The notes under the pieces were generated by a model. The model had not been told where the DNA came from. It did not search any database and saw only the letters and a list, made by a program, of their open reading frames with translations. The position numbers and the translations under genes are program-made. This document shows positions 1 through 64,000 of a stretch of DNA of 64,000 nt, in pieces. Origin of the DNA: a phage; sequence record PZ386947.1; one strand, 5' to 3'. How positions within the stretch are numbered: the stretch's first letter is position 1; each line of letters begins with the position of its first letter.

Positions 1-162
1 TTCGACTGTTTGCTTTGGAGCTTCTTTATAACACTTGACATTAGGATTATAAAATTTGCTTGAACAGTTTACAATTTTTCCTACATCAGACTGATTTACT
101 ACCGGTCCTTGAGCTACACAACCAGTAAGACCTAATGCAATAACCAAAATAGCGATTTTCAT
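1..162 (-). CDS. putative lipoprotein, N-terminal part (gene continues past window start)
   Basis: Minus-strand ATG at 160-162 preceded by GAGGAAATT RBS; translation MKIAILVIALGLTGCVAQG... has a signal peptide with lipobox LTGC. Lies in the T4 imm/42 side of gene 43. Confidence 0.55.
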   Translation of the reverse strand, partial: MKIAILVIALGLTGCVAQGPVVNQSDVGKIVNCSSKFYNPNVKCYKEAPKQTVE

Positions 163-172
163 AATAATTTCC

Positions 173-409
173 TCAAATGCAAGTAGTAATTACTCCAGTA
201 GTGCTTATGCAGGTATTACCCATTTGCACACCTAAAGATCCATTTGTATTCACATGAAGATTATCATCAATTTTAACTGATATTTTACCATTAGTGTGAA
301 TAACGGTGCTAGATTCAATCACAGGTTGAGTATCATTTTCAACACTAACAAATGGAACTGCTGCTAATGCAACTAAACAAACTGCTAAGCATCCCATAAC
401 AATTTTCAT
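173..409 (-). CDS. small signal-peptide/membrane protein
   Basis: ORF track 173..421; likely true start is the ATG at 407-409 (MKIVMGCLAVCLVALAAVPF...) with GGAGAATAAA RBS. Hydrophobic N-terminus; an early promoter lies immediately upstream. Confidence 0.55.
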   Translation of the reverse strand: MKIVMGCLAVCLVALAAVPFVSVENDTQPVIESSTVIHTNGKISVKIDDNLHVNTNGSLGVQMGNTCISTTGVITTCI

Positions 410-431
410 TTTATTCTCCAAATCCGTATTA

Positions 432-492
432 GTTGATAGTTGTATAGTACCATGGAAGAACAGTCTTGTAAACAGTTTTGTGAAAATTTTTT
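432..492 (-). promoter_or_regulatory. T4-type early (sigma70) promoter, conserved about 60 bp element
   Basis: On minus strand: TTTTCACAAAACTGTTTACA, 17 nt spacer, TACTAT. Same element recurs at least 13 more times in the window. Confidence 0.7.
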
Positions 493-550
493 AGGGAATT
501 CTAAAGGTCCAGAATCATCTGTTTTTCATAAGTATAGATTTATATTACTT

Positions 551-576
551 GTATGAAAAAGGGACCCGGAGGTCCC
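551..576 (-). terminator. rho-independent terminator downstream of gene 43
   Basis: Hairpin GGGACC-CGGA-GGTCCC followed on the minus strand by TTTTT, immediately after the polymerase stop. Confidence 0.65.
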
Positions 577-589
577 TAGATTTATTCTA

Positions 590-3286
590 TCAGCCAAACA
601 GGAAGTCTAACGAAGCTTTTTCTTCATAGTCCATACCAGCCGATTCACACATACCCGCAAGCGGTTTAACAAACGATTTTTGGAACAAAGTTGAGTAGTC
701 AATCCAAGATAGTACATCAGAACGAATTTCTTTTGGAAGTTCTGTACCCGATGGCCAAGCAATGCACTTATCACCAAACGGATTTCCTTCACGTAATGGA
801 AGAACCATTACTTTATTTCCATCCAAAATTGGAGCTACACCCAGACCACTAACAGCTCGACGATAAGTTAGCACACCACGAATATGGAACGGGCATTTAA
901 ATCCTGGCCAACCTTTATCATCATATTTCGCTATATCGTTCGCAGTTTTTACTTCAGCAATAACTTTATAGTCAAGTTGACGATATTCTTTCTCGAAGTT
1001 CTTGTAATATTCTTGGACAGACTCTTCGCCTTCCTGAAGAATACGACGAATACTTTCTTCGAGAGCTTCTTGGACCGCTTTAGGCGTTGAACTCTGCTGA
1101 GTTTCCATACCCATGATTTTTAGATGTGGTTCAGCAAAACGCTTATCTTCCATATCATAAACGTTCAGAGCATAACGCTTTTTCGCTTTCCAAAATCCAC
1201 CAACACCCTTTGAACCAAGTGGAGGGCAAGAAATAGCTTCACGGTCCATATGCATCAGATGCTCGCGGTTATTCATATAATCACATAACTCACGATATGC
1301 AACATCAATCATAGGTTCCATCTTTTTCTTACCGAACTGATTCATGAATTCAACTAAATCGTTCTGCTCTTTGAATCGGTCAAGACCAACTTTTTCAATA
1401 ACTTTATCTACACAAACATATACAGAATCAGTATCACCCGCTGCGATGAAATCTTCGCCATTAGTTCCACACACCTTATTCAGGTATTCATTAATTTTAC
1501 GAGCAATCCACTGAATACCAACTTGACCAAAAATTGTGATAGCAGTAGCATTTCGCAAATCATAGTAACGGAAATGAATATTACCAAGAGCACCATAAAG
1601 ACTGTTGATAAGAATTTTACGGTTTAGCTGATTTGTGTTAGCAAGTGTAGCTGCTTTTTCACATTCTTCGATCAGACTATTAAGAACAGATTCGGTGTAA
1701 TTCGATAATTCATTTAAGAAATCATCACTGAACTTAACATATCGTTCAACTTCTGGTTTAGTTGAGCGAGACCCTGCACCTTTCATAATAATCTTTTTAA
1801 TAGCTTCGGCATTCATTTCTTCGGCGAACATTTTCTTTTTCCAATCTTTACGTTGGAAAAATACTTTAGCGATTTCCTTTGGAATGATACCTTCTTGATG
1901 CTTATCATACATCCATCCATTCGGAGAACAAGAATATTCATCACTTGGCTTAGGAGCTGTTCCTGCGATATATTCATGAATTGGATGAACTTTAAACTGA
2001 CCACGAATAGTCTCAGGACTAATGTTAACCTGACGAATAATGCTAGGATACAGAGACGTCAAGTCAAAACTCATAATGTATCGACGAGCAATCGGTTTAG
2101 GTTCAAATACAAATGCACCTGGAAAACTTTGTTTAACGTGCGAACCTTGTTGAGGAATAACCTTATGTTCACCTTTCAACGAGTTAAAAATAATAGCATC
2201 CCAAGTTTTAATAGGACTCATTACACCAGAAAAAGGCATTTTAGCATAATAAGACATACTTAAAACTAGATCGATAAACCCACGAATTTTATCAATTGCT
2301 TGAACTGATTCTACGTCAATGATGTTATAACTAATGTATCGTTGATGATTAGTCTCACGAAGTTTATTAATAGGACCGTCGTATGGCAATTTACCTTTTT
2401 TGGTTTCATGTTGAGCAACTGATTCCAAAGAGAATGATGGCAAATTAGTAAATGCGAATTTCTTGTACAAATCTAAATAATCAAGAATAGATACGCCATC
2501 AATAGAATAAATTTCTTTGCTACCGTACATATTTTGAATTAGTTTAGATTTTACTCGACCGATTGGAGAGAAGCGTTTCATACTGCGTTCGCCCAGAACC
2601 ATTTTAACACGATTCATGATATACGGAACGTCAAATCCCTCAATATTCCAGCCGGTAAAAATAGCAGGTCTTTTCTGTTCCCAGAGATTAATATATTCCA
2701 TGAGCATATCACGCTCATTATCAAATGGCATATAAATTACTCGGTCAAGAATTTCTTGAGGAACTTCATCACCACCTTCACAGTCAAGTTTAGCAGCTAA
2801 CTTTGCATCCCATTTTGATACTGAACCGTACATTGAATTCAACAAATCAAAGACGTAAAAACGGTCGTCAATTGAATCATAATGAGTGATAGCATCAATT
2901 TCATATTCTGCTTTCATTGGGTCAGGAAATTTATCACCAGTAACCTCAATGTCACAGTTAGCTACACGAACAAATTTTCGGTCATAAACAATTTCTGAAC
3001 CATATGTATCACTGATATAAGCGAGTTTAAAATCGTTCATACCGAGAGCTTCGAGACCGATGTCTTCCATTCGCTTCATCCAATCTCGAGCATCTTTCAT
3101 TGATGGAAATTTTTGAGGAGCGCAGTTTTTACCATAGATGTCTTTGTATTTTGACTCTTCCTTACAATGCCTAAACATAGTTGGAAGATATTCTACTTCA
3201 CGAGTACGTTCCTTTCCGTTTTCATCAATATAACGTTCAACAATGTTATTTCCGACTGTTTCAATAGAGATATAAAATTCTTTCAT
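590..3286 (-). CDS. 43: DNA polymerase gp43 (family B, with 3'-5' exonuclease)
   Basis: 898 aa ORF; N-terminus MKEFYISIETVGNNIVERYIDENGKER..., exo motif FDIEV, polymerase motifs SLYPSII and YGDTDS; same length as T4 gp43. Confidence 0.97.
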   Translation of the reverse strand: MKEFYISIETVGNNIVERYIDENGKERTREVEYLPTMFRHCKEESKYKDIYGKNCAPQKFPSMKDARDWMKRMEDIGLEALGMNDFKLAYISDTYGSEIVYDRKFVRVANCDIEVTGDKFPDPMKAEYEIDAITHYDSIDDRFYVFDLLNSMYGSVSKWDAKLAAKLDCEGGDEVPQEILDRVIYMPFDNERDMLMEYINLWEQKRPAIFTGWNIEGFDVPYIMNRVKMVLGERSMKRFSPIGRVKSKLIQNMYGSKEIYSIDGVSILDYLDLYKKFAFTNLPSFSLESVAQHETKKGKLPYDGPINKLRETNHQRYISYNIIDVESVQAIDKIRGFIDLVLSMSYYAKMPFSGVMSPIKTWDAIIFNSLKGEHKVIPQQGSHVKQSFPGAFVFEPKPIARRYIMSFDLTSLYPSIIRQVNISPETIRGQFKVHPIHEYIAGTAPKPSDEYSCSPNGWMYDKHQEGIIPKEIAKVFFQRKDWKKKMFAEEMNAEAIKKIIMKGAGSRSTKPEVERYVKFSDDFLNELSNYTESVLNSLIEECEKAATLANTNQLNRKILINSLYGALGNIHFRYYDLRNATAITIFGQVGIQWIARKINEYLNKVCGTNGEDFIAAGDTDSVYVCVDKVIEKVGLDRFKEQNDLVEFMNQFGKKKMEPMIDVAYRELCDYMNNREHLMHMDREAISCPPLGSKGVGGFWKAKKRYALNVYDMEDKRFAEPHLKIMGMETQQSSTPKAVQEALEESIRRILQEGEESVQEYYKNFEKEYRQLDYKVIAEVKTANDIAKYDDKGWPGFKCPFHIRGVLTYRRAVSGLGVAPILDGNKVMVLPLREGNPFGDKCIAWPSGTELPKEIRSDVLSWIDYSTLFQKSFVKPLAGMCESAGMDYEEKASLDFLFG

Positions 3287-3304
3287 AGATATTCCTTAGT
3301 TTAT

Positions 3305-3324
3305 AGCCCGAGTTATTAGGCTCT
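3305..3324 (-). promoter_or_regulatory. putative gp43 translational operator hairpin
   Basis: Minus-strand RNA AGCC-UAAUAACUC-GGGCU a few nt upstream of the gene 43 RBS region; resembles the T4 gp43 autoregulatory operator as I recall it. Confidence 0.5.
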
Positions 3325-3344
3325 TGATATATTATACTCCAATT

Positions 3345-3362
3345 AAGGGGCCGAAGCCCCTT
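3345..3362 (-). terminator. GC-rich intercistronic stem-loop (AAGGGGC-CGAA-GCCCCTT)
   Basis: Perfect hairpin with CGAA loop between regA and gene 43; no clear U-tract, so possibly a stability or partial terminator element. Confidence 0.45.
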
Positions 3363-3364
3363 GC

Positions 3365-3733
3365 TTAATTACCAATCGTATATTTAGGAACGAGTTTCCA
3401 TTCATGTTTTTGTTTAAAAGAAATAACTCGGAAGTTATTAGTTAAATCTTTCATAAAAGTTCTTTGACCAGGAACGATTTCAATCAGTCCCCAATCTTCT
3501 AACAACCATGCAATCGAATCACGACGAACTTCATCTTCTTCTGTCATTTCAACCTGGCGACCATCCATACGAAGCATTTCTTTAAAATGAACGATATAGT
3601 ATAGTCCTTTTTTCTGAAGAATATGACAGGACTGATACAGAACTTTATCTTTATTATTAGCAATTCCCATACGAGTCAAAGTTTCTTTTACTTTCAGAAA
3701 ATCTTCAGGTTTTTTAAGAGTAATTTCAATCAT
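3365..3733 (-). CDS. regA: translational repressor RegA
   Basis: 122 aa; MIEITLKKPEDFLKVKETLTRMGIANNKDKVLYQSCHILQKKGLYYIVHFKEM... matches T4 RegA in sequence and position after gene 62. Confidence 0.95.
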   Translation of the reverse strand: MIEITLKKPEDFLKVKETLTRMGIANNKDKVLYQSCHILQKKGLYYIVHFKEMLRMDGRQVEMTEEDEVRRDSIAWLLEDWGLIEIVPGQRTFMKDLTNNFRVISFKQKHEWKLVPKYTIGN

Positions 3734-3734
3734 T

Positions 3735-4298
3735 TTACCATTCCAATGCTAGTTTTTTGAGTTGTTTCTGTTCTTTTACGTTCTTAGTCACTTCTTTCAA
3801 AAAATCATCCGTGACTAATCCTTTAAGTTCTTTTAATACTAAAGGTAGTTTTCCATTTTTAGTAAGAATTGATTTATAGTTAATTGCATCATTTGTATTA
3901 ACTTGATAACGCTTAGCAAGTAACTTAATAATCAATACTTCGGTGGAATCTTCAACTAGTTTTGCCCATTTACCATATCTTTTACCACGAGGAACTGCAG
4001 CCATTAGATAATTAAAATGAGCTTCATCACTTAATCCAGAACCGATTAAATTCATAGCATATACAGCTGGCATGCACTCTGGAAATTGTGATAATGCATT
4101 TTCAACCATGAATTTTGAATAATCTTTTTGAGCAATAGAGCATTTAGTTTTATTATTAATAGCTCCAATTATTTCAAAAAACTCATTTTCAGCTTTTTCT
4201 TTAAAAGAATCAGCAGCGGATTGGACAGCCGTCCAATCTTTTGAATACCAAGCAACTTGATGCTCGTTTAATTGAATATCATCTTCAAATAAGCTCAT
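3735..4298 (-). CDS. 62: clamp loader small subunit gp62
   Basis: ORF track 3735..4319; true start likely [22 protein letters not shown] (187 aa), overlapping the gene 44 stop. Confidence 0.93.
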
Positions 4299-4299
4299 A

Positions 4300-5259
4300 T
4301 CACTTCCACTGCATTTCACATGCTAACTGAATGAAAAGATAAGCTAAATGCAATTCAGTATTAGCTGCAATACCATGATACTGATTATTTTCGCCGACAA
4401 TTTCGTACATACGAATAATACTCTGTGGAGTTACACGTGAATAGATTTCTTCGGCAAGTTTACCCACGAACCACGAATAATCGGCTGCATATTTTGGTGC
4501 TAAAGCTCTGAGTTGTTTAACATCTTTATTTTTGAGAGACTCAAGAACATCATCAATAGCACCACGATCGTTAGTAACCAGTGATAAAATACCAGCATCC
4601 AAAACACCTTTAGATGAATAACTATCGAGCTCGCCAATAGTTTTACGAAAATCAGGAAAATTCTTTTTAACCAAAGCTGCTACAACTTTCATATCAGCTA
4701 TAGCAATTCCTTCATGCTTACAGATTTCAGTCAATCGACGAATCATCTGCTTCATCATTTCAATTTTATCTTCATCGGTCGGTTGACCGAACGTAATAAC
4801 TCGGCAGCGTGACTGAAGTGGTTTAATAATACCATCAATATTGTTAGCAGTAATAATAATACTACAGTTTGAACTATAAGCTTCCATAAAGGAACGAAGA
4901 TGTCGCTGAGACTCTGCTAACCCTGAACGGTCAAATTCATCAATAACGATTACTTTTTGACGACCGTCAAATGAAGCTGCGCTGGCAAAATTAGTCAAAG
5001 GACCACGAACGAAATCAATTTTACAATCTGATCCATTCACAAACATCATATCAGCATTTACATCATGACACAATGCTTTCGCTACAGTTGTTTTACCTGT
5101 TCCTGGAGAAGGAGAATGAAGAATAATATGTGGAATCTTACCTTTACTTGTAATAGATTTAAAGGTTTCTTTATCAAAGGCGGGAAGAATACATTCATCG
5201 ATAGTAGATGGACGATATTTCTGTTCAAGAATGTGTTCTTTTTCATTTACGGTAATCAT
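4300..5259 (-). CDS. 44: clamp loader ATPase gp44 (RFC-like AAA+)
   Basis: Walker [11 protein letters not shown], Walker [12 protein letters not shown] motif QSRC; start taken at MITVNEKEH (319 aa). Confidence 0.95.
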
Positions 5260-5293
5260 AATTTCCTCATTCAAGTTTTAGTGTAAATTATAA

Positions 5294-5307
5294 AGGGCCG
5301 AAGCCCT
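5294..5307 (-). terminator. intercistronic stem-loop AGGGC-CGAA-GCCCT
   Basis: Hairpin between genes 45 and 44; member of a recurring GGGCCGAAGCCC hairpin family. Confidence 0.4.
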
Positions 5308-5310
5308 CTA

Positions 5311-5997
5311 TTAAAAATCGTGGGTAGAATCAGCTTCAAGAGCTACTACATAATTCGCATGTTCACCTTCAAATTTAGCAGCACCTTGTTTACCTTTTGC
5401 CCAGAGCAGAAGTTTATAATTTCCTGGTTGCATTTTCATATTTGCCATATTGATAATGAAATTAAATGTATTTTCACCATCATAATCACCAAGAGTCAAA
5501 GAATATTTAACACGGGTCAAAGCAGAATCTTCTACTTTATTAAAACCGTTAATTACGATTTTACCTTCTTTTACCGTGATAGCAATTGTATCAATTTGCA
5601 GACCACGAGATACACGCAACAGTTGTTGAAGGTCTTCAGCTTTAATTTCAGTAACAACAGATGCTACCGGGAATGGAATTGGTTTATTAGGAGCAACTAC
5701 TGTACTCGGATCGGCTGCTGGCCAAAAAATTGTTGAGCGGGCATCAGCAATTTTAATATTTCCATCTTCTGACTGGGAAATTTCTGCATCATCATTAACT
5801 AGCGACAGAATACCGAGAAAACCGTTCAAATCGTAAATTGCTACATCAAAATCAATAACGTCAGAAATATTTGCTTCCGCATAAGTTGTACCATTAACTG
5901 CGCGAGTCATAATAAATTGACCGGATTTAAGCATAATACCGGAGTTAATAGTAGCGAAATTTTTAAGCAGAGCAGTAGTATCTTTAGACAGTTTCAT
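5311..5997 (-). CDS. 45: sliding clamp gp45
   Basis: 228 aa; MKLSKDTTALLKNFATINSGIMLKSGQFIMTRAVNGTTYAEANISD... matches T4 gp45. Confidence 0.96.
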   Translation of the reverse strand: MKLSKDTTALLKNFATINSGIMLKSGQFIMTRAVNGTTYAEANISDVIDFDVAIYDLNGFLGILSLVNDDAEISQSEDGNIKIADARSTIFWPAADPSTVVAPNKPIPFPVASVVTEIKAEDLQQLLRVSRGLQIDTIAITVKEGKIVINGFNKVEDSALTRVKYSLTLGDYDGENTFNFIINMANMKMQPGNYKLLLWAKGKQGAAKFEGEHANYVVALEADSTHDF

Positions 5998-6052
5998 GTA
6001 ATTTCCTTCAATTCAAATGAGATTTAATTTTATAACTAATTTAATAAAGCAA

Positions 6053-6442
6053 TTAACGATTAAAATCAGCCGCAATTGTTTCCGCAACAATTTGAGCAGC
6101 AACAATTAGACGTTCATCTGCATTACCACAATAATCATCTTCAAGGCGTTCACCACATGAAGTCATAATAAATTTAGCACCGGCGTTTAGGGATTCTGTA
6201 GTATGTTTGCGCATTAGTTCAATCCATTTATTACTTACTTCACGATCGATAGCTTCATAATACGCATGACGAGCAGGTGCAGATTTAATTTTGTTCTGAA
6301 TAACTTCCATTGCGTTATCAGAAAGAGACAAAACCCATGCTCGACGAATTTTATTTTGATTTTGTGGATTTGATTCAGAACGCACGTGTTTTGGCTGAAT
6401 ATCTTTTACATCAACAGTATAATTCACAGTAATTTTAGTCAT
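6053..6442 (-). CDS. rpbA: RNA polymerase binding protein RpbA
   Basis: 129 aa, position between 45 and 46 and sequence consistent with T4 RpbA. Confidence 0.88.
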
Positions 6443-6451
6443 AATACACCT

Positions 6452-6640
6452 TTAATCATAATAATCAGTAACAGTCCAAGCTTCATTTCTATTGGACATT
6501 ATTTTTGTATATTCTGCTTTAAATGCATTCTTAAGCATAGATTCAGTAACTATATGCTCTTCATTAGAAAAATTATTTCTCAGAATATATCGTTTTATTT
6601 CAGGAATAGTTAATAGATGCTGTCCAGTTGAATATTCCAT
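6452..6640 (-). CDS. hypothetical protein (45.2-like)
   Basis: 62 aa ORF between rpbA and gene 46, as in T4. Confidence 0.65.
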   Translation of the reverse strand: MEYSTGQHLLTIPEIKRYILRNNFSNEEHIVTESMLKNAFKAEYTKIMSNRNEAWTVTDYYD

Positions 6641-6695
6641 GTTTTTCCTCCATAGAGATTATACTCTAATAAATTAAAGCATAATCTCTTATAAA

Positions 6696-8378
6696 TTAAA
6701 CCATTACAGTAAATCGACCAACTTTCTTCATTTGAAGATGCTGACCATATTCTTGCGGGTCATGGTCTTTATGTGAAATTATAAAAACATTAGTGTTTTT
6801 CATTGAATTTATAATATTAGCTACACCTTTAATACCTTCGGCATCAAATGACCCATCAAACACTTCATCGAGTATTAATGTACTAATACTAACACCAGAT
6901 ACAATAGAAGCAATATCACGCCAAGTAAATAAAAGAGCAATATCAATTCGTGCTTTTTCACCTTCACTAAATGAAGCATAACTAAAATCTTCACGACCAC
7001 GGGATTTAATTGTCTCATTAAATTCTTCATCTAATGTAAACACATAATCCGCTTCCATTATTTTAAGATAATGGTTAATCTGCTTATTAAATAATGGAAT
7101 GTACTTTTTAATAATAGCACCTTTAATACCAGAATCTTTGAGCATATCAGTCAAAATTCCTCGGTGGTATTTTTCCATTACTAAATTAGTTTTTGTCTTA
7201 ACAATTTTATCAAGTTCTTCTTGAAGCAGTGCTATTTCATCAGCATGGTCAATAAACTCAGAAGATGCTTTTTCTATAGCCGCTTTAACTTTTTTGGCTT
7301 TATCTACCGTCGTGATTAGAGATTGCTTTTTATTGCGAATATCATTTGCCAACGACTGTTGGGTTTTAATATTATCTCGGTATTCATCAACAAGAACTTT
7401 TAAATTATCACGATGTGTTGAAAGCTGTTCAAACGAATGCGTACATTCAGAAACTTTATCTTTAATTTTAGAAACAACTTTATCACCGGAACTCAATTGT
7501 GACAAACAGGTTGGACATAATCCACCTTCGTGATACATATTAATGACTTTATTATACGAGTCAATTTTTGATTTAATTAAAACTGCTTCTTGACCGATTT
7601 TATTAAATGCATCAGTCGGGTCTTCATCCAAAACAATATTAACTAATCTTTCGTTAGCTTCTTCTATTTCCGATTTTAGCGTTCTAGCTTCTTTTGCCAA
7701 ATCATCATACATATTTTGCAGACGAGTAAGGTTGTCACCCGTTAATTTTTTCTGGCGTTCAACGTTATCATTATATATTTTAATTTGTTGGATAATACTA
7801 TCTTTTTTAACATCAAGCACTTGGTTCTGCGAATTTAATTCACGTATTAGTGCTTTATTAAGCTTATCCATTTCAGCTAATGTTCCTACCTCAAGCAGGT
7901 CTTCCACAAGCTTTCTTCGCGCAGGGGTCGACAAACCCATGAAAGGGGTATACCCTGCTGTACCAAGGACAACAATCTGCTTGAAACTGGCATATGACAT
8001 TCCGATAAGCTGTTCAAATTCTGCTTGGAAATCTTTACTGCTGGCAGATTCATTAAGACGTGTACCGTTAACGGTGATTTCGAAAACGTTTGGTTTTTGT
8101 CCTCTTTTGATATAGTACTTTTTCTCATCATATTCCATCCACAGTTCAACTAAAAGTTCTTTCTTATTTGTGCTGTTTATTAATTGACCTTTCTTTACAT
8201 CACGAAATGGTTTGCCAAAAAGCCCAAATGTGATGGCTTCTAACATAGTAGACTTACCACCGCCATTTCGGCCAGTAATAAGAGTTTTTTGAACCTTATC
8301 TAATTGAATGTCAACTCCATTTTGACCAACTGACATTATATTTTTATATTTTACTCTATTAAGTTTAAATGATTTCAT
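6696..8378 (-). CDS. 46: recombination endonuclease subunit gp46 (SbcC/Rad50-like ATPase)
   Basis: 560 aa; N-terminal Walker A GRNGGGKST, long coiled-coil middle with CPTC zinc hook, C-terminal signature/Walker B LILDEVFDGSFD. Confidence 0.95.
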   Translation of the reverse strand: MKSFKLNRVKYKNIMSVGQNGVDIQLDKVQKTLITGRNGGGKSTMLEAITFGLFGKPFRDVKKGQLINSTNKKELLVELWMEYDEKKYYIKRGQKPNVFEITVNGTRLNESASSKDFQAEFEQLIGMSYASFKQIVVLGTAGYTPFMGLSTPARRKLVEDLLEVGTLAEMDKLNKALIRELNSQNQVLDVKKDSIIQQIKIYNDNVERQKKLTGDNLTRLQNMYDDLAKEARTLKSEIEEANERLVNIVLDEDPTDAFNKIGQEAVLIKSKIDSYNKVINMYHEGGLCPTCLSQLSSGDKVVSKIKDKVSECTHSFEQLSTHRDNLKVLVDEYRDNIKTQQSLANDIRNKKQSLITTVDKAKKVKAAIEKASSEFIDHADEIALLQEELDKIVKTKTNLVMEKYHRGILTDMLKDSGIKGAIIKKYIPLFNKQINHYLKIMEADYVFTLDEEFNETIKSRGREDFSYASFSEGEKARIDIALLFTWRDIASIVSGVSISTLILDEVFDGSFDAEGIKGVANIINSMKNTNVFIISHKDHDPQEYGQHLQMKKVGRFTVMV

Positions 8379-8393
8379 TTTGTATCCAATTGT

Positions 8394-9248
8394 TCACAAT
8401 GAAGAAAATTCTTTAACTAAAGCCTGTAATGAAGCCTCTATTGGATATCCATTCTTAACTAACATTTTCCTAAACATTACATGTTTAGGACGATTATATG
8501 ATATCCACAATTCATACAATTTATCTTTATTATCCCAATGATAGCCTTTTCGTCGAGATGCTATATGAGCTTTTCTAATCTCCGGATTTTTCCAACTAGC
8601 AGCTACTGAATTTGATATAGCTATTTTATATTCAGGTTTTGATAAAGCAGCACGAACAGCCTTTTGGTGTTTAATTTTATTTTCTTCGTTATTAAACCAT
8701 TCCCTTGAAGCCATTGAAATTTTTTGTTTTGTTTTAAAATTATTTAATCTTTCTTTATTATCTTTCCTATTTTTTGCTACTGAAAAATATTTTAATGCCC
8801 TTTCTCTAGCAGCATTTCTATTTTGCGGATTTGAATAATACTGTTGAAGCCTTTTTGATATTGTGTCACTTACATCTTGTTTTATAAAACTATATTCAGC
8901 AGCTATTAAATCAACTTCGGCTAAAGATAAATTTTTATATGTTTTTCCTGACATCATTCTATTTAAAGCATTTAGCATTTTTCCATTTTTACCTTTTGCT
9001 AATAAGAAGTGTGCTTTAAAATGATTAAAATGACTTAAATTAACTAAATTCCATGTAGATTTTAAATATTCAGGAAATATTGATTTAGGAAGCACGTGGT
9101 GTGCTTCCGTTTTACCTGGAGTTTTAACAGTTGAATTCACAGAAATAAAATTAATGTAAGACTTGGCGTCTTCTTCACTCAACGCTAATTTTTCAACTAA
9201 TTCCTTTATTAAAAATTCATCATTAATGTCAAGTTTAAAATTCTTCAC
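8394..9248 (-). CDS. HNH homing endonuclease with NUMOD-like repeats
   Basis: 284 aa; HNH core EAHHVLPKS...NLVNLSHFNHFKAHFLLAK; C-terminal basic repeats; paralogous to the ORF at 29124..29903. GTG start overlapping upstream stop (GTGA). Confidence 0.85.
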   Translation of the reverse strand: MKNFKLDINDEFLIKELVEKLALSEEDAKSYINFISVNSTVKTPGKTEAHHVLPKSIFPEYLKSTWNLVNLSHFNHFKAHFLLAKGKNGKMLNALNRMMSGKTYKNLSLAEVDLIAAEYSFIKQDVSDTISKRLQQYYSNPQNRNAARERALKYFSVAKNRKDNKERLNNFKTKQKISMASREWFNNEENKIKHQKAVRAALSKPEYKIAISNSVAASWKNPEIRKAHIASRRKGYHWDNKDKLYELWISYNRPKHVMFRKMLVKNGYPIEASLQALVKEFSSL

Positions 9249-9460
9249 AAAAGATTCCTTTTAATGTATCTTTTAGACCATTCTATCATATCATCATAAT
9301 CTAAAAAGTATTCATCAAATTCAGCCATGCAAACAACGCCTTGTGCTGCTTTTGATGTGATATAAATTATTCCAACATATCTAGAATCTTCTTCGGTGTA
9401 ATCAATATTTGCTATGAATTCATCATTAATGTCAAATGTCGAAAACTTCACAGTATGCAT
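9245..9460 (-). CDS. hypothetical protein (46.1-like)
   Basis: ORF track 9245..9508; likely start MHTVKFSTFDINDEF. N-terminus shares an 18 bp DNA repeat with the HNH gene start. Confidence 0.45.
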   Translation of the reverse strand: MHTVKFSTFDINDEFIANIDYTEEDSRYVGIIYITSKAAQGVVCMAEFDEYFLDYDDMIEWSKRYIKRNLL

Positions 9461-9695
9461 CCTTAATACAAGATACAGCCATATCTCGTAATGATTTAGG
9501 TGTGTCATTATCTAAAATGTTGAAGTTAAAAGATACAGCCCAGTCAGTGCAGACTGTAACCTTTTTAATACAATTATCTTCAACCTCTAGCGGTTCAAAC
9601 CAATATTCAATAATTTCTTTATGACCAATATCATCTTTTACTTCGCATTCAAAATGCTGACTCATCATAACATTTTTAAATTCATCAAAAGTCAT
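9432..9695 (-). CDS. hypothetical protein (46.2-like)
   Basis: 87 aa ORF directly upstream of gene 47 in the same array; stop overlaps gene 47 start. Confidence 0.5.
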   Translation of the reverse strand: MTFDEFKNVMMSQHFECEVKDDIGHKEIIEYWFEPLEVEDNCIKKVTVCTDWAVSFNFNILDNDTPKSLRDMAVSCIKDAYCEVFDI

Positions 9696-10711
9696 TGTGT
9701 TGCCTCTACATATAGCTGATTCGCATATTGAATAAGTGCTTCACGGTCAGAATCAGTGATGTCTGGAATTGCATTAATGTATTCTTCCATCAACGTCTGA
9801 AGAGATTGAACTTCAACTTCTTCACTTTCATCTGACTCGACAGAGTTATCAATTTTTGACACAACTCGTAATGAATGCACAACTTTTTCTAGTTCAGATT
9901 CGAACTTCGTCAGATTTTTGTCTACCTCAGTTACTATAACACGTACTGATAGATTTGTAAAATCTTTATAGTCAATTTTTCCTTTAAATGGATAATGAAT
10001 TCTACGATGCCAGGTAGTATTGTTTGGAATAAATTCCATTCGTTCTGTTTCTGTATCAAACATCCAGAACCCACGAGGGTCATTCTCGTCACCTGCAGTT
10101 AGTGTCCATGGTGTCCCAATATATCTGACGTTAGCAGCCTCAGAGATAGTATGGAAGTGACCAGACCACACCTCTTTATAAGTCTTAAGGAAATCAGGTT
10201 CAAGACCGTGAGATTTCATTCCTTTATAAAAATAAAATCCATTCAGCTCCCAGTGACCAACACAAAAAGAAGCAGATGAAGTTTTGATGTGTTCAAGAAT
10301 TTCACCAGTATTTTCTTCACACATCCAAGGAATTAAATCAATCAAACATCCGTCAAAATCTACTGTAGTAGGCTTATCATACACTTTAACATTAGGATAT
10401 TTAGCCAAAAGCTCAGTAGAGGCATTTGGAGTTAAAGTATTTTTAAAGTGCATATCATGGTTTCCTACAACAGTATGTAGGGTAATACCAGCATCATCAA
10501 GCATTTGAACTATTTCACGAGCGAACTCCATAGTTTTATGTGTGATTGCTTTTCGCACATCAAAAATATCACCATATTGAATCCATACAGTAATTCCATT
10601 TTTCTTAGAATATTCTATCGCTTGCTTAATTCCATCAATTTGAATACCGCGAATCCACTCATCATCGGCTTTAACGCCTAAATGCCAATCACCTAAATTT
10701 AAAATTTTCAT
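9692..10711 (-). CDS. 47: recombination endonuclease subunit gp47 (Mre11/SbcD-like phosphoesterase)
   Basis: 339 aa; phosphoesterase motifs LGDWHLG, GDIFD, GNHD, GHWE/GHFH. Confidence 0.95.
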   Translation of the reverse strand: MKILNLGDWHLGVKADDEWIRGIQIDGIKQAIEYSKKNGITVWIQYGDIFDVRKAITHKTMEFAREIVQMLDDAGITLHTVVGNHDMHFKNTLTPNASTELLAKYPNVKVYDKPTTVDFDGCLIDLIPWMCEENTGEILEHIKTSSASFCVGHWELNGFYFYKGMKSHGLEPDFLKTYKEVWSGHFHTISEAANVRYIGTPWTLTAGDENDPRGFWMFDTETERMEFIPNNTTWHRRIHYPFKGKIDYKDFTNLSVRVIVTEVDKNLTKFESELEKVVHSLRVVSKIDNSVESDESEEVEVQSLQTLMEEYINAIPDITDSDREALIQYANQLYVEATQ

Positions 10712-10871
10712 ATATCAAGAACCGTCATTGAAATGCAAAATAAAATTATTGAAATAAACCCATCTGGTGTGCTAAAGAACCCAATCCAACATGCTCTAGT
10801 GAATAGATAAAATGCAAGAAAAAGTATCACATATCCAAGAAATATCATTATATCAAACTCCGTATAAAGCT

Positions 10872-10889
10872 AAAGGGCCGAAGCCCTTT
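10872..10889 (-). terminator. intercistronic stem-loop AAAGGGC-CGAA-GCCCTTT
   Basis: Perfect palindromic hairpin just downstream of the a-gt stop. Confidence 0.45.
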
Positions 10890-12090
10890 ATTTTGTAATA
10901 ATGTCAAACTGTTCTTTAAAGCAGAAGCTTGAATCTTGATGCTGATACAAAAATTCATATGCTTTTTCTCGCTCACGGTCATAAAGAGCTCGGTCAGATG
11001 ACAGTTCTTTAATACGTTCAAATGTTGATTCCATATCATTTTCATCAAACCAAATGATACCGCTATCATGCGAGGTCAAAGGAGTATTATCAACACGGAA
11101 TTTTAAATTTTCGCCAGTAGATTTCCAAAATACCGGAATTGTTCCACATGCACCAAGCTCGAGATGAGTATATTCTAAAGAACGTTGTAGATATTTTTTA
11201 TCCAACTTACTCAACTGATAACCAAATCCGGATTTACTCATACGTTCAAGCATTTCGCTATTTACATAACGGTCAAGAATTTGCGTTGGCAAATTAGGAG
11301 CAATTTTAATTTGGTCTACTTGATGAAGACGATAATACTCGTATGGAATTCCTTTTTCTTTAATAGGAATGAACGCTGGAGAACGTTCCAGACCTTCCAT
11401 AATAGTACTTAGTCCTGCAGGTTTAAGATGTTTTTCGTGAAAATCAAACATCTGATAAAAACCTTTCCATGTAGTCGTACGACCAATCCAACGGTTGATA
11501 TTCATGTTAATTTCAGAAACATCTTTCCAGTAGGTTGACCGAACCTTCGCAATATCCATAGGAGGCTGAAAGTTATATACTGTCGGTGCTTCTTCAATAT
11601 CATCAAACAGAGAAACTGTTTCTGGATACCATTCTTTCATCAGAACTTTATTAAAATCGCCATTATCAGAATGACTAAAAATAACATCAGCTCGACGAAC
11701 AGTTTCTTCTAATCCCAAATTTCGGCGCAAAGAAAGAGAAGAATGGTCATGTTGATAAACTACAACACGAACAGAAGGTTTAATGTTATCAATAATTTTT
11801 TTATAGTTATTAATAGTGTCTTCTTCAACCGAAGTAGCAGGAACTGAATTGATAATTAGAATATCACAATCATTTACCAGCTTAAGTGTTTTATCATATT
11901 CTTTTGCCAATAAAACCGGAATTGAAAATGATTTATAATCATGCGCGCAATTACGAGTAAATGATTTATCTTTAGCATAAACCAAAGTTACTTCATGACC
12001 ATTTTTAATAAACCAATCACGTTGCTCAAGAGAAAATTTAGTTACACCACAACCTTCAAGACCTCGAGCCATAAAAATACATACTTTCAT
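10888..12090 (-). CDS. a-gt: DNA alpha-glucosyltransferase
   Basis: 400 aa; MKVCIFMARGLEGCGVTKFSLEQRDWFIKNGHEVTLVYAKDKSF... matches T4 AGT in sequence and length. Confidence 0.93.
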   Translation of the reverse strand: MKVCIFMARGLEGCGVTKFSLEQRDWFIKNGHEVTLVYAKDKSFTRNCAHDYKSFSIPVLLAKEYDKTLKLVNDCDILIINSVPATSVEEDTINNYKKIIDNIKPSVRVVVYQHDHSSLSLRRNLGLEETVRRADVIFSHSDNGDFNKVLMKEWYPETVSLFDDIEEAPTVYNFQPPMDIAKVRSTYWKDVSEINMNINRWIGRTTTWKGFYQMFDFHEKHLKPAGLSTIMEGLERSPAFIPIKEKGIPYEYYRLHQVDQIKIAPNLPTQILDRYVNSEMLERMSKSGFGYQLSKLDKKYLQRSLEYTHLELGACGTIPVFWKSTGENLKFRVDNTPLTSHDSGIIWFDENDMESTFERIKELSSDRALYDREREKAYEFLYQHQDSSFCFKEQFDIITK

Positions 12091-12140
12091 TTAATATCCT
12101 CTTTGTTTTGGTTTATTTTACCAAAAATTTATAAAGCAAT

Positions 12141-12160
12141 ATAGGAGCCGAAGCTCCTAT
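12141..12160 (-). terminator. intercistronic stem-loop TAGGAGC-CGAA-GCTCCTA
   Basis: Hairpin of the same family just upstream of a-gt. Confidence 0.4.
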
Positions 12161-12333
12161 CCACATAATACGCCATACAGAGACTCGTTAGAACTTTTAA
12201 ATTTTATGCGCTTATATGTTATAGTTCCTTCTGCTTTAGCTTTATCATGAGACTCTTTAAAGCGTCTCATCATTTCCTCTTTAGAGGAACGAATTTTATT
12301 ATAATCTATTTCAGAAGTCTGGATGTTCATCTT

Positions 12334-12540
12334 TCACAGTTGCCACCATTTTTTGACTTGATAAGAATCAACCCACACTTTCATATTAGGGTCTGCTCTT
12401 ACAATAGGAGGATTAACTTCTTTAATTGAACTATCATGGTATTCTTTTTCAGAAATTTTCACACAAAGATGACCATTCAAAGATTCAGTAAATCCTGCAT
12501 TAATTTTAAGACGCTTGAATTTTACGTGTGTAAGCATCAA
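12334..12540 (-). CDS. hypothetical protein
   Basis: 68 aa ORF co-oriented in the early array; weak support. Confidence 0.4.
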   Translation of the reverse strand: MMLTHVKFKRLKINAGFTESLNGHLCVKISEKEYHDSSIKEVNPPIVRADPNMKVWVDSYQVKKWWQL

Positions 12541-12823
12541 TCATATCCTCAATTTGCGATCTAGTAGTCTTCCAAAGAATACTGATGAGTTCATCGTTAT
12601 ATGGCTGTTTTAGAATATCCCGACTTTTCTTGATAGCATATTCGTATTGAGCAAAATTATTGTTTTCAGCTGCGATCTGAGCGTGCTTATAAAGACGATT
12701 CAGTTCGCGTTTGTTTTTAGACAATAACTTATTTGCTTTTCTTTCTGCTTCAAGACGGTTCTTTTCTTCAATAGAAGAAATAAGCTTTTCCACTTCATCA
12801 TTAATTTCGGGTTTATCAGTCAT
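12506..12823 (-). CDS. hypothetical protein
   Basis: 105 aa ORF, coiled-coil/charged, co-oriented. Confidence 0.5.
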   Translation of the reverse strand: MTDKPEINDEVEKLISSIEEKNRLEAERKANKLLSKNKRELNRLYKHAQIAAENNNFAQYEYAIKKSRDILKQPYNDELISILWKTTRSQIEDMIDAYTRKIQAS

Positions 12824-12824
12824 A

Positions 12825-13043
12825 TTATTTCTCTAATATAAAATAAAAATCATCATCTGTTAAATGATACCTGTAATTTAATTCTACACCATTAGATTTA
12901 AAAGCGGTATCATACGGATTTTCTGGATCAATATCAATGTCAAGAGCTAAAACTTCCCTGAGATACATTTTAAGTAAATAGGGAATAGCTTCAACTTCAG
13001 GTATTTCTTCCAAGAATCCGGAGAGGTTAATCGTTAGCCTCAT
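12825..13043 (-). CDS. hypothetical protein
   Basis: 72 aa ORF immediately downstream of gp55 on the minus strand. Confidence 0.5.
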
Positions 13044-13584
13044 ATAAAAAATCCAAACTAGGAGAATCGTCTACAACACTTTTCTTTTCAGCCCCCGGTG
13101 TTCTATAGGTTGATTCTTCGTAATGCGTCATTTTATCGTAAATGTCTTGAATAAAAGTTTCATCTACTAACGCAACCATATCGTCGTCACGGCTGTCATA
13201 GACATTGTGAACGAAGTAACTATATTTCTTTGCAACTTCCTTACGTTCTTTTTTAATACGTTGGACGAATGCATTAAAACAAGCTTGAGTTATATACGCA
13301 TGTGGGTTTTTATATTTCGTTTCATCAAAATTATGAAGCCCCTTAATAGAAGCTTCTATACCATCTGCAATCATTTCTTGTTTCCAAGACTGGGTGTATC
13401 CTGAAAAGTTGAAACGTTTAGATAAGCCTTCTGCAATAAGCATAATGGCTAATCCGATAGTATCATTCTGACGAACTACTTTATTTGGGTCTTTATTATT
13501 TGCTAATTCTGTTTTCCAATCAATAATAGCTTGTAAAAGCTCTTTATTGTTTACGTAATTATATTTAGGCTTAGTTTCTGACAT
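13027..13584 (-). CDS. 55: late-transcription sigma factor gp55
   Basis: ORF track 13027..13590; start at [31 protein letters not shown]... (185 aa), matches T4 gp55. Confidence 0.93.
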
Positions 13585-13662
13585 TTTCACCTCTTAGCTC
13601 AATTCATAGATCTATTATATCATAATATTTGAAGATCTATCTTAAAGCATAGAGGATATCAG

Positions 13663-13932
13663 TTATCTAAGTAAACAGTATGCTTGGAACACTTTATCCA
13701 TCATCTTTTTAAATTCATGAATATCTATATAATGACTAGTTAGATCAGCATGATATAAAAAGTCTAAAAACTTTTCATGTGTACTAACATATTCACTTTC
13801 ATTTAATTCAGAAACATGACTTTCCCAATATCCAACACCAGTCTTATTTGGGAAAAATGAAATTTTCATGTATTGGTCAACATAGAAAATGCCATAATTT
13901 TCAATAGTAATAGAAATATTAATAAATTTCAT
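13663..13932 (-). CDS. hypothetical protein
   Basis: 89 aa ORF co-oriented. Confidence 0.5.
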   Translation of the reverse strand: MKFINISITIENYGIFYVDQYMKISFFPNKTGVGYWESHVSELNESEYVSTHEKFLDFLYHADLTSHYIDIHEFKKMMDKVFQAYCLLR

Positions 13933-14150
13933 ACATTCATCAACTTAGCCGCTTCAAGAGCTGCATCTAGTGAATCAAATTGATCAACATATTCAATCAA
14001 TTCGCCGTAATTGGCATATAACCACCATTGGCTAAATTCATACTCAAGGATGAATCCGTTTCCTTCAATTTGAGTTAAACCAATGCCATTTGTATTTACT
14101 TCATATCCGGCAAGACGCAAATCGTTAATAAGAGCTTCGTTCATATTCAT
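13929..14150 (-). CDS. hypothetical protein
   Basis: 73 aa ORF; start/stop overlap with neighbours. Confidence 0.5.
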   Translation of the reverse strand: MNMNEALINDLRLAGYEVNTNGIGLTQIEGNGFILEYEFSQWWLYANYGELIEYVDQFDSLDAALEAAKLMNV

Positions 14151-14473
14151 ACCTTAGCAATTTTCAGGTCTGCAAATTTTTTCTTGCGTTGATTTTTCAT
14201 GCGACGAATAGTTTTATCGGAAATTTCATGCTTTTGATAAGCTTTAGATTCTACGCCAAAAGCTTTAACATCAAATTCCGACAAGATATATTGAACCAGC
14301 AATTCACGGACAGTATTACGTCCAATCTTCTGATCATTCTGTTTCATCGTCTGATGAAGCTCTTTTTCCCATTTATCCAAAATTTGAGGAGTTACAATAT
14401 CGCCTTTTTCTAACAAAGAAACTACTTTATCATATGCGTAAGAATTGATGGCGTTTTTAATTTGAATAGTCAT
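14147..14473 (-). CDS. hypothetical protein
   Basis: 108 aa ORF co-oriented. Confidence 0.55.
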   Translation of the reverse strand: MTIQIKNAINSYAYDKVVSLLEKGDIVTPQILDKWEKELHQTMKQNDQKIGRNTVRELLVQYILSEFDVKAFGVESKAYQKHEISDKTIRRMKNQRKKKFADLKIAKV

Positions 14474-14512
14474 ACATTATCCTCAATTACGTTAAAATTT
14501 TATTATCCAAAA

Positions 14513-14526
14513 AGGGCCGAAGCCCT
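14513..14526 (-). terminator. intercistronic stem-loop AGGGC-CGAA-GCCCT
   Basis: Hairpin between small ORFs; same recurring family. Confidence 0.4.
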
Positions 14527-14726
14527 TAGCTAAACTTTTTGGCACCCTTCCAGCCTTCATACATCATTGCGGCTGATATTAATATTGCTCCTGAGCAACT
14601 TGAATATTTGTGATTCCAAAACCAGTTTAGAAAAACTTCATCATCAATACCTTGGGCTATCATATTTTCAAAGAACTGACGACGAGATTCGGCAATTCGT
14701 TGTGATAATTTAGATTCAGGATTCAT
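14526..14726 (-). CDS. hypothetical protein
   Basis: 66 aa ORF. Confidence 0.45.
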   Translation of the reverse strand: MNPESKLSQRIAESRRQFFENMIAQGIDDEVFLNWFWNHKYSSCSGAILISAAMMYEGWKGAKKFS

Positions 14727-14858
14727 TTAAATTTTCCAGTTACCGTTTTCATCAATAAATTTAATCCAGTCATTTACTGACCACTTAGTTGTATCGCCTT
14801 TTGGAGTAGCATTTAAAGTATATAGTCCTTGCTTAAAAAGCATTCGTTTGATATTCAT
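14727..14858 (-). CDS. hypothetical small protein
   Basis: ORF track 14727..14942; trimmed to MNIKRMLFKQ start, which has a GAGGAAA RBS and removes overlap with the next ORF. Confidence 0.4.
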   Translation of the reverse strand: MNIKRMLFKQGLYTLNATPKGDTTKWSVNDWIKFIDENGNWKI

Positions 14859-14865
14859 ATTTTCC

Positions 14866-15159
14866 TCAGCTATAACGATAACACTCGTTTGATTTACGTT
14901 TAGCAACTCGTTGAGAAGTATTATAATCAAAATCATCGTCAATGTAAACAGATTTTTTCAACTTTCTTACTTCGCCGCGTAATTGACGATTTAGCTCATC
15001 TTTAACTTCTGAATCAATACCTTTCATTCTACGCCATTTATCTGAGCGAAAAATGTTTTCAACCATATCTTTATGACTTACACCATCAGGAGCTTTACGC
15101 TTTCCGAAATAGTCATAATCACGCACTTTTAAGTCTTTACGACGATACGTTTTACCCAT
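14866..15159 (-). CDS. hypothetical basic protein
   Basis: ORF track 14866..15204; likely start MGKTYRRKDLK; lysine/arginine-rich. Confidence 0.5.
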   Translation of the reverse strand: MGKTYRRKDLKVRDYDYFGKRKAPDGVSHKDMVENIFRSDKWRRMKGIDSEVKDELNRQLRGEVRKLKKSVYIDDDFDYNTSQRVAKRKSNECYRYS

Positions 15160-15334
15160 GGAGTTTAATTTCCTTAGCAACTGAACTAAATACAGCACGA
15201 TCACAAATCATACGTTTATGTAACTTGAGTATAATATAGCAAACTTCAAAACTATTTACATGAGTAACACGAACAGCATTACCATTAATGAGATAATACT
15301 GTCCCTTTTTAATTTCTTTATCAACCACAACCAT
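15152..15334 (-). CDS. hypothetical protein
   Basis: 60 aa ORF directly downstream of an early promoter. Confidence 0.45.
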   Translation of the reverse strand: MVVVDKEIKKGQYYLINGNAVRVTHVNSFEVCYIILKLHKRMICDRAVFSSVAKEIKLHG

Positions 15335-15364
15335 ATCAATTCCTCAAAGGTAATTCATATGTTA

Positions 15365-15393
15365 ATAATACCACGGTTTGAACTTGTTGTAAA
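15365..15393 (-). promoter_or_regulatory. T4-type early promoter
   Basis: Minus strand GTTTACA, 17 nt, TATTAT with TTTTCACAAAGTTG upstream. Confidence 0.65.
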
Positions 15394-15475
15394 CAACTTT
15401 GTGAAAATTATTTTAGGGAATGATAAGAAAGGAACGATAGCTTAGAATGGTAATATACAGAATGTGAGAAAGAAA

Positions 15476-15489
15476 GGCCCAGAGGGCCC
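15476..15489 (-). terminator. stem-loop GGCCC-AGA-GGGCC
   Basis: GC hairpin immediately downstream of nrdH stop. Confidence 0.4.
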
Positions 15490-15492
15490 GTC

Positions 15493-15801
15493 TTAATCTT
15501 CTATGATATCTCTATCATATCCAAGTGAAATGAGAGTTTCTTTGAAGTGTTTAATGTTCTTTTGTCTAGAATCATTAATGAAAATGACTGGATAACGAAT
15601 GTTAAGAGATGTGAATCCAGCGCGTTTAGCAAGAGATACAATCAGTGGACGATCATACTCAATCTTACCGTTATTTGTAAGAACTTTATAGAAAGTAAAA
15701 GGAGCATTGAGCTCCTTTAGAAGTTTTGTAACTGATTGACATCCAGGACAACGACCTACTTCATCTGGAATTCCATAGACTTCAATCTTATTTTGTTTCA
15801 C
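15493..15801 (-). CDS. nrdH: glutaredoxin/NrdH-like redoxin
   Basis: 102 aa with CPGC redox motif; adjacent to nrdG/nrdD as in T4. Confidence 0.8.
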   Translation of the reverse strand: MKQNKIEVYGIPDEVGRCPGCQSVTKLLKELNAPFTFYKVLTNNGKIEYDRPLIVSLAKRAGFTSLNIRYPVIFINDSRQKNIKHFKETLISLGYDRDIIED

Positions 15802-15803
15802 AA

Positions 15804-16016
15804 CTATTCCTTACTAAGAGCAGCATTCAGCTTGTTAGTAATTTTATCCAGACGCTCATTGAACTCACTAGAAGATAAGCCTTTTTCTGGAGAAATTAAG
15901 CTAATCACGAAAAATACAACAATAAAAGGAATAAGGAAAATAGCTCCAACTGCCATAAACAGAAAGAATGTTACAGTTGTAAGAAAATCAGCTAAACCTT
16001 TACGAAATTTATACAT
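15804..16016 (-). CDS. small membrane protein
   Basis: 70 aa with one long hydrophobic segment (FLFMAVGAIFLIPFIVVFFVISLI). Confidence 0.5.
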   Translation of the reverse strand: MYKFRKGLADFLTTVTFFLFMAVGAIFLIPFIVVFFVISLISPEKGLSSSEFNERLDKITNKLNAALSKE

Positions 16017-16131
16017 ATTTTACCCTTAATTGATTAACCAAGCATTGATAAGCACTAAACTATACTGCGAATAAAATTCTGGACCAAAATGAAAAATCAT
16101 ATCATTTATAGTATCCATAATGTAATTCAAT

Positions 16132-16602
16132 TTAATCATGTTTCCACACCCCATCGGTATTTGACCAAAGCCGCTGATTATCTGATCCTCTCCACAGCTT
16201 TTTGGTCGGAAGATTTTTCTCATACTTCCCATCAATAATAACATCAACATATTTAAGCATTTCTAGTTGTTTAATATCTTCAAACTTATATCCTGTCCAC
16301 AACCAAATGCTTTTATTTGGATAAAGATTTTTTACTGTTTGAACAATGCAATGAATAACATCTCGATTATCAGGATAGAGAGGGTCTCCTCCAGTTATAG
16401 TTAATCCTTCTATATAATCATTATTCAAACATTCAATTAATTGTTCTAGTGTTTCACCAGTAAATGGAATACCATTTCTAGCATTCCATGTTGATTTATT
16501 ATAACACCCTTCGCATTTATGCAAACAACCTGTAACGAAAAGAACGGCCCTGCATCCAGGGCCGTTCACAAAATCGCAAGGATAAAATCTATCATAATTC
16601 AT
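16132..16602 (-). CDS. nrdG: anaerobic ribonucleotide reductase activating protein (radical SAM)
   Basis: 156 aa; Cys cluster GCLHKCEGCYN; overlaps nrdD start. Confidence 0.93.
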   Translation of the reverse strand: MNYDRFYPCDFVNGPGCRAVLFVTGCLHKCEGCYNKSTWNARNGIPFTGETLEQLIECLNNDYIEGLTITGGDPLYPDNRDVIHCIVQTVKNLYPNKSIWLWTGYKFEDIKQLEMLKYVDVIIDGKYEKNLPTKKLWRGSDNQRLWSNTDGVWKHD

Positions 16603-18416
16603 TGGTGTTTAACCCTATGCATGATTTCTTTATTTTTACCGAGATTAAATCCGCGTTCGTTCGGATTTCCCAAATAACCACATGTTCTTCTTATTGTGTT
16701 CATCTTTTTAGGATCAGTTTCTCCACAAATAGAACAAACAAATCCGTTTTCAGTAGGAGTCATTTCATGGGTACTTCCACATGTAAAACATTTATCTACT
16801 GGCATATTAACACCAAAATAATCTAAATGTTGTGCAGCATAATCCCATACGGCCTCAAGACCCTTTAAGTTATTTTTCATATCAGGAAGTTCAACATAAG
16901 AAATGTGACCACCTGTCGCAATGAAATGATATGGCGCTTCACGAGAAATCTTTTCAAACGGAGTAATATTTTCTTCTACTGAAACGTGGAAACTGTTAGT
17001 GTACCAGCCTTTATCGGTAACATCTTTTACACTTCCATATTTTTCTGTATCAAGTTTACAGAAGCGATAACAAAGGTTTTCAGCAGGAGTCGAATATAAA
17101 CTAAAAGCAAATCCAGTTCTTTCAGTCCACTGTTTAAGATGAGCATTCATTTTAGTTAAAATTTCTTGTCCAATATCACGACCGACAAGAATATTCAATT
17201 CGTGAATACCAATGTATCCTAGGGACACTGAACTTCTACCGTTTTTAAATAACTCAATTATGTCGTCATCAGGTTTAAGACGAACCCCGAATGCACCTTC
17301 TTGGTAAAGAATAGGAGCAACAGTAGCTTTAACTCCTTTTAAGGAACTAATTCTACACATCAATGCTTCAAAACATAAATCCATTCGTTCATTGAACAAT
17401 TCAACAAATTTCTGTTCATTGAATTGTGTTCCAATATAAGAATCTAACGCGATGCGAGGAAGATTCAATGTTACAACACCAAGATTATTACGTCCATCAA
17501 GAATTTCATTGCCAGTCGAATCTTTCCATACGCTCAAGAAACTACGGCATCCCATCGGAGAAACAGGAACAGATGAACCAGTGATAGCTTTATTGTTCTT
17601 AGCCGAAATGATGTCAGGATACATTCTTTTGCTTGCGCACTCTAAAGCAAGCTGCTTAATATCATAGTTCGGGTCGTCTTTATAAAGATTAACACCTTCT
17701 TCAACGAACATAACAAGCTTAGGGAAAATAGGAGTTATCCCATCACGACCAAGACCTTTAATACGATTTTTCAGAATTGCTTTCTGAATCATTCGTTCAG
17801 TCCAGTCAGTTCCCGTACCAAATGTAATTGTTACAAAAGGCGTTTGTCCGTTTGAACTAAAGAGAGTATTTACTTCATATTCATAAGCTTGGAATGCATC
17901 GTATACGTCTTTTTCTGTTTTAGATTGAGCATAATTTAACGCATCAGCGATTTGCCATTTTTCTGCATCCTCAATATGTTTTGCATAGGTGCGTTTAACA
18001 TAAGGAGAAAGTACTTTATCTACATTAGCAAAAGTCGTTCCGCCGTATTGATGGGAAGCAACCTGTGCAGTAATTTGTGCCATAATTGCAGTAGCAACAC
18101 CGATTGATTTAGGAGTTTCAATCTGTGCATTACCAAGCTTAAATCCATTCTCAAGCATTCCTTTTAAATCTACTAAACAACAATTAGTAAATGGAAGAGC
18201 AGGGGAATAATCAATATCGTGGAAATGAATAATTCCGCTTTCATGCGCTTTCATAATAAAAGACGGGACCATATTTTTGGCAATGTGTTTAGACACAATA
18301 CCAGCCATAAGGTCCCGTTGAGTTGGAAAAACACGAGAATCTTTATTAGCATTCTCGTTTAAAAGGTCTTTATTAGTTTTATGAATCAATCCTTCAATTT
18401 CTTTTTCAATTGTCAT
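16599..18416 (-). CDS. nrdD: anaerobic ribonucleoside-triphosphate reductase, uninterrupted
   Basis: 605 aa continuous ORF; C-terminal zinc ribbon and glycyl radical motif RRTCGYLG. Confidence 0.95.
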   Translation of the reverse strand: MTIEKEIEGLIHKTNKDLLNENANKDSRVFPTQRDLMAGIVSKHIAKNMVPSFIMKAHESGIIHFHDIDYSPALPFTNCCLVDLKGMLENGFKLGNAQIETPKSIGVATAIMAQITAQVASHQYGGTTFANVDKVLSPYVKRTYAKHIEDAEKWQIADALNYAQSKTEKDVYDAFQAYEYEVNTLFSSNGQTPFVTITFGTGTDWTERMIQKAILKNRIKGLGRDGITPIFPKLVMFVEEGVNLYKDDPNYDIKQLALECASKRMYPDIISAKNNKAITGSSVPVSPMGCRSFLSVWKDSTGNEILDGRNNLGVVTLNLPRIALDSYIGTQFNEQKFVELFNERMDLCFEALMCRISSLKGVKATVAPILYQEGAFGVRLKPDDDIIELFKNGRSSVSLGYIGIHELNILVGRDIGQEILTKMNAHLKQWTERTGFAFSLYSTPAENLCYRFCKLDTEKYGSVKDVTDKGWYTNSFHVSVEENITPFEKISREAPYHFIATGGHISYVELPDMKNNLKGLEAVWDYAAQHLDYFGVNMPVDKCFTCGSTHEMTPTENGFVCSICGETDPKKMNTIRRTCGYLGNPNERGFNLGKNKEIMHRVKHQ

Positions 18417-18886
18417 TTTAAACTCTTTCTAAGCTGCTTCTTAAATGAAGCTATTAATTGTGTTTTGGTGTCAGATTCATTATATTCAAATCCTCTTTGA
18501 AGCATCTCGGCCATCATTTCCTCTTTTCCTAAACGAGAAAATTCCTTTGTTTTATCTCCAACAAAGTTAGGGTGAATATTATTTTGGGTGTAATCGGATT
18601 TTAAATAAGTAAGTAAATTTTCTAACCATTCAAGATAATCAACACCTTGTCCCTTTAAGCCAGAACGATTAAATTTGTGCTTCATTTGACCTTCTGCGGC
18701 ATTACAGAGATTACAAAGCAATCCACGTACCTTTCCTGCTTTTGGTCCATTTAATTCATGGTCATGATCAAGATGATTAGCTTGAACATCAGGATTTAGT
18801 TCTCGTTGGCAAATTAAGCATTTACCGTTTTGTGCATCATAAAATTTCTGTTTTTCTTCTTTATATAATTTGCCAGTCAATAACAT
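18413..18886 (-). CDS. 49: endonuclease VII (Holliday junction resolvase)
   Basis: 157 aa; MLLTGKLYKEEKQKFYDAQNGKCLICQRELNPDVQANHLDHDHELNGPKAGKVRGLLCNLCN... matches T4 gp49. Confidence 0.95.
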   Translation of the reverse strand: MLLTGKLYKEEKQKFYDAQNGKCLICQRELNPDVQANHLDHDHELNGPKAGKVRGLLCNLCNAAEGQMKHKFNRSGLKGQGVDYLEWLENLLTYLKSDYTQNNIHPNFVGDKTKEFSRLGKEEMMAEMLQRGFEYNESDTKTQLIASFKKQLRKSLK

Positions 18887-18927
18887 AATAAACCCTTACC
18901 TTAAATAGATAAGGGTATTTATTATTT

Positions 18928-19413
18928 TCAAGTATTGTAAAACATTTGATGCAATCGCTTATATTGCCGAATCTTTTGGTCAGAAAAAGAAATTTGGGTT
19001 TCAAGCCATTCAATATATTCTGCCGCAGCTTGCATCAAATTTCCTTCATAGCCATCGTTATTTTCTTGTGCAGCTAATTTAGCTAATGCGTATGAAATAC
19101 GTTCACCCTGAAAATCGGCTTTAGGCTTCTGAACAACTTGATTAGTTCGCTCTACAACTTCTTCAATTTCGCCATTTTCGACTGATTCAGTATTCCACAA
19201 ACACCAATACGTAATTGGCTTATCGTAGATGTTAATAATCTTTCCATCAGAAAGTTCAATTTCAATAATTCCAGTATCAGGTTCTATATCATCTTCACAT
19301 TCTTTTGCAAGTTCACGAACCTTAAAGACAGTACCTGCACTAAGTTCCGGCCAGTAATTACACAGCCCTGTATCAGCACGATTAATTCTAAACCACTTAT
19401 CTACTGTAATCAT
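18928..19413 (-). CDS. pin: putative Lon protease inhibitor Pin
   Basis: 161 aa from MITVDKWF; size and position between gene 49 and nrdC as for T4 pin. Sequence identity not verifiable from memory. Confidence 0.6.
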   Translation of the reverse strand: MITVDKWFRINRADTGLCNYWPELSAGTVFKVRELAKECEDDIEPDTGIIEIELSDGKIINIYDKPITYWCLWNTESVENGEIEEVVERTNQVVQKPKADFQGERISYALAKLAAQENNDGYEGNLMQAAAEYIEWLETQISFSDQKIRQYKRLHQMFYNT

Positions 19414-19536
19414 GTCCCATCTCCATATCAATTAAGTCATTTATCGTTGGTTCATTATATACTGTTTCTTCATCAGTGTAAACCGGTTCTTCCGGCTCTG
19501 GCTCTACAGTTTCCCATCTAGCCGCCCACCAAGGTT

Positions 19537-19857
19537 TTATAGCGTAATCCATTCTCGTACTGTCTGAGTTACTACACGTTCATGGGGCTCGACTAGTTCA
19601 ACAGTCGGAACTGCATAATACCAGTCAGAATGATAAGAACCTGACCGAGATTCATTTACCGCTACATGTACATTATGTTTTGGACTAAAGTAAACAAACT
19701 GACGATATTGGCATTTACCATCTTGCACCCAGTCTTCTATTTCGATAGGTTTAAGATAGTCGGAAAAATCGAAATCATAGTTTTCCGAAAATGCATCATG
19801 GTCTTCAATGATTTCGCTCAGAACTGCATCAACATCTAATTTATTTTCAATAGTCAT
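19537..19857 (-). CDS. hypothetical acidic protein
   Basis: 106 aa ORF. Confidence 0.5.
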   Translation of the reverse strand: MTIENKLDVDAVLSEIIEDHDAFSENYDFDFSDYLKPIEIEDWVQDGKCQYRQFVYFSPKHNVHVAVNESRSGSYHSDWYYAVPTVELVEPHERVVTQTVREWITL

Positions 19858-19867
19858 TTTTCACCAA

Positions 19868-20077
19868 TTAATTTCGCAATTTATTAAGTTCTTCATAATC
19901 AATCCAGGATTCTAATCCTGATGGCAAATCACATTCAATTTCCCAAAGAAGTTCTTCAATTTTATGAAGACGATCTAGTTCTTCAGCAGGAATAGTAACC
20001 ATTGACGGAGCTCTTGCTACATTAATATCGTAAATCATATTTACACCAGTTTGACCATACAATCGCCGTATTTCCAC
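19868..20077 (-). CDS. hypothetical protein
   Basis: 69 aa ORF. Confidence 0.45.
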   Translation of the reverse strand: MEIRRLYGQTGVNMIYDINVARAPSMVTIPAEELDRLHKIEELLWEIECDLPSGLESWIDYEELNKLRN

Positions 20078-20256
20078 TTAGAAATAGACTTTTCACCATT
20101 AGAATAATAAACTTCAAGTTTAGCACGATTATTTTTAATTTGAATAACCTTTGCTGTCATCAAAGTTCCATACCCATAATAAACTGCAACTTCATCACCT
20201 ACATATACAGCGCTTCCGCGGTAATCGTGAATATAGTCAGTTCCTTCGAGCATCAT
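20041..20256 (-). CDS. hypothetical protein
   Basis: 71 aa ORF overlapping nrdC stop. Confidence 0.45.
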   Translation of the reverse strand: MMLEGTDYIHDYRGSAVYVGDEVAVYYGYGTLMTAKVIQIKNNRAKLEVYYSNGEKSISKWKYGDCMVKLV

Positions 20257-20516
20257 TTAAAATATTCTCGCAGTTGGTCAAATCCACCAATATGACTTCC
20301 ATCAGGAGCAAATACCTGAGGCATTGTCAAGCCGATTTGAGTATCACGACCTAGTTTAGTCAGAAGCTCAGCGATTTTCTCATCATCAAAAACACCTTTT
20401 TCCGGCATAATGTTGATAAATTCAAACGGCTGTTTCTTCACGGTCAAAAGACGTTTTGCATTATCGCAATACACACATTTATGAATGTTGCTATCATAAC
20501 CATATACTTTAAACAT
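20253..20516 (-). CDS. nrdC: thioredoxin/glutaredoxin NrdC
   Basis: 87 aa; MFKVYGYDSNIHKCVYCDNAKRLL... with CVYC active site, matches T4 NrdC. Confidence 0.93.
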   Translation of the reverse strand: MFKVYGYDSNIHKCVYCDNAKRLLTVKKQPFEFINIMPEKGVFDDEKIAELLTKLGRDTQIGLTMPQVFAPDGSHIGGFDQLREYFK

Positions 20517-20517
20517 A

Positions 20518-20760
20518 TTATTCCTTAATTCCTAGTACTTGTTTAAAAGTCTCGTCGTAATCAAGACTTTGGCCCGTTTGTTCTTTATGTTTGTATATAA
20601 TATCACTTACTTCTGATAGCATATTTTTATATGAACGAGTTAAAGCAGATTTAAGCACGCTGTATCTATCAGGAAATTTACCATGTTCATTATAATAAGC
20701 TATTGCTAATTCATGGACTGCCTTTTCAGCAGCCTCCATATATTCTTTACGCTTGGTCAT
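20518..20760 (-). CDS. hypothetical protein
   Basis: 80 aa ORF. Confidence 0.5.
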
Positions 20761-20762
20761 TT

Positions 20763-21152
20763 TTAATCCAAAATATTATTAGGCATTGGTTGAACACTCA
20801 CAAGTTCTTTAAAGAACTCAGTAGAGTCAGGCAATTTAACCATTTCCGGAGCATGCTTACTGAATTTATGTTTACATTGACGGCATTTATATTCAAGCTC
20901 TGGTTTACGCCAGTTAATCAATTGAACTTGTTCAGTACCGCATTCAGGGCAATTAGGAACGTTTTTAGAAGCTCTTTCACGTCGTTCAACCATAGCCATA
21001 ATAGCATCCCATGCTGGAGGTTTAAAATCTAAATCGTCGCAGCCGTGAATCTTTCCACGCATTTCCATATCATCTTCCTCACCAGCCATAATAATTTTAA
21101 TTAGACTAGAATTACTTGAAGCTGCAATATCTTCTAATAAACGCTTTTTCAT
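20763..21152 (-). CDS. zinc-ribbon protein
   Basis: 129 aa with CPEC...CRQC pair. Confidence 0.55.
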
Positions 21153-22075
21153 TTCAGTACCTCAATAGCATCACGTAAACCATTTGCTTTGGCGGTTAAA
21201 GCCTTAAGAACTTTAGTATGCTCTTCAATTTGTTTTTCAACTTCAATCAAACGAGCATTGAGATATTCGCGTTCTTCTTTCATAGTATCATTTCCATGAT
21301 TAGATTTTGGTGTAGGTTTAAATTCACTAGGGTCCTTTAATTTAATAACAAATTTAGTTTCAAACAGTGAAAGACCATAATTCGTATTATCATCAAAGGA
21401 TTTGACTACATCCATATCAGATAATAACACGCGCAAATTATAAGCCAAAGAACTAATAGTTTCATTGTGTTTATTAGCTTCGCGTGGTTTCATATACGGA
21501 AGATTTTTATATATCTCATGCGGAGCGCAAACGATAATTGACAATTCAAATTGTCCATTCTGGGACGATGGAATGAATTTAGCCGTAACCCAGTCTTTTA
21601 CATTCACATTAATAGTACGGTTATCACCATGACAAAACAGTCTACGAGAATGCTTAAAAAGCATATTCACGTTATTATTGAATTCGTGTGAAAATTCACT
21701 AGCAAATTTTTCTTTACTATCTTTAGAAAACCATTCTTCTAAATAAGTTCTTTTCACATCGTTAATAATATTAAATGTAACAACACTAGCATTTGATACA
21801 TTAGTCTCAATGTAGCTTGGATACATAAATTTTTTAACATTATTAACAGCTATCACAGAAGATAGTAATCGGGAACGTTTGAACCACTCGAGCAAAGAAC
21901 CAAGAGAATGTGAATACGCATTTTGTGTATCTTTACAAATATGGTTTTCCCATCCAATATAGTCTAAAAAATCACGAAGAATATTATTGATTACTGCTCT
22001 GTGTCCTATCTGATAATCACGATGTTTAGTAATAAGACTGTCAAAATAATCAATATAATGTTTACGAGTTTTCAT
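21149..22075 (-). CDS. hypothetical protein with C-terminal coiled-coil (paralog family member A)
   Basis: 308 aa; N-term MKTRKHYIDYF; C-terminal heptad-rich 45 aa. Confidence 0.6.
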   Translation of the reverse strand: MKTRKHYIDYFDSLITKHRDYQIGHRAVINNILRDFLDYIGWENHICKDTQNAYSHSLGSLLEWFKRSRLLSSVIAVNNVKKFMYPSYIETNVSNASVVTFNIINDVKRTYLEEWFSKDSKEKFASEFSHEFNNNVNMLFKHSRRLFCHGDNRTINVNVKDWVTAKFIPSSQNGQFELSIIVCAPHEIYKNLPYMKPREANKHNETISSLAYNLRVLLSDMDVVKSFDDNTNYGLSLFETKFVIKLKDPSEFKPTPKSNHGNDTMKEEREYLNARLIEVEKQIEEHTKVLKALTAKANGLRDAIEVLK

Positions 22076-22129
22076 GTTCTTCTCACTTGGTTAATGATTT
22101 ATACTCCGAGCCATCCTTGGCTTTAAATT

Positions 22130-23128
22130 TTACTTAATTAACTGTAAAGCTTGTTCAAGACGATCCAAGCGATTGACAGATTCTTCCCAAATCCTTTTAG
22201 CCTGCTCATATTCTTTCTGCGCTTTATTAGAAATTTCTAGAACTTCTTTATAAGCTTTTTCTAATGCAATAACTTCTGGACGAATTTCTACCGGTTCAGG
22301 TGAATCATCAAGACATTCCATTAGTTCCTCAAGGGTAGTTTCTTCTTTAGGAGTATTCACAATTTCATCACATTTTTGTTGGTAAATTTCTTTACTAGTA
22401 GGTGAATAAGTACATTTCACTTCACGAAGACTAACTACAATTTTATATCCTTCCCAACCGCATATATTCTTAAAAGGATATGTATGAATATTTTCTACTG
22501 TTTCCATACAGCCCAAAACCGCCTTTAATTGATAAGTTATAGTGCTAGCAATTGAGAAAAATTTATTAATATTCTTTTGGTTAGCGTTTGGTGTAAAAAA
22601 TCCATAATTCACAAAAATAGCTACTTTATTTTCATCAAGCTCATATTCTTTTACGATAATCATATCAGAAGCCAAAGGATGAATTTGACGATAATCGCCA
22701 TAACATAATTTAGAAGCTGATTTTAGAATTTGTCCTTTGAAAAGTCTGAAATTACTAATCCAACGACGAGTAAAAATATTCTCAGGGGCTTCTTTATTAA
22801 GATGATAAGAATTAACATCACCGAACCAATTATATCCTACTACATCTTTAGTTCGTTTAATTTCTTTCCCAAATTTACTAAGAATATCTCTGTTGACTAA
22901 GTATGAAAGAAGACGAGACCCTTTAAAGGTTTTCTTAATGTCATCTTTATCTACACGGCTAGAAATTTCACGAACTTCATGAATAAATTTGCCGGAAGAA
23001 ACAATACTTGCATCAGTATTATTGAGCCATTGATTGATAATAGAAATCACACTATTCTTACTAGACATAGGTTTAACTTTATCATCAATAACGCTATTGA
23101 ATGATTTGATATATTCGTTACGAGTCAT
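22130..23128 (-). CDS. hypothetical protein with C-terminal coiled-coil (paralog family member B)
   Basis: ORF track 22130..23179; start trimmed to MTRNEYIKSF (GAGGAG RBS); the extension upstream runs into a promoter. Confidence 0.6.
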   Translation of the reverse strand: MTRNEYIKSFNSVIDDKVKPMSSKNSVISIINQWLNNTDASIVSSGKFIHEVREISSRVDKDDIKKTFKGSRLLSYLVNRDILSKFGKEIKRTKDVVGYNWFGDVNSYHLNKEAPENIFTRRWISNFRLFKGQILKSASKLCYGDYRQIHPLASDMIIVKEYELDENKVAIFVNYGFFTPNANQKNINKFFSIASTITYQLKAVLGCMETVENIHTYPFKNICGWEGYKIVVSLREVKCTYSPTSKEIYQQKCDEIVNTPKEETTLEELMECLDDSPEPVEIRPEVIALEKAYKEVLEISNKAQKEYEQAKRIWEESVNRLDRLEQALQLIK

Positions 23129-23156
23129 AATAATCTCCTCAGTAGAAAGTAAGAAC

Positions 23157-23185
23157 ATTATACCACATCCTTGTGGCAAAGTAAA
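23157..23185 (-). promoter_or_regulatory. T4-type early promoter
   Basis: Minus strand TTTACT, 17 nt, TATAAT upstream of 22130..23128. Confidence 0.55.
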
Positions 23186-24205
23186 CTAGTTCAGTGCATT
23201 TAGTGCATTGTTCAGTTTAGAACGTTGCTTCGTGAGATTTTTGACTTTTTCTTGAGCTTTTTCTAGCATCTTTTCAGCTTCTAGCACTTCATTGGTCGCT
23301 TTAACGAGTTCATCATCTACTGCCTTGATAGACTTCTCAATCGCATCCGCGTGCCATTTTTCAACAGGTTTAAGACTCGGATTTTCAATAGGAAGAAAAT
23401 TCACTTTATTGAATTTCCATGCATCTTTATTACCTGAACTATACATCCAAAATTTAGGATCGTTTGATGAGTAATTAGATGAATTTAAGTTATCTTGCAC
23501 TTCTTGCTTTTTCTCTTGCGGGACTTCGTCCTTTCTCAAAAAATCGTATTTAAATGAAACGATCATATCAAGTTCATATGTTGTTGTATGTTCCCAATTT
23601 CGCTCAAAACGAGGTAAAATCTTAGAATGAACAGCGGCAACAACATCCATATACTTAAATGCTTCTGTCAACTGCGATTTAAGGCATTCGCAAATTGAAA
23701 GAGAATTTTTTGTATTAGGTTTAAAGCTAATTCGTGCAGTTCTATTATTTTCTTTTAATGGTCTTACTTCCATCTGAAGAGTATAACCATCAAATTTCAG
23801 GTTCTTTAAGTTAATATCAGAACCTTTTAATCGACTAGCCGTCGACAAAATTTGCTTTAATTGTTTACGGAATAGAGCAATAAATCTCCATTCAATACGA
23901 TAATGATTTGGATTGAAAAATCCAGATGATAAATCGACCTTACTCTGACCAACACCTTGAACAAACAGAGGATTTTTATAATCAATAGTTTTACAGAAAT
24001 CGGTGAGCTGCTCACGAGCAGTCATTTGTGTAATATATCCCGCTTTACTAAAATGACGTAACCATTCACTGCTATTCATATACTTAAAGTGAATGGAACT
24101 ATTAACTCTATCAGGGTCTAAATTATTTTGGCACAAAAATGTCATAACATCACGAGTATAGCTGGCATTACGAACCATATCTTCAATTTGAGAACGAGTT
24201 TTCAT
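23186..24205 (-). CDS. hypothetical protein with C-terminal coiled-coil (paralog family member C)
   Basis: 339 aa; N-term MKTRSQIEDM resembles member A. Confidence 0.6.
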   Translation of the reverse strand: MKTRSQIEDMVRNASYTRDVMTFLCQNNLDPDRVNSSIHFKYMNSSEWLRHFSKAGYITQMTAREQLTDFCKTIDYKNPLFVQGVGQSKVDLSSGFFNPNHYRIEWRFIALFRKQLKQILSTASRLKGSDINLKNLKFDGYTLQMEVRPLKENNRTARISFKPNTKNSLSICECLKSQLTEAFKYMDVVAAVHSKILPRFERNWEHTTTYELDMIVSFKYDFLRKDEVPQEKKQEVQDNLNSSNYSSNDPKFWMYSSGNKDAWKFNKVNFLPIENPSLKPVEKWHADAIEKSIKAVDDELVKATNEVLEAEKMLEKAQEKVKNLTKQRSKLNNALNALN

Positions 24206-24213
24206 AGTGTTCC

Positions 24214-25116
24214 TTAAGATTTAAGTAAATCAACAATTTTAATTAATTTTTCACGCTCAGATTTAGCTTTACTACTCAATCCAGATAGTCTGAAAATTTC
24301 ATCGTCATATTGTTGAATAGAAATATTCAGCTCTTCAATTTGCTTATTAAAATAATCAATTTGTTCAGAATGTTTTTCGTTACTACGAACTGGTACAGGT
24401 TTTGTAGGCAATTTAGTTGAACTGGATTCATCCGGGCGATAAATTAAAATACAACTTGAACCAATAGGGCATTTAGCACCAGATGAATATTCTAACGTTC
24501 CAGCTTCTTTTAAAACTTCAAAAGCTAAACAGAGATGATGCCCCATATTAACATAATCTGTAGAGCGAGCTCTGATATAATAATCATCGCCGCGAATACT
24601 AAATTTAAAGCATTTAAGGTCTTCTGTATTATTGGTCTTAAAAATCATTTGTTTATCTAGACCTTTAGCTAATCGAGCGCCTAATGCTAATAATCGTCGT
24701 TGATTTTCCCACAAATCCGCAATCATTTGATCGAATGATAATTTCGGCATTAGTCGACCATAAAGGTCATATCCTTTATTATAATTGCGAAGGATTTCAC
24801 TCGCATTAATACGAGACAACGCTCCAATTTTATTAAGGGCTTTCATAATGCGATTAGATAAACCCATTCCAGACCCGTTTGTTCGTTGTAAATGTTTATC
24901 TAATCCAAACCCAATATCAACTTTAAATTTATCTAAAATTTCAGCATGAACATCTCTGTCAATAACATTCAAATCCAAAGTTGGGTTAAATCTATGAAAA
25001 AATTTATCTGGCTCTCCACGACGAAGTACAGTCCATTCATTTAATTTTTTATTAACTAAAGATTTAATTACTGCATTGACATTATTAATTACTACTGACA
25101 TATTTTTCTCACTCAA
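24214..25116 (-). CDS. hypothetical protein with C-terminal coiled-coil (member D)
   Basis: 300 aa; C-terminal heptad-rich tail. Confidence 0.6.
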   Translation of the reverse strand: MSEKNMSVVINNVNAVIKSLVNKKLNEWTVLRRGEPDKFFHRFNPTLDLNVIDRDVHAEILDKFKVDIGFGLDKHLQRTNGSGMGLSNRIMKALNKIGALSRINASEILRNYNKGYDLYGRLMPKLSFDQMIADLWENQRRLLALGARLAKGLDKQMIFKTNNTEDLKCFKFSIRGDDYYIRARSTDYVNMGHHLCLAFEVLKEAGTLEYSSGAKCPIGSSCILIYRPDESSSTKLPTKPVPVRSNEKHSEQIDYFNKQIEELNISIQQYDDEIFRLSGLSSKAKSEREKLIKIVDLLKS

Positions 25117-25517
25117 TTTTCAATTTTACTAAATACACAGAATATGATGGAAAAGACTATATAAGCACAACACACAGATTGAACTAATACCATTCCAAAG
25201 AACCAAACAATATTATCAAACAATGTCTGTTTTACGTCGAAAGGACGTAAACTTACAGTAATATTATCGCCTTTTTCTATTGATGAATACATCTCTGGTG
25301 AAATATATTCGCTAAATCTATAACCGTCATTGAGTTCATATACGGCAATAAACGATAAACTAGACCCCTTTCCTTGAGTTCCTGTAAGGGTATTAACTAC
25401 AGTAACATCATAATCTTTATAATGCATATAATCATTAATTGCGTAATAACCATATGCAACTACTACACATAAACAACATATCAATAAATTCAATCTTTTA
25501 ATTATCAACTGTTTCAT
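25113..25517 (-). CDS. membrane protein
   Basis: 134 aa, two hydrophobic segments at N- and C-termini. Confidence 0.55.
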   Translation of the reverse strand: MKQLIIKRLNLLICCLCVVVAYGYYAINDYMHYKDYDVTVVNTLTGTQGKGSSLSFIAVYELNDGYRFSEYISPEMYSSIEKGDNITVSLRPFDVKQTLFDNIVWFFGMVLVQSVCCAYIVFSIIFCVFSKIEN

Positions 25518-25572
25518 AATAATCTCAATTAAAAGGGCTTAGAACCATTATACCATCCTTGGTATAAAGCGG

Positions 25573-26100
25573 TTATGCGAGTACCGTCTTTAACCGTTCT
25601 TCAAACTTCCGAAGAGTATTCTGGCGTTCAGCTCTTTGCTTTTTGTAAGTTTCAATACGCTCTGAAATGAGAGTGTATCGTTCATTTACTGATTCTTTCA
25701 TAAAATCAGGAATTTCACGAGAAGCTTTAATCTCATCAAATTTATCAATAACAGCTTGCTCTTCAGCAATTAAGTTATCATACATCAAAATATCTTTCTT
25801 GATGAACTCAATATCTTCTTGAGTTACACGAGATAACTTAGATGCTTTATCCTTTTTGTACTGTTCGTTAGTATCACGAGACCAGTGTAATGTACGATTT
25901 TTATTCGTATTCTTGTAAATTTCTACAATACCAATCTCATCAATAATAACGATCCAATTCCAACGAGATTTGTAAATTTGTCCTCCGTCAACCGTGATTT
26001 CACCTCCGATTGAGATGTCATTAAAGAACTTGCTTTGTGCTTCTGATTTAAATTTACCATCGTTGTAATTTACCAGGTTGAAAATATCTTTAGCGTTCAT
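25573..26100 (-). CDS. hypothetical protein
   Basis: ORF track 25573..26160; start trimmed to MNAKDIFNLV (GGAGGAACA RBS); the upstream extension is promoter read-through. Confidence 0.55.
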   Translation of the reverse strand: MNAKDIFNLVNYNDGKFKSEAQSKFFNDISIGGEITVDGGQIYKSRWNWIVIIDEIGIVEIYKNTNKNRTLHWSRDTNEQYKKDKASKLSRVTQEDIEFIKKDILMYDNLIAEEQAVIDKFDEIKASREIPDFMKESVNERYTLISERIETYKKQRAERQNTLRKFEERLKTVLA

Positions 26101-26128
26101 TTTGTGTTCCTCCGTAGTTGATAGTTGT

Positions 26129-26157
26129 ATAGTACCACAGAGGAACGGTCTTGTAAA
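26129..26157 (-). promoter_or_regulatory. T4-type early promoter
   Basis: Minus strand TTTACA, 17 nt, TACTAT within the conserved 60 bp element. Confidence 0.65.
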
Positions 26158-26160
26158 CAA

Positions 26161-26475
26161 CTAAAAGAAACTTCTTTCACAATTTTTTCCACTGAACCAC
26201 GCACTCACTGCTTTCTTAGTCTCAGGAGCAGTGTTATCCATAAACCATTCAAAGGCAGCCTTTTTATGATTCTGGAGGTCTTCTCGGGCTTTAATCTGCT
26301 CACGGTCTATTAACACTAACATATGAGCCTTTCTTGTCACCATGGGCTTCTTATGATTTTTTGAATACTCCCAGTCATTTGTCCATCGCATTGTCGTTGC
26401 GAATTGAAATACAGCTTCTTTAATTTTAGTTTCGTAAATTTCACGAGCCTTTGAGTATAACATCATTACCTCCAT
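26161..26475 (-). CDS. hypothetical protein
   Basis: 104 aa ORF. Confidence 0.5.
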   Translation of the reverse strand: MEVMMLYSKAREIYETKIKEAVFQFATTMRWTNDWEYSKNHKKPMVTRKAHMLVLIDREQIKAREDLQNHKKAAFEWFMDNTAPETKKAVSAWFSGKNCERSFF

Positions 26476-26564
26476 TTACCAGTTTAATTCTAGTCATCTT
26501 TTTGATGGCAGTCCATATAATCTATTTCTGAACTGCCTTTTTATCTTAGAAGGCCTCTTATGAA

Positions 26565-27551
26565 TTATTTCAGAAGAGTAACCTCAGCGATTTCTTCCCA
26601 ACCGTTTTTGTCGGTCATAATAAAGTCAGCAAGATAAAGAGCAGTACGCAGTGAAACATTGCGTAAACGATTAACATTGACTTTCATCCATGATAATGCT
26701 TTATAAGTTTCTTCATCAGAAAGACCGCGCTTTTGCATCATGTCAGTTGAAAGAATAACATCTTCAACCCTGACCATAATTTCTTCATTAGTGTGAACAC
26801 CCAAATCTAAATAAACTGAGCGGGACACTAATGCTTGTAAATGTGGAGCAAGTTTAGTACCACGGTCTAATTCGCGGTCAATATCAACGTTTGTGATAAA
26901 AACAATCGTTCCTTTAAATTCAAACTCACGCTCAATGCCTTTTTCTTCTAAGTAAGAAGATGCAGTGCTCCAGCAGACTTTACGGGTCTCTCCGGTGTCC
27001 AGAGCAGCTTTCAGAAGATTAAGAATGTCCATATCAGAGAAAACATCCACATCATCAATCAAAAGGACAGAATTCTCTTCACGATTATTCCAAAGCTGTT
27101 CATAAAGACCGATACCAGAGATTTTACCATTAATGCTTTTATACTCAATGTATCCAATATCATTTGCTTTATTTAAAGCTTTATCTAAAGAATACGTTTT
27201 ACCAATACCTGCTGCTCCCGAGATAATTAATGAACGAATGTTTCCGTTAATAATACCATTCGTCATCATTCCCATAACATTAAATCTTTTATTAATGCGG
27301 GTTTTCATATCTTCATACGATTCTTTAACTTCTTCAACTTTTACACCATCATATGAAATGTCTGATTTGTAAACCCAAACACCGCGACGTTTACCGTCAA
27401 TTTCAACAAAAACTTTACCATCTCCTTGTGCATCTACCGGAGCATTATCTGGGAACCATTCGCCTAAGAGCTCAAAAGTTCCAGAGATTTCTTTACCGAA
27501 GTAGATACCCTTATTGATAGTTACAGTTTTCATTTTGTTCTCCAATTTCAC
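26565..27551 (-). CDS. P-loop ATPase (AAA-like)
   Basis: 328 aa; Walker A SGAAGIGKTYS and Walker B VLLIDDVD. Confidence 0.65.
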   Translation of the reverse strand: MKLENKMKTVTINKGIYFGKEISGTFELLGEWFPDNAPVDAQGDGKVFVEIDGKRRGVWVYKSDISYDGVKVEEVKESYEDMKTRINKRFNVMGMMTNGIINGNIRSLIISGAAGIGKTYSLDKALNKANDIGYIEYKSINGKISGIGLYEQLWNNREENSVLLIDDVDVFSDMDILNLLKAALDTGETRKVCWSTASSYLEEKGIEREFEFKGTIVFITNVDIDRELDRGTKLAPHLQALVSRSVYLDLGVHTNEEIMVRVEDVILSTDMMQKRGLSDEETYKALSWMKVNVNRLRNVSLRTALYLADFIMTDKNGWEEIAEVTLLK

Positions 27552-27569
27552 ATTTGTTTTGATAGGGTA

Positions 27570-27598
27570 ATAATATCACACTACTACCCTGCTGTAAA
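27570..27598 (-). promoter_or_regulatory. T4-type early promoter
   Basis: Minus strand TTTACA, 17 nt, TATTAT. Confidence 0.6.
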
Positions 27599-27602
27599 CA
27601 AT

Positions 27603-27866
27603 TTATTTTAATGTTTGCCAAATTTTTACTGCTTCACGACGAGATACTTCTACAGCTCCAAGTTCTACAGCTTTTTGGCGTCGCCGAGCGTGTAAGTCAT
27701 AATGTTTAATGCGTTTATCTTGAAACCAAGAACGTTTCATTCCTATTGCTTCTGCCATTTCATGAAGCTCTTCAATATCTCCATCAGTGAACATATGACA
27801 ATTTTTAGTTGGATGACCGCGAAGTTTCCATCCATGATTCATTAAAACATCTACGTAAACTGTCAT
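27603..27866 (-). CDS. hypothetical protein
   Basis: 87 aa ORF MTVYVDVLMNHGW... Confidence 0.5.
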   Translation of the reverse strand: MTVYVDVLMNHGWKLRGHPTKNCHMFTDGDIEELHEMAEAIGMKRSWFQDKRIKHYDLHARRRQKAVELGAVEVSRREAVKIWQTLK

Positions 27867-28012
27867 TGATTCTTCTCCAAATAAGTTTCGATAATTTTCT
27901 GAGCGAGATAAACTGCATTATCTTCAGTTGCATCTTCTAAGAAACTTTCAAAACACTCTGAAATTTCTTCTGTGTCAATCAACTTTTTTACTTCAATTGG
28001 TGTAATTTTCAT
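27863..28012 (-). CDS. hypothetical small acidic protein
   Basis: ORF track 27863..28081; trimmed to MKITPIEV because the upstream part translates the promoter element. Confidence 0.4.
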   Translation of the reverse strand: MKITPIEVKKLIDTEEISECFESFLEDATEDNAVYLAQKIIETYLEKNQ

Positions 28013-28049
28013 TTTGTTTTTCCGTTTAAGTGTTTGTTTTGATAGTTGT

Positions 28050-28078
28050 ATAGTACCATAAAGCTTTATGCTTGTAAA
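28050..28078 (-). promoter_or_regulatory. T4-type early promoter
   Basis: Minus strand TTTACA, 17 nt, TACTAT. Confidence 0.65.
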
Positions 28079-28109
28079 CAATTTTGTGAAAAATTTTTGA
28101 AATAAAAAA

Positions 28110-28127
28110 GGGAGCCCGAAGGCTCCC
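28110..28127 (-). terminator. rho-independent terminator
   Basis: Hairpin GGGAGCC-CGAA-GGCTCCC followed on the minus strand by TTTTTTATTT, directly after the 28130..29176 stop. Confidence 0.7.
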
Positions 28128-28129
28128 TA

Positions 28130-29176
28130 TCATTTATAATAACTTCGGTGGTTTTCAAGATAAACCCTCTCAAGGAAGTCATCCCAAAAACCCATGTCTA
28201 CTTTTTGCTGCATACCGTTCTTAGAAGCTTCAGTAGATGCTGCTTCTACTTGATCGACCACATCTTCCAAAAACTCTTGAACCGTTTTAAATGGATGTTT
28301 ACCCAACTTCACGTCGAGAATAAATGGAGCATCTTGGAGTGGATAAACCAAGTCACCAGTTTTGTAAATTTCCAATAGTTGGAGTCCACCACGGCAAGCA
28401 TGACTCATAGCTTTCCAGTCAATACCTTCATTGGCTTCGGCCTTACGAGCACGTTCACCGTATTCAGCATCTAATTTGTTCAGTGACTGCTTAAGCTCAA
28501 TAAGAGAAAGCGTTGTCTGATATTTACGACCCAACACTGTGTAAAACGTCTGTGGGCCTGTTTTCTCATGATTATGGAACACCCATTCACAGAATTCGTT
28601 TTCTGGAAGACGATGCTTAATATCTTCAACTTTAGTACGACGCTGCTTAATGGAACCGTCTTCTTGGTAATCAACCCATTGCTCAGGGATTTGATTAACT
28701 ACTTTCAATACATCGCGTAATGCAGCCAAACGAGAACCCTTAACGCCGTATTTAGAAGCTTGCTTACGGACATATCCTAAATAGGATTTCATGTTAGTCG
28801 TATAAAAACGAGAACGGTTGTCTTGAATAAACTTCCACACATCAGGCAAATCAGATTTAACCACTAACTCAGGTGGAGTGTGAAGCATATCTAACGCTAC
28901 AGTTTCACCATCTGCTGCTAATTTAAAGAAATATTTAAGACTATACAATTCGTGGTCAATATCATCTTTAGTGTTTTTAGATGATGTGTTGTTAGTGTTT
29001 TTACTCATATGCTCTTTAACATTTCCGATAAGAATATCGCGAGCAGGAGGAACAAAAATTTCTTTAAAATCTACATCAGATTCTGGAGTAGAAGTTCCAT
29101 AAAGATGACTACCAAAATAAGACTTAACTACAGTTTTCATTATTAGACCTTTCATAATCTTCATTAAATTGTACAA
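28130..29176 (-). CDS. predicted nucleotidyltransferase (pol-beta-like NTase fold)
   Basis: 348 aa; N-terminal motif YFGSHLYGTSTPESDVDF fits the G[GS]x9-13 DxD NTase signature. Start uncertain (M1, M5 or M13). Confidence 0.65.
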   Translation of the reverse strand: MYNLMKIMKGLIMKTVVKSYFGSHLYGTSTPESDVDFKEIFVPPARDILIGNVKEHMSKNTNNTSSKNTKDDIDHELYSLKYFFKLAADGETVALDMLHTPPELVVKSDLPDVWKFIQDNRSRFYTTNMKSYLGYVRKQASKYGVKGSRLAALRDVLKVVNQIPEQWVDYQEDGSIKQRRTKVEDIKHRLPENEFCEWVFHNHEKTGPQTFYTVLGRKYQTTLSLIELKQSLNKLDAEYGERARKAEANEGIDWKAMSHACRGGLQLLEIYKTGDLVYPLQDAPFILDVKLGKHPFKTVQEFLEDVVDQVEAASTEASKNGMQQKVDMGFWDDFLERVYLENHRSYYK

Positions 29177-29903
29177 TCAATCGATGATAATTAGATTTTG
29201 GATATCCTAATTTACTTATATAAGTTCCGAATGACCCACGTTTAGGTCTATTTAATTTAATCCATAACTTATAAAGTAAGTCATAGTCTTGCCAATGTTT
29301 ACCAGTTCTTTGTCTAATTTTAGATGAATTTGATTGTTTCTTTTTAGTTTCAAAATTATTCAAAGATTTTTTGACTGCAGCAGAGTGTTTTTCTTTAACT
29401 CCCGGTCGTTTAAAAGCAGCTTTCACCCCTTTAGATATTTTTTCTTTAACTTCCGGTTTGTTTTGTGCTTCTAACTGGGATTCTGAAATTTTAGCCCTTA
29501 TTTCAGGAAGACTTAATGTTATCGAACGTTTTTCTCTGTATTCATTAGACTTCCACATTTCTTTCATTGTATTAGAATGTATTTTTGAAAATTTTTCTCT
29601 AACTAACTGATATCCTCTTGAAGTTAATTTGAGATTTCTTCCTAAAGAATCTTCTCCAAAATTATAAAATGACCACCATGCATAAATTAATCCAGGCGAA
29701 TTATAATGAATTTTAGCTAAAAGCCAATGGGCTATAAAATGCTCTCTAGCTGTTAATAAAACTAGATTATCAGAATCATCATTACCACCAATACAAGATG
29801 GAATAATATGATGCTTTTCCGTATAAAAATTTAATTTAGATTTATCTAATTTTCTGAGTTTTCCTTTCTTAATTAAATTATTATATACTTTAGTATAATT
29901 CAT
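29124..29903 (-). CDS. HNH homing endonuclease, MobD-like, with NUMOD-like repeats
   Basis: 259 aa; EKHHIIPSCIGG...NLVLLTAREHFIAHWLLAK; repeated basic motifs; position matches T4 mobD after the nrdC cluster. Confidence 0.85.
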   Translation of the reverse strand: MNYTKVYNNLIKKGKLRKLDKSKLNFYTEKHHIIPSCIGGNDDSDNLVLLTAREHFIAHWLLAKIHYNSPGLIYAWWSFYNFGEDSLGRNLKLTSRGYQLVREKFSKIHSNTMKEMWKSNEYREKRSITLSLPEIRAKISESQLEAQNKPEVKEKISKGVKAAFKRPGVKEKHSAAVKKSLNNFETKKKQSNSSKIRQRTGKHWQDYDLLYKLWIKLNRPKRGSFGTYISKLGYPKSNYHRLIVQFNEDYERSNNENCS

Positions 29904-29977
29904 TGGTTTTTCGTCTCATTTAATTTTGCTTTGCATTTATAACACATGTCTGTTCCACTTGAAATAAACATATTTCC

Positions 29978-30535
29978 TCACTTTGAAATCATAGTTGGAA
30001 TGACAGAATCAAGATAAGTCTTTAGTGCAATAGCTTCGTCTTTGGTAAATGTGACAATATGTGCTCGAAAATCATCAATTTGACGAATAGTTAAGACATC
30101 TCCATCTTCATAACATTTTGATACGTTTAAAACAGTTTCATCATTCTGATTGCAAGCGTTAGTAATAATAGCATTGCAATTTTTAAACCATTTTAAACTA
30201 TGTTTTCTTTCATTAGAATAATAAAAATATTTAATCTTATCTATAAAACTATCCCAATGGATAACTGATAAACACATTGACTCACTTTTAATATTAAATC
30301 CTGGGCATGAAGAATAAAAATGAATTTTGTGCTCATCATTGATGCTTACTATTTTATCAGTATAAGGATATTCAATTTGGGTTAAATGAATGATTTCACT
30401 AGGCGTAAAATATAGCATATCGTCTTCTTGTGTCAAACGATACATATTATTTACTTTTTCTATAGCTAATTCACCAAAAAGCGGACTAACTTCTAATACT
30501 AATCGTTTCATATTGATTCTCTTCGACTCACTCAC
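29978..30535 (-). CDS. hypothetical protein
   Basis: 185 aa ORF. Confidence 0.55.
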   Translation of the reverse strand: MSESKRINMKRLVLEVSPLFGELAIEKVNNMYRLTQEDDMLYFTPSEIIHLTQIEYPYTDKIVSINDEHKIHFYSSCPGFNIKSESMCLSVIHWDSFIDKIKYFYYSNERKHSLKWFKNCNAIITNACNQNDETVLNVSKCYEDGDVLTIRQIDDFRAHIVTFTKDEAIALKTYLDSVIPTMISK

Positions 30536-30865
30536 AATTACATACTCCTTTGAATAATATCAATAATGTTGTTCACCAGATTATAAGTAAACATTGGATA
30601 ATTATATTGAATCATCACATACACAACAAACAAAACTTTCATTCTCTTCTCCTTGGAAGTTGACAAGATTACTATACCATAACCTTGCCAACTTGTAAAC
30701 CATTAAATGGCGTTTTCAATAAAATTCTGAAGCTTTGTGTGAGCATCAACCATGATTTTCATTTCTTCTTTGGCGAAAGCTGTACCTCTTTCCCGAGAAG
30801 AACATTCATAGTCAGAAACTGCATTAGCATATTCTTCAATTAGTTTCATTAAAAACATCTGCTTT

Positions 30866-31060
30866 TCAGTTTTCATTATTCCACCTAATCATTTCAAGAT
30901 ATTGAACTAACTTAGCTTTAGATTTATCCAAATCCTTTTTAGCTGCTTCTATACCATCGTATGAATATCCTTCACAATGCTCAACTGCTAATTGATATGA
31001 ATCTATTTCAATATCACGTGCTAATTTAATGATTTTTTCAAACTGTTCGCGTGTTAGCAT
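30866..31060 (-). CDS. hypothetical protein
   Basis: 64 aa ORF. Confidence 0.45.
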   Translation of the reverse strand: MLTREQFEKIIKLARDIEIDSYQLAVEHCEGYSYDGIEAAKKDLDKSKAKLVQYLEMIRWNNEN

Positions 31061-31062
31061 AC

Positions 31063-31266
31063 TTACACTCTCGTATTATGATCGATAATTTCATCAAGAA
31101 ACATATCTAACGCTTCTATAGCATTATCCACTTTAGTTTCAAAGTCTTTAATGCCTTTATTCGAAATACCCGATGAATACCAAGCAAAGTCAATCAGCTC
31201 TTCATCTGCTTTACGAATTGAAGCCACTAATTCCTTGATTTTATCTGCTTGCTCTATACTAATCAT
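31063..31266 (-). CDS. hypothetical protein
   Basis: ORF track 31063..31302; trimmed to [11 protein letters not shown]. Confidence 0.45.
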   Translation of the reverse strand: MISIEQADKIKELVASIRKADEELIDFAWYSSGISNKGIKDFETKVDNAIEALDMFLDEIIDHNTRV

Positions 31267-31454
31267 TATTCCACCACATATGACAGAGAGAATATTGCAC
31301 ACGCCATGTGAGTTGCAACTTCATCACACATATCATAACGTTTCTTAAGAAGTTCTACAAGTTCTTCACTAGTGACTTCATCCATGTCGACGAAAAAATC
31401 ACCATTAATGATGACATAGATATTTCCTTCTTGATTAAGTGCTTCAATTTTCAT
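31266..31454 (-). CDS. hypothetical acidic protein
   Basis: ORF track 31266..31499; start MKIEALNQ with AGGAG RBS. Confidence 0.5.
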
Positions 31455-31482
31455 GATGTTCTCCTCTTTATCCGATGGTTGT

Positions 31483-31512
31483 ATAGTACCACAGCTCAAA
31501 CGGAAAGTAAAC
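31483..31512 (-). promoter_or_regulatory. T4-type early promoter
   Basis: Minus strand GTTTAC, spacer, TACTAT. Confidence 0.6.
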
Positions 31513-31528
31513 CGGTAAAATGAAAAAA

Positions 31529-31544
31529 GTCTCCCGAAGGAGAC
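31529..31544 (-). terminator. rho-independent terminator
   Basis: Hairpin GTCTCC-CGAA-GGAGAC followed on the minus strand by TTTTTTCATTTT, after the 31550..31936 stop. Confidence 0.65.
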
Positions 31545-31549
31545 TAATG

Positions 31550-31936
31550 TTATTCGAGGGAAAGAAGATACTTACTCTGGTAAAACATTCCAGTAATATC
31601 ATCTATCGTGCTTTGGATGGCTGGAGGCATTTCTTTATAAATGCTGTTAGATTGGTCTAGTATGTGATCAATCATTCTAATTGTGTCGGTAGGAAGTTTA
31701 CTAGCATCTGGAATTGAAGGTGTGTATTTTCTACCAGAATACCCCAAATATTGCTCACCAAATTTATCAATCAAATCTGGCAACTCGGAGAAAATAAAAT
31801 CGTATGCTTTGTGTCTAGCATAACTTTTAGTTTCAAAATGTGCAGAATGAAAATAAGCTTGTGCAGCCATTAATAAACCTAAGTATTCATCTGCCTTTGA
31901 AGGTTTTCCACTTTGTGAAAAGTCGCTGAATTTCAT
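31550..31936 (-). CDS. hypothetical protein (rI.-1-like)
   Basis: 128 aa ORF immediately downstream of rI. Confidence 0.55.
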
Positions 31937-32226
31937 TCAGTCTCCAATTTAATGTTCATAATTCTAGCGTATGATTGTGCCATCTCCGCGCCTCGCTCTA
32001 TACATTCAAAATCGGAAGAGCACGGGTCATTTTTATAAGTCGTTCGCATAAAACTATAGAACTGTTCAGATGATTCTACGCTTTTGTTTTCAAAAAGCAT
32101 ATAAACGTGTCTAATACCAGATTCCATAAATTTATCAAAATGAGGATCGACATTCGCTTCAATTGGTGGAGATAAAGCAAACGCTAATCCTAGCATGGCA
32201 AATAGTGCCGTTGCTTTTAAGGCCAT
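31933..32226 (-). CDS. rI: lysis inhibition regulator rI (antiholin)
   Basis: 97 aa with N-terminal signal-anchor MALKATALFAMLGLAFALSPPIEA; size and position as T4 rI. Confidence 0.85.
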   Translation of the reverse strand: MALKATALFAMLGLAFALSPPIEANVDPHFDKFMESGIRHVYMLFENKSVESSEQFYSFMRTTYKNDPCSSDFECIERGAEMAQSYARIMNIKLETE

Positions 32227-32238
32227 AAAGGCCTCCTA

Positions 32239-32451
32239 TCATTTTTGTCCTGTATTTACTTTATGCCGATGCACGGCCTTAACTTTATCAAGGTATTTTT
32301 CAAAATTTCGCAATCTAGTATAGTCTGCCGGAGATTGGTTGAGTGATACTTCTCGACGCAAAGCTGAAATGATATTTCCAACTTCCCTACGAATTTCATC
32401 TAATTGAAGAACAGTAAGATTGCGAAGTTGCTTTTCAGTTAATTGTAGCAT
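32239..32451 (-). CDS. hypothetical protein
   Basis: 70 aa ORF. Confidence 0.5.
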
Positions 32452-32493
32452 ATATACCCCTTTAGTTAGATAAACCTATTTATAACTTTTGCA

Positions 32494-33075
32494 CTAACCG
32501 AGCTTTTTAGTTAATTCATTCCAATGTTTTCTACACAAAGAAACATAAATTTCATCACCAATACAGATTTGATTACCTTCTTTAACTGGTGTTCCATCTT
32601 CCATTAATCGAGCTGTCATAATAGCTTTTTTACCACAATGACAAACTGCCTTTAGTTCAATAAGTTTATCTGCAATCGCCAAAAGTTCTTTAGAACCTTC
32701 AAATAATTTTCCAGCGAAATCAGTCCTTAGCCCATAAGCCATAACAGGAACATTATATGTATCAACAATTCGACTTAATTGATGCACCTGTTTAGTTTTT
32801 AAAAACTGAGCTTCATCTACAAATACACAATGAATATCTTTTTGTGCTTCAGCCCATTTATAGAACTCAAAAATATCCATATCATCCGTAATAATATTCG
32901 CTTCCTGCTTAATTCCAATGCGAGAAACGACTTCACAGACAGAATCACGAGTATCAATAGCAGGCTTAAGAACTAATACACCCATTCCGCGTTCTTTATA
33001 ATTATGTGCAGCAGTCAAAAGAGAAGCAGATTTTCCAGCATTCATTGCTGCGTAAGTAAAAATTAAACTCGCCAT
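32494..33075 (-). CDS. tk: thymidine kinase
   Basis: 193 aa; P-loop AAMNAGKSASLL, zinc ribbon CHCG...C; matches T4 Tk. Confidence 0.95.
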   Translation of the reverse strand: MASLIFTYAAMNAGKSASLLTAAHNYKERGMGVLVLKPAIDTRDSVCEVVSRIGIKQEANIITDDMDIFEFYKWAEAQKDIHCVFVDEAQFLKTKQVHQLSRIVDTYNVPVMAYGLRTDFAGKLFEGSKELLAIADKLIELKAVCHCGKKAIMTARLMEDGTPVKEGNQICIGDEIYVSLCRKHWNELTKKLG

Positions 33076-33084
33076 ATCACCTTC

Positions 33085-33270
33085 TTAAAGCGTATTCACA
33101 TAAGCTATTAATTCGTTTTCTTTCTTATCAAACCGATCAGCAAATTCTTCTTGCTGATCGGGAGATAGCGGGCCGTATTCATCATAAAAGGTGTTTGCTT
33201 CTGTATGCTCATCTAGAAGTTCATGGATAAGCTCAAACAATTTATCTTTTTGTTCTTTACTCAGACTCAT
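33085..33270 (-). CDS. hypothetical acidic protein
   Basis: 61 aa ORF. Confidence 0.45.
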   Translation of the reverse strand: MSLSKEQKDKLFELIHELLDEHTEANTFYDEYGPLSPDQQEEFADRFDKKENELIAYVNTL

Positions 33271-33436
33271 ATATTAATTTCCAGGAGTTTTAAAATAATT
33301 CGCTTTTGCTTAAATATTTCCATAGTTAAATGACCAGTATCTTTTTGACCGATTCCAATGGCAAAACCTTTATTGACAGCGAGTTCAATTAAATTATCAA
33401 GCTCACGTAACACTTCATATTGTAACTCAAAACTAT

Positions 33437-33664
33437 TCATTTCGGTTTACCTTCTTTAACGAAATCAGGATAAGGATAAAATCCTGAATAAAATCCTTCA
33501 CCTTTATGATTGATGCATCCTTTATTAGAACAATAGCACCAATAATCGAAATCACAAGCCATTTCATCATTACATAAAGCAAAAACAACTGGCCATTCAC
33601 ACTTTTCGCAGTGGGCATTTTTAAGAATACTGGTTTGGCTCATAACCATGTAACCTTTAAACAA
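33437..33664 (-). CDS. cysteine-rich small protein (putative zinc-binding)
   Basis: 75 aa with CEKCEWP...C..C.C; the overlapping 33433..33618 frame is rejected. Confidence 0.5.
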   Translation of the reverse strand: MFKGYMVMSQTSILKNAHCEKCEWPVVFALCNDEMACDFDYWCYCSNKGCINHKGEGFYSGFYPYPDFVKEGKPK

Positions 33665-33852
33665 TATTCTTCTACATGTTGTTTACGACCTTTCCTATCA
33701 ATAAAGGTATATTCAACGAATGTTCCAATATAGTCTTTATCTACATCATGTGGACTATTAATTGGGCATTTAGTACGGCAAATGCGTTCCCATTGACGAA
33801 TAATTTCCACTTTGTTTTTAGGATCAAACGGATGCGGGTAATGTACTTTCAT
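33640..33852 (-). CDS. hypothetical protein
   Basis: 70 aa ORF. Confidence 0.45.
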   Translation of the reverse strand: MKVHYPHPFDPKNKVEIIRQWERICRTKCPINSPHDVDKDYIGTFVEYTFIDRKGRKQHVEEYCLKVTWL

Positions 33853-34303
33853 AATCCACCACTATTAAATCAATATCAGGAGTAAACATGTCGATTAATT
33901 TAGAAACCTTATCCCAATCGCCGCCAGCAATACCGCAACCTATGCGTGGAATGTAAATTACTGGTTTAAACAAAAGGGTTTCTGCCTGTAGATTTAATTC
34001 TATCATGCAGTTTACTAAAGCACCATAATCAAGATTAGGACCCGGTTCGTATTGTGTATACAGGTTATAGCATATACCAAATCCCGTAGGACTATGTTTA
34101 AAAACAATAGACATATCGCCTAATTTATCACGAGAACCGTACTCGGTAGTGGTTTTATCTATTTCTAAAATTTTGGGATAGGCTCTTGCTAATTGACCCG
34201 CTACGCCAGAGCCCATTGTGTGGAAGCAATTGCACCCGTGCGCAATAATATTACCTTGAAGAAATAGGGCGACAATATCGCCCTTGATATATTTTACAAT
34301 CAT
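33824..34303 (-). CDS. macro-domain protein (ADP-ribose binding/processing)
   Basis: 159 aa; macro-domain-like motifs IVKYIKGDI, AHGCNC, MGSGVAGQL, GCGIAGG. Confidence 0.7.
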   Translation of the reverse strand: MIVKYIKGDIVALFLQGNIIAHGCNCFHTMGSGVAGQLARAYPKILEIDKTTTEYGSRDKLGDMSIVFKHSPTGFGICYNLYTQYEPGPNLDYGALVNCMIELNLQAETLLFKPVIYIPRIGCGIAGGDWDKVSKLIDMFTPDIDLIVVDYESTLPASV

Positions 34304-34641
34304 CTAGTACTCAATCCTCGATTATAAGAATCTACTAAACGGTCAACCATTGAATGACAAGCGGCTTTATCTTTCTCCTCCGCAACTGAACATTCTAAAG
34401 TATTCCACTTTTTAGCATATCGTTTTAACAATGTATCATTTTTATATCTGCTTGATTTATCTCTTTCTCCGTCTTTATATGCATATATTAATTTCTGCGC
34501 AAATTCAGCTTGGCATGCTTTATTTTTCCCACAATAATCCGCGGCAGTACGGTTTACATACTCTCTAATTTCAGTATATGATGTATCTGCTAACGCAGAA
34601 AATGAAATTAATCCTATACATAAAACCAAAATTTTAGTCAT
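34300..34641 (-). CDS. secreted small protein
   Basis: 113 aa with signal peptide MTKILVLCIGLISFSALA. Confidence 0.5.
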   Translation of the reverse strand: MTKILVLCIGLISFSALADTSYTEIREYVNRTAADYCGKNKACQAEFAQKLIYAYKDGERDKSSRYKNDTLLKRYAKKWNTLECSVAEEKDKAACHSMVDRLVDSYNRGLSTR

Positions 34642-35179
34642 TTACTATTTCCAAAAGTTTATTATTTTTAAGGTAATTAGCCTTTTCTAGGACTTCAGAA
34701 GCATATTTAGAACCAGCTTTAACATTCCATCCCGAATTATAAGAGGATATTGCTTTTCTTATATCGCCCTTATGTATATTTAACCAATAAGAAAGTTCAA
34801 TGTACGCCCAGGAAGCTGAATTGGATCGTTTATTCAACATTCTTTTTATTTCAGCATCGGTCATATTATAACCAAGTTCCTTAACTCTTGCTCGCATAGT
34901 AGGCAAATAATTTTGGAACATTCCATAAGCGTGATGCTTTGGTTTAGATTTTAAATTAACTCCGCCAGAGCTTTCTTGCCATAAAATAGCAGCCATTATA
35001 TGACCTAATCCGCTCTTGTGGATATTTTTGTGTGTTTTATATTTTCCATCCTTAGAAAATTGTTCCCCGAATTGATACGCGTAACGCATGTTATCGAGTT
35101 GGACATTACTGAAAGTATGCTCGGAGCTATGTGCCATCATTGAAATGGCCAATAGACCAGCGAGTAGTGCTTTTCTCAT
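34634..35179 (-). CDS. secreted lytic transglycosylase-like protein (SLT domain)
   Basis: 181 aa; signal peptide MRKALLAGLLAISMMAHS; SLT-like catalytic region WQESSGG...AYGMFQ. Confidence 0.6.
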   Translation of the reverse strand: MRKALLAGLLAISMMAHSSEHTFSNVQLDNMRYAYQFGEQFSKDGKYKTHKNIHKSGLGHIMAAILWQESSGGVNLKSKPKHHAYGMFQNYLPTMRARVKELGYNMTDAEIKRMLNKRSNSASWAYIELSYWLNIHKGDIRKAISSYNSGWNVKAGSKYASEVLEKANYLKNNKLLEIVND

Positions 35180-35186
35180 GCTTACC

Positions 35187-35648
35187 TCATTGAGTTTTAA
35201 TTACTGCTTTAGAAGCCTTTCCTGGTAAACGACGACTGTTAATAATTGCCATCCTACATTGAAGTGACGGGTCTTTGAACTTCGCATTAGGTTTACAAAC
35301 TGTAAATCCAAGCCAAAGATTTCCATCTGTGATTTCTAAACGTCCAGGACGGTATTCAACCCCATCAATAAAATCCTCGTCAATGTCAGGACGCGGAGGC
35401 ATACTCAGGAATTCATTAACTTCTAAAACATGGTCTTTTATTTTGTGGAATAATTCAAAAACATATGTCTCATCAATCTCCCGTTGAATTGCACGATCAA
35501 GAAGATGCTGAGAATATTTTAGATGAAACGATGAGACCCCTGCTGCTTTTGATGCCTCACGAATCTCATTGTTAATTTGACGAAACTCCGACTCAAAGTG
35601 ACGACGAAGCTTATTTCGACGGATAAAAACTTCTGTGTTGATAGTCAT
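35187..35648 (-). CDS. regB: endoribonuclease RegB
   Basis: 153 aa; MTINTEVFIRRNKLRRHFESEFRQINNEIREASKAAGVSSFHLKYSQHLLDR... matches T4 RegB. Confidence 0.93.
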   Translation of the reverse strand: MTINTEVFIRRNKLRRHFESEFRQINNEIREASKAAGVSSFHLKYSQHLLDRAIQREIDETYVFELFHKIKDHVLEVNEFLSMPPRPDIDEDFIDGVEYRPGRLEITDGNLWLGFTVCKPNAKFKDPSLQCRMAIINSRRLPGKASKAVIKTQ

Positions 35649-35674
35649 GTTATTCTCCTCTTAACTGATAGAAA

Positions 35675-35704
35675 AATTATACCACAGTCAAGAGGAAAAG
35701 TAAA
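35675..35704 (-). promoter_or_regulatory. T4-type early promoter upstream of regB
   Basis: Minus strand TTTACT, 17 nt, TATAAT. Confidence 0.6.
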
Positions 35705-35707
35705 CAG

Positions 35708-36028
35708 TTATTCTTTAAATCTAATCAATTTATTCATAGACTTTGAAACTTCTGCACGGACCTCATGAAGGTTTTTGAGCTGTTCAAGACGTTGCTCATA
35801 GTAAGCAATTTCATCTTCTTCAAGACAGTCCTGTGAATCTTCTTTAAGATAACGTGCATAGTCCTGAAAAGCTTTACGGACTACTTCCTGGAAGTCATCA
35901 AGACTTTGAATTTTCTTAGGAGCAGCAGACACACGACGAGGGGCAGTATAATACTCATAACCAAACCCTGCGCTTAATTGAGCCATTAGTATTTTTCCTC
36001 TGGTTGGAACACAGCACGACAAGCCCAC
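35708..36028 (-). CDS. hypothetical protein
   Basis: 106 aa ORF. Confidence 0.5.
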
Positions 36029-36288
36029 ATACTGGCTTCTTTGAGTTTCGTTTTAGCAATAGCTAAATGATCGAGGCTTTCAGCGTAATTCTTCGCGAGT
36101 TCAAAGTCTTCGCAATTATCTAGTGCTTCCCAGAATTCATCATATAAAGCATCAAAGATAAGTCCTAAACGAACTTCAGCGTCTTTAATAGCATTTACTT
36201 TACCGATTTTTTCGTCGGTATGTGGCTTATAACCTTTAATATCTTCAATCATATTTGACTTCCTCACCAGTACATAAATCGTATTCAA
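35986..36288 (-). CDS. hypothetical protein
   Basis: 100 aa ORF. Confidence 0.5.
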
Positions 36289-36466
36289 CTAAACGAATAG
36301 GTTCATGAATGCCATATCCTTGAACAGAAATTTCTGTCGTAGGATAAATTCCATTAATATCACCCATGTTCCATGCTTCGTTAAATTGCTGTTCGCCTGA
36401 ATTACTAAACCACTCGGCGAAAGCATTTAGCACATCTTCAGAACCTTCAATAATTATCTTTGCCAT
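36245..36466 (-). CDS. hypothetical protein
   Basis: 73 aa ORF. Confidence 0.45.
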   Translation of the reverse strand: MAKIIIEGSEDVLNAFAEWFSNSGEQQFNEAWNMGDINGIYPTTEISVQGYGIHEPIRLVEYDLCTGEEVKYD

Positions 36467-36828
36467 TACAAACTCTCGGTGAAGGTACGAGCGATAACGT
36501 CGCGCTGCTGTTCCGGAGTCAGAGAGTTAAAGCGAACTGCATAACCGGATACACGGATGGTCAGCTGCGGATATTTTTCCGGATGCTTAACTGCATCTTC
36601 CAGAGTTTCACGACGCAGAACGTTAACGTTCAGGTGTTGACCACCTTCAATTTTAACTGTAGGCTGTTGCTCAATTTCAATTTCACGGGCATGCAAACCA
36701 TAGAAAATTTCTGGGTCTACAAAAGAGTCCTCTTTAAAGGTTTTAGAGACAATAATTCGTGCTTGAATACCATCTTCAAAATAAATAGTACCTTTATGTG
36801 TGCCTTCAAGAATTTGATATGCTTTCAT
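36466..36828 (-). CDS. autonomous glycyl radical cofactor (GrcA/YfiD-like)
   Basis: 120 aa; C-terminal 60 aa [59 protein letters not shown] carries the PFL-type glycyl radical motif RVSGY. The 3' half of the gene (about 36466-36660) is visibly more GC-rich than its surroundings. Confidence 0.85.
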
Positions 36829-36834
36829 ATAACC

Positions 36835-37215
36835 TCAATTAGAAAATAAATTTATCCAAGATTGTTCTTTAATTAAAAATGGCTCAGAATCATATGCCAT
36901 TAAACTCTGTGTGATTAGTCCTTTAAAAGGCCCATCAATAAATTCCATGGTAAAATATGGAATTTTATTCATTAGCCGTGCATTAGGAGCCGTGCACAAA
37001 ACTCTGCATCCTTTGAATACGCCTTTTTGTAATTTGTATTGCTTGGGATAAAATTCGCTCAAAATGTTATTTTTTGCCAAAATTTCAAAATGATTCACCA
37101 ATTTATTTTTAATAGTTTTTGGCGAAAAATAAAGATATTCGAAAAGCTGAGTGTCTGTCATCATTGCATTCCGATTACGAAAAACTGTGGACGAGTAATA
37201 CCACCAATGCAACAT
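36835..37215 (-). CDS. hypothetical protein
   Basis: 126 aa ORF. Confidence 0.45.
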   Translation of the reverse strand: MLHWWYYSSTVFRNRNAMMTDTQLFEYLYFSPKTIKNKLVNHFEILAKNNILSEFYPKQYKLQKGVFKGCRVLCTAPNARLMNKIPYFTMEFIDGPFKGLITQSLMAYDSEPFLIKEQSWINLFSN

Positions 37216-37748
37216 TTAATATTACAGCAGCAGTGTACAGTGTCAATATGGACACTATAAATCTTATCCATATCAGGAGATTTGACAGGCTCATCAATTA
37301 TATACAAAATTCGCGAAAGCGATAAACCTCTGAACTTGCTTCCTTTATTACCAATAAAACTGCGCACAGAATCAGTAAATAAACGAAAACGTATATCATC
37401 ATTAGAATAACGCGAAAATTCCTTTTTAATATTATCTGCGGAAATTTTAGCGTAAGCTGAAGTATTAGAAAGAACAATAACTGTTCCACCGTCATACAAC
37501 CAATTAGCGGCAAAATTAGTTACTGCAGTTGATTTACCAGATTGACGCCCACCATCTAGTCGAAGTGTACAATACTGTTTAAGTAAGTCTTCAAATGGCG
37601 GGATATATTCGTTTTTACAAATTTCTTCTACTCTAGCATCAGAATGGTGTGTAAAAGCATTCATCAGGGATAGATAAGGACCAGTTAAAAATGTTCTCAT
37701 TTTGTTCTCTCTAGGTTTGGGCCATTCCATGGCGCATGAATTGTCCAT
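37161..37748 (-). CDS. P-loop NTPase-like protein
   Basis: 195 aa ORF with Walker A-like GGRQSGKST and Walker B-like ILYIIDEP; start uncertain. Confidence 0.5.
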   Translation of the reverse strand: MDNSCAMEWPKPRENKMRTFLTGPYLSLMNAFTHHSDARVEEICKNEYIPPFEDLLKQYCTLRLDGGRQSGKSTAVTNFAANWLYDGGTVIVLSNTSAYAKISADNIKKEFSRYSNDDIRFRLFTDSVRSFIGNKGSKFRGLSLSRILYIIDEPVKSPDMDKIYSVHIDTVHCCCNIKCCIGGITRPQFFVIGMQ

Positions 37749-37845
37749 TTCTGTATTTACCCATTACCGCACTTGGGCTCGACCTTATTACAGGTTGGCG
37801 GGAATCCCTCACAGAATCATGAGGTCCAGGTTATTCCCATGTTAT

Positions 37846-38262
37846 TTAAATGTAAATATTTTTGCCGTAATACTTATACCAGTGTGGCTTCATTAAAATT
37901 TTTTCATCGAGTCGTTGTTGACTCAACTTAATAGCTGATTTGCATGGATTATAATCATTTTTCCATTCTACTGGAATATCGCTGATGTCAGGAACTTCAG
38001 TATCTTTTATACTGAACCCGCGTTTTAAGCATTCCGTTATAATGTCCGATTGACGCTTTCGCAAAAATTCTAACTTATCGTAAAAGAAAGTAACATGACC
38101 AGAACCTAAAATAAATTTAGAAGATATTTTAAAATCTTTAACGCGCTTACCGTTTGCCACATGCTTACGAACTATACCAAAAACACGCGGCAATTCACGG
38201 TATTCTGCGATTAAATGTTGATCAGCAAGTTCAGATACTAAAGTCAAATTAATACGAGTCAT
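37846..38262 (-). CDS. denV: endonuclease V (pyrimidine dimer glycosylase)
   Basis: 138 aa; [44 protein letters not shown]... matches T4 DenV. Confidence 0.95.
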
Positions 38263-38287
38263 TTTATCCCTCCAAGTAACTGTGAAT

Positions 38288-38316
38288 ATACTATCACAAT
38301 TCTAGGAGAAAGTAAA
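38288..38316 (-). promoter_or_regulatory. T4-type early promoter upstream of denV
   Basis: Minus strand GTTTACT, 17 nt, TAGTAT. Confidence 0.55.
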
Positions 38317-38321
38317 CAACT

Positions 38322-38852
<531 letters not shown>

Positions 38853-39308
38853 TTAAAAGAGGCTGTTCATTATTCGGTAAAGTGAAGGACCCATCACATA
38901 TTGCCACTGAGTACGAGGAATAAGGGCAAAAGCATCCATCTCTGGAATCATAACACCATCTTTATTTTCAAAATAAGACTCGCAATGGCAATTTCTGAAC
39001 ATCTCATGCTCTACTGGAATCGTATAATAAAATAACTGTAAGTCTTTATTACTAGAATATTTAAATACACCTAGGTCTTCTAGAAGGTCTGGATTATAAT
39101 TGCTAAAACCGGTCTCTTCTAAGCATTCTCTTTTTGCAGCTTCCAGTGCATTCAAATCAGAACTTTCTACGCGGCCCTTTGGAATATCCCAGCGATGTGC
39201 CATCATTCCAGGCTTACGAGAACCAGTAACCCGACCCATAAATAAATCTTTATCTTCTGTCATAAAGATAATACCAGCTGATAGTGTTTTCATTTTAATT
39301 TCCTGCAT
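38853..39308 (-). CDS. nudE: Nudix hydrolase
   Basis: 151 aa; Nudix box GRVESSDLNALEAAKRECLEETG; position after e as in T4 (e.1/nudE). Confidence 0.85.
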   Translation of the reverse strand: MQEIKMKTLSAGIIFMTEDKDLFMGRVTGSRKPGMMAHRWDIPKGRVESSDLNALEAAKRECLEETGFSNYNPDLLEDLGVFKYSSNKDLQLFYYTIPVEHEMFRNCHCESYFENKDGVMIPEMDAFALIPRTQWQYVMGPSLYRIMNSLF

Positions 39309-39481
39309 TCAGTGATAAAGTTATTTAAATTTTGAGTATATTTCTTTTCATCAAAAATCTTTTGTTGTCTGCGTAAACGCCATGGCATTTCAATGAACAT
39401 ACGCCATATTCCTGATAATACTGCTGCTGTAAAAATATTAACAAGTATAGTTAAAAGAACCCAATCTCCTATTCTGTCCAT
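39290..39481 (-). CDS. small membrane protein
   Basis: 63 aa with hydrophobic N-terminus. Confidence 0.4.
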   Translation of the reverse strand: MDRIGDWVLLTILVNIFTAAVLSGIWRMFIEMPWRLRRQQKIFDEKKYTQNLNNFITECRKLK

Positions 39482-39779
39482 TGGATTTTTTTATAAAAAA
39501 GTAAAATACGAACGATGATATAGGAAGACTAATGATATACCACAGAAGAACCTTCTTATCTGTGAACCAATCAGCATTCGTTAACTTAGCGCGACCGTTT
39601 TGAATACATACGAACTTATCATCTGTTACAGTAAATGGCTTAGCTGCTTGATATCCCATTCTAAACTCCCTAATCAACAAATTTTTCATATCTTCGGAAC
39701 AACCATTCCAGTCAACTCTATCAACTGAAATGCCATCATCCCCATCATCTAAATCATACCAGCGAGTTTTTAAAATCAT
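39438..39779 (-). CDS. hypothetical membrane protein
   Basis: 113 aa ORF with C-terminal hydrophobic segment. Confidence 0.45.
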   Translation of the reverse strand: MILKTRWYDLDDGDDGISVDRVDWNGCSEDMKNLLIREFRMGYQAAKPFTVTDDKFVCIQNGRAKLTNADWFTDKKVLLWYIISLPISSFVFYFFIKKSNGQNRRLGSFNYTC

Positions 39780-40138
39780 TTAATTTTCCTACAATCACTC
39801 ACAAACTCTTTCATTGACTCATTTTCAATATAAGACATGTAGCTATTATATTCTTTTAATTGTATTTTGTAATCTTTTTTTCTTTGCCAATTTATTTTAA
39901 AATTATCATAATGAAAATATAAAATGATACCAAAGAATGAAAACAATGAAATAATTTTAGTATAACAAAGCTCACTCCAAACTTCTGTTATATTTACTGT
40001 GCCGTCGATGTTTAAAATAAGACAGTCAATTAACAATCCAAAAAGACTACCTGCAAGAGCTGCAGCCAACGCCACAGCAAAAATTAAAAATGACTCAGAA
40101 AACGAATATTTGACTTTATTTAGTTTTGGCTTTTGCAT
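39776..40138 (-). CDS. membrane protein (2 TM)
   Basis: 120 aa; two hydrophobic helices followed by a charged tail. Confidence 0.5.
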   Translation of the reverse strand: MQKPKLNKVKYSFSESFLIFAVALAAALAGSLFGLLIDCLILNIDGTVNITEVWSELCYTKIISLFSFFGIILYFHYDNFKINWQRKKDYKIQLKEYNSYMSYIENESMKEFVSDCRKIK

Positions 40139-40533
40139 CGTGATTCCTTAACAAATTTCATAATTTCATCAAATTCATACGCAGCAAGTTTAAGCTGATG
40201 TTCCTTTTTAATCTTTTTACACTGTGCTTTCCAATCACGCACGCGTTTACGATAATGCCTTCCTTGATACCAGTATCCTACCCAATTTACGGGTACTAAT
40301 AAAAGTGGAACTATTAATGGAAGAATTAGCATTAACACAAGTATTTCGCCAGAATCAATATCAGTCATAACATCTAAAACACCTCCAATAATCAATAGAA
40401 TTACAAATGATATGAGTATAACAGGACCTATTAACACATCAGTAGAAATTATCTGACGCTTTAATTCATACTTCAACGGTTTACTTGGAAGGTATAGTGA
40501 TGGCTTTGACATATTCTCTACATTCCTTAACAA
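40120..40533 (-). CDS. membrane protein (2 TM)
   Basis: 137 aa; same architecture as 39776..40138. Confidence 0.5.
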   Translation of the reverse strand: MLRNVENMSKPSLYLPSKPLKYELKRQIISTDVLIGPVILISFVILLIIGGVLDVMTDIDSGEILVLMLILPLIVPLLLVPVNWVGYWYQGRHYRKRVRDWKAQCKKIKKEHQLKLAAYEFDEIMKFVKESRCKSQN

Positions 40534-41095
40534 ATTTTTCTAGTAATAAATCACTTTCAAAATTGGGATTTTCTACAAATTTATCAAAAAGATCATCAAC
40601 AATAGTTAAGATATTCTTTTTACTAAGAATACGTTTATTTTCATGCTTCGTTTCAGAATCAACTATAAGAGTAAAGAAATATTTCTTGCCCTGAAATTTT
40701 ACAGTAGTATCAATATAAAATAAATTTGACTTTTGTAAATTACGTTTAAACCATGCGTCACTTAAACTATAAACACCGAGATAATCAAAATCGTCGTTTA
40801 AATAACAAACCGTCCATTCAGGAGAAATGAAATCAGTAAATTCAACATCAAAATCACACGTCAATGAATGAATTGATTCAATACTGTTAATGAGTATTCC
40901 AGGACGTATTAAAGACTTTTTACCTCTAGAAAATCTTCCGGAAAGGCTTTCATCAGTTTCATATGAAGACCCCCAATAGTAATTACGTCCTTCTGCCATG
41001 CGTTTAAGAGCATTTAGTAATTGGTCTGGAACATCAACCTGTCTTTGGAACTCTTCAAACATTGAATTGAAATCACTTTGCATTTTCATTTTCAT
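40481..41095 (-). CDS. hypothetical protein
   Basis: 204 aa ORF. Confidence 0.5.
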   Translation of the reverse strand: MKMKMQSDFNSMFEEFQRQVDVPDQLLNALKRMAEGRNYYWGSSYETDESLSGRFSRGKKSLIRPGILINSIESIHSLTCDFDVEFTDFISPEWTVCYLNDDFDYLGVYSLSDAWFKRNLQKSNLFYIDTTVKFQGKKYFFTLIVDSETKHENKRILSKKNILTIVDDLFDKFVENPNFESDLLLEKFVKECREYVKAITIPSK

Positions 41096-41112
41096 TCCTA
41101 TTTACTCCAAGT

Positions 41113-41134
41113 ATAAGGGGCCGAAGCCCCTTAT
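41113..41134 (-). terminator. intercistronic stem-loop ATAAGGGGC-CGAA-GCCCCTTAT
   Basis: Perfect hairpin between two minus-strand genes, immediately 5' of the RBS of 40481..41095. Confidence 0.45.
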
Positions 41135-41136
41135 CA

Positions 41137-41730
41137 TTATTTCAGAGAATTAATGTATTCCTGAACATCGGCAGAGGTAGTTTCAACCCCAGAAATATTA
41201 CCGTTAAAGGTTTCAACTCGAGCAAGGGTATCTTCAATATCAACCTTAGTCAGTGCTGCAATTTCAACTACATCATCAGCAGTACTAATTCCAAGGGCAT
41301 TTGCTGCACGAGTTTCACGGATATATTCCAATTTAACTGCAAGTTCTTGGCGAGCATCATCCAATTCAACTACTTTCTTGGCGATTTCAATTCGCATTTC
41401 AGCATAACCATCAGCTTTAGTAGTCAACTGTTCAGCTGTTCGACGATATAGCAAGCCGAGTTTAGCATGCATTGTTACATCTTGACTTTCAGAAAGAAGC
41501 TTGCGAATTTCACGCTCTTTTGATTCGGCCTGTCGATTCTTTTCGACAATAAGTTCACGAATACGTTTTTCTTCATTAATAGATTTAACAGAAGCAGTTT
41601 TTAGATCTTTAATTTTATCAAGTAGTTTTGCTGCTGCAGCAGTATACTGTTCTTCGACAGATAGATTTTTAGCCATAGCAGAACCAAGTTTAGTGCGAAT
41701 AAACTCAACAATTTTCTTCAGTGTGTTCAT
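41137..41730 (-). CDS. coiled-coil protein
   Basis: 197 aa, heptad-rich, alanine/glutamate/lysine-rich. Confidence 0.55.
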
Positions 41731-42018
41731 AGTATTTCCTTAGGTTGATTAAGATTTAAAATCCGTGAGAGTATTATACTCCGGATAGTTTGTAAACTAT
41801 TTCAACATCGCCTTTTGCTGCTTTATAACCTTCAGCCCAAGATATAACCGAGTTTTTATCTGAAGATTCAAATTCTGGCATTGGGCTTTCGCCAATGTTC
41901 ACGCAGTATGTTTCTTCATTTTCGTCGAACCAAATAATTAAAGTAGTCATTTATTTCTCCGTTTCTGTATTTGTTTTGATAAGTCTATAATAACACCGTC
42001 CTTGGTGTTTGTACACAA

Positions 42019-42282
42019 TTATTTCATATTATTGAAATATTCTTCTGCGATTTCGTCGTTATCATGGTAAACTTTAGAAGACAGTTTAACATAACCTTCA
42101 GCAGTGAACATGTTAATCACAACCTTTACAGTATACCACTGACCATCTTCATTACCCATTACTGCGTAAGTTTCAAACATCGGATGGTCAGGACCGATAA
42201 CTTTAATATCATTCACTGTACGACCGAAATCTTCTGAAACACATTTCATAAAGAAGTTGAACAGCTCACCGTAATTATCCAT
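42019..42282 (-). CDS. hypothetical protein
   Basis: ORF track 42019..42345; trimmed to MDNYGELFNFF (GGAGAA RBS); upstream extension is promoter read-through. Confidence 0.5.
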   Translation of the reverse strand: MDNYGELFNFFMKCVSEDFGRTVNDIKVIGPDHPMFETYAVMGNEDGQWYTVKVVINMFTAEGYVKLSSKVYHDNDEIAEEYFNNMK

Positions 42283-42325
42283 TTCATTCTCCAAGTTGTT
42301 TTCTGTATCAGTAGTTGATAGTTGT

Positions 42326-42354
42326 ATAGTACCATGGAAGGACAAGGATGTAAA
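42326..42354 (-). promoter_or_regulatory. T4-type early promoter
   Basis: Minus strand TTTACA, 17 nt, TACTAT. Confidence 0.65.
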
Positions 42355-42487
42355 CCGTTTTGTGAAAAAATTTTTAAAAAGTTTTGGGGAATTCTAGGGC
42401 AGGAAGGGGAAATCAAAGGATAGGATAATATATTATAAAGGGTAGAAACTAAATGATGTCTAGAGAGGCCTGGAAAGGCCTAGATAC

Positions 42488-42513
42488 CAAAAAGCCCCAA
42501 CCTTTCGGTCGGG
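42488..42513 (-). terminator. rho-independent terminator (copy 1 of a duplicated 30 bp element)
   Basis: AGCCCC-hairpin followed on the minus strand by TTTTT; identical 30 bp sequence recurs at 43043-43072. Confidence 0.65.
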
Positions 42514-42523
42514 GCTAAGAATG

Positions 42524-42997
42524 TTATTTGATTTGTTTAGCAGACCAAATGCGATCTTTAATAATTTTTTGGATGTCTTCAACATACTCAAGAGAGTGAG
42601 CATGTGGATTATCTTTGAAACTATAAGCACGAGCTAGTTTTTGGCCTTCAGTTTTGATTACTAAAAGCTCTTTAAGGATAGCTTCATATTTGGAGATAAT
42701 TCCTTTAACAATATTTTTTTCTTGTGCAGCTTTAGGATCTGCTTTAGGAGCAGGTTTACCCGAAGCCTTTGCAAAAGCAGCGCCAGTAGCAACTAAACTT
42801 TTCCAGGCCATACTAACTGCATTTCCCGTAAATCCTTCCGCTTTCATGTCGCGTGCGAACTGGAATCGCGATTCATCAGAAGCATCTTTATAAGAATATT
42901 TACCCGCTGCAATGGCTGCTTTTGCGACAGCTTGAATTTCGGTGCTAGATGCTTCATTTAACACCGCTTCATTTAAAAATTGAGTATATGATTTCAT
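42524..42997 (-). CDS. internal-protein-like basic protein with capsid targeting sequence
   Basis: 157 aa; N-terminus MKSYTQFLNEA resembles the T4 IP capsid-targeting sequence MKTYQEFIAEA with an L-x-E prohead protease site; Ala/Lys-rich. Confidence 0.6.
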   Translation of the reverse strand: MKSYTQFLNEAVLNEASSTEIQAVAKAAIAAGKYSYKDASDESRFQFARDMKAEGFTGNAVSMAWKSLVATGAAFAKASGKPAPKADPKAAQEKNIVKGIISKYEAILKELLVIKTEGQKLARAYSFKDNPHAHSLEYVEDIQKIIKDRIWSAKQIK

Positions 42998-43044
42998 CTT
43001 ATTTCCTGTTTTAATTCGTGGTTTTAATATACTTATTTATACTA

Positions 43045-43070
43045 AAAAGCCCCAACCTTTCGGTCGGGGC
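43045..43070 (-). terminator. rho-independent terminator (copy 2)
   Basis: Same hairpin AAAAGCCCCAACCTTTCGGTCGGGGCTAAG; minus-strand U-tract follows. Confidence 0.6.
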
Positions 43071-43122
43071 TAAGCCTTGCGGCAACCTTGTCGGGGTTCC
43101 ACCTGCTAAGGCAAGTGTTTGT

Positions 43123-43213
43123 ACGAAACGCCGGGATTCGAACCCGGTTATTAAGCAGTTGACGCTACTCAATATTTTTAAAAGGCCATATCTCGACCAT
43201 ATCCGAACGTTCC
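43123..43213 (-). ncRNA. candidate structured small RNA / tRNA remnant
   Basis: GC-rich non-coding stretch with a perfect tRNA-like T-arm (CCGGG-ATTCGAA-CCCGG, plus coords 43131-43147) but no foldable anticodon arm. Confidence 0.3.
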
Positions 43214-43380
43214 GTCAAAAACGCTACTCGGCTTACGGCAAAGATATTTCCTCGAATCGATAATTCGGTGCGCCGTTTCTGCTGTGATGTAAGAGGGCAT
43301 CAATAAACGCAAAGATTATTAACGCAATTCCTTACTCAGGGAACATCAGTCCGACGACTTACCGGTAGCGACCCGGTTTC

Positions 43381-43731
43381 TTAATATTCTTTTAAAGCAT
43401 CAATCTGTTTACGGCGTTCACGCCATAAATCAATTGCTTCATACGCGGATTCAACATTTCGAATTGGACGGCATTTATATAAAGATTTGTGATTTTGATA
43501 TTGCGTAGATAACGGAATTTTATCTAAAAGGTCTTTACGTTCAAAGTATTCGTAACCATCTAAGCCAAATGAACGATTTTTGAGAAATTGCCAATGACCA
43601 AATTCGTTTTGAATATAAATATAATCCGCATGTTGATAAAGTAAATTAATTTCACGAAATGAGATATGTTTTTCATATTCATTGAAGTAAAATGTTAAAT
43701 CATGAACTACTAAATAAACATTACCTTTCAT
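43381..43731 (-). CDS. hypothetical protein
   Basis: 116 aa ORF between the small-RNA region and tRNA-Arg. Confidence 0.5.
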   Translation of the reverse strand: MKGNVYLVVHDLTFYFNEYEKHISFREINLLYQHADYIYIQNEFGHWQFLKNRSFGLDGYEYFERKDLLDKIPLSTQYQNHKSLYKCRPIRNVESAYEAIDLWRERRKQIDALKEY

Positions 43732-43749
43732 ATTTTCCTCACTTATAAT

Positions 43750-43825
43750 TGGTCGAGGCAGTAGGGATCGAACCTACGACCTAGGACTTAGAAGGTCCTT
43801 GCTCTTCCTTCTGAGCTATGCCCCG
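43750..43825 (-). tRNA. tRNA-Arg (anticodon UCU)
   Basis: Hand-folded: acceptor CGGGGCA/TGCCTCG, T-arm CCTAC-GATCGAA-GTAGG (plus view), anticodon loop CTTCTAA, encoded CCA. Confidence 0.85.
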
Positions 43826-43829
43826 TAAT

Positions 43830-43919
43830 TGGGGTGACCGATGGGAGTCGAACCACCCGAGTCGCAATGACAATGGATTTACAGTCCACACCGCTACCTC
43901 TACGGGATAACTCCCCTTA
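43830..43919 (-). ncRNA. tRNA-like RNA with Tyr-type anticodon loop (possible pseudo-tRNA or stable RNA)
   Basis: Sits between tRNA-Arg and tRNA-Ile with CCA-like end; good anticodon stem-loop GUGGA-CUGUAAA-UCCAU but T-stem and acceptor stem do not pair canonically. Confidence 0.35.
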
Positions 43920-43929
43920 ATTCTTAATT

Positions 43930-44004
43930 TGGTGGCCCTGGGTGGAATTGAACCACCATCTGGCGATTATGAGTCGCTTGCTTGAACCTTCCAGCTACAG
44001 GGCC
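43930..44004 (-). tRNA. tRNA-Ile (anticodon CAU, Ile2-type; Met not excluded)
   Basis: Acceptor GGCCCTG, T-arm GGTGG-TTCAATT-CCACC, anticodon loop CTCATAA, encoded CCA. Confidence 0.8.
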
Positions 44005-44005
44005 T

Positions 44006-44081
44006 TGGTGCTGATTGACGGAATCGAACCGCCGACCTTCTCATTACAAGTGAGTTGCTCTACCTACTGAGCTAAATCAGC
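44006..44081 (-). tRNA. tRNA-Thr (anticodon UGU)
   Basis: Acceptor GCTGATT, T-arm GGCGG-TTCGATT-CCGTC, anticodon loop CTTGTAA, encoded CCA. Confidence 0.85.
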
Positions 44082-44086
44082 AAAAC

Positions 44087-44176
44087 TGGCGGAGGCGATA
44101 GGATTTGAACCTATGAGTCGCCGGAGCGACTGCCGGTTTTCAAGACCGGTGCATTAAACCACTCTGCCACGCCTCC
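44087..44176 (-). tRNA. tRNA-Ser (anticodon UGA), class II
   Basis: Sequence GGAGGCGTGGCAGAGTGG...CCGGTCTTGAAAACCGG... with long variable arm; matches T4 tRNA-Ser as I recall it. Confidence 0.9.
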
Positions 44177-44182
44177 AAATAT

Positions 44183-44833
44183 TTATATATTGTTAATTTG
44201 ATTTAGAATTCTTTTTGCTTGAGTATGACTTACGCCAATATGCTTAGCATATTTAGACAATTCGCCACGTTTAGAAAAATCATATAATTTAGAAATTTCT
44301 ATTCTTCTTTTTCTTTCATCCGCAGAAACTTTTGCTTCGTTTGCTTTTGCTATTTTACGTTTAGCTTCTTGAGAATGAGTTTTACCAGCAAAGCCATTCT
44401 TCATTAATCCATTTGAAGACCATCCTTTTAATTTTCCGTTAGAATGTGCCTTTTTAACACCCAATGAAATTAATTCGCGTTGCTGATCTGTCATAGGATA
44501 ATTATTTATATGATCCCATCCACCTTCACCTCCAAGTTTTAAATTATACACATCTGGTCTATTTAAAAACTCTTCTGTGACAATATTTTTCTCGGCTTCA
44601 AGCATAGATTCTTTATCGTCAAAATACTCTAATATTTCTTTAGAAAAATTTTCTATACCATATTTATCTTGGGCTCTTTTTAATAATTTACCAGAACCCA
44701 TATATCCATCATCTAAATTTTCGGTAGAATGCACACCAATATAAATTTTATTATTAATTTTATTTGTTATTTTATAAAGATAAAAATGCATATCAGTCCC
44801 TAATAAAGAACTGAGCGTCTCACGACGAGTCAT
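44183..44833 (-). CDS. segB: GIY-YIG homing endonuclease (SegB-like)
   Basis: 216 aa; GIY-YIG motif FYLYKITNKINNKIYIGVH; C-terminal DNA-binding region; sits inside the tRNA cluster as T4 segB does. Confidence 0.85.
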   Translation of the reverse strand: MTRRETLSSLLGTDMHFYLYKITNKINNKIYIGVHSTENLDDGYMGSGKLLKRAQDKYGIENFSKEILEYFDDKESMLEAEKNIVTEEFLNRPDVYNLKLGGEGGWDHINNYPMTDQQRELISLGVKKAHSNGKLKGWSSNGLMKNGFAGKTHSQEAKRKIAKANEAKVSADERKRRIEISKLYDFSKRGELSKYAKHIGVSHTQAKRILNQINNI

Positions 44834-44837
44834 AAAT

Positions 44838-44911
<74 letters not shown>

Positions 44912-44916
44912 AAATT

Positions 44917-45003
44917 TGGTGCGAGAAGTGGGACTCGAACCCACAAGGAAATCATTCCGCAGCATTTTAAGTGCTGTGCCTTTACCAATTTGACCATTCT
45001 CGC
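44917..45003 (-). tRNA. tRNA-Leu (anticodon UAA), class II
   Basis: Acceptor GCGAGAA, long variable arm, anticodon loop CTTAAAA, T-arm GTGGG-TTCGAGT-CCCAC, encoded CCA. Confidence 0.88.
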
Positions 45004-45009
45004 GCTATA

Positions 45010-45642
45010 TTATTTATTACGTGAAAAAGACTGTTCTATCAATTCTGGACACTTTCGTTCTATCCATTTTCTAGCTTTTTGTGGGCTTATACCTATTATT
45101 TTAGCAGCTTTACTAACCCATCCAAATTTAGAATAATCGATTTTAACTAATTCTTCGTAAATTTCATCAGTTAAAATCTTTTCATTAATATTTACCAGTA
45201 AATGATATAATTTATTATCATTAGCAATTTTAATGAATCTTTTATAGTTTCCGCCTTTACTTAAACCTAATGAAGTAATTGCAGATGATATAGTAGCCGA
45301 ATTTAATAGTGCGTTTAAAATTTCTTCATCACTAACATTATAACGCTTTTTATTATTTTTAATATTTTTACCAGCAAAAGTATCAGTTTGCGAATGGCAG
45401 TTTGGACATAATAATCTTAAATTTGATTTAAGATGATTTTTGTTATTTCCATCAATATGGTCTAATTGCAGAACAATATGCTTATTTTGCCATTTTGAAA
45501 TTTTACAAATTGCACACTCATATGGAAAAATATTTTCTTTTATTATTTTGTCTTTCAGCTTTCCTGTACTAAAATTTGGATGTTTTCCTTCAAAAATTTC
45601 AGCTAATTTAGTATCCATAATATGATTCCCAATTATTAACAA
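45010..45642 (-). CDS. HNH homing endonuclease (zinc-finger HNH type)
   Basis: 210 aa; CAIC...HIVLQLDHIDGNNKNHLKSNLRLLCPNCH HNH-Zn motif; stop codon 7 nt from the tRNA-Leu 5' end. Confidence 0.85.
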   Translation of the reverse strand: MLIIGNHIMDTKLAEIFEGKHPNFSTGKLKDKIIKENIFPYECAICKISKWQNKHIVLQLDHIDGNNKNHLKSNLRLLCPNCHSQTDTFAGKNIKNNKKRYNVSDEEILNALLNSATISSAITSLGLSKGGNYKRFIKIANDNKLYHLLVNINEKILTDEIYEELVKIDYSKFGWVSKAAKIIGISPQKARKWIERKCPELIEQSFSRNK

Positions 45643-45717
45643 AGGCTCTCTAACAAGAACCCTTGATGATAGAGGGTATTAATCAGTGCGGTATGAGTTA
45701 ATAATAACAAATAATTC

Positions 45718-46233
45718 TTAAAGCAAATTAAACATTTTAACGGTCGGCAAAACAATTTCTTTTTCTATATAAGAGTATTTAACACTCTCAACTACACGCA
45801 AAAAATCATAATCATAATACTCAGAAGCATTACCTAAAATATTAATAAGTCCTTCAAGCACTTTATTACCATTCACAAAGAATAAGTCAAATACGCGTTC
45901 TTCGTCTTCTTCGGATTTATTACCAAGGTCAACTTCTATATCAAAGACCTTTTTAATGAATTCTGGATAAAGTTGTTCTGAGAACAGTCCTTCAACCAAG
46001 TATTCATAAATAAAAAGCGATTGCTCGCTGAACAAGCCATTACCACAATAACGTTCAGCTTTAGTACTAGAATGTCTACTTTTAAACTTCTTTAAAAGAT
46101 ATTGAAATTGTAAGATTTCATGCTCTTCTACGCCAAACAGTGTTTTAGTTTTATAGTTGTCACCATCATTTTCCCAGGTAGTGACATCAATTACGTAACC
46201 CTGTGGAATTGTAGTACCTAAACAAATATTCAT
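45718..46233 (-). CDS. hypothetical protein
   Basis: 171 aa ORF. Confidence 0.55.
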   Translation of the reverse strand: MNICLGTTIPQGYVIDVTTWENDGDNYKTKTLFGVEEHEILQFQYLLKKFKSRHSSTKAERYCGNGLFSEQSLFIYEYLVEGLFSEQLYPEFIKKVFDIEVDLGNKSEEDEERVFDLFFVNGNKVLEGLINILGNASEYYDYDFLRVVESVKYSYIEKEIVLPTVKMFNLL

Positions 46234-46523
46234 TTGCTCACCATATTAATGTAAGTATATTCAATACATTCAAGACCCAAAGGATTCTTGAAAATATCAT
46301 ATTCAAGAGGACCTTTTTCTGTTTCAATAAAGAAATCAAAATTTACTGTATTAAATTTACGGTCTTCCTTCACTAATTTAACCTGAGAAGATGAACGGTC
46401 AATGTAAACCTTTTCAACTTCAAAACATGTTAAAACGCCATAATCATCAATCAAGGCTTTAGCCGCGTCTTGATCATATTTATATCCATTTTCAATTGAC
46501 GATACTTTAGCATAAAGAATCAT
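46230..46523 (-). CDS. hypothetical protein
   Basis: 97 aa ORF. Confidence 0.5.
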   Translation of the reverse strand: MILYAKVSSIENGYKYDQDAAKALIDDYGVLTCFEVEKVYIDRSSSQVKLVKEDRKFNTVNFDFFIETEKGPLEYDIFKNPLGLECIEYTYINMVSK

Positions 46524-46525
46524 TA

Positions 46526-46906
46526 TCAGCCTTCATCAACAATAGTATGAGTGTGGGCATTTACAATTTGCCACCAATCAAAGCGATTAGAACCACACAT
46601 CGGTTTGTTTTCATTTTCTTTGATAATATCACGAAGTTCATCTTCGGTAGCGGCTTTCGCGATTAAATCAGCATATCCACCGCGAGGATAATAATTATCA
46701 CCTGCAAAAAGTAAAAAGTTCGGTTTAATATTATTGAACTCTTCAAGAGTAATAACTTTTCCTGTCGGTTGAACAATCTCTACATATTTATATCCTAATT
46801 TTTGAGCAGCATCTACTGCTTCAAGCAAAGTATCATGAGCCCATCCAATTTGACAACCTGGCTTTTCAGATGGATTAGCCTGATAATCCGCGTACACTTT
46901 ATACAT
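46526..46906 (-). CDS. hypothetical protein
   Basis: ORF track 46526..46945; start trimmed to MYKVYADYQ (AGGTGA RBS). Confidence 0.5.
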   Translation of the reverse strand: MYKVYADYQANPSEKPGCQIGWAHDTLLEAVDAAQKLGYKYVEIVQPTGKVITLEEFNNIKPNFLLFAGDNYYPRGGYADLIAKAATEDELRDIIKENENKPMCGSNRFDWWQIVNAHTHTIVDEG

Positions 46907-46907
46907 T

Positions 46908-47093
46908 CTATTCACCTTTAGAAATTTTATCCATAACGATAGCAATTAAACCAATTAAAAATGCTACTACAAGTGAAAAAACATTTTCTGCTGTAGTTAA
47001 TAATCCGCATATAAATCCAACAAACATTGAAAAACTAAAAGCAGAAGCAGAAATTGCAATAGCAACATTTCGAATTAATTCACAACGTTTCAT
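46908..47093 (-). CDS. small membrane protein
   Basis: ORF track 46908..47162; trimmed to MKRCELIRNVAIAISASAFSF... (GAGGAG RBS); upstream extension is promoter read-through. Confidence 0.45.
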   Translation of the reverse strand: MKRCELIRNVAIAISASAFSFSMFVGFICGLLTTAENVFSLVVAFLIGLIAIVMDKISKGE

Positions 47094-47121
47094 TTTATTC
47101 TCCTCAGTAGCTGATAGGGTA

Positions 47122-47150
47122 ATAGTATCACTACTAAAACCCAATGTAAA
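47122..47150 (-). promoter_or_regulatory. T4-type early promoter
   Basis: Minus strand TTTACA, 17 nt, TACTAT. Confidence 0.65.
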
Positions 47151-47154
47151 CAAT

Positions 47155-47379
47155 TTATTCAACGCCAGCGGCTTTCAAAAGTTTCTTAAGATTGGCAACA
47201 CCTTGAGCAGAAAATGTGACCTTGCCACCTTTTTCACTGATAGAACCAACCAATTTAGCAAGTTTATCATTAGGAATTTTTTTAAAATCAGCCAATGTTC
47301 CATCAAAGGTTTTTGAAACAAAAGGCAGTTCGTCTTCGCGTCTTTTAGCTTCTACAATAAATTCTTGATATGTTTTCAT
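47155..47379 (-). CDS. internal-protein-like (capsid targeting sequence)
   Basis: Starts MKTYQEFIVEA, near-identical to the T4 IP capsid-targeting sequence with I-V-E cleavage site; small basic protein. Confidence 0.65.
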   Translation of the reverse strand: MKTYQEFIVEAKRREDELPFVSKTFDGTLADFKKIPNDKLAKLVGSISEKGGKVTFSAQGVANLKKLLKAAGVE

Positions 47380-47415
47380 TTTAGTTTCCATTTGAGTGTT
47401 TGTTTTGATAGGGTA

Positions 47416-47444
47416 ATAGTATCACTACTAAAACCCAATGTAAA
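47416..47444 (-). promoter_or_regulatory. T4-type early promoter
   Basis: Same conserved element as at 47122. Confidence 0.65.
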
Positions 47445-47463
47445 CAACTTTGTGAAAAATTTA

Positions 47464-47751
47464 TTACAAAAGATTTTTAGCAATAATCTTGAGATGTGCC
47501 GCAGAAATGTGTTTAGCTTTAAACAACGCAGTTTCTTCAGCAGGAGAGATAACGATTGTAGCACCATCCTTTTTAGCAGACCACCCATCGCCTAGGTAAA
47601 CAGTACCTTTGATTTCTTCGCCATCAACCAGACTAATCATTGGTTTACCTTCTCGTCCTTTATTTGCTTTAATAACTTCAGAAGTAAGAGTAGCTTCGGT
47701 AATAGTAGAAACCGGGGTAGTTGTAGAAGTAAATTCTTTGAAAGTTTTCAT
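47464..47751 (-). CDS. internal-protein-like (capsid targeting sequence)
   Basis: Starts MKTFKEFTSTTTPVSTITEA; AGGAAA RBS; own promoter copy upstream. Confidence 0.6.
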   Translation of the reverse strand: MKTFKEFTSTTTPVSTITEATLTSEVIKANKGREGKPMISLVDGEEIKGTVYLGDGWSAKKDGATIVISPAEETALFKAKHISAAHLKIIAKNLL

Positions 47752-47781
47752 TTTATTTTCCTAATTAATTTTGATAGGGTA

Positions 47782-47810
47782 ATAGTATCACAACTAAAAC
47801 CCTATGTAAA
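47782..47810 (-). promoter_or_regulatory. T4-type early promoter
   Basis: Same conserved element. Confidence 0.65.
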
Positions 47811-47823
47811 CAACTTTGTGAAA

Positions 47824-48081
47824 TTATTTTAAATCTTCTAATCGTTTCTTCATCTTAGAACCGTTCTTAGCGATTTCGCCTGCATCAGAGCATAATGCTA
47901 AAAGCGCTTTAACTTTAGTTTGGTCTCCTTTAAAAGATGAAGGATCAACAGCAGCAGCAAGTTCTTTAATACGAGAGAAAAGACGCTCAGCTTCAGCTAA
48001 AGCCATTCCAAGCTTTACTTCCATACCGCGGGAAGATTCAGTAATAGTAGTTTTTGTAGCAAACTCTTTGAAAGTTTTCAT
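47824..48081 (-). CDS. internal-protein-like (capsid targeting sequence)
   Basis: Starts MKTFKEFATKTTITES; own promoter copy upstream. Confidence 0.6.
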   Translation of the reverse strand: MKTFKEFATKTTITESSRGMEVKLGMALAEAERLFSRIKELAAAVDPSSFKGDQTKVKALLALCSDAGEIAKNGSKMKKRLEDLK

Positions 48082-48111
48082 TTTATTTTCCTAATTAATT
48101 TTGATGAGGTA

Positions 48112-48140
48112 ATAGTATCACTACCTCATCAGTATGTAAA
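48112..48140 (-). promoter_or_regulatory. T4-type early promoter
   Basis: Same conserved element. Confidence 0.65.
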
Positions 48141-48153
48141 CAACTTTGTGAAA

Positions 48154-48838
<685 letters not shown>

Positions 48839-48839
<1 letters not shown>

Positions 48840-49564
48840 TATAGTACCTTTAGTGTATTTTTAATTTTAGAAAAAAGTTCTTCAAGAGAACCATCGTTTG
48901 TAATTACTAAATCGCCATCACGAATTGGCAATCCAGCTTCTGTAATATGTGTATCATTGGATTTTTGACCAGGACGAACTACATGAATTACTGTAGCACC
49001 CATCGCCCTAGCCGCATCCATTTCATGATCTTGACGGGTATCAGGAACGATATAATAATCATAACCTGAGTTAAATTTATCAAGATAATCTAAAGCAAAT
49101 AATTTTACCCAGTACATGCGGTCGAAGTTATTAACAATCAAATCCGTACCTAGGGCTTGCATCAGACGACGGACTGACCATTGATCTTCAATATTATTTA
49201 TAACGTCAATAATCTTGTTAAATGCTACGGAATTAACTGATTCTTGTCCTTCGTCATCAAAAACAAACACACCCTTAATTGGGCTTTTACCGTTAAGATA
49301 GCAAAATGCTTGTTCCATAATCGTGATTACTTCTGATTTAGTCAGATTTAAATTAGTCTCACGATCATAGTCAATTCCTTCAAACTCTTTACGAGTTAAG
49401 CAAGGATAGTCAGTGTTTGCTGCAAATACTCCCCATGCATAAGCCAATGCATCCTTAATAGGACCAGCAAGTTGGTATTTAACTGCAGAATAATTGCTCA
49501 TGATAAAATCAGCAGTAGTATCTTTTCCACTACGCTTTACACCGCTTAAAAAGATTAGTTTCAT
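48839..49564 (-). CDS. 1: deoxynucleoside monophosphate kinase
   Basis: Start MKLIFLSGVKRSGKDTTADF (P-loop), 241 aa; the ORF-track N-terminal extension is rejected. Confidence 0.95.
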
Positions 49565-49613
49565 GTGTTTCTCCTCAAATTTAATTAAGATTATAACACA
49601 CAAAACTGAAGCA

Positions 49614-50144
49614 TTAAACTTCTGCTATAATTTTACCATCTTTTTCTACTTGAAAATACGTATAAGGAATCGTAGCTGTACATACTAAAGCCGGGTCTGA
49701 ATCTTCTGTGTAGCTAAATTCTACTTCAGATAGGTCAGAAACCCAAGGCTTATAAAAATTTATTGACATCACGATTTCAGTTTTGCTATTATCTAAGATG
49801 TAAAGCGTAATGTACTCAGGACCTGTTTTTTGGGCAGTATTTTCACCTGTAAGATAGTTGCTAGTTCCTAGCATCCATTCATACATTCCTATCCACGACT
49901 TAAGTTCTTCATCAACTATAAATCTCACAATGAGTGGATCATACTCAAATGTAACACCTGGACGTTGTGCTCTACCCAGTCCAAACGGCCCAGTCACGGT
50001 ATCAGTAACAGGTATTCTAATTCCTGGAATAGGAACTGACTGAGCATTTAAAGTAAAAGCAGATGTAGTATTACTATGTGGTATTGATACTACAAAGTTA
50101 GTTGTATTTGCTTGGTTAAAAATTTGTTGCAGAGCTTGCGACAT
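49614..50144 (-). CDS. 3: tail completion / sheath stabiliser gp3
   Basis: ORF track 49614..50225; likely start MSQALQQIFNQ giving 176 aa as in T4 gp3. Confidence 0.85.
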   Translation of the reverse strand: MSQALQQIFNQANTTNFVVSIPHSNTTSAFTLNAQSVPIPGIRIPVTDTVTGPFGLGRAQRPGVTFEYDPLIVRFIVDEELKSWIGMYEWMLGTSNYLTGENTAQKTGPEYITLYILDNSKTEIVMSINFYKPWVSDLSEVEFSYTEDSDPALVCTATIPYTYFQVEKDGKIIAEV

Positions 50145-50250
50145 ATATTCCTCATAATGCTTTATAACTGTTGGTGGTATAATGGGTCTAAGTCCCTTCC
50201 ATTCAATTCCATTTAGAACAAACAACAGAAAAGAATGGAAGATAATAGAA

Positions 50251-51075
50251 TTAGATATTTGACCAGACTTTGTTTGCAGAGAAACGTTTTCCTTTTGAAA
50301 CGAACTGCTGAAGTGGCATCAACACAACGTTCGCCCAGTCTTTCGGGGCGATTTCAACAAGGCTACCCATAATATTACCAGGTATATATGCCTTAATCAT
50401 TTGGTCTGCACCCCTAAATCCTTTCACTTGACTCCAATCAATTTTTAATTTCGTTTTATTAGTAATAGTAGGTGTATTTGCATATTGCTTTAAAAGCTCT
50501 TCTAGGAATTGCTGACGAGCTTTAGGTGGAATATAGTGCAAGTTTAATCCGTACATTAAATTATGCTTACCTAAACCAAGGTAAATTATCAAAGGAAATT
50601 TATCCCAGTAAGGAAGAGTTTCCTTGTGTTTAGCATCATAAGCAAAAGCATATATTCGTCCCGGCTGCGGGCGAACAACTTTATGTCCTTTTACTTGCTT
50701 AATAGTTTCAGCAAACCATTTTCTGGTTTTATTATTAATTGCTGCACCTTCATTACGAATTTTATCACGCAATGTTTGTCTGAATGAATTTATCATAAGC
50801 AGTTGTCTTTCTTGCTTATTGAGCTTATTCATTGGTTTTGATTCAAGCTTTTGAATCTTTTCAGCCGTTTTAATTCCTGAAGCATATTTTGACATTGCCG
50901 AAGTAAACGTAGAGTATTTGATTCCTCTTTCTTCAGCAAATTGCTTTCCTGTCATTCCTTTTGCTTTGGCCTTTTTATATTCAAGACCTATCTGAATCCA
51001 TTTCTTTTCGTTTAATGATTGCTTAACCTTTGGAACTTGGGGAGTGCTTTCATTAATTATTTGAAAAATAGCCAT
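50251..51075 (-). CDS. 2: DNA end protector gp2
   Basis: 274 aa, same size and position as T4 gp2. Confidence 0.88.
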
Positions 51076-51527
51076 TATGCCCCCTTAAAGCCAAGAGCTC
51101 GTAATCCATCTTCTGTTAAAATTCTAAATTTTATTCCACGCTTTTCAGCTAAAGATTGTGCTGCTTTCCATTTGTCGGTGTTAACAGACCAGGTATAAAT
51201 TTCATTCATAAATCTTTTCTTCGCTGCGGTTGTTAGATGCGCCGGTTTAACTGGTGGTTGTGTTTCTTTTTTAGGTTTTATTTCAATAAAAAATTCTTGT
51301 CCAGAAGAATCTTTCATCCAAATATCCATGAAGTATCTACGTTTTTTCCCTTCTGCATTACAAAAATAAGGAATTACTGCTGTTTCACTACCCCATGCAA
51401 TAATTTCTGGATTTTTATCTAACCATTCAAAAAAGAATTTTTCCCAATTTGATCTATACGTAATTTTTTTAGGGTCACCTCTATACTTTGATATATTTTT
51501 AGGAACCCATTTTCCAGAATATGCCAT
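51075..51527 (-). CDS. 4: head completion protein gp4
   Basis: 150 aa, same size and position as T4 gp4; start overlaps gp2. Confidence 0.88.
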
Positions 51528-51538
51528 TGGATTCTCCT

Positions 51539-51546
51539 TATAAATA
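51539..51546 (+). promoter_or_regulatory. late promoter TATAAATA for gene 53
   Basis: Exact TATAAATA about 29 nt upstream of the gene 53 ATG. Confidence 0.7.
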
Positions 51547-51553
51547 GATAATA

Positions 51554-51561
51554 TATTTATA
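51554..51561 (-). promoter_or_regulatory. late promoter TATAAATA for genes 4-2-3 (divergent)
   Basis: Plus-strand TATTTATA is TATAAATA on the minus strand, upstream of the gene 4 start. Confidence 0.65.
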
Positions 51562-51574
51562 AACAGGAGGGCCC

Positions 51575-52165
51575 ATGCTCTTTACATTTTTTGATCCGAT
51601 TGAATATGCGGCCAAAACGGTGAATAAAAACGCGCCGACTATTCCTATGACAGATATTTTTAGAAACTATAAAGACTATTTTAAACGCGCTCTTGCGGGA
51701 TACCGCTTACGTACTTATTATATCAAAGGTTCACCACGCCCGGAAGAATTAGCAAATACTATATATGGAAATCCACAGTTGTATTGGGTTTTATTGATGT
51801 GTAATGATAATTATGACCCGTATTATGGATGGATTACTTCACAAGAAGCAGCTTATCAAGCATCTATACAAAAATACAAAAATGTAGGTGGAGACCAAAT
51901 AGTATATCATGTGAATGAGAACGGTGAAAAATTTTATAATTTAATATCATACGATGATAATCCATATGTTTGGTATGATAAAGGCGATAAAGCTAGAAAA
52001 TATCCTCAATATGAAGGAGCACTTGCTGCGGTCGATACGTATGAAGCTGCTGTTCTTGAAAATGAAAAACTTCGTCAAATAAAAATAATAGCAAAATCAG
52101 ACATCAATTCATTTATGAACGACCTTATACGTATAATGGAGAAATCTTATGGAAATGATAAGTAA
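51575..52165 (+). CDS. 53: baseplate wedge protein gp53
   Basis: 196 aa, same size and position as T4 gp53. Confidence 0.9.
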   Translation: MLFTFFDPIEYAAKTVNKNAPTIPMTDIFRNYKDYFKRALAGYRLRTYYIKGSPRPEELANTIYGNPQLYWVLLMCNDNYDPYYGWITSQEAAYQASIQKYKNVGGDQIVYHVNENGEKFYNLISYDDNPYVWYDKGDKARKYPQYEGALAAVDTYEAAVLENEKLRQIKIIAKSDINSFMNDLIRIMEKSYGNDK

Positions 52166-53876
52166 TAACCTTAATTGGTTTGTTGGTGTTGTTGAAGATA
52201 GAATGGACCCATTAAAATTAGGTCGTGTTCGTGTTCGTGTGGTTGGTCTGCATCCACCTCAAAGAGCACAAGGCGATGTAATGGGTATTCCAACTGAAAA
52301 ATTACCATGGATGTCAGTTATTCAACCTATAACTTCTGCAGCAATGTCTGGAATTGGAGGTTCTGTTACTGGTCCGGTAGAAGGAACTAGAGTCTATGGT
52401 CATTTTTTAGACAAATGGAAAACTAACGGAATTGTCCTTGGCACGTATGGTGGAATAGTTCGCGAAAAACCTAATAGACTTGAAGGATTTTCTGATCCGA
52501 CTGGACAGTATCCTAGACGTCTAGGAAATGATACTAACGTATTAAACCAAGGCGGAGAAGTAGGATATGATTCGTCTTCTAATATTATCCAAGATAGCAA
52601 TCTAGACACTGCGATAAATCCTGATGATAGACCACTATCAGAGATTCCAACTGATGATAATCCAAATATGTCAATGGCTGAAATGCTTCGCCGCGATGAA
52701 GGATTAAGACTAAAAGTTTATTGGGATACTGAAGGATATCCGACAATTGGTATTGGTCATCTTATCATGAAGCAGCCAGTTCGTGATATGACTCAAATTA
52801 ATAAAGTTTTATCAAAACAGGTTGGTCGTGAAATTACCGGAAATCCAGGTTCTATTACAATGGAAGAAGCGGTAACTTTATTTGAACGTGATTTGGCTGA
52901 TATGCAAAGGGATATTAAATCACATTCTAAAGTAGGACCAGTCTGGCAAGCTGTCAACCGTTCTCGTCAAATGGCATTAGAAAATATGGCGTTTCAGATG
53001 GGTGTTGGCGGTGTAGCTAAATTTAACACAATGTTAACTGCTATGTTAGCCGGAGATTGGGAAAAAGCATATAAAGCCGGTCGTGATTCATTGTGGTATC
53101 AACAAACAAAAGGCCGTGCATCCCGTGTTACCATGATTATTCTTACGGGGAATTTGGAATCATATGGTGTTGAAGTGAAAACCCCAGCTAGGTCTCTATC
53201 AGCAATGGCTGCTACTGTAGCTAAATCTTCTGACCCGGCTGACCCTCCTATTCCAAATGACTCGAGAATTTTATTCAAAGAACCAGTTTCTTCATATAAA
53301 GGTGAATATCCTTATGTGCATACAATGGAAACTGAAAGCGGACATATTCAGGAATTTGATGATACTCCTGGGCAAGAACGATACAGATTAGTTCATCCGA
53401 CTGGAACTTATGAAGAAGTATCACCGTCAGGAAGAAGAACAAGAAAAACTGTCGATAATTTGTATGATATAACCAACGCTGATGGTAATTTTTTGATAGC
53501 CGGTGATAAAAAGACTAACGTCGGTGGATCAGAAATTTATTACAACATGGATAATCGTCTTCACCAAATAGATGGAAGCAATACAATATTTGTACGTGGC
53601 GATGAAACTAAGACGGTTGAAGGTAATGGAACTATCCTAGTTAAAGGTAATGTTACTATTGTAGTTGAAGGTAATGCTGACATCACAGTTAAAGGAGATG
53701 CTACCACTTTAGTTGAAGGTAATCAAACTAATACAGTAAATGGAAATCTTTCTTGGAAAGTTGCTGGGACAGTTGATTGGGACGTTGGTGGTGATTGGAC
53801 AGAAAAAATGGCATCTATGAGTTCTATTTCATCCGGTCAATACACAATTGATGGATCGAGGATTGACATTGGCTAA
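52149..53876 (+). CDS. 5: baseplate hub / tail lysozyme gp5
   Basis: 575 aa; N-terminal OB domain, central lysozyme domain MAEMLRRDEGLRLKVYWDTEGYPTIGIGHL, C-terminal VxGxxxxx beta-helix repeats. Confidence 0.96.
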   Translation: MEMISNNLNWFVGVVEDRMDPLKLGRVRVRVVGLHPPQRAQGDVMGIPTEKLPWMSVIQPITSAAMSGIGGSVTGPVEGTRVYGHFLDKWKTNGIVLGTYGGIVREKPNRLEGFSDPTGQYPRRLGNDTNVLNQGGEVGYDSSSNIIQDSNLDTAINPDDRPLSEIPTDDNPNMSMAEMLRRDEGLRLKVYWDTEGYPTIGIGHLIMKQPVRDMTQINKVLSKQVGREITGNPGSITMEEAVTLFERDLADMQRDIKSHSKVGPVWQAVNRSRQMALENMAFQMGVGGVAKFNTMLTAMLAGDWEKAYKAGRDSLWYQQTKGRASRVTMIILTGNLESYGVEVKTPARSLSAMAATVAKSSDPADPPIPNDSRILFKEPVSSYKGEYPYVHTMETESGHIQEFDDTPGQERYRLVHPTGTYEEVSPSGRRTRKTVDNLYDITNADGNFLIAGDKKTNVGGSEIYYNMDNRLHQIDGSNTIFVRGDETKTVEGNGTILVKGNVTIVVEGNADITVKGDATTLVEGNQTNTVNGNLSWKVAGTVDWDVGGDWTEKMASMSSISSGQYTIDGSRIDIG

Positions 53877-53910
53877 TATACTTCCAATGAGCGCTGATTT
53901 AGGAGAATCC

Positions 53911-54405
53911 ATGGAAGGTTCTTCTATCGACGTCACCTTTACCGCTCAATTAGAAACAGGTGAAACGTTAGTATCTATAAATATAACTAGTTACGAAGAA
54001 ACTCCTGGGGTTTTAGTAGAAGAAAATCGCTTATATGGAACATATGAATCTGTGTTTGGATTTGGAAATGACGCGTTGAAATATCGTTTAGGCGATGAAT
54101 TTAAAACTGCTGCTTCATGGGAAGAACTTCCTACTGATTCTGATACTCAGTTGTATTTGTGGAAAGCTCCTCAAAATCTCCAGAAGACATTCACTTACGA
54201 AGTAACATTAATATATGACTACCAAGAACAAAGTGAATCTGGAGGTTCTGGCAGTAATTCTAGGTCATCTTCTGATACTACTGAACCGACGGATCCTCCT
54301 GCTCCAGTAAGAAAAACTCTCGTTAAAAATTATACTAAAACTATAGTTGGAAATTGGAGTCGTTGGGCTAATAAATTAAGAAGCTATGTGTATGAGAGGT
54401 CATAG
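53911..54405 (+). CDS. hypothetical protein gp5.1-like
   Basis: ORF track 53848..54405; preferred start MEGSSIDV at 53911 with TAGGAGAA RBS. Alternative start at 53848. Confidence 0.55.
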
Positions 54406-54699
54406 ATGTCAGGATTAAGTTATGATAAATGTGTTACTGCTGGTCATGAAGCATGGCCTCCAACAGTTGTGAATGCTACACAAAGTAAAGTATTCACTGG
54501 AGGAATTGCTGTTCTCGTAGCAGGTGATCCAATTACAGAACATACAGAAATTAAAAAGCCATATGAAACACATGGCGGAGTGACACAACCCAGAACTTCT
54601 AAGGTATATGTCACTGGAAAGAAAGCTGTTCAAATGGCTGATCCAATATCATGCGGTGATACTGTGGCTCAGGCATCATCTAAAGTATTCATTAAATAG
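54406..54699 (+). CDS. 5.4: PAAR-repeat spike tip protein gp5.4
   Basis: 97 aa; size and position after gene 5 as in T4; Gly/Val-rich small beta protein. Confidence 0.85.
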
Positions 54700-54707
54700 G
54701 ATTTAAA

Positions 54708-56690
54708 ATGGCAAATACCCCTGTAAATTATCAATTAACAAGAACAGCAAATGCTATTCCCGAGATATTCGTCGGGGGTACGTTTGCTGAAATAAAACAA
54801 AATCTCATTGAATGGCTTAATGGCCAAAATGAATTTTTGGATTATGATTTTGAAGGCTCAAGATTAAACGTTCTGTGTGACCTTTTAGCTTATAATACAT
54901 TGTACATTCAACAGTTTGGTAATGCTGCTGTGTATGAAAGCTTTATGCGTACTGCTAACTTACGAAGTTCAGTTGTTCAAGCTGCACAAGATAACGGATA
55001 TTTACCTACTTCAAAATCCGCTGCGCAGACCGAAATTATGTTAACATGCACCGACGCATTGAATAGGAATTACATTACTATTCCTCGCGGAACTCGCTTT
55101 TTAGCATATGCAAAAGATACTTCTGTTAATCCATATAACTTCGTTTCTACCGAAGACGTTATTGCTATTCGTGATAAAAATAACCAATATTTTCCGCGTT
55201 TAAAATTGGCCCAGGGACGTATAGTAAGAACTGAAATCATTTATGATAAATTAACACCTATTATCATTTATGATAAAAATATTGATAGAAACCAGGTTAA
55301 ATTATACGTTGATGGAGCAGAATGGATTAACTGGACAAGAAAGTCAATGGTTCATGCTGGTTCTACATCGACAATTTACTACATGCGTGAAACTATTGAT
55401 GGAAATACTGAATTCTATTTTGGTGAAGGTGAAATTTCTGTTAATGCTTCTGAAGGAGCTTTGACCGCTAATTATATCGGAGGTCTTAAACCTACTCAGA
55501 ACTCTACGATTGTTATTGAGTACATCAGTACTAATGGTGCTGACGCGAACGGAGCAGTCGGATTTTCATACGCAGATACATTAACAAATATAACTGTCAT
55601 CAATATTAATGAAAATCCAAACGATGACCCAGATTTTGTTGGGGCAGATGGCGGCGGTGATCCAGAAGATATTGAGCGTATCCGCGAATTGGGTACTATT
55701 AAACGCGAAACCCAGCAACGCTGCGTAACTGCGACTGACTATGATACATTCGTTTCAGAGAGATTTGGTTCTATTATTCAAGCAGTTCAGACTTTCACTG
55801 ATTCTACTAAACCTGGTTATGCATTTATTGCTGCTAAACCTAAATCAGGTCTGTATTTAACTACCGTACAGCGTGAAGATATTAAAAATTATCTCAAAGA
55901 CTATAATTTAGCTCCTATTACGCCATCAATTATTTCTCCTAATTATCTTTTTATTAAGACTAATTTAAAAGTCACATATGCTTTAAATAAACTGCAAGAA
56001 TCCGAGCAGTGGCTTGAAGGTCAAATAATTGATAAAATTGATCGCTATTATACCGAAGATGTAGAAATTTTTAACTCGTCTTTCGCTAAATCTAAGATGT
56101 TGACATATGTAGATGATGCAGATCATTCTGTCATTGGTTCATCAGCGACTATTCAAATGGTTCGTGAAGTACAAAACTTCTATAAAACGCCTGAAGCGGG
56201 TATTAAATATAATAATCAAATAAAAGATCGTTCTATGGAATCTAATACGTTTTCATTTAATTCTGGACGAAAGGTTGTAAATCCTGATACTGGTTTAGAA
56301 GAAGATGTATTATATGATGTTCGTATAGTATCAACAGACCGAGATTCTAAAGGAATTGGTAAAGTTATTATTGGTCCATTTGCTTCTGGCGATGTTACAG
56401 AAAATGAAAACATTCAGCCGTATACAGGCAATGATTTTAATAAATTAGCAAATTCTGATGGACGTGACAAATATTATGTTATCGGTGAAATAAATTATCC
56501 AGCTGACATGATTTATTGGAATATCGCTAAAATTAATTTAACATCTGAAAAATTTGAAGTTCAGACTATTGAATTATATTCTGACCCAACCGATGATGTT
56601 ATCTTTACTCGCGATGGTTCACTGATTGTATTTGAAAATGATTTACGTCCGCAATACTTAACTATCGATTTGGAGCCTATATCACAATGA
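54708..56690 (+). CDS. 6: baseplate wedge protein gp6
   Basis: 660 aa, same length and position as T4 gp6. Confidence 0.93.
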   Translation: MANTPVNYQLTRTANAIPEIFVGGTFAEIKQNLIEWLNGQNEFLDYDFEGSRLNVLCDLLAYNTLYIQQFGNAAVYESFMRTANLRSSVVQAAQDNGYLPTSKSAAQTEIMLTCTDALNRNYITIPRGTRFLAYAKDTSVNPYNFVSTEDVIAIRDKNNQYFPRLKLAQGRIVRTEIIYDKLTPIIIYDKNIDRNQVKLYVDGAEWINWTRKSMVHAGSTSTIYYMRETIDGNTEFYFGEGEISVNASEGALTANYIGGLKPTQNSTIVIEYISTNGADANGAVGFSYADTLTNITVININENPNDDPDFVGADGGGDPEDIERIRELGTIKRETQQRCVTATDYDTFVSERFGSIIQAVQTFTDSTKPGYAFIAAKPKSGLYLTTVQREDIKNYLKDYNLAPITPSIISPNYLFIKTNLKVTYALNKLQESEQWLEGQIIDKIDRYYTEDVEIFNSSFAKSKMLTYVDDADHSVIGSSATIQMVREVQNFYKTPEAGIKYNNQIKDRSMESNTFSFNSGRKVVNPDTGLEEDVLYDVRIVSTDRDSKGIGKVIIGPFASGDVTENENIQPYTGNDFNKLANSDGRDKYYVIGEINYPADMIYWNIAKINLTSEKFEVQTIELYSDPTDDVIFTRDGSLIVFENDLRPQYLTIDLEPISQ

Positions 56691-59600
56691 CAGTAAAAGC
56701 ACCTTCAGTCACTAGTCTCAGAATTTCCAAGTTATCCGCAAATCAGGTGCAAGTACGCTGGGATGACGTTGGTGCTAATTTCTACTATTTTGTAGAAATC
56801 GCTGAGACAAAAACAGACTCGGGGGAAAATCTCCCGAGTGATCAATATCGTTGGATTAATTTAGGATATACAGCAAACAATAGTTTCTTTTTTGATGATG
56901 CTGATCCACTAACATCATACATCATTAGAGTAGCTACAGCTGCACAAGATTTTGAGCAATCTGATTGGGTTTATACGGAAGAGTTTGAAACTTTTGCTAC
57001 GAATGCTTACACATTTCAAAACATGATTGAAATGCAATTAGCCAATAAATTCATTCAGGAAAAGTTTACTCTTAACAATTCTAATTATGTCAATTTTAAT
57101 AATGACACTATAATGGCTGCATTGATGAATGAATCGTTCCAATTCAGCCCATCATATGTTGATGTTTCATCAATCAGTAATTTTATTATTGGTGAAAATG
57201 AGTATCATGAAATACAAGGTTCCATTCAGCAAGTATGTAAGGATATTAACCGAGTTTATTTAATGGAATCAGAAGGGATTCTATATCTTTTTGAGCGTTA
57301 TCAACCCGTGGTTAAAGTATCTAATGATAAAGGACAAACCTGGAAAGCTGTAAAGCTCTTCAATGACCGTGTAGGATATCCTTTATCTAAGACAGTATAT
57401 TACCAATCTGCGAACACTACATACGTTCTAGGATACGACAAGATTTTCTATGGCCGCAAATCTACTGATGTTAGATGGTCAGCCGATGATGTCAGATTTA
57501 GTTCACAGGATATAACATTCGCTAAACTTGGCGACCAATTACATCTAGGATTTGATGTAGAAATTTTTGCCACTTACGCGACTTTACCAGCGAATGTATA
57601 TCGTATAGCTGAAGCCATTACTTGTACGGATGATTATATCTATGTTGTCGCCAGAGACAAAGTTAGATACATAAAAACGAGTAATGCACCTATAGATTCT
57701 GATCCATTATCTCCAACATATTCGGAAAGACTTTTTGAACCTGATACCATGACTATAACCGGAAATCCTAAAGCAGTATGCTATAAAATGGATTCTATTG
57801 GTGATAAAGTTTTTGCTCTTATTATCGGTGAAGTTGAAACATTAAATGCTAATCCTAGAACGTCAAAAATAATTGATTCTACTGATAAAGGAATATATGT
57901 TTTAAATCATGACACAAAAACGTGGAAAAGAGTTTTTGGCAACACTGAAGAAGAAAGAAGACGTATTCAACCTGGGTATGCGAATATGTCAACTGATGGT
58001 AAATTAGTTTCTCTATCTTCGAGTAATTTTAAATTTTTAAATGATAACGTTGTTAATGACCCTGAAACTGTAGCAAAATATCAGTTAATCGGTGCCGTTA
58101 AATATGAATTTCCTCGTGAATGGTTAGCTGATAAGCATTATCATATGATGGCATTTATAGCAGATGAAAAGTCTGATTGGGAAACTTTTACGCCTCAGCC
58201 AATGAAATACTACGCAGAACCGTTCTTTAATTGGTCTAAAAAATCTAACACACGCTGTTGGATAAACAACTCTAATAGAGCTGTAGTAGTTTATGCTGAT
58301 TTAAAATACACTAAAGTTATAGAAAATATTCCGGAAACATCACCAGATAGATTAGTTCATGAATACTGGGATGATGGTGATTGTACGATAGTAATGCCAA
58401 ATGTTAAATTCACGGGATTTAAAAAATATGCGTCTGGGATGCTTTTTTATAAATCTTCTGGTGAAATAATTTCTTATTATGATTTTAACTATCGTGTGAG
58501 AGATACAGTAGAAATTATTTGGAAGCCGACTGGAGTATTTTTAAAAGCATTTTTACAAAACCAAGAGCATGAGACTCCTTGGTCGCCAGAAGAAGAGCAT
58601 GGATTAGCTGACCCTGATTTAAGACCATTAATTGGCACAATGATGCCTGATTCTTATTTGTTGCAGGATTCGAATTTTGAGGCATTTTGTGAAGCATATA
58701 TTCAATATCTTTCTGACGGATACGGAACTCAGTATAATAATTTACGAAATTTAATTCGTAATCAGTATCCACGAGAAGAGCATGCGTGGGAATATTTGTG
58801 GTCAGAGATATATAAAAGAAACATTTATTTAAATGCTGACAAACGTGATGCTGTTGCAAGATTTTTTGAATCACGTAGTTATGATTTTTATTCTACTAAA
58901 GGAATTGAAGCATCATACAAATTTCTTTTTAAAGTTCTTTATAATGAAGAAGTTGAAATTGAAATTGAATCTGGAGCTGGTACTGAATATGATATAATCG
59001 TTCAATCTGATTCTTTGACTGAGGATTTAGTAGGACAAACGATTTATACAGCTACAGGAAGATGTAATGTTACTTATATAGAAAGAAGTTATTCTAACGG
59101 TAAATTGCAATGGACCGTGACTATACATAATCTTTTGGGGCGTTTAATAGCAGGGCAAGAAGTTAAAGCAGAAAGACTTCCTAGTTTTGAAGGCGAAATT
59201 ATTCGTGGGGTTAAAGGAAAGGATTTGCTTCAAAATAATATAGACTATATTAATAGAAGTCGATCATATTATGTAATGAAAATTAAATCCAATTTACCTT
59301 CTTCTCGTTGGAAATCTGACGTTATTCGTTTTGTTCATCCAGTAGGATTTGGATTTATAGCAATCACGCTTTTAACTATGTTTATTAATGTCGGTTTAAC
59401 TCTTAAACACACAGAGACAATAATTAATAAATATAAAAACTACAAATGGGATTCTGGATTGCCTACTGAATATGCTGATAGAGTAGCTAAATTAACTCCA
59501 ACTGGCGAAATTGAACATGATTCAGTAACAGGAGAAGCAATTTATGAACCTGGCCCAATGGCTGGTGTAAAATATCCTCTTCCTGATGACTATAATGCTG

Positions 59601-59785
59601 AAAATAATAATTCAATATTTCAAGGTCAATTGCCTTCTGAACGACGCAAGTTAATGAGTCCTCTATTTGACGCATCTGGAACAACATTTGCACAATTTAG
59701 GGATTTAGTTAATAAACGTCTAAAAGATAATATAGGAAATCCAAGAGACCCTGAAAATCCAACACAGGTTAAAATAGATGAATGA
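56687..59785 (+). CDS. 7: baseplate wedge protein gp7
   Basis: 1032 aa, same length and position as T4 gp7. Confidence 0.93.
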   Translation: MTVKAPSVTSLRISKLSANQVQVRWDDVGANFYYFVEIAETKTDSGENLPSDQYRWINLGYTANNSFFFDDADPLTSYIIRVATAAQDFEQSDWVYTEEFETFATNAYTFQNMIEMQLANKFIQEKFTLNNSNYVNFNNDTIMAALMNESFQFSPSYVDVSSISNFIIGENEYHEIQGSIQQVCKDINRVYLMESEGILYLFERYQPVVKVSNDKGQTWKAVKLFNDRVGYPLSKTVYYQSANTTYVLGYDKIFYGRKSTDVRWSADDVRFSSQDITFAKLGDQLHLGFDVEIFATYATLPANVYRIAEAITCTDDYIYVVARDKVRYIKTSNAPIDSDPLSPTYSERLFEPDTMTITGNPKAVCYKMDSIGDKVFALIIGEVETLNANPRTSKIIDSTDKGIYVLNHDTKTWKRVFGNTEEERRRIQPGYANMSTDGKLVSLSSSNFKFLNDNVVNDPETVAKYQLIGAVKYEFPREWLADKHYHMMAFIADEKSDWETFTPQPMKYYAEPFFNWSKKSNTRCWINNSNRAVVVYADLKYTKVIENIPETSPDRLVHEYWDDGDCTIVMPNVKFTGFKKYASGMLFYKSSGEIISYYDFNYRVRDTVEIIWKPTGVFLKAFLQNQEHETPWSPEEEHGLADPDLRPLIGTMMPDSYLLQDSNFEAFCEAYIQYLSDGYGTQYNNLRNLIRNQYPREEHAWEYLWSEIYKRNIYLNADKRDAVARFFESRSYDFYSTKGIEASYKFLFKVLYNEEVEIEIESGAGTEYDIIVQSDSLTEDLVGQTIYTATGRCNVTYIERSYSNGKLQWTVTIHNLLGRLIAGQEVKAERLPSFEGEIIRGVKGKDLLQNNIDYINRSRSYYVMKIKSNLPSSRWKSDVIRFVHPVGFGFIAITLLTMFINVGLTLKHTETIINKYKNYKWDSGLPTEYADRVAKLTPTGEIEHDSVTGEAIYEPGPMAGVKYPLPDDYNAENNNSIFQGQLPSERRKLMSPLFDASGTTFAQFRDLVNKRLKDNIGNPRDPENPTQVKIDE

Positions 59786-60782
59786 TTCAAGTGTTATCTA
59801 TCGTGCGATAGTTACTTCAAAATTTAGAACAGAAAAAATGTTGAATTTTTATAATTCAATTGGGAGTGGTCCGGATAAAAACACTATCTTTATCACATTT
59901 GGAAGATCAGAACCGTGGTCATCAAATGAAAATGAGGTGGGCTTTGCCCCACCTTATCCAACCGATTCTGTATTAGGCGTAACTGACATGTGGACGCATA
60001 TGATGGGAACAGTAAAAGTTCTTCCATCAATGCTTGACGCTGTTATTCCTCGCAGAGATTGGGGAGATACTAGATATCCGGATCCATACACATTTAGAAT
60101 TAACGATATTGTAGTGTGTAACTCAGCTCCTTACAACGCTACTGAATCAGGCGCAGGCTGGTTAGTATATCGTTGTTTAGATGTTCCTGATACCGGAATG
60201 TGTTCAATAGCATCTTTAACTAATAAGGATGAATGCCTCAAATTAGGCGGAAAATGGACTCCTTCTGTTAGGTCAATGACTCCTCCTGAAGGTCGAGGAG
60301 ATGCGGAAGGAACAATCGAACCTGGAGACGGATATGTTTGGGAATATCTTTTTGAGATTCCGCCCGATGTATCTATAAATAGATGCACAAATGAATATAT
60401 CGTAGTTCCTTGGCCTGAGGAATTAAAAGAAGATCCAACTAGATGGGGGTATGAAGATAATCTCACTTGGCAACAAGATGATTTTGGATTAATTTACCGG
60501 GTTAAGGCAAATACTATCCGTTTTAAAGCATATTTAGATTCAGTTTACTTTCCTGATGCTGCATTGCCAGGAAATAAAGGATTTAGACAAATATCAATAA
60601 TCACAAATCCTCTTGAAGCTAAAGCTCATCCAAATGACCCAAATGTTAAAGCTGAAAAGGATTATTATGATCCAGAAGATTTAATGAGGCATTCGGGCGA
60701 AATGATTTATATGGAAAATAGGCCACCTATTATCATGGCAATGGATCAGACAGAAGAAATCAATATTCTGTTTACATTTTAA
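59778..60782 (+). CDS. 8: baseplate wedge protein gp8
   Basis: 334 aa, same length and position as T4 gp8. Confidence 0.93.
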   Translation: MNDSSVIYRAIVTSKFRTEKMLNFYNSIGSGPDKNTIFITFGRSEPWSSNENEVGFAPPYPTDSVLGVTDMWTHMMGTVKVLPSMLDAVIPRRDWGDTRYPDPYTFRINDIVVCNSAPYNATESGAGWLVYRCLDVPDTGMCSIASLTNKDECLKLGGKWTPSVRSMTPPEGRGDAEGTIEPGDGYVWEYLFEIPPDVSINRCTNEYIVVPWPEELKEDPTRWGYEDNLTWQQDDFGLIYRVKANTIRFKAYLDSVYFPDAALPGNKGFRQISIITNPLEAKAHPNDPNVKAEKDYYDPEDLMRHSGEMIYMENRPPIIMAMDQTEEINILFTF

Positions 60783-60787
60783 ATTAA

Positions 60788-60810
60788 GGGAGCCCATGGG
60801 CTCCCTTTTT
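60788..60810 (+). terminator. rho-independent terminator after gene 8
   Basis: Hairpin GGGAGCCC-ATGGGCTCCC followed by TTTTT on the plus strand. Confidence 0.7.
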
Positions 60811-60813
60811 CTT

Positions 60814-60821
60814 TATAAATA
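60814..60821 (+). promoter_or_regulatory. late promoter TATAAATA for gene 9
   Basis: Exact TATAAATA 25 nt upstream of the gene 9 ATG, right after the terminator. Confidence 0.7.
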
Positions 60822-60845
60822 CTATAAACTCATAAGGAAACCGCT

Positions 60846-61712
60846 ATGTTCATTCAAGAACCAAAGAAATTGATTGATACCGGCGAAATTGGTAACGCTT
60901 CTACTGGTGATATCTTATTCGACGGTGGTAATAAAATTAATAGTGATTTTAACGCAATTTATAATGCGTTTGGCGATCAGCGTAAAATGGCAGTAGCAAA
61001 TGGCACTGGAGCAGATGGTCAAATTATCCATGCTACTGGATATTATCAAAAACACTCTATTGCTGAGTATGCAACTCCAGTAAAAGTTGGCACTAGACAT
61101 GATATTGATACCTCTACTGTAGGTGTTAAAGTTATCATTGAAAGAGGAGAACTTGGCGATTGTGTTGAATTCATTAATTCTAATGGATCAATATCAGTTA
61201 CTAATCCTTTAACGATTCAGGCTATTGATTCAATTAAAGGTGTTTCAGGTAATTTGGTAGTAACTACTCCATATAGTAAAGTTACTTTACGCTGTATTTC
61301 ATCTGATAATTCTACGTCGATTTGGAATTATTCTATTGAAAGCATGTTTGGTCAAAAGGAATCACCAGTTGAAGGTACGTGGAATATTTCTACATCTGGA
61401 TTAGTTGACATTCCATTGTTTCATCGCACTGAATATAACATGGCTAAATTGTTAGTTACATGCCAGTCAGCAGATGGAAGAAAAATTAAAACAGCAGAAA
61501 TAAATATTCTTGTGGATATTGTTAATTCAGAGGTCATTTCTTCTGAATATGCTGTCATGCGAGTTGGGAATGAAACCGAAGAAGACGAAATCGCTAATAT
61601 TGCATTTAGTATTAAAGAAAATTATGTAACGGCGACTATAAGTTCTTCAACTGTCGGTATGAGAGCAGCAGTTAAAGTTATCGCTACGCAGAAAATCGGG
61701 GTGGCTCAATAA
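60846..61712 (+). CDS. 9: baseplate protein gp9 (long tail fiber socket)
   Basis: 288 aa, same length and position as T4 gp9. Confidence 0.92.
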   Translation: MFIQEPKKLIDTGEIGNASTGDILFDGGNKINSDFNAIYNAFGDQRKMAVANGTGADGQIIHATGYYQKHSIAEYATPVKVGTRHDIDTSTVGVKVIIERGELGDCVEFINSNGSISVTNPLTIQAIDSIKGVSGNLVVTTPYSKVTLRCISSDNSTSIWNYSIESMFGQKESPVEGTWNISTSGLVDIPLFHRTEYNMAKLLVTCQSADGRKIKTAEINILVDIVNSEVISSEYAVMRVGNETEEDEIANIAFSIKENYVTATISSSTVGMRAAVKVIATQKIGVAQ

Positions 61713-63517
61713 TGAAACAAAATATTAATATCGGTAATGTTGTAGATGATGGTACCGGTGACTACCTGCGTAAAGGTGGTATAAAAATAAATGAAAACTT
61801 TGATGAGCTTTATTACGAGCTTGGTGACGGTGATGTTCCATATTCAGCTGGTGCCTGGAAAACTTATAATGCTTCATCAGGACAAACATTAACAGCAGAA
61901 TGGGGAAAATCATATGCCATTAACACTTCATCTGGAAGAGTAACTCTACAACTTCCTAAAGGAACCGTTAATGATTATAATAAAGTAATTAAAGCTAGGG
62001 ATGTATTTGCAACATGGAATGTTAATCCAGTTACTCTAGTAGCCGCTTCTGGTGATACTATTAAAGGATCATCGTCATCAGTTGAAATTAATGTTCAATT
62101 TAGCGATTTAGAATTAGTTTATTGTGCTCCAGGACGTTGGGAATATGTCAAAAACAAACAAATTGACAAAATTATTAGTTCAGATATTAGTAATGTAGCA
62201 CGTAAAGAATTTTTAGTCGAAGTTCAAGGACAAACAGACTTTTTAGATGTTTTCCGTGGAACTAGCTATAATGTTAATAACATCCGAGTAAAACACCGCG
62301 GTAATGAATTATATTATGGCGATGTATTTAGTGAAAACAGTGACTTTGGCTCTCCTGGGGAAAATGAAGGAGAATTGATTCCTCTTGATGGATTTAATAT
62401 TAGGTTAAGACAGCCTTGTAATATTGGTGACACTGTTCAAATTGAAACATTTATGGATGGTGTATCACAATGGAGAAGTTCATATACAAGACGCCAAATA
62501 AAAGTACTGGATTCAAAACTAACATCAAAGACTTCTTTAGAAGGAAGCATTTATGTTACTGATTTATCAGCGATGAAATCAATTCCATTTTCTGCATTTG
62601 GATTAATTCCTGGTGAACCCATTAATCCTAACTCTCTTGAGGTTCGTTTTAATGGAATTTTACAACAACAAGCTGGAACAGCCGGATATCCTCTGTTTTT
62701 GTGTGAAGGTGCTAATTCAGATACGCAAGAAGGATGTATATCTCTTGGTGGTGAATGGAAGGAATCGAATACAGATTATTCTATAGAATATGAAGATGGA
62801 AAACCTGTCAGTCTTTTATTTGATAGAAAATTTGAATCCGGTGATATAATCGTTATAACATGGTTCAATAATGATTTAGGAACTCTTTTAGAAAAAGATG
62901 ACATTATTGAATTAACTGATGACCGTTATGTTAGTAAAGGATCATCTACTGAAGTTACTGGTGATGTAGCCTTAACAGATTTTGATAAAATCGGTTGGCC
63001 AAATGTTGAAAAAGTTGATTCTTATACTAGAACGTATAATTCAATATCATCTATTTTCGACAGCATTTATCCTGTTGGTTCAATTTATGAAAATGCTATA
63101 AATCCAAATAATCCAGTGACTTATATGGGATTTGGTTCATGGAAATTATTTGGTAAAGGGCAGGTTTTAGTAGGATGGAATGATGATGTTACAGATCCAA
63201 ACTTTGCATTAAACAATAATGATTTAGATTCTAGCGGAAATCCTTCACATACCGCCGGTGGAACAGTTGGTACAACATCAGTAACGCTTGAAAACGCAAA
63301 TCTTCCTGCGACTAAAACTGATGAAAGAGTTTTAATTGAAGACGAAAATGGATCAGTTATTATTGGAGGATGTCAATATGACCCAGACGAAACTGGTCCT
63401 ATATATACAAAATATCGTGAAGACTACGCAACAACAAACTCTTCACATACTCCTCCTACTAATATTAGTAATATTCAACCGTCTATTACTGTATACCGTT
63501 GGATAAGGATTGCATAA
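61712..63517 (+). CDS. 10: baseplate wedge protein gp10
   Basis: 601 aa; length and position as T4 gp10. Confidence 0.92.
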
Positions 63518-64000
63518 TGAGTTTACTTAATAATAAAGCGGGAGTTATTTCCCGCTTAGCAGATTTTCTTGGTTTTAGAACTAAGAAAAATGATATTTCG
63601 GTTATGAATAATCAGCCGGTAGGCGCTGTAACAATTTCACAAATAGCAAAAGGTTTTTATGACCCAAATGTAGAATCTGCTATCAATGATGTTAGAAATA
63701 TGGCAGAGCAACAGGTTGGAGCTGTATTAATTAATATAAGCGGCGTATCTCCTACTGGAGTGCAACAAACAGACTATTGGTCATTTGAAGGAACTGTTAC
63801 TGATACTTCAGCCAAACCAGGTGACCCAGTTATTGTTAACATGTTTGGTATTCCAGTTAAAGCTACTAACGGAATGACTTCAATTGAATTTACCAGTGCC
63901 GTTAGAATAGCTCTACAGGAAATGGTTGCAAAATTTATTGCAATTGATTCATTTGAAGACCATCCTACCATAGGAAATAAAATACAAGTTAAGTATTTAG
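63517..64000 (+). CDS. 11: baseplate wedge protein gp11, N-terminal part (runs past window end)
   Basis: ATG overlapping the gp10 stop (TAATG); translation [20 protein letters not shown]... matches the T4 gp11 N-terminus; no stop within window. Confidence 0.8.

Follow-up and report, generated by a model that had tools for sequence, protein, structure and literature searches.

How does a homing endonuclease gene come to lie at the edge of an essential recombination gene, and what has its arrival done to the neighboring genes? The question is raised by a 64-kb stretch of DNA (the window), whose source was identified as the T4 relative Shigella phage CM8 (100% match). An original prediction, made from the DNA sequence alone, had described a 284-aa HNH-NUMOD endonuclease gene occupying the interval between recombination genes 46 and 47, and had read a direct repeat at its 5′ end as the footprint of capture by duplication of the start of a resident gene. 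In T4, 46.1 and 46.2 are the sole genes between 47 and 46, as had been stated, 46.1 directly overlaps gene 46, and the HNH gene is absent. The sequence of the window bears out the 284-aa ORF and its GTG start, which overlaps the upstream stop codon as GTGA. The small ORF upstream of it is T4 gene 46.1 (Pfam DUF5487, E = 2e-49); an 87-aa, ATG-start version of 46.1 given by a mechanical ORF list was rejected in favor of the start annotated in both CM8 and T4. The features of the locus are collected in Table 1.

Table 1. Features of the gene 46 locus in the window, with positions numbered from the first nucleotide of the window.
Feature	Position	Strand	Sequence	Description
Gene 46	6696-8378	minus		Host of the insertion; Rad50/SbcC-like recombination nuclease subunit, 560 aa, own ATG
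HNH-linked tract	8315-8361	minus		Gene 46 nt 18-64, codons 6-22; about 14 differences from the majority HNH-free allele
Replacement gene 46 5′ end	8361-8378	minus	ATGAAATCATTTAAACTT	MKSFKL; supplied by the cassette
Spacer	8379-8393	minus	ACAATTGGATACAAA	15 nt, from the HNH stop (TGA 8394-8396) to the gene 46 ATG; part of the cassette
HNH ORF	8394-9248	minus		284 aa, GTG 9248-9246, intact; in the ORF list and in CM8 RefSeq ("homing endonuclease")
Hairpin	9088-9108	minus	GGAAGCAC-ACCAC-GUGCUUCC	In the HNH mRNA, over the EAHHVLP codons
Leader part 2	9214-9232	minus	TTGACATTAATGATGAATT	Copy of 46.1 nt 17-35 (codons 7-12, DINDEF)
Leader part 1	9231-9248	minus	GTGAAGAATTTTAAACTT	Original GTG and codons 1-6 (MKNFKL) of T4-type gene 46
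Gene 46.1	9245-9451	minus		Resident; DUF5487, 68 aa, GTG start at 9451; same annotation in T4 and CM8
AAGGA ribosome site	9256-9260	minus	AAGGA	Inside the 46.1 3′ end; formerly used by gene 46, now by the HNH ORF

Our literature search found no paper on this specific HNH gene; Petrov et al. 2010 count one "other HNH" each in T2 and T6 (PMC2993671). By tblastn the protein matched mobC (36% identity, E = 1e-21), mobD (30%, E = 2e-11), and a MobE-like protein (36%, E = 2e-7, over residues 31-120), and its PHROG matches were 655 "homing endonuclease" (E = 7.8e-45) and 12434 "HNH endonuclease" (E = 4e-15). MobC and MobD, its closest sequence paralogs, align over 73-83% of the window protein and share with it the invariant core EAHHVLPKSIFPE...WN.VNLS...H..AH; they differ in lying at other loci, and neither has the MKNFKL-DINDEF leader. 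In an alignment with four Mob-like homologs (25-35% identity), H50, H51, N67, N70, H76, and H80 are invariant, and a beta-beta-alpha element is predicted over residues 47-84 with a pLDDT of 85-92. Searches of the curated collections returned neither a Pfam HNH or NUMOD match (E up to 10) nor a match in NCBIfam, and none in a PDB sequence search started from the single sequence or from a Mob-like profile. Evidently the curated HNH models do not reach as far as the divergent Mob family. Three MobC-like relatives do match I-HmuI_NUMOD-like (8e-5) and NUMOD1 (4e-3), domains in which the MobC-like proteins end, whereas the window protein matches none of the NUMOD1, NUMOD3, NUMOD4, and I-HmuI NUMOD-like models. 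The family was assigned solely through phage homologs and PHROGs. Of the predicted HNH-NUMOD label, the first half is supported by the Mob homology and the conserved His/Asn motif, and the second half, matched by no model, is not confirmed. The 284-aa ORF is a homing endonuclease gene of the Mob HNH family, intact and free-standing, with predicted nuclease activity; it is of the type anticipated and is missing from T4. An Rfam scan of positions 8000-10000 (E up to 1) returned two weak matches to snoRNA models only, far below their gathering scores; there is no self-splicing intron around the HNH ORF, and gene 46 is whole without splicing.

The gene does not merely occupy the interval between 46 and 47, as had been supposed, but lies inside gene 46. 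Alignment with T4 places an 870-nt cassette between codons 6 and 7 of this essential recombination gene, and the insert has the same length of 870 nt in CM8, T6, and SHFML-26. The first 18 nt of the HNH leader are identical to the T4 gene 46 start (18/18), and the 46.1 sequence upstream of them is identical and continuous, as in the T4 empty site. In the 446 HNH-free records the alignment ends exactly at ...AAACTT or ...AAACT. From there, leader nt 17-35 match 46.1 (9417-9435) at all 19 positions and at an equal offset from the start codon, and this second part is absent in the closest HNH homologs, those of SEA1 and F2. The leader is a chimera of two resident gene starts, those of 46 and 46.1, and the native nuclease body begins after about residue 12. 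At the other end, the 15-nt spacer, which is missing from T4 and identical in T2, T6, SHFML-26, and RB51, carries a weak GGA ribosome site 6 nt ahead of the gene 46 ATG. Behind it stands the replacement start of gene 46, to be compared with GTGAAGAAT in HNH-free Tequatroviruses and with ATGAAATCA in the Mosigvirus-type start (RB69, p000v). The cassette is flanked by a direct repeat, TTTAAACTT, at 9231-9239 and 8361-8369, and this repeat is the gene 46 5′ end. Since the HNH ORF keeps the AAGGA site of gene 46 and the GTGA overlap, its translation should be coupled to that of 46.1; and since the end of the cassette supplies a weak ribosome site, an ATG, and six codons, gene 46 stays whole. Codons 1-14 of gene 46 are conserved at the protein level across five genera.

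The repeat shared with 46.1 proved real, and more extensive than had been predicted. On the minus strand TTGACATTAATGATGAATT occurs as an exact 19-nt match at 9214-9232 and 9417-9435 and, at 78% identity, spans 45 nt (9205-9249 and 9408-9452); the 17-mer originally reported, 1-2 nt out of place, lies at 9216-9232 and 9419-9435. No further match with up to two mismatches was found in the 64-kb window. Matches with up to three mismatches averaged 0.18 over 100 shuffles, none of which reached the observed number of three; from composition, the probability of an in-register 19-nt run is about 6e-10, and among 2,000,000 random in-register pairs of 45-mers taken from the window the longest run was 16. 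The 19-nt repeat is not due to chance. The CTTCAC that had been pointed out about 10 nt beyond each copy corresponds on the opposite strand to GTGAAG, which is the start and Lys codon of both ORFs; the two have it in common because the starts of 46.1 and 46 are already alike in T4, at 12 of 18 positions. The supported direction of transfer is from 46.1 to the HNH gene, since the same 46.1 sequence occurs in about 440 phages without that gene and the segment is missing from its closest homologs. The idea of the repeat as a promoter was dropped, as the TTGACA within it is without an acceptable -10 element, and a scan of promoters and terminators showed no enrichment of promoter-like sites (18 found versus 15.7 expected). 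The HNH mRNA contains a hairpin of -15.6 kcal/mol (z = -4.65), and none of 200 shuffled sequences folded as well; it is a putative element that could possibly act as an internal attenuator.

The relatives were searched for alleles with and without the insert, as the original prediction had proposed, and both exist. The prediction had named the presence of the gene in every close relative, T4 included, as evidence against it; since T4 is without the gene, it stands on this point. Of about 518 Tequatrovirus records, 72 carry the cassette (among them T2, T6, and RB51) and about 446 are without it. Its left junction is one and the same in all 72 carriers, and the flanks are 97-100% identical between records with and without it. 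HNH homologs of about 44% identity lie immediately upstream of gene 46 in Gelderlandvirus (5/16 records) and Mosigvirus (10/162), so that the gene is patchy in every genus (14% in Tequatrovirus, 6% in Mosigvirus, 31% in Gelderlandvirus). Decayed copies are found in T2, where the insert of 868 nt is frameshifted and annotated as two ORFs, in RB51 (869 nt, frameshifted), and in RB68, where a frameshift truncates the product at 208 aa. Searching a large protein database returned only six clusters, among which that of the identical 284-aa protein has 85 member sequences; variants with an intermediate N-terminus were not returned. Two further arrangements bear on the leader. In F2 and AV113 the opening 22 nt of the HNH ORF (MTKTDYE) are those of the RB69/p000v 46.1, and the remainder of 46.1 is gone; we take this as a precedent for the fusion of a nuclease to the 46.1 start. 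STML-198 is without 46.1, and the GTG of its gene 46 overlaps the stop codon of gene 47 at the place where S16 has the 46.1 GTG, an apparent precedent for the joining of the 46 and 46.1 starts. Short, weak similarities seen by eye in the CM8 spacer, and at the C-terminal ends of the nucleases in SEA1 and F2, were considered as relics of the 46.1 3′ end; we make no claim for them.

The HNH-positive alleles also differ from the majority HNH-free allele within gene 46 itself, at nt 1-9 and 18-64. All six HNH-positive alleles examined, from three genera, have in common K/S12, AAT ATA ATG, GTT17, and CAA19, and the HNH-free alleles have Q12 with G19 or A19. SEA1, Melville, F2, and AV113 carry the same gene 46 patch as the Tequatrovirus carriers, and beyond about nt 60 each HNH-positive gene 46 is 97-100% identical to that of its own genus. 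We infer that nt 18-64 are a co-conversion tract. In the 700 nt of left flank there was no HNH-linked SNP and no sign of co-conversion. Even at synonymous sites the tract hardly differs between genera whose HNH proteins are only about 44% identical; simple co-descent of gene and tract does not account for this, and either recent exchange of the tract or a constraint on its DNA sequence is needed. The tract also occurs without the HNH gene, in T4 and about 68 records, with the naive form in about 357. This polymorphism suggests that gene 46 codons ~12-20 are likely the target and immunity region.

Taken together, these observations are best explained by a Mob-family HNH cassette seated in gene 46, spread by homing, and equipped with a chimeric leader, a reading we hold with good though not complete confidence. 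During co-infection the enzyme would nick or cut an HNH-free gene 46 within its first ~60 nt, by analogy with MobE, SegF, and SegG, and probably at codons ~12-20. Repair of the break from the HNH-positive genome would copy the cassette together with 45-60 nt of gene 46, and the copied tract would make the new allele resistant. How the leader arose is less certain. In an ancestor, the first ~12 codons of 46.1 may have been joined to the nuclease gene, with the rest of 46.1 replaced, a state that phage F2 still shows with its own 46.1. A microhomology join of the 46 start, GTGAAGAATTTTAAACTT, and the 46.1 start, GTGAAGTTTTCGACATTT, may then have restored a complete 46.1 upstream and produced the chimeric leader. 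The intermediate that this history predicts (46.2, 46.1 codons 1-12 fused to HNH, and 46, with no full 46.1) was found in none of the 72 Tequatrovirus carriers; its expected junction, the 46.1 start joined to the nuclease without the gene 46 leader, would read GTGAAGTTTTCGACATTTGACATTAATGATGAATTTTTAATAAAGG. The T4 allele could be the source of the HNH-positive one; it is most simply a loss allele, which a deletion between the two copies of TTTAAACTT would have generated.

The capture originally proposed, a single duplication of the 46.1 5′ end with the whole leader from GTGAAG to DINDEF as one copy of 46.1, would account for the 45-nt repeat at 78% identity, its exact 19-nt core, and the GTGAAG at an equal offset. 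It holds for leader nt 17-35 and fails for nt 1-18, which are the displaced gene 46 start: these match 46.1 at only 12 of 18 positions and T4 gene 46 at all 18, they follow on from the end of 46.1 precisely as they do at the T4 empty site, and the shared GTGAAG follows from the likeness of the two starts in T4. It also leaves unexplained the replacement gene 46 start and the flanking repeat, the duplication that does flank the cassette and that comes from gene 46, and it is contradicted by the alignment of T4 and CM8; we consider it very unlikely. Capture by duplication is thus too simple an account of a chimeric leader with a gene 46 duplication around it, and either the two-step history or a short-patch conversion fits better. 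In the latter case, anatomy and mobility would be the same, and the 19-nt segment would have been copied after insertion from 46.1, which lies 203 nt upstream, by ectopic conversion or template switching; it would have landed on a native N-terminus of weak similarity. At the position of NDEFLIKEL in the window protein, MobC-like proteins have CDFVNDKL, so that D-x-F could be native and the 19-nt identity could reflect short ectopic conversion and not a relic fusion; comparison of D-F-V-x-x-K-L in MobC-like proteins and D-x-E-T in SEA1 and F2 with D-E-F-L-I-K-E-L here indicates that a weakly similar native segment probably existed. The proximity of the two copies in the same register and the missing intermediate speak for this account as well. 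It is unusual, however, for so weak a similarity to seed a conversion tract as short as 19 nt, and F2 and AV113 are cases in which this nuclease lineage did become joined to the 46.1 start while the body of 46.1 was lost; we judge short-patch conversion unlikely.

That DINDEF and its DNA were native to the nuclease and passed to 46.1, or arose by chance or by convergence on a protein motif, has nothing in its favor beyond the repeat itself. T4 and the other HNH-free phages, ~440 in all, have an identical 46.1 5′ sequence; distant homologs of 46.1 retain H-E-F or H-D-F at the aligned position, and TH55 encodes LDDEF by different DNA. With the segment absent from the closest HNH homologs and the chance probability given above, we attach almost no credence to this explanation. 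Another alternative concerns not the origin of the gene but its persistence: the nuclease might no longer be selfish, or not primarily so, and might be retained because it benefits the phage, as it would if it kept out rival T-even phages in co-infection. Its integrity in most carriers (the 85-member cluster) and the presence of the lineage at the same locus in three genera would agree with this, as would the known role of homing endonucleases as agents of marker exclusion between T2 and T4 (PMC2993671). The patchy occurrence in every genus and the decay in T2, RB51, and RB68 are instead those of the usual selfish life cycle, and a primarily beneficial role seems unlikely to us; since exclusion and homing are two views of one cleavage event, it would be compatible with the cassette spreading by homing.

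A bolder reading joins these observations across genera. One Mob-like lineage would have tracked the gene 46 5′ end through at least three genera of Tevenvirinae, each time rebuilding its start from resident ones (46.1 in Mosigvirus; 46 and 46.1 in Tequatrovirus), with a short, nearly identical immunity tract far better conserved than the nuclease, and the T4 allele would be a fossil that lost the element by deletion at the 9-nt repeat and kept the resistant tract. We offer this only tentatively, as a possibility more open to doubt than the homing cassette itself.

Among known systems, a close one is MobE of T4, an HNH endonuclease of the Mob family whose free-standing gene lies between nrdA and nrdB (Wilson & Edgell 2009, PMC2790892). 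It is promoterless, depends on upstream transcription, and has a functional internal hairpin terminator (PMC2790892); its start codon and the stop of the preceding gene overlap, which suggests that the two are translationally coupled (PMC2988022), and both its nick and its recombination point map to the 5′ part of the gene that follows (PMC2790892). The window gene resembles it in being a free-standing Mob-type HNH gene just upstream of a conserved essential-pathway gene, with a start/stop overlap, a hairpin inside the coding region, no promoter enrichment, and a tract, at gene 46 nt 18-64, where MobE has its nick region. Unlike MobE, which is intergenic, the window cassette lies within the downstream coding sequence, has taken its start and ribosome site, and supplies a substitute, and its leader is built from two resident genes. 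SegF and SegG of T4, of the GIY-YIG family, show intronless homing and localized marker exclusion of T2 (PMC2988022, PMC2993671). They share with the window gene a free-standing position beside a conserved gene and, as presumed for the window gene, both the cutting of alleles that lack the endonuclease and the co-conversion of neighboring polymorphisms; they differ in nuclease family, and the window tract begins at the insertion point. SegF and SegG cleave about 200-330 bp from the insertion. In Aeromonas phage Aeh1, mobE lies inside nrdA ("genes in pieces"), which is split into two polypeptides that must reassemble. The likeness to Aeh1 lies in a Mob-type gene seated in coding sequence with no intron or intein; unlike there, six gene 46 codons are displaced and resupplied, and gp46 remains a single full-length protein. 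The HNH cassette, unusual in its chimeric leader, is an uncharacterized element of a kind already known and not a new kind of system.

The anatomy leads to a testable prediction: the target should lie in gene 46 codons ~12-20 of RB7/sb3-type phages, and T4-type and HNH-positive alleles should be resistant. It shows how a selfish gene can be seated in an essential gene without an intron or intein, by taking its start and ribosome site and giving replacements, and its junctions record illegitimate, microhomology-level joins of neighboring gene starts. It also implies that part of T4 gene 46 is imported, endonuclease-linked DNA, which bears on the mosaicism of the T-even phages and on the partial exclusion among T2, T4, and T6. 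If T4 does carry the fossil allele, the locus would be a natural record of invasion, fixation, decay, loss, and resistance in the best-known phage, in which a selfish gene took the translation signals of an essential gene and repaid them with a substitute.

The window is from Shigella phage CM8, to which a 2-kb query around the finding gave a 100% match; the same query matched 555 T4-like phage records and was covered in full in 72 only. The local genes all lie on the minus strand, in the order a-gt, 47.1, 47, 46.2, 46.1, a 284-aa ORF (the HNH ORF), 46, 45.2, rpbA, and 45. The sequence and ORF list bear out the original prediction as to the length of this ORF, its GTG start, and its GTGA overlap with the upstream stop. 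T4 lacks an endonuclease gene here, as had been supposed: its gene order is that of CM8, but 46.1 overlaps gene 46 directly and the 284-aa ORF is absent.

Features of the gene 46 region in the CM8 window
Feature	Coordinates	Strand	Remarks
Gene 47	9692-10711	minus	
46.2	9432-9695	minus	
46.1	9245-9451	minus	DUF5487 (E 2e-49); true start GTG at 9451
HNH ORF	8394-9248	minus	284 aa; GTG start
Gene 46	6696-8378	minus	
Gene 46 codons 1-3	8370-8378		
Exact direct repeat TTGACATTAATGATGAATT	9214-9232; 9417-9435		
Cassette-flanking repeat TTTAAACTT	9231-9239; 8361-8369		
Hairpin in HNH mRNA	9088-9108	minus	GGAAGCAC-ACCAC-GUGCUUCC

Alignment of CM8 with T4 showed that the gene, originally placed between 46 and 47, lies inside gene 46. 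T4 gene 46 begins GTG AAG AAT TTT AAA CTT / AAT AGA GTA (MKNFKL/NRV), with the GTG overlapping the 46.1 stop. In CM8, those 18 nt of T4-type gene 46, still joined to 46.1, form codons 1-6 of the HNH ORF, and gene 46 begins ATG AAA TCA TTT AAA CTT / AAT AGA GTA after a 15-nt spacer with a weak GGA ribosome site. An 870-nt cassette therefore sits between gene 46 codons 6 and 7, flanked by a direct repeat. The HNH ORF has taken over the native AAGGA ribosome site and GTG of gene 46, together with its putative coupling to 46.1, and the 3′ end of the cassette provides a new start for gene 46. Codons 1-14 of gp46 are true coding sequence, because their protein sequence is conserved across five genera; annotations of gene 46 from Met15, 42 nt downstream of the GTG overlapping 46.1, are thus probably wrong in sb3, RB7, fPS-90, and AugustSocin (loci L018, L019, L020, and L022).

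By homology, the HNH ORF product is probably a Mob-family HNH endonuclease, with nuclease activity to be expected. Using tblastn, we found the same protein at >97% identity at this locus in T2, T6, RB51, PP01, and others, and more distant relatives annotated as mobC (36%, E 1e-21), mobD (30%, E 2e-11), and MobE-like. The ORF matches PHROG 655 “homing endonuclease” (E 7.8e-45) and PHROG 12434 “HNH endonuclease” (E 4e-15), the residues EAHHVLPKSIFPE...WN.VNLS...H..AH are invariant in an alignment with Mob-like homologs (25-35% identity), and an AF2 model has a strand-strand-helix at residues 47-84 (pLDDT 85-92). Among curated models, there was no Pfam HNH or NUMOD, NCBIfam, or PDB sequence match. 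Of the earlier label “HNH-NUMOD,” the first half is supported by the Mob proteins and PHROGs, but the second is unconfirmed, NUMOD-type domains occurring in MobC-like relatives only. A strong hairpin in the HNH mRNA (-15.6 kcal/mol, z = -4.65) lies exactly over the catalytic EAHHVLP codons; by eye, it was not seen in the SEA1 and F2 homologs.

Within Tequatrovirus, the insertion is polymorphic, as T-even alleles with and without it had been expected to show: the left junction is common to all 72 carriers, and in 446 records the alignment reaches ...AAACT(T) only. Frameshifted copies occur in T2 (868 nt, annotated as two ORFs), RB51 (869 nt), and RB68, and no intron is involved at the HNH ORF. 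Homologs of ~44% identity occupy the same locus, directly upstream of gene 46, in Gelderlandvirus (SEA1 and Melville; 5/16 records) and Mosigvirus (F2 and AV113; 10/162); RB69, S16, and STML-198 have no endonuclease homolog there. F2 also carries a second “homing endonuclease” directly after gene 46 on the opposite strand (L004, 4976-5692), and an “HNH endonuclease” in Yersinia phage fPS-90 (L020, 1-212) overlaps the gene 47 start; endonuclease genes seem to have a hot spot in the 46/47 region. In Enterobacteria phage Ac3 (L014, OK040907), the upstream sequence is 100% identical to RB51, and from the exact HNH start codon (GTG to GTT) nearly every third codon position differs, through the HNH gene into gene 46 (locus position ~1653 to at least 3321). 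This segment, with a GC of ~0.46 versus 0.28 and codons shifted to CTG, ATC, and AAC, looks codon-recoded (synthetic?) or like a very odd mosaic. In T6 (L013, 754-1017), RefSeq labels the 46.2 homolog “hemolysin XhlA,” probably an annotation artefact, since the window's equivalent matches only the Pfam family T4_Y03C.

The direct repeat noted earlier at the starts of the HNH ORF and 46.1 is real, the 17-mer coordinates first given being off by 1-2 nt. The exact 19-nt match lies within a 45-nt repeat of 78% identity, and both copies end at GTGAAG (start codon plus Lys), which seems part of the repeat because the resident starts of 46 and 46.1 are already 12/18 identical. The match is not due to chance: shuffled controls gave a mean of 0.18 matches even with 3 mismatches allowed, the in-register 19-nt run has P ~6e-10 from composition, and the longest run was 16 in 2 million in-register pairs of 45-mers drawn at random from the window. 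The leader, that is the first nucleotides of the HNH ORF, is in fact chimeric; duplication of a resident 5′ end, as proposed, holds for nt 17-35, copied from 46.1 (19/19), but nt 1-18 are those of gene 46 (18/18).

The 46.1-like segment derives from 46.1: it is missing from the closest HNH homologs, tblastn alignments to them starting at residue 16-24, and the 5′ end of 46.1 is identical in HNH-free phages, T4 among them. At the corresponding position, HEF or HDF is found in distant 46.1 homologs, and LDDEF, encoded by different DNA, in that of TH55. The most economical history would be a fusion of 46.1 (codons 1-12) to the HNH gene, followed by a microhomology join between the gene 46 and 46.1 starts that would put a complete 46.1 back upstream. 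F2 and AV113 have the architecture expected of the precursor: their nuclease ORF opens with the first 22 nt (MTKTDYE) of Mosigvirus 46.1, and identity to RB69/p000v spans 46.2 and ends after those 22 nt, the remaining 46.1 being replaced. The Gelderlandvirus STML-198 (L011, 880-900) lacks both 46.1 and the endonuclease gene, and the GTG of its gene 46 overlaps the stop of gene 47 precisely at the site of the 46.1-homolog GTG in S16 (L010, 890-1100), where the homolog is full-length. This is a clean deletion between two similar gene starts, so the 46 and 46.1 starts do recombine. Of the S16 homolog, RefSeq annotates just a short stretch at the 3′ end. In a live alternative, ectopic conversion copied a short stretch of 46.1 onto a native nuclease N-terminus with weak similarity to it; MobC-like proteins have such an N-terminus, CDFVNDKL, at the leader position, and no Tequatrovirus intermediate for the two-step history was found among the 72 carriers.

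HNH-free Tequatrovirus genomes form two classes by the 5′ end of gene 46. Class B (~357 records; RB7, sb3, and fPS-90) reads CTA AAC CGA GTT AGG TAT CAA ... GTA GGT GGA AAT CCT from codon 6 (...RYQNIMSVGGNP), like HNH-free alleles of other genera. In class A (~68 records; T4 and PYPS2T), nt 18-62 of gene 46 are identical to HNH-positive alleles (...KYKNIMSVGQNG). Past ~nt 76 of gene 46, polymorphisms are independent of HNH status, and the 700-nt left flank holds no HNH-linked site. In SEA1, Melville, F2, and AV113, gene 46 has the same patch over its first ~60 nt (K/S12, AAT ATA ATG, GTT17, CAA19) and thereafter again matches S16 or RB69/p000v at 97-100%. Such a pattern is what co-conversion beside a cleavage site would look like; the inferred target would lie within codons ~6-22 of naive gene 46, where codons 12 and 19 discriminate consistently. 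The T4 allele, native nt 1-9 plus the linked tract, is the expected product of deletion between both TTTAAACTT copies in an HNH-positive genome and may be a loss allele, a direction that the comparison suggests rather than proves. Synonymous sites in the tract hardly differ between genera that share just ~44% identity in their nucleases, which requires recent tract exchange or DNA-sequence constraint. In each genus, the first codons of HNH-positive gene 46 are typical of another genus (window, L003, L004, L006, L011, and L025): codons 1-3 are ATG AAA TCA in Tequatrovirus, the HNH-free Mosigvirus form, and GTG AAA ACA in Mosigvirus, the form of STML-198. This hints that the cassette moved between genera with very short flanks.

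Several records already call the gene a (mob-like) homing endonuclease, and it probably corresponds to the “other HNH” that Petrov et al. 2010 counted in T2 and T6; we found no study devoted to it. Seg and Mob genes are promoterless, with starts overlapping the upstream stop (PMC2988022), and MobE has a recombination point and nick in the 5′ region of downstream nrdB (PMC2790892), paralleled here by the linked tract at the gene 46 5′ end. Like T4 MobE and the intronless-homing Seg/Mob genes, the element would have its target in an adjacent conserved gene, with flank co-conversion. Unlike them, it lies within the coding sequence of its host gene, has exchanged translation signals with it, and has a leader put together from two resident genes; unlike the Aeh1 nrdA/mobE “genes in pieces,” gp46 is unsplit. 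The hairpin is reminiscent of the terminator hairpin within mobE, although only a weak U-tract follows it. The HNH gene is a Mob-like free-standing homing endonuclease gene, of a known kind, and the junction structure of its cassette is unusual and informative.

Follow-up and report, generated by a model that had tools for sequence, protein, structure and literature searches.

An intact nrdD-nrdG operon in a T4-like coliphage, empty at two homing-element positions, is most likely a naive potential recipient

Analysis of the nrdD-nrdG locus in a 64-kb stretch of phage DNA, referred to as a whole as the window, revealed an ordinary, intact class III ribonucleotide reductase (RNR) operon with T2 architecture. 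The operon encodes a glycyl-radical anaerobic ribonucleotide reductase together with its radical-SAM activase. Two positions that carry homing elements in some related phages are empty: an intron site in nrdD, which such relatives have filled with a T4-type intron (encoding I-TevII) or a diverged JB75-type intron, and the nrdD/nrdG junction, where mobC, segH or else a longer HNH gene is found in them. Since no trace of a past invasion is found in this allele, it is very probably a naive potential recipient of such elements, as judged from comparison with related sequences.

The 3.2-kb stretch around the locus matches, with 100% identity over 3201 bases, Shigella phage CM8 (MK962750.1 / NC_054939.1), a Tequatrovirus and T4-like coliphage from chicken meat with E. 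coli BL21 as isolation host; a CM8 position minus 23973 gives the window position. The same stretch shares 97-98% identity with T2, RB18, RB27 and many other T-even phages. The genes of the locus are as follows:

18413..18886, minus strand: gene 49 (endonuclease VII), based on the open reading frame (ORF) list, the sequence and the MK962750.1 annotation
16599..18416, minus strand: nrdD, large subunit of the class III (anaerobic) ribonucleotide reductase, uninterrupted, 605 codons, based on the ORF list and Pfam
16132..16602, minus strand: nrdG, radical-SAM activase of NrdD, 156 codons, based on the ORF list and Pfam
16599..16602, minus strand: ATGA overlap between the nrdD stop codon TGA (16601..16599) and the nrdG start codon ATG (16602..16600), based on the sequence

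The features of a class III NrdD that were tested are all present, namely a full-length domain, a glycyl-radical domain with its motif and an adjoining activase gene, nrdG. NrdD matches the Pfam family NRDD (PF13597, E-value 1.7e-171) with residues 21-604 covering positions 1-562 of the 562-position profile, while its C-terminus matches Gly_radical (PF01228, E-value 1.2e-25, residues 481-586) and the translation contains the glycyl-radical motif RRTCGYLG. NrdG matches Fer4_12 (PF13353, E-value 4.1e-48) and Radical_SAM (PF04055, E-value 2.2e-07) and carries the iron-sulfur cluster motif CxxxCxxC as CLHKCEGC. At 35% G+C, chance does not come close to explaining an ORF of 605 codons that matches its family over the full length. 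The MK962750.1 annotation contains the same nrdD and nrdG CDSs as those found here, and the ORF list, the full-length Pfam match and this annotation agree on nrdD being one continuous ORF lacking an intron, as proposed in the first-pass annotation of this DNA. Its further claim of a direct nrdG-nrdD connection with no intervening endonuclease gene is likewise borne out by the shared ATGA (junction sequence CACCAATGAATTATG) and by the deposited CDSs. The overlap between the two genes thus exists, but its orientation had been reversed: the stop codon involved is that of nrdD, and it overlaps the start of nrdG, whereas the first pass had nrdD overlapping the stop of nrdG. The gene 49 stop and nrdD start are joined by an ATGA overlap as well, and the two overlaps linking 49, nrdD and nrdG suggest translational coupling along the operon. 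A G+C-rich hairpin with an 11-bp stem, followed by UUUUCGUU, is located 36-61 nt into nrdG (16542..16567, minus strand); a 101-nt fold of this region yields -34.5 kcal/mol with a z-score of -4.4. The hairpin is terminator-like in form and is probably, in part, a by-product of the codons for NGPGCR.

The first pass had proposed alignment to T4 as a check on its description of the T4 organization, and both parts of this description hold. T4 nrdD is annotated in NC_000866 as a two-piece join around the I-TevII gene, and mobC, an HNH-type mobile endonuclease gene, is located between nrdG and nrdD. The complement of selfish elements therefore differs from that of T4, as had been stated, with CM8 lacking both the nrdD intron and mobC. 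In T4, exon 1 ends with ...GCTTATGAGT and exon 2 starts with ATGAAGTG, the intron between them having TAACGTAAG... as its first and ...CACATTG as its last bases. Based on these boundaries and the alignments, the following equivalents could be located in the window:

between 17879 and 17878, minus strand: empty counterpart of the intron insertion site in T4 nrdD
17859..17888, minus strand: counterpart of the 30-bp I-TevII homing site (-10 to +20), from alignment to the spliced T4 junction

The insertion point follows nt 538 of the nrdD CDS, which is the first base of the Tyr180 codon. No match to the group I intron family (Intron_gpI) was found in the 64-kb window at the Rfam gathering score, with the T4 intron as control scoring 105 bits. 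The diverged intron of phage JB75 was missed at the same gathering threshold and was recovered with 72 bits in a focused e-value run, so the continuous ORF and the alignments serve as additional evidence for the absence of an intron from the window.

The I-TevII site reportedly extends from -10 to +20 with cleavage at +13/+15. The CM8 version of this 30-bp site reads GCTTATGAAT / ATGAAGTAAATACTCTCTTT (slash at the insertion point), compared with GCTTATGAGT / ATGAAGTGAACACGTTATTC for the spliced T4 junction. The two are identical at 23 of 30 positions, and the seven differences at -2, +8, +11, +14, +15, +17 and +20 are all synonymous. Over the whole gene, 56 of 1818 nt separate CM8 nrdD from spliced T4 nrdD, and the two proteins differ in only two of 605 residues (F65V and Q417R). 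The densest cluster of differences is found at the insertion site, with nine in 40 nt from nt 537, all synonymous (permutation p ~0.0008). In T2, the classical intronless partner of T4, the site is identical to that of CM8 from -58 to +100. The T4-type spliced junction is absent from all 619 phage records in which the site is contiguous, the closest intronless match showing 94.9% identity over 98 nt, and no T4-like junction was found among 20 intronless IMG/VR junctions, all of which have A at -2. The CM8 version is the commonest one, accounting for 7 of the 22 intronless junctions tabulated (CM8 and RB7 included). The 'canonical' I-TevII site, derived from intron-deleted T4, thus occurs in no intronless phage record or IMG/VR contig searched.

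The exon sequences flanking the insertion point were aligned for nine phages, among them five with the T4-type intron, two with the JB75-type intron and the intronless CM8 and RB7. Position -2 is G in all seven intron-bearing alleles examined and A in both intronless ones. The five phages with a T4-type intron share G, C, G, T, A and C at +8, +11, +14, +15, +17 and +20, where the bases in CM8 and RB7 are A, T, T, C, C and T; from +32 on, and upstream of -2, the five diverge from each other by genomic background. Both JB75-type phages share a flank of their own out to +29. None of the exon positions always linked to either intron lineage is present in CM8. Because the positions linked to the T4-type intron are the same seven at which CM8 differs from T4, they look like a co-conversion footprint in T4 and CM8 looks like a recipient that was never converted. 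Given these linked positions, the intron-linked interval reaches from the insertion site to just beyond the reported double-strand break and would correspond to the stretch that a donor must supply during repair, from which we infer its origin by co-conversion. The allele of phage fPS-2 is a mosaic: it carries the T4-type intron and short flank together with variants in exon 2 (+200 to +280) that are otherwise found only in CM8 among the nine phages aligned, and an allele partly like that of CM8 has therefore taken up the intron in nature. The G at -2 could pair with the C of intron GCUCAU in a possible P1 helix with exon AUGAGU, in which the A of CM8 would leave an A-C mismatch, as judged from complementarity. 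P10 pairing was considered and rejected as a source of the differences at +8 to +20; all alleles agree in the first seven bases of exon 2, and no plausible P10 would extend as far as the variable positions.

At the second empty position, the ATGA junction of CM8 coincides with the insertion point of mobC in T4, of segH in RB7 and of the long HNH gene in SA20RB. In T4, the ATG overlapping the nrdD stop is the start codon of mobC, and this gene opens with a duplicate of the first nrdG codons (MNYDR), the true nrdG start following 622 nt further on, which makes the CM8 ATGA junction the exact empty site. The nrdG sequence next to it also differs between the two phages:

16283..16602, minus strand: first ~320 nt of nrdG, common coliphage allele based on alignments; T4 has a Klebsiella-phage-type replacement

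Divergence between T4 and CM8 nrdG is sharp from nt ~106 to ~297 (~55% identity), a stretch in which JB75, RB7 and SA20RB are all of the CM8 type. The T4 block is 93-97% identical to ~135 records of Klebsiella and Raoultella T4-like phages and is, among coliphages, confined to carriers of T4-type mobC. A three-way alignment of T4, CM8 and the mobC-bearing Klebsiella phage Wolf_ER13 gave the following segments:

nrdD, last 100 nt: T4 vs CM8 88/89 identical; T4 vs Wolf_ER13 38/89
mobC: absent from CM8; T4 vs Wolf_ER13 620/622
nrdG nt 1-113: T4 vs CM8 ~90%; T4 vs Wolf_ER13 identical
nrdG nt 114-318: T4 vs CM8 ~55%; T4 vs Wolf_ER13 ~91-95%
nrdG from ~nt 320 to end: T4 vs CM8 two differences in 174 nt; T4 vs Wolf_ER13 ~30% different

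The Klebsiella-phage-type tract linked to mobC is not found in the aligned CM8 nrdG. We infer that T4 mobC came with, or left behind, a foreign nrdG tract of ~320 nt through co-conversion and that the CM8 allele is unconverted. As a tentative proposal, somewhat on the doubtful side, mobC and a conversion tract may have arrived together, the tract beginning exactly at the nrdD stop and ending between nt 297 and 334 of nrdG, in which case the MobC target should lie in the first ~320 nt of the common coliphage nrdG allele carried by CM8. The foreign tract in T4 would, under this hypothesis, set bounds on the possible position of the MobC target, which is listed as unknown (PMC2988022, Table 1). 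If true, homing endonuclease genes pass between coliphage and Klebsiella-phage genera, and CM8-type DNA would be a natural substrate for MobC mapping.

The uninterrupted nrdD-nrdG pair noted in the first pass is a correct observation that is already known, because occupancy polymorphism at this locus is textbook T-even biology. That both nrdD and the nrdD/nrdG junction vary in occupancy among T-even phages has been described since 1987-2005. Variability of the nrdD-nrdG locus is covered in Table 1 and parts of the text of PMC2988022, citing Sandegren et al. 2005, and nrdD/nrdG are named there as targets of seg and mob endonucleases. The same source terms T4 an oddity on account of its 15 homing endonuclease genes, while T2 is listed with one and RB69 with none (PMC2993671, Table 5).

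A present-day census of the locus, covering two intron lineages and three junction nuclease genes, was obtained by searching a database of 50,697 phage records with 200-bp probes centred on the intron site and on the nrdD/nrdG junction. The records include RefSeq/GenBank duplicates and many laboratory T4 strains, and all percentages given here refer to records and not to independent lineages, so that the figures represent rough proportions. The intron site is contiguous in 619 of 692 matching records (89%) and the nrdD/nrdG junction in 560 of 684 (82%). The 73 non-contiguous intron sites compare with 69 records carrying one of the two intron types: 25 with the T4-type intron, mostly T4 strains but also PST, fPS-2, G8, Manna, EC128, RPN226 and U5, and 44 with the JB75-type intron. 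At the junction, segH (so annotated in AY262138 and LC348379) was found in 71 records, T4 mobC in 32, three of them Klebsiella phages, and the longer HNH gene (Ozark/PST type) in 32, ten of them Klebsiella phages. Occupants of the coliphage type amount to 122 (71 segH, 29 T4 mobC, 22 long HNH) compared with 124 non-contiguous junctions. Both sites are empty in between 487 and 560 of ~684 records, these values being bounds. The empty locus is the majority state and probably also the original one; T4 is exceptional in having both sites filled.

The rarity of the intron (~10% of records), although it is a gene-drive element, could be accounted for if the seven synonymous differences made CM8-type sites poor I-TevII substrates, with intronless phages persisting because their alleles are immune. 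The absence of the T4-type spliced junction from intronless phages (0/619 records and 0/20 IMG/VR junctions) and the location of the +14 and +15 differences at the reported cut position would agree with such resistance. However, the differing positions fall within the interval from the insertion site to the break at +13/+15, which is obligatorily copied from the donor, so that no selection for immunity is needed to explain why they are perfectly linked to the intron. Further, a 99-100% identical T4-type intron is found in several nrdD backgrounds, including the partly CM8-like one of fPS-2, pointing to recent entry into natural alleles. Many substitutions are tolerated by GIY-YIG homing endonucleases, and this general property also argues against resistance. 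Taken together, we consider resistance unlikely and favour a naive recipient over an immune variant. It should be noted that CM8 departs from the laboratory-defined T4 site at 7 of 30 positions, two of which (+14 and +15) are at the cut, so that its sensitivity to enzymes of the I-TevII type is an assumption. The CM8 junction at the insertion position is uninterrupted. Indirect support for the first-pass suggestion of a homing-target allele comes from the identity of this site with that of intronless T2, from the lack of exon positions linked to either intron lineage and from an nrdG without the foreign tract found with mobC in T4.

CM8 might instead descend from a phage with the intron, with a nuclease gene at the junction or with both, followed by precise loss. 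A cycle of gain, decay and loss is expected of homing elements, and T4 itself provides a precedent for a decayed nuclease gene in the I-TevIII relic (PMC1865063). Such an event would have left no footprint in CM8, however, which has A and not G at -2, the intronless pattern from +8 to +20, an nrdG of the common coliphage type lacking the Klebsiella-phage-type tract, an nrdD 3' end unlike the diverged segH-adjoining form of RB7 and the exact ATGA junction common to 560 records. Reconversion by an intronless allele would erase any footprint and look the same as an allele that was never invaded. Weighing these points, secondary loss seems quite improbable, even more so than resistance. An assembly error in the deposited genome that removed an intron or nuclease gene is scarcely credible: nothing was found in its favour, the same contiguous arrangement is present in hundreds of independently sequenced phages, and nrdD has an intact reading frame encoding a full-length protein.

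For a naive recipient, which remains our preferred interpretation of the CM8 allele, co-infection with an element-bearing relative would allow the nuclease to cut or nick the CM8 allele, and repair from the donor would then copy the element plus a short flank into it. This outline of homing into CM8 draws on the known homing mechanism and on the comparative footprints and should be read as a prediction. CM8/T2-type DNA represents a realistic test substrate for I-TevII, its 56%-identical homologue, SegH and MobC.

Compared with named phages, CM8 and T4 have orthologous genes at this locus, with gene 49 upstream and 55.8/nrdH downstream in both. T4 nrdD (sunY) contains a 1033-nt group I intron encoding I-TevII, a GIY-YIG enzyme, after nt 538, and T4 carries mobC at the nrdD/nrdG junction, whereas CM8 has neither. 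The JB75-type intron, found in JB75, SHSML-52-1, N2, SA20RB and others, belongs to group I as well (1045 nt, Rfam 72 bits) and is inserted at the very point left vacant in CM8; a distinct exon flank is linked to it, and its nuclease shows 56% identity to I-TevII. RB3, RB7, T6 and PP01 encode segH, a 735-bp GIY-YIG gene, between nrdD and nrdG (Sandegren, Nord & Sjoberg 2005, as cited in PMC2988022), which is absent from CM8. The nrdD gene of RB7 is intronless, with a site identical to that of CM8 from +1 to +37, and its nrdG is of the CM8 type; in contrast to CM8, the last ~80 nt of RB7 nrdD have diverged, resulting in 11 changes in the last 22 residues. The closest counterpart in organization is T2, which, like RB69, RB18, RB27 and most Tequatrovirus and Mosigvirus records, has an uninterrupted nrdD, the ATGA overlap and no nuclease gene, and which is 97.6% identical to CM8 over 3.2 kb with scattered point differences only.

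The mobile endonuclease gene of the T4 nrdD/nrdG junction and the start of the nrdG gene that it adjoins are both of a foreign type. When positions 4600-5539 of the T4 locus (NC_000866) were compared with positions 2492-3450 of the Klebsiella phage Wolf_ER13 locus, the HNH endonuclease gene mobC was found to be 620/622 identical, and the initial ~320 nt of T4 nrdG, equivalent to window 16283-16602 in CM8, were likewise of the Klebsiella-phage type. CM8-like flanks are found on either side of this foreign stretch, with breakpoints located at the nrdD stop codon and within nrdG between nt 297 and 334. Based on these alignments, the mobC and nrdG stretch looks like a nuclease-associated conversion tract common to different phage genera.

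RB7 carries the GIY-YIG nuclease gene segH at the same junction. The final ~80 nt of its nrdD (RB7 locus 1591-1670, equivalent to window 16599-16680) are strongly diverged, resulting in 11 residue changes among the C-terminal 22 residues of NrdD. This diverged nrdD end is a further flank travelling with a junction nuclease gene.

A second group I intron lineage is present in nrdD of phage JB75 (1045 nt, JB75 locus 2048-3092, Rfam 72 bits). It is inserted at the exact T4 site, equivalent to window 17878|17879, and encodes a nuclease 56% identical to I-TevII. The JB75-type intron is accompanied by its own linked exon flank and was identified in 44 records, thus outnumbering the T4-type intron (25). 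The Rfam gathering-threshold run, in which three sources were searched together, missed the JB75 intron even though its 72 bits exceed the 50-bit cut-off; it was recovered by a focused e-value run. True group I introns can go unreported due to the Rfam speed filters.

Two features were located inside CM8 nrdG:
16542-16567, minus strand: perfect 11-bp G+C-rich hairpin, then UUUUCGUU, 36-61 nt into nrdG
16498-16525, minus strand: sigma-70-like promoter match just downstream of the hairpin, TTTGCA-16-TATAAT with TG extension, 10/12

Folding of 101 nt around the hairpin gave a z of -4.4. The perfect stem results from a Val19-to-Ala change (GTC to GCC) in CM8, while relatives keep the stem via G-U pairs, SA20RB with one two-sided change. 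The hairpin may serve as an attenuator acting between nrdD and nrdG, or it may follow from the codons for NGPGCR. The promoter-like match may mean nothing, because the region overall contains fewer such matches than shuffled sequences.

Outside this locus, window 47351-48169 holds three direct repeats of ~123 nt, which share 61-88% identity, have spacings of 366 and 330, and lie upstream of or inside the genes for internal proteins. IpI, Ip5 and 57B each appear twice in the record's annotation of 47464-49586.

CM8 does carry four homing endonuclease genes elsewhere in the window, all on the minus strand, one of which, SegB-like, interrupts the tRNA cluster:
8394-9248, minus strand: homing endonuclease gene (phrog_655), between genes 46 and 47
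29124-29903, minus strand: second phrog_655 homing endonuclease gene
43750-45003, minus strand: six tRNA genes (Arg, Met, Thr, Ser, Gly, Leu per the record's annotation)
44183-44791, minus strand: SegB-like GIY-YIG gene, within the tRNA cluster
45010-45618, minus strand: HNH gene (phrog_14736), adjoining the tRNA cluster

Given these genes at other loci, the homing endonuclease complement of CM8 is different from that of T4, not smaller everywhere.

Follow-up and report, generated by a model that had tools for sequence, protein, structure and literature searches.

The window, by which we mean the whole 64,000-nt stretch that was analysed, comes from the T4-type Shigella phage CM8 and contains an array of four adjacent minus-strand ORFs (21149-22075, 22130-23179, 23186-24205 and 24214-25116) that are orthologous to T4 nrdC.3, nrdC.4, nrdC.5 and nrdC.6. 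The products, of 308, 332, 339 and 295 aa respectively, form the tandem array of four consecutive proteins of similar size that an earlier note on this DNA had described. Two of these lengths reflect corrected starts. The start of nrdC.4 was moved to the ATG at 23128, just behind a GAGGAG, which gives 332 rather than 349 aa, and that of nrdC.6 to the ATG at 25101, where the homologues and the PHROG model also begin, which gives 295 aa rather than the 300 of the TTG-started ORF. The genes are as follows:

21149..22075, minus strand: nrdC.3 orthologue, family member A, 308 aa; phrog_1435, Pfam Phage_T4_Y04OP type; T4 synteny
22130..23128, minus strand: nrdC.4 orthologue, family member B, 332 aa; Pfam PF26897 Phage_T4_Y04OP, phrog_1435
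23186..24205, minus strand: nrdC.5 orthologue, family member C, 339 aa; Pfam PF23882 DUF7235, phrog_2351
24214..25101, minus strand: nrdC.6 orthologue, family member D, 295 aa; Pfam PF26899 Phage_T4_Y05B, phrog_2257

Identity to the T4 counterpart is 92.5% for nrdC.3 and 91.8% at the amino acid level over 97% of the length for nrdC.5, which keeps its syntenic place between nrdC.4 and nrdC.6. Both nrdC.3 and nrdC.4 match phrog_1435 over their full length (E 1.3e-100 and 1.3e-164), and PF26897 is carried by proteins identical to window nrdC.4 as well as being assigned to the nrdC.3-derived half of the natural chimera P0118. Residues 1-339 of nrdC.5 align with positions 1-307 of the 307 in the DUF7235 model (E 1.6e-125; score 419 bits, cut-off 30). 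The phrog_2257 match of nrdC.6 (E 4.7e-153) starts at residue 6 when counted in the TTG-started ORF, and PF26899 is found on all 105 of its homologues, 99%-identical proteins included. The thioredoxin or glutaredoxin label that many such genes bear in GenBank corresponds to no Pfam match in any of the four proteins and appears to have been propagated from the locus name nrdC.x.

Pairwise BLASTP bears out the similarity among the four only in part: nrdC.3 and nrdC.4 share 24.5% identity over 200 aa, and neither nrdC.5 nor nrdC.6 gave a match. Profile-profile comparison through intermediates joins all four (hhalign 82-99%), in agreement with the locally duplicated, diverging family that had been proposed. 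The comparison includes an intermediate group of relatives from other T4-like phages (X1), and a natural chimera was taken out of the nrdC.5 profile before the final hhalign run. nrdC.3 and nrdC.4 match each other at 98% (E 5e-13), and X1 matches nrdC.6 at 98.6% (E 9e-16), nrdC.5 at 97.3% (E 2e-11), nrdC.4 at 94.7% (E 6e-8) and nrdC.3 at 82% (E 1e-5). When run on the window ORFs, the X1 HMM recovered nrdC.6 (1e-16), nrdC.5 (2e-10) and nrdC.4 (4e-6) and matched no further ORF there. Direct hhalign values between the strict families are low (nrdC.5-nrdC.6 1.9%, nrdC.3-nrdC.5 7%, nrdC.4-nrdC.6 12.5%), and since direct profile comparison of nrdC.5 with nrdC.6 and of nrdC.3/nrdC.4 with nrdC.6 reaches only 2-13% when intermediates are left out, these links rest on transitivity.

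Such low direct values would also suit an arrangement in which nrdC.5 and/or nrdC.6 are not homologous to nrdC.3/nrdC.4, and in which an exchangeable coiled-coil module and mosaic intermediates connect unrelated N-terminal bodies. Natural chimeras do exist, P0118 being one, and P0238 and P0228 bear foreign N-termini on intact tails; the chimera removed from the nrdC.5 profile had entered its initial version. We nevertheless consider this arrangement very improbable, because the match to X1 survives when the last 70 residues are cut (nrdC.6 96.7%, nrdC.4 95.6%, nrdC.5 81.9%, nrdC.3 64.6%; nrdC.3-nrdC.4 98%) and because nrdC.4 and nrdC.5 match at 91% across core columns 85-274 and 48-231. The members of X1 are merely ~15-30% identical to any parent family and are thus not recent recombinants, both core motifs can be aligned in all four proteins in the same order of secondary structure, and the controls were negative (30 of 30 reversed profiles at or below 1.3%, unrelated neighbour genes at or below 1.8%). 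The profile comparisons support the family reading: all four genes arose by ancient tandem duplication within a single superfamily and have since diverged strongly. PF26897/phrog_1435 already unite nrdC.3 with nrdC.4, and PF26899 already defines the nrdC.6 family. Whereas the databases treat Y04OP, DUF7235 and Y05B separately, as unrelated families of unknown function, the intermediates place the three in one superfamily, a link stated neither in the main texts of the papers searched nor in the Pfam and PHROGs descriptions retrieved.

In a MAFFT alignment the shared motifs coincide across all four families, and the parts follow one order. At the N-terminus lies a variable helical region; after it come the conserved core, a linker that varies and is partly disordered, a conserved Pro-x-Pro/Val junction and a heptad-repeat helix of 45-60 residues. 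In the core, the helix-turn-helix motif is followed by an 'A-S-R/K-L-x-G-x-D' helix and then by a beta-beta-alpha-beta-beta unit; the whole is placed on the AlphaFold2 secondary structure of nrdC.6 as:

24439..24861, minus strand: superfamily core as modelled in nrdC.6, residues 81-221

Here the first motif, the helix-turn-helix, reads MKALNKIGALSRINASEILRNY, and the helix of the second, QRRLLALGARLAKGLD, leads into the beta-beta-alpha-beta-beta unit. The nrdC.6 model has a pLDDT of 77 and a pTM of 0.65, with 10-residue blocks of the core at 74-92 (81-150), 46 (151-160) and 70-93 (161-220); the nrdC.5 model is poor overall (pLDDT 45). The shared fold is thus indicated by sequence profiles rather than by structures. 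A Foldseek search of BFVD with the nrdC.6 model returned uncharacterised proteins of 300-335 aa from T4-like phages of Enterobacter, Pectobacterium, Acinetobacter and Klebsiella (E 2e-6 to 1e-2, TM ~0.45-0.49) and did not retrieve the nrdC.3, nrdC.4 or nrdC.5 entries. No solved structure resembles this model, nor did the superfamily profile find a chain in the PDB at E < 1e-3.

The tails had been described as charged and heptad-rich, and both properties hold. Charged residues make up 36-40% of the last 50 positions, compared with 25-27% elsewhere in each protein, and over the last 60 residues the conserved hydrophobic positions recur with a period of 3.5 residues in all four:

21152..21286, minus strand: nrdC.3 heptad-repeat tail, approximately residues 264-308, ending LRDAIEVLK; 38% charged
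22133..22279, minus strand: nrdC.4 heptad-repeat tail, approximately residues 284-332, ending LEQALQLIK; 40% charged
23189..23368, minus strand: nrdC.5 long helix and heptad tail, residues 280-339, ending LNNALNALN; AlphaFold2 and periodicity
24217..24381, minus strand: nrdC.6 helix-break-helix tail, residues 241-294, ending LIKIVDLLKS; AlphaFold2 and periodicity

By a home-made score, as distinct from a calibrated coiled-coil predictor, power at a period of 3.5 exceeds that at 3.6, with permutation p values of <0.0005 for nrdC.4 (computed across 72 family members) and nrdC.5, 0.016 for nrdC.6 and 0.04 for nrdC.3, in which the best heptad window spans 278-305. AlphaFold2 models the nrdC.5 tail as a single 59-residue helix (280-338, pLDDT 73-90) and that of nrdC.6 as two helices (241-274 and 277-294). 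Compared alone by hhalign, the tail of nrdC.5 matches groups X1 and X2 at 96-97% and that of nrdC.6 matches X1 at 97%. Oligomerisation of the tails through coiled coils is a prediction, and homologous tails might let the paralogues co-assemble.

The N-terminal pattern that had been pointed out in three of the proteins is present as quoted (MKTRKHYIDYF, MTRNEYIKSF, MKTRSQIEDM); the three are mutually alignable and have M(K)TR in common, and nrdC.6 deviates with MSVVINN. T4 internal proteins carry an N-terminal capsid-targeting sequence with an I/L-x-E protease site at its end. MTRNEYIKSF and MKTRKHYIDYF loosely resemble MKTYQEFIVE, the N-terminus of the window ORF at 47379, which looks like an internal-protein gene. 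The M(K)TR-x-E/H-Y-I sequence could on this account be a capsid-targeting signal, and the proteins would be packaged in the capsid and then injected together with the phage DNA, in the manner of the T4 internal proteins. Such packaging is highly unlikely in our judgement: by inspection nrdC.3, nrdC.4 and nrdC.5 have no I/L-x-E cleavage site behind the motif, nrdC.6 lacks the motif itself, and MK(T) starts are frequent across the window. Moreover, nrdC.5 is described as belonging to the early genes and is active when a plasmid supplies it in the host (PMC9391042).

The superfamily has 29 representatives among the 1.84 billion proteins searched. It has been found in T4-like phages alone (Tevenvirinae, together with related contigs from metagenomes), where 1-4 copies per genus occupy one locus. 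Among Tequatroviruses amino acid identity is 60-98% for nrdC.3, 88-92% for nrdC.4, 90-95% for nrdC.5 and 94-99% for nrdC.6, and 97.5-100% for nrdC, nrdC.1 and nrdC.8-nrdC.10. The array genes are under purifying selection, with dN/dS of 0.12-0.36 in nrdC.3 to nrdC.5 against 0-0.09 in nrdC.6 and nrdC.8-nrdC.10. Natural variants of the array include deletions and fusions, and nrdC.3-nrdC.6 are all listed as 'Non-essential' on E. coli K-12 in the HIDEN-SEQ table. The few representatives, varying copy number, low identity, higher dN/dS, deletions and fusions, and dispensability together suggest an accessory, arms-race character. nrdC.6 (dN/dS 0.03-0.08) stands apart as far better conserved than the other three, which is easier to reconcile with a conserved target than with an arms race.

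The proteins had been regarded as being of unknown function, a description that no longer applies to nrdC.5, whose T4 orthologue has been published as a counter-defence gene against Dsr1 (PMC9391042). Supplied alone on a plasmid, T4 nrdC.5 restores phage plating on dsr1-carrying E. coli (PMC9391042; Srikant, Guegler and Laub 2022), and anti-Dsr1 activity is established for this T4 allele specifically (PMC9391042). Since nrdC.5 counters Dsr1, the array also offers, in nrdC.3, nrdC.4 and nrdC.6, good candidates for additional immune-evasion factors. Direct counter-defence genes lie 0.4 to 1.7 kb beyond the nrdC.3 end of the array, namely gp49.2, which counters OLD (PMC13096335), and nrdC.1, which counters Septu (bioRxiv 2025.11.20.689424). 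The superfamily alignment has zero invariant columns, with conservation of at least 90% at L, A, P and E positions only, and neither Pfam nor PADLOC finds an enzymatic domain in the four proteins, which argues for a non-enzymatic role.

The array probably represents tandemly diversified, non-enzymatic, oligomeric inhibitors of host defence, a role that we infer for nrdC.3, nrdC.4 and nrdC.6. The proteins would be expressed early, act as binders that oligomerise via the tail, and each block one host immune protein stoichiometrically. The target of NrdC.5 would be the SIR2 NADase Dsr1, bound directly and perhaps with its sensor occupied or its inactive state locked, and duplication and divergence may have retargeted the other three to other defence proteins or to Dsr1 variants. 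More tentatively, a single unrecognised fold may constitute a multigene immune-evasion family that reuses core and coiled coil while diverging N-terminal and linker surfaces retarget each copy to a different bacterial defence protein. If so, a T4-group phage would diversify immune evasion by tandem duplication, with nrdC.5 aimed at Dsr1.

The location among nrd genes, the strong conservation of nrdC.6 and the lack of effect of insertions in nrdC.3, nrdC.4 and nrdC.6 in one conditional HIDEN-SEQ comparison (q = 1) could instead point to a real family with another early role in host takeover or metabolism, such as a scaffold for the nucleotide-synthesis complex or an influence on the nucleoid or on transcription. 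On that view nrdC.5 would affect Dsr1 indirectly, for instance through an altered NAD+ supply or altered timing of the capsid-protein trigger. We regard such a role as unlikely, given that the genes are dispensable on K-12, that the family is restricted to a hypervariable locus, that its immediate neighbours act directly against defences, that Pfam finds no metabolic domain in the four proteins and that plasmid-borne nrdC.5 suffices by itself for plating on the dsr1 host (PMC9391042).

The closest known system is T4 NrdC.5 (DUF7235) itself, to which the window gene at 23186-24205 is orthologous; the other three are distant paralogues of like architecture, which share no more than 15-23% of aligned residues with it and are placed in separate Pfam and PHROG families. 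A functional analogue is DSAD1, a phage protein that, according to PMC10981675, PMC11087589 and other papers, neutralises the SIR2 defence protein DSR2, reportedly by direct binding. As described there, it too is a phage protein of obscure ancestry acting against a defence-associated sirtuin, and it differs in target (DSR2 rather than Dsr1), phage lineage and architecture. No likeness to DSAD1 in sequence or fold was found by the superfamily profile against the PDB (E < 1e-3) or by the nrdC.6 model. The array resembles the T4 counter-defence clusters (the dmd-tifA-adfA 'anti-TA island', gp49.2, nrdC.1), which are early, dispensable, hypervariable and clustered, each gene countering one host system. 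Those clusters hold unrelated small proteins, whereas the four neighbours here share one 300-340-aa scaffold as adjacent paralogues, which points to diversification by tandem duplication.

The 3,968-base stretch that holds the array matches Shigella phage CM8 at 100% identity and about 490 further Tequatrovirus genomes at 90-99%. Comparison with the T4 reference annotation identifies its four minus-strand genes as orthologues of nrdC.3 to nrdC.6, bounded by nrdC.2 on one side and by the small membrane protein nrdC.7 on the other:

21149-22075, minus strand: nrdC.3, 308 aa
22130-23128, minus strand: nrdC.4, 332 aa
23186-24205, minus strand: nrdC.5, 339 aa
24214-25101, minus strand: nrdC.6, 295 aa

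These lengths follow from correcting two starts at which the mechanical ORF calls were overlong: nrdC.4 begins at ATG 23128, with a GAGGAG ribosome-binding site ahead of it, and nrdC.6 at ATG 25101, the start also used in its homologues and in the PHROG model. In the T4 reference, nrdC.6 (10067-10894 of the comparison locus L001) is annotated at 275 aa and is covered by tblastn only in two pieces; the 295-296 aa found in other Tequatroviruses and in the T4D genome used for HIDEN-SEQ point to a frameshift or sequence difference in that reference. Upstream of nrdC.4 lies a promoter-like site (23157-23185, minus strand; TTTACT, a 17-nt spacer and TG-TATAAT); in a scan of the region such sites were no commoner than in shuffled sequence. 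Many phage records in GenBank call nrdC.3 to nrdC.6, and also nrdC.10, 'thioredoxin'. A thioredoxin domain is absent from all the genes so labelled, and the unsupported name seems to have spread from that of the locus; the present analysis corrects this widespread mislabel on nrdC.3 to nrdC.6.

The proposal that the array is a locally duplicated, diverging family is only partly visible to pairwise alignment. All-against-all BLASTP joins nrdC.3 to nrdC.4 (24.5% identity over 200 residues) but gives no link for nrdC.5 or nrdC.6. PHROGs and Pfam (Phage_T4_Y04OP) already make the same pairing, and Pfam keeps nrdC.5 (DUF7235) and nrdC.6 (Phage_T4_Y05B) as separate families. A first round of profile-profile comparison with hhalign gave 10% for nrdC.4-nrdC.5 and near zero for the others, with the nrdC.5 profile still containing P0118, a natural chimera that joins residues 145-271 of nrdC.5 to residues 134-308 of nrdC.3. 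Profiles rebuilt with P0118 removed and with distant same-locus relatives added from Dhakavirus, Gaprivervirus, Mosigvirus, Moonvirus, Kanagawavirus and Jiaodavirus gave 91% for nrdC.4-nrdC.5 (E 9e-7, core columns) and 82% for nrdC.5-nrdC.6. A search of IMG/VR for related loci added little diversity, and an exhaustive HMMER search with a four-family profile found only 29 matches among 1.84 billion representative proteins. These matches include two bridging groups: X1, comprising four metagenomic proteins and a 338-aa protein of Enterobacter phage CIP9, and X2, a 315-aa protein of Klebsiella phage F48-type genomes.

hhalign results for full-length profiles, and for profiles with the last 70 residues removed
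nrdC.3 - nrdC.4: 97.9% (E 5e-13); 98%
X1 - nrdC.6: 98.6% (E 9e-16); 96.7%
X1 - nrdC.5: 97.3% (E 2e-11); 81.9%
X1 - nrdC.4: 94.7% (E 6e-8); 95.6%
X1 - nrdC.3: 82.4% (E 1e-5); 64.6%
X1 - X2: 98.4%; 91.4%

Tail-only comparisons gave 96% for nrdC.5-X1, 97% for nrdC.5-X2 and 97% for nrdC.6-X1. All 30 forward-versus-reversed profile controls stayed at or below 1.3%, and the nrdC.8 family and two unrelated same-locus ORFs at or below 1.8%. A duplicated, diverging family is thus borne out by profile matches that include the core and stand above the controls. On profile grounds we conclude that the four genes are best read as tandem duplicates of ancient origin, with nrdC.5 and nrdC.6 linked through transitive evidence. 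Against the 134 six-frame ORFs of the window the X1 HMM matches nrdC.6, nrdC.5 and nrdC.4 alone, and no further paralogue was found elsewhere in the window. Other candidates were rejected: nrdC.8, whose C-terminus is also helical (hhalign at or below 0.5%); ORFs of 256-284 aa in phages CIP9 and PKO111, by profile comparison; and P0246, a secreted repeat protein with a chance match to motif 2. Already known are the four genes, the pairing of nrdC.3 with nrdC.4 and the phenotype of nrdC.5; the paper texts and the Pfam and PHROG family descriptions searched contained no statement that joins the three Pfam families into one superfamily with a defined core and tail.

The same features align across all four families in MAFFT: two motifs, a central helix with Q/H-L-x-x-A-L/F-x-x-M/L between beta-hairpins, and a Pro-x-Pro/Val junction ahead of the tail.

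Shared motifs by family
Motif 1, nrdC.3/nrdC.4: FK-x-SRLLS...IL-x-x-F
Motif 1, nrdC.5: FSKAGYITQMTAREQLTDF
Motif 1, nrdC.6: LNKIGALSRINASEILRNY
Motif 2, nrdC.4: ILKSASKL-x-YGD
Motif 2, nrdC.5: ILSTASRLKGSD
Motif 2, nrdC.6: LLALGARLAKGLD
Motif 2, nrdC.3: LFKHSRRLFCHGD

In the AlphaFold2 model of nrdC.6 (pLDDT 77, pTM 0.65) the N-terminal half is helical, motif 1 forms a helix-turn-helix (residues 81-106) and motif 2 a helix (134-144), followed by a beta-beta-alpha-beta-beta unit (167-221) and a disordered linker (227-242) leading into the tail. The nrdC.5 model, from a shallow alignment, reached pLDDT 45 and was therefore left out of fold searches. Foldseek of the nrdC.6 model against predicted viral structures returned its own family first and then uncharacterised proteins of 300-335 aa (12-16% identity, E 2e-6 to 1e-2) from T4-like phages of Enterobacter, Pectobacterium, Acinetobacter and Klebsiella. 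No solved structure like the superfamily was found by sequence profile against the PDB or with the nrdC.6 model, and PADLOC gave nothing meaningful. The superfamily alignment contains no invariant column and its few near-invariant positions are Leu, Ala, Pro and Glu, which favours a binding or scaffolding role over an enzymatic one.

The charged, heptad-rich C-termini described in the earlier note are confirmed, the last 50 residues being 36-40% charged versus 25-27% elsewhere in each protein. When conserved hydrophobic positions in the last 60 residues were scored per family, Fourier power peaked at a period of 3.5 residues (permutation p <0.0005 for nrdC.4 and for nrdC.5, 0.016 for nrdC.6 and 0.04 for nrdC.3). 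AlphaFold2 models the nrdC.5 tail as one confident helix (280-338) and that of nrdC.6 as two (241-274 and 277-294), and all four tails share the C-terminal pattern [R/K]-L-x-x-A/I-[L/I/V]-x-x-L-[K/N] in MAFFT. Oligomerization of the array proteins through their tails is predicted. In four short metagenomic ORFs (P0238, P0228, P0234 and P0243) an unrelated N-terminus precedes the complete tail of nrdC.5 or nrdC.6. These ORFs either are left over from deletions or show that the tail travels as a module. At the other end of the proteins, the N-terminal strings quoted as a shared pattern are present and align with one another, and the start of nrdC.6 differs. ORFs of 74-157 aa with minus-strand starts at 47379, 47751, 48081 and 42997 begin MKTYQEFIVE, MKTFKEF or MKSYTQF and resemble genes for internal proteins that carry a capsid-targeting sequence. 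The M(K)TR-x-E/H-Y-I starts of nrdC.3 and nrdC.4 are loosely similar to theirs but are without the I/L-x-E cleavage site.

Copy number at the locus differs among T4-like genera: four members in Tequatrovirus, three in Mosigvirus, three in Dhakavirus and Gaprivervirus, one in Moonvirus, one in Kanagawavirus and one, unannotated, in Jiaodavirus (PKO111). The member in Klebsiella phage PKO111, a 324-aa ORF in a 1-kb annotation gap (13154-14128 of locus L021; NC_031095 about 61059-62033), belongs to the superfamily with hhalign 93.8% to X1. Among Tequatroviruses the flanking nrdC, nrdC.1 and nrdC.8-nrdC.10 are 97.5-100% identical, and the array genes vary more.

Amino-acid identity among Tequatroviruses, and dN/dS
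nrdC.3: 60-98%, two allele classes; 0.12-0.36
nrdC.4: 88-92%; 0.19-0.27
nrdC.5: 90-95%; 0.18-0.24
nrdC.6: 94-99%; 0.03-0.08
nrdC.8-nrdC.10: 98-100%; 0-0.09

The dN/dS values indicate purifying selection on all four array genes, which are thus real genes, with faster amino-acid change in nrdC.3, nrdC.4 and nrdC.5 than in nrdC.6 and nrdC.8-nrdC.10. The variable zone begins one gene ahead of the array, since nrdC.2 is just 60-100% identical among Tequatroviruses; this zinc-ribbon protein (CxxC...CxxC; 20763-21152) has 129 aa versus 104 aa in T4, and there is a 4-base overlap between its start and the nrdC.3 stop. The array interior shows natural deletions, fusions and one internal duplication. 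The duplication, in nrdC.6 of Shigella phage Sf25 (P0120, 378 aa), is an 83-residue tandem repeat (IRAHSTDY...KQIEEL) that takes in the beginning of the tail as well as the beta-alpha-beta part. The P0118-type fusion occurs in natural T4-like phage, at 4570-5900 of locus L023 (metagenome contig PASO19-1 scaffold_6) and also in locus L024. In L023 nrdC.4 is deleted, the junction reads KFNKVN|MLFKH, and a 115-aa ORF directly upstream (4570-4917) is a putative N-terminal nrdC.5 remnant; the join at non-homologous positions looks like illegitimate recombination.

T4 is the best-studied lytic phage, and about half of its genes are without known function. The earlier note placed the whole array in that class, which stands for nrdC.3, nrdC.4 and nrdC.6 but not for nrdC.5, a published counter-defence gene against Dsr1: a T4 clone deleted in this region does not plate on Dsr1-carrying E. 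coli, and the early gene nrdC.5, expressed alone, restores plating (Srikant, Guegler and Laub, eLife 2022, PMC9391042). Beyond that paper, nothing was found in the literature searched on DUF7235, anti-Dsr1, nrdC.3, nrdC.4 or nrdC.6. The Dsr1 sensor domain is reported to recognise the phage major capsid protein (2026 preprint, PMC12803255). nrdC.5 may act by binding Dsr1 directly. Orthologues of two further counter-defence genes, gp49.2 against OLD (PMC13096335) and nrdC.1 against Septu (bioRxiv 2025.11.20.689424), lie at 19537-19857 and 20518-20760, 0.4 to 1.7 kb from the nrdC.3 end of the array, so the stretch behaves as a counter-defence island. The K-12 transposon data of the latter preprint class all four array genes as non-essential.

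The array proteins are most likely early, oligomeric, non-enzymatic inhibitors of host immune proteins. They would bind these proteins as oligomers early in infection, and duplication would have diversified the targets among paralogues; for nrdC.3, nrdC.4 and nrdC.6 we infer both a counter-defence role and such targets. DSAD1 blocks DSR2 and is an analogue in function only. The feature is real and was correctly interpreted in the earlier note; it yields testable candidates and no new principle, adding paralogues to an already known sort of phage counter-defence gene. The shared superfamily and its one to four same-locus copies per T4-like genus make nrdC.3, nrdC.4 and nrdC.6 three counter-defence candidates, its conserved core and tail define mutation targets for the nrdC.5-Dsr1 block, and the paralogues form a natural series on how duplication retargets a phage inhibitor.

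Follow-up and report, generated by a model that had tools for sequence, protein, structure and literature searches.

Two open reading frames for HNH endonucleases lie on the same strand of the 64,000-nt phage sequence analysed here (record PZ386947.1, referred to in full as the window), and the question raised by the one at 29124..29903 is whether it and the other, which carries a similar nuclease core and C-terminal block, are copies of one element that has recently spread within the genome. That T-even phages carry free-standing HNH homing endonucleases is textbook knowledge. The ORF at 29124..29903 is mobD; we regard it as probable that it is a free-standing homing-endonuclease gene and that its likeness to the second gene stems from a large modular family and separate acquisition, not from duplication. 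The second gene has no gene name and is referred to here as HEG46.

29124..29903, minus strand: mobD coding sequence, an ORF of 259 aa starting at ATG, with the stop codon counted in the interval
8394..9248, minus strand: HEG46, located between genes 46 and 46.1 and encoding a free-standing HNH homing endonuclease

Identity and locus of the gene at 29124..29903

The neighbourhood of the gene, as taken from the annotation, consists of the following features.

28130..29140, minus strand: nrdC.11 (nucleotidyltransferase; phrog_388), a conserved gene downstream of mobD and the candidate for its target
29978..30511, minus strand: mobD.1 (phrog_1502), the conserved upstream neighbour
29124..29140, minus strand: 17-nt overlap of the 3' end of mobD (last codons and stop) with the start of nrdC.11

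Over 1.2 kb surrounding the gene, the sequence shows 100% identity to that of Shigella phage CM8 (NC_054939.1 / MK962750.1), a T4-type Tequatrovirus in which the same ORF is annotated in RefSeq as KMC31_gp092, 'homing endonuclease' (window position = CM8 record position - 23973). The original prediction that the mobD position holds an HNH endonuclease gene was borne out. T4 MobD (NP_049710) and the encoded protein are identical at 258 of 259 residues (99.6%) with all 259 covered, T186A being the sole amino acid substitution between the CM8 and T4 proteins. Moreover, the gene occupies the same slot in CM8 as in T4, with nrdC.11 downstream and mobD.1 upstream, all on one strand, and mobD overlaps nrdC.11 in the same way in both phages. 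With this near-identity in the same slot, the ORF encodes the ortholog of T4 MobD and is mobD itself, beyond merely occupying the mobD position. MobD also matches phrog_655, 'homing endonuclease', with an E-value of 1.3e-56, and the gene lies outside any intron or intein, as a discrete cassette between conserved genes. Both the gene and its place have long been known, and in this respect the finding is an ordinary one.

In Table 1 of PMC2988022, mobD is listed as a free-standing gene of the HNH family between nrdC.11 and mobD.1, with activity 'ND' and target unknown, and the same source describes it as riding on neighbouring transcription. Our scan for sigma-70 promoters around mobD returned 11, compared with 11.2 expected from shuffled sequences (T4 middle and late promoters fall outside the scope of this tool), and the terminator scan of the same region returned none. 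That no promoter of the sigma-70 type and no terminator stand out agrees with the published view of mobD transcription; mobD, lacking an evident promoter and terminator, would be transcribed as part of the unit around it.

Nuclease domain and middle region

The first two of the three parts of MobD are delimited as follows.

29658..29903, minus strand: N-terminal HNH (beta-beta-alpha-metal) nuclease domain, aa 1-82, with its core at aa 28-65
29304..29621, minus strand: helical middle region, aa ~95-200, NUMOD3-like and all-helical in the model

The AlphaFold2 model of MobD, computed with 97 homologs as input (mean pLDDT 90.3), begins with an N-terminal helix followed by a beta-beta-alpha arrangement (strands 28-32 and 47-51, helix 52-65; pLDDT >90). 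Residues E29, H31, H32, P35, N46, H55 and H59 are invariant across the alignment of 97 sequences, and because of this invariance the active site of MobD looks intact. In the model of HEG46 (pLDDT 89.5) the elements follow one another in the same order, with one further pair of helices at the N-terminus, and among the BFVD matches of HEG46 is a phage Melville protein named 'MobD-like homing endonuclease'. Profile and fold searches gave weaker signals. The Pfam HNH family was recognized in MobD with an E-value of 0.003 and 18.2 bits, below its gathering score of 21.4, and a phmmer search of the PDB with MobD yielded a single marginal match, the HNH domain of a group II intron maturase. The top Foldseek matches of MobD in the PDB were the HNH domains of Cas8-HNH, Cas9 and McrA, none of them significant (E at least 0.24). 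Neither the Pfam scan nor the model of MobD revealed extra domains, and for HEG46 the PDB sequence search gave no match and the Pfam and NCBIfam scans nothing meaningful.

MobD has the same N-terminal nuclease domain as the other T4 Mob proteins ('MNY..IY..L...HHIIP..GG.DD..NLV.LT..EH..AH'), with 51%, 46% and 40% identity to MobE, MobB and MobC, respectively, whereas HEG46 carries a different HNH subtype ('HHVLPKSIFPEY...WNLVNLS'). In contrast to the nuclease domain, the C-terminal DNA-binding regions of MobE, MobB, MobC and MobA are unrelated to that of MobD, and the BLAST alignments end at about residue 80-120, which fits the description of each Mob protein as having its own distinct C-terminal region (PMC2988022). 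MobE and MobA have been shown experimentally to be nicking homing endonucleases (PMC2988022). The solved structure of I-HmuI (PDB 1U3E), an HNH homing endonuclease with DNA-binding modules of the NUMOD type, follows the same general plan as MobD, in which an HNH nuclease is joined to extended helices that track the DNA and to a helix-turn-helix at the C-terminus, although the Mob proteins belong to group 1 and I-HmuI to group 2 of the His-Me finger endonucleases (PMC5714182). I-HmuI was absent among the PDB sequence and fold matches of MobD, which gave no HNH_3 match either.

The middle region of MobD is composed of about four degenerate 17-aa repeats (PEIRAKISESQLEAQNK / PEVKEKISKGVKAAFKR / PGVKEKHSAAVKKSLNN / FETKKKQSNSSKIRQRTG). 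Both proteins had been labelled NUMOD endonucleases, and this label is supported only indirectly. Pfam NUMOD3 (PF07460) was not detected at E<=1 in either window protein or at E<=0.01 in 11 close relatives, and no NUMOD family at all was found in the two proteins by the Pfam and NCBIfam scans. Nevertheless, NUMOD3 is carried by many of 1,591 MobD homologs, and in a joint alignment the Pfam-positive stretches of these homologs coincide with MobD residues ~110-190. A custom HMM of the NUMOD3 unit, built from relatives, scored weakly on both MobD (2.6 bits, with 18 of 500 shuffled sequences scoring as well) and HEG46 (5.0 bits, 3 of 500 shuffles). A fair description of the middle region on this sequence evidence would be 'NUMOD3-like, degenerate'.

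Distribution of the mobD cassette and its candidate target

Comparison with related phages delimits two further intervals around the gene.

29145..29952, minus strand: mobD cassette of 808 bp, present or replaced among related phages (blastn against ECML-134 and Sf24)
29058..30001, no strand assigned: tract of low divergence between CM8 and T4 with 3 differences, covering mobD and reaching ~87 bp into nrdC.11 and ~50 bp towards mobD.1 (from mismatch positions)

Homology with the mobD-less phages ECML-134 and Sf24 breaks sharply at 29144/29145 and 29952/29953. The site is occupied in these two phages by 962 bp with two unrelated ORFs, one for a membrane protein (phrog_944) and one for a second MobD.1-like protein (phrog_1502), and two unrelated ORFs likewise fill the mobD site in most mobD-less relatives. 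Among 641 flank-matching records, 47 contain the cassette, each copy being at least 99.5% identical, and diverged versions with 73-79% identity (VR26 and a20 types) occur in 7 further records, so that the carriers amount to 47-54 of 641 related records, or ~8%. The cassette also includes a TATAAAT string, located 35 nt upstream of the mobD ATG, which resembles the core of T4 late promoters.

The CM8 and T4 cassettes differ at only 3 of 808 positions (99.63% identity), compared with 96.85% identity in the nrdC.11 flank and 90.51% on the mobD.1 side. Two of the differences fall within the mobD coding sequence, one missense and one at a third codon position. We interpret the low-divergence tract as the putative element plus co-conversion tracts, since homing with co-conversion yields just such a pattern, an element much younger than the DNA around it and edged by short stretches of conserved sequence. 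As far as can be read from the sequences, the signal that is present is spread of mobD between genomes, and the contrast in divergence between cassette and flanks documents this spread among phages as recent. The high identity of the cassette could partly reflect recent shared ancestry through ordinary recombination rather than homing.

By analogy with characterized homing endonucleases, MobD would nick or cut the mobD-less allele near its own insertion point during a mixed infection, most likely at the 5' end of nrdC.11, and recombinational repair from the mobD+ genome would then carry the cassette and short stretches on either side of it over to the genome that was cut. The junction alignment reads ACTGTAGTTAAGTCT at the start of nrdC.11 in mobD+ genomes and ACAGTAATGAAAAGC in mobD-less genomes; the changes are mostly synonymous, with a single amino acid change in NrdC.11. 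We infer that the nrdC.11 start is the best candidate for the MobD target. Part of the polymorphism at this start is forced, because the 17-nt overlap with nrdC.11 holds the last codons and the stop of mobD. Next to this overlap, substitutions that separate mobD+ from mobD-less genomes form a cluster. For a protein whose activity is given as 'ND' in PMC2988022, the analysis thus adds the exact boundaries of the cassette and a candidate target region.

The same overlap could be read differently. If mobD were a stranded, immobile remnant, kept in place by its overlap with the nrdC.11 start, with its patchy occurrence resulting from loss and ordinary recombination, its presence in only ~8% of related records and the 'ND' entry for its activity in PMC2988022 would both be accommodated; deletion of mobD would damage expression of the downstream gene, and such gene arrangements are noted to favour the retention of endonuclease genes (PMC2988022). 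We nonetheless consider this reading improbable, as the catalytic and family-invariant residues are all intact, the ORF is full length in 47 of 47 close copies, and the changes between CM8 and T4 in the coding sequence amount to the one missense and one third-position change given above. Furthermore, divergence is far lower in the cassette than in its flanks, as expected of a recently moving element, and decayed copies occur for the gene between 46 and 46.1, in contrast to mobD. It is more improbable still that MobD is mainly a weapon in phage-phage competition which cuts co-infecting relatives or excludes nearby markers, its own propagation being a by-product. The cleavage step would be mechanistically the same, marker exclusion is known for the free-standing Seg endonucleases of T4 (PMC2988022), and mobD stands where the rival allele has two accessory ORFs; yet the sequence offers nothing that would separate a weapon from ordinary homing, and MobD lacks any extra domain.

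The C-terminal module and the relation of MobD to HEG46

The relation of mobD, as a probable homing-endonuclease gene, to HEG46 was examined with regard to two further features.

8370..9239, minus strand: 870-bp insertion relative to T4 that carries HEG46, with TTTAAACTT on both sides (blastn against T4, junctions)
29127..29318, minus strand: predicted DNA-binding module of three helices at the C-terminus of MobD, aa 196-259, corresponding to the 'C-terminal block' of the original prediction

HEG46 starts with GTG and encodes a protein of 284 aa. It is absent from T4, which has a clean 46/46.1 junction at this place, and the gene is present in T6, RB51, PP01, ECML-134 and CM8. Compared with T6, HEG46 is 99.3% identical and its flanks are 98.5% and 96.9% identical, a milder form of the pattern observed for the mobD cassette. 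Our literature searches retrieved no described endonuclease at gene 46 and nothing relevant on NUMOD2.

The similarity between the two proteins proved to be genuine. BLASTP aligned MobD 28-246 with HEG46 47-281 at 30% identity over 243 columns (70 bits, E 1e-18), which confirms the predicted similarity in both HNH core and C-terminal block, and the pairwise alignment accordingly extends from the one to the other. The C-terminal block is significant on its own (41% identity over 51 aa, E 2.5e-10), so the similarity extends beyond the generic HNH motif. The motifs that had been quoted for the pair are found in MobD and HEG46 as HHIIP / HHVLP, HFIAHWLLAK / HFKAHFLLAK and HWQDYDLLYKLWIKLNRPKRGSFGTYISKLGYP / HWDNKDKLYELWISYNRPKHVMFRKMLVKNGYP, except that the spacing from NRPK to F in the C-terminal motif is three residues, not four. 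Both proteins match phrog_655 over their full length and share the same three-part architecture with the same C-terminal module, but the insertion sites of their genes differ. When T4 MobA-E and both window proteins were used as tblastn queries against the 64 kb, these two were the only Mob-type genes recovered, with a cross match of E 4e-16, and mobB and mobC were not found in CM8.

The C-terminal module itself, however, is not restricted to this pair. Its helices lie at residues 207-216, 222-231 and 240-258 in the AlphaFold2 model of MobD. A profile built from eight C-termini and searched among 1.84 billion proteins matched 142 cluster representatives at E <= 1e-3, of which 76 reached E <= 1e-10; the matches are mostly proteins of 200-300 aa with the module at the extreme end, while a few contain two or three copies. 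The pattern HH[IVL].P identifies 41 of 137 new matches as HNH proteins of the MobD or the 46/46.1 subtype, and most of those without it begin with GIY-YIG-like motifs. Among 97 module members, Pfam recognized NUMOD3 in 31, HNH in 11 and SegE_GIY-YIG or GIY-YIG in 12; no Pfam model was common to all 97, so none covering the block was found. T4 SegA and SegF also have C-termini homologous to the MobD module (hmmsearch E ~1e-7), with hhalign values of 90.9% (E 1e-6) for SegA and 94.9% (E 5e-8) for SegF, whereas the hhalign comparison of the module with I-TevI was negative (probability 0.08%). The nuclease domains of SegA and SegF are of the GIY-YIG type, in contrast to the HNH domain of MobD, and Seg proteins make double-strand cuts while the characterized Mob proteins nick (PMC2988022).

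The C-terminal block is thus best described as a predicted DNA-binding module that appears to have been shuffled among selfish nucleases, including two HNH subtypes and the GIY-YIG type, and since such a module is exchanged, sharing it does not imply a sister relationship. Its occurrence in both MobD and the GIY-YIG Seg endonucleases illustrates domain shuffling among selfish nucleases. With slightly more doubt than confidence, we suggest that the block may represent an uncurated nuclease-associated DNA-binding module of ~55 aa and three helices, swapped between HNH and GIY-YIG enzymes and sometimes present in two to three tandem copies. If so, it would make it possible to examine whether the module, rather than the nuclease, sets the choice of target and, together with the substitutions at the nrdC.11 start, would provide a testable prediction of the MobD target. 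This target prediction, the link of the MobD C-terminus to SegA and SegF, and the contrast between cassette and flanks are the mildly new elements of the analysis.

A ranking by domain against 263 collected proteins placed MobD and HEG46 far from each other. For the N-terminal domain, HEG46 ranked 151 of 154 among the matches to MobD, and MobD 82 of 90 among the matches to HEG46; the middle regions gave no mutual match in this comparison, and each C-terminus ranked 32nd in the list of the other. The nearest full-length relative of HEG46 is P0218, with 53/37/46% identity per domain, followed for the N-terminal domain by P0123-125 (phage KK4 type), whose C-terminus differs and is NUMOD1/I-HmuI-NUMOD-like. 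Target-like DNA shared by the flanks of the two loci, which had been put forward as a possible trace of common origin, was not found by blastn or Smith-Waterman alignment of either empty or occupied sites. Between 3.8-kb segments around mobD and HEG46, the best blastn match was 27 nt long (E 0.15), and in local alignments of the occupied junctions and the empty sites (the start of T4 gene 46, and the nrdC.11 start and upstream breakpoint of ECML-134), 600-991 of 1000 shuffles scored as high or higher.

That the two genes are recent paralogs, one element having spread to a second site within the genome, is hardly credible in view of these data: full-length protein homology including the C-terminal block, a common PHROG family, the same orientation and a position directly upstream of a conserved gene whose start each overlaps or rebuilds would all fit, but the proteins are only 30% identical, nucleotide similarity does not exceed chance, no junction or target sequence is common to the two sites, dozens of proteins are closer in every domain (MobE, MobB and MobC being nearer to the MobD nuclease domain than HEG46 is, and P0218 and P0123-125 nearer to HEG46), and each gene is found without the other in many phages. 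The 'recent intragenomic spread' originally proposed does not stand, and a 'recent' duplication is already refuted by these results. The resemblance between MobD and HEG46 is real but ancient and modular, and their co-occurrence most likely reflects separate acquisition of each gene at its own site. The annotation is thereby settled, with the ORF assigned as mobD and the window containing exactly two Mob-type genes that arrived separately. The independence of the two genes is also visible in their distribution, as T4 has mobD and lacks the gene between 46 and 46.1, T6, PP01 and ECML-134 have the latter and lack mobD, and CM8, G28 and the Pu-Krd-SF phages carry both.

Mob-type genes and the content of the mobD slot

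Only two Mob-type genes were found in the 64 kb by tblastn over the whole window, and mobB and mobC are missing from CM8 in the part of the window matching their T4 positions. In most related phages, the slot taken by mobD in CM8 holds two other ORFs, and the presence or absence of mobD is therefore a matter of cassette replacement and not of simple insertion. The alternative content of the slot is as follows.

Alternative segment in the mobD slot of two mobD-less relatives
2246..3207 in L006 (ECML-134 locus), same interval in L005 (Sf24 locus): alternative segment
ORF in this slot: 153-aa membrane protein (phrog_944)
ORF in this slot: 173-aa MobD.1 paralog (phrog_1502)

Further slot arrangements, at lower coverage, were seen in the records of RB27, bov10K1, and G8.

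Junctions of the 46/46.1 endonuclease insertion

The second locus, between genes 46 and 46.1, carries a homing endonuclease gene (8394..9248, minus strand) that is absent from T4.

Insertion at the 46/46.1 locus
8370..9239: 870-bp insertion with the 46/46.1 endonuclease gene
8361..8369 and 9231..9248: junctions

TTTAAACTT is found at each of the two junctions. The endonuclease gene opens with the T4 start of gene 46 (GTG plus codons 2-6, MKNFKL), which overlaps the 46.1 stop. At its 3' end, the insertion restores a start for gene 46 with a new sequence, ATG AAA TCA TTT AAA CTT (MKSFKL). From these junction sequences it follows that the element is located within the first codons of gene 46, and that it captured the gene 46 start signal and supplied a replacement with altered codons 2-3. 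This alteration in the rebuilt gene 46 may represent a target-immunity change.

Endonuclease codons 6-12 (9214..9232) and the 5' end of 46.1 about 200 bp upstream (9417..9435) are moreover identical over 19 nt, TTGACATTAATGATGAATT, which encodes DINDEF, suggesting that 46.1 was the source of, or a recombination partner for, part of the endonuclease 5' end.

Some copies of this endonuclease gene look decayed, as would fit the phase of degeneration that homing endonuclease genes usually go through. In RB51, RB68, and MLP2 (hits H194-H197 and H215), 851 rather than 852 bases are aligned, the RB68 annotation gives a 208-aa product, and BFVD entries for phage T2 list separate 204-aa and 85-aa products (98% identity).

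Possible mobD promoter and module multiplication

Within the mobD cassette, the mobD ATG is preceded at a distance of about 35 nt by a TATAAAT string (29935..29941, gene strand). This string is similar to the T4 late-promoter core TATAAATA and might provide the cassette with late expression of its own; the promoter scan covered sigma-70 sites only.

Two or three tandem MobD-type C-terminal modules were observed behind a GIY-YIG-like N-terminus in P0127, P0128, P0134, and P0142, suggesting that module multiplication can extend the recognition site.
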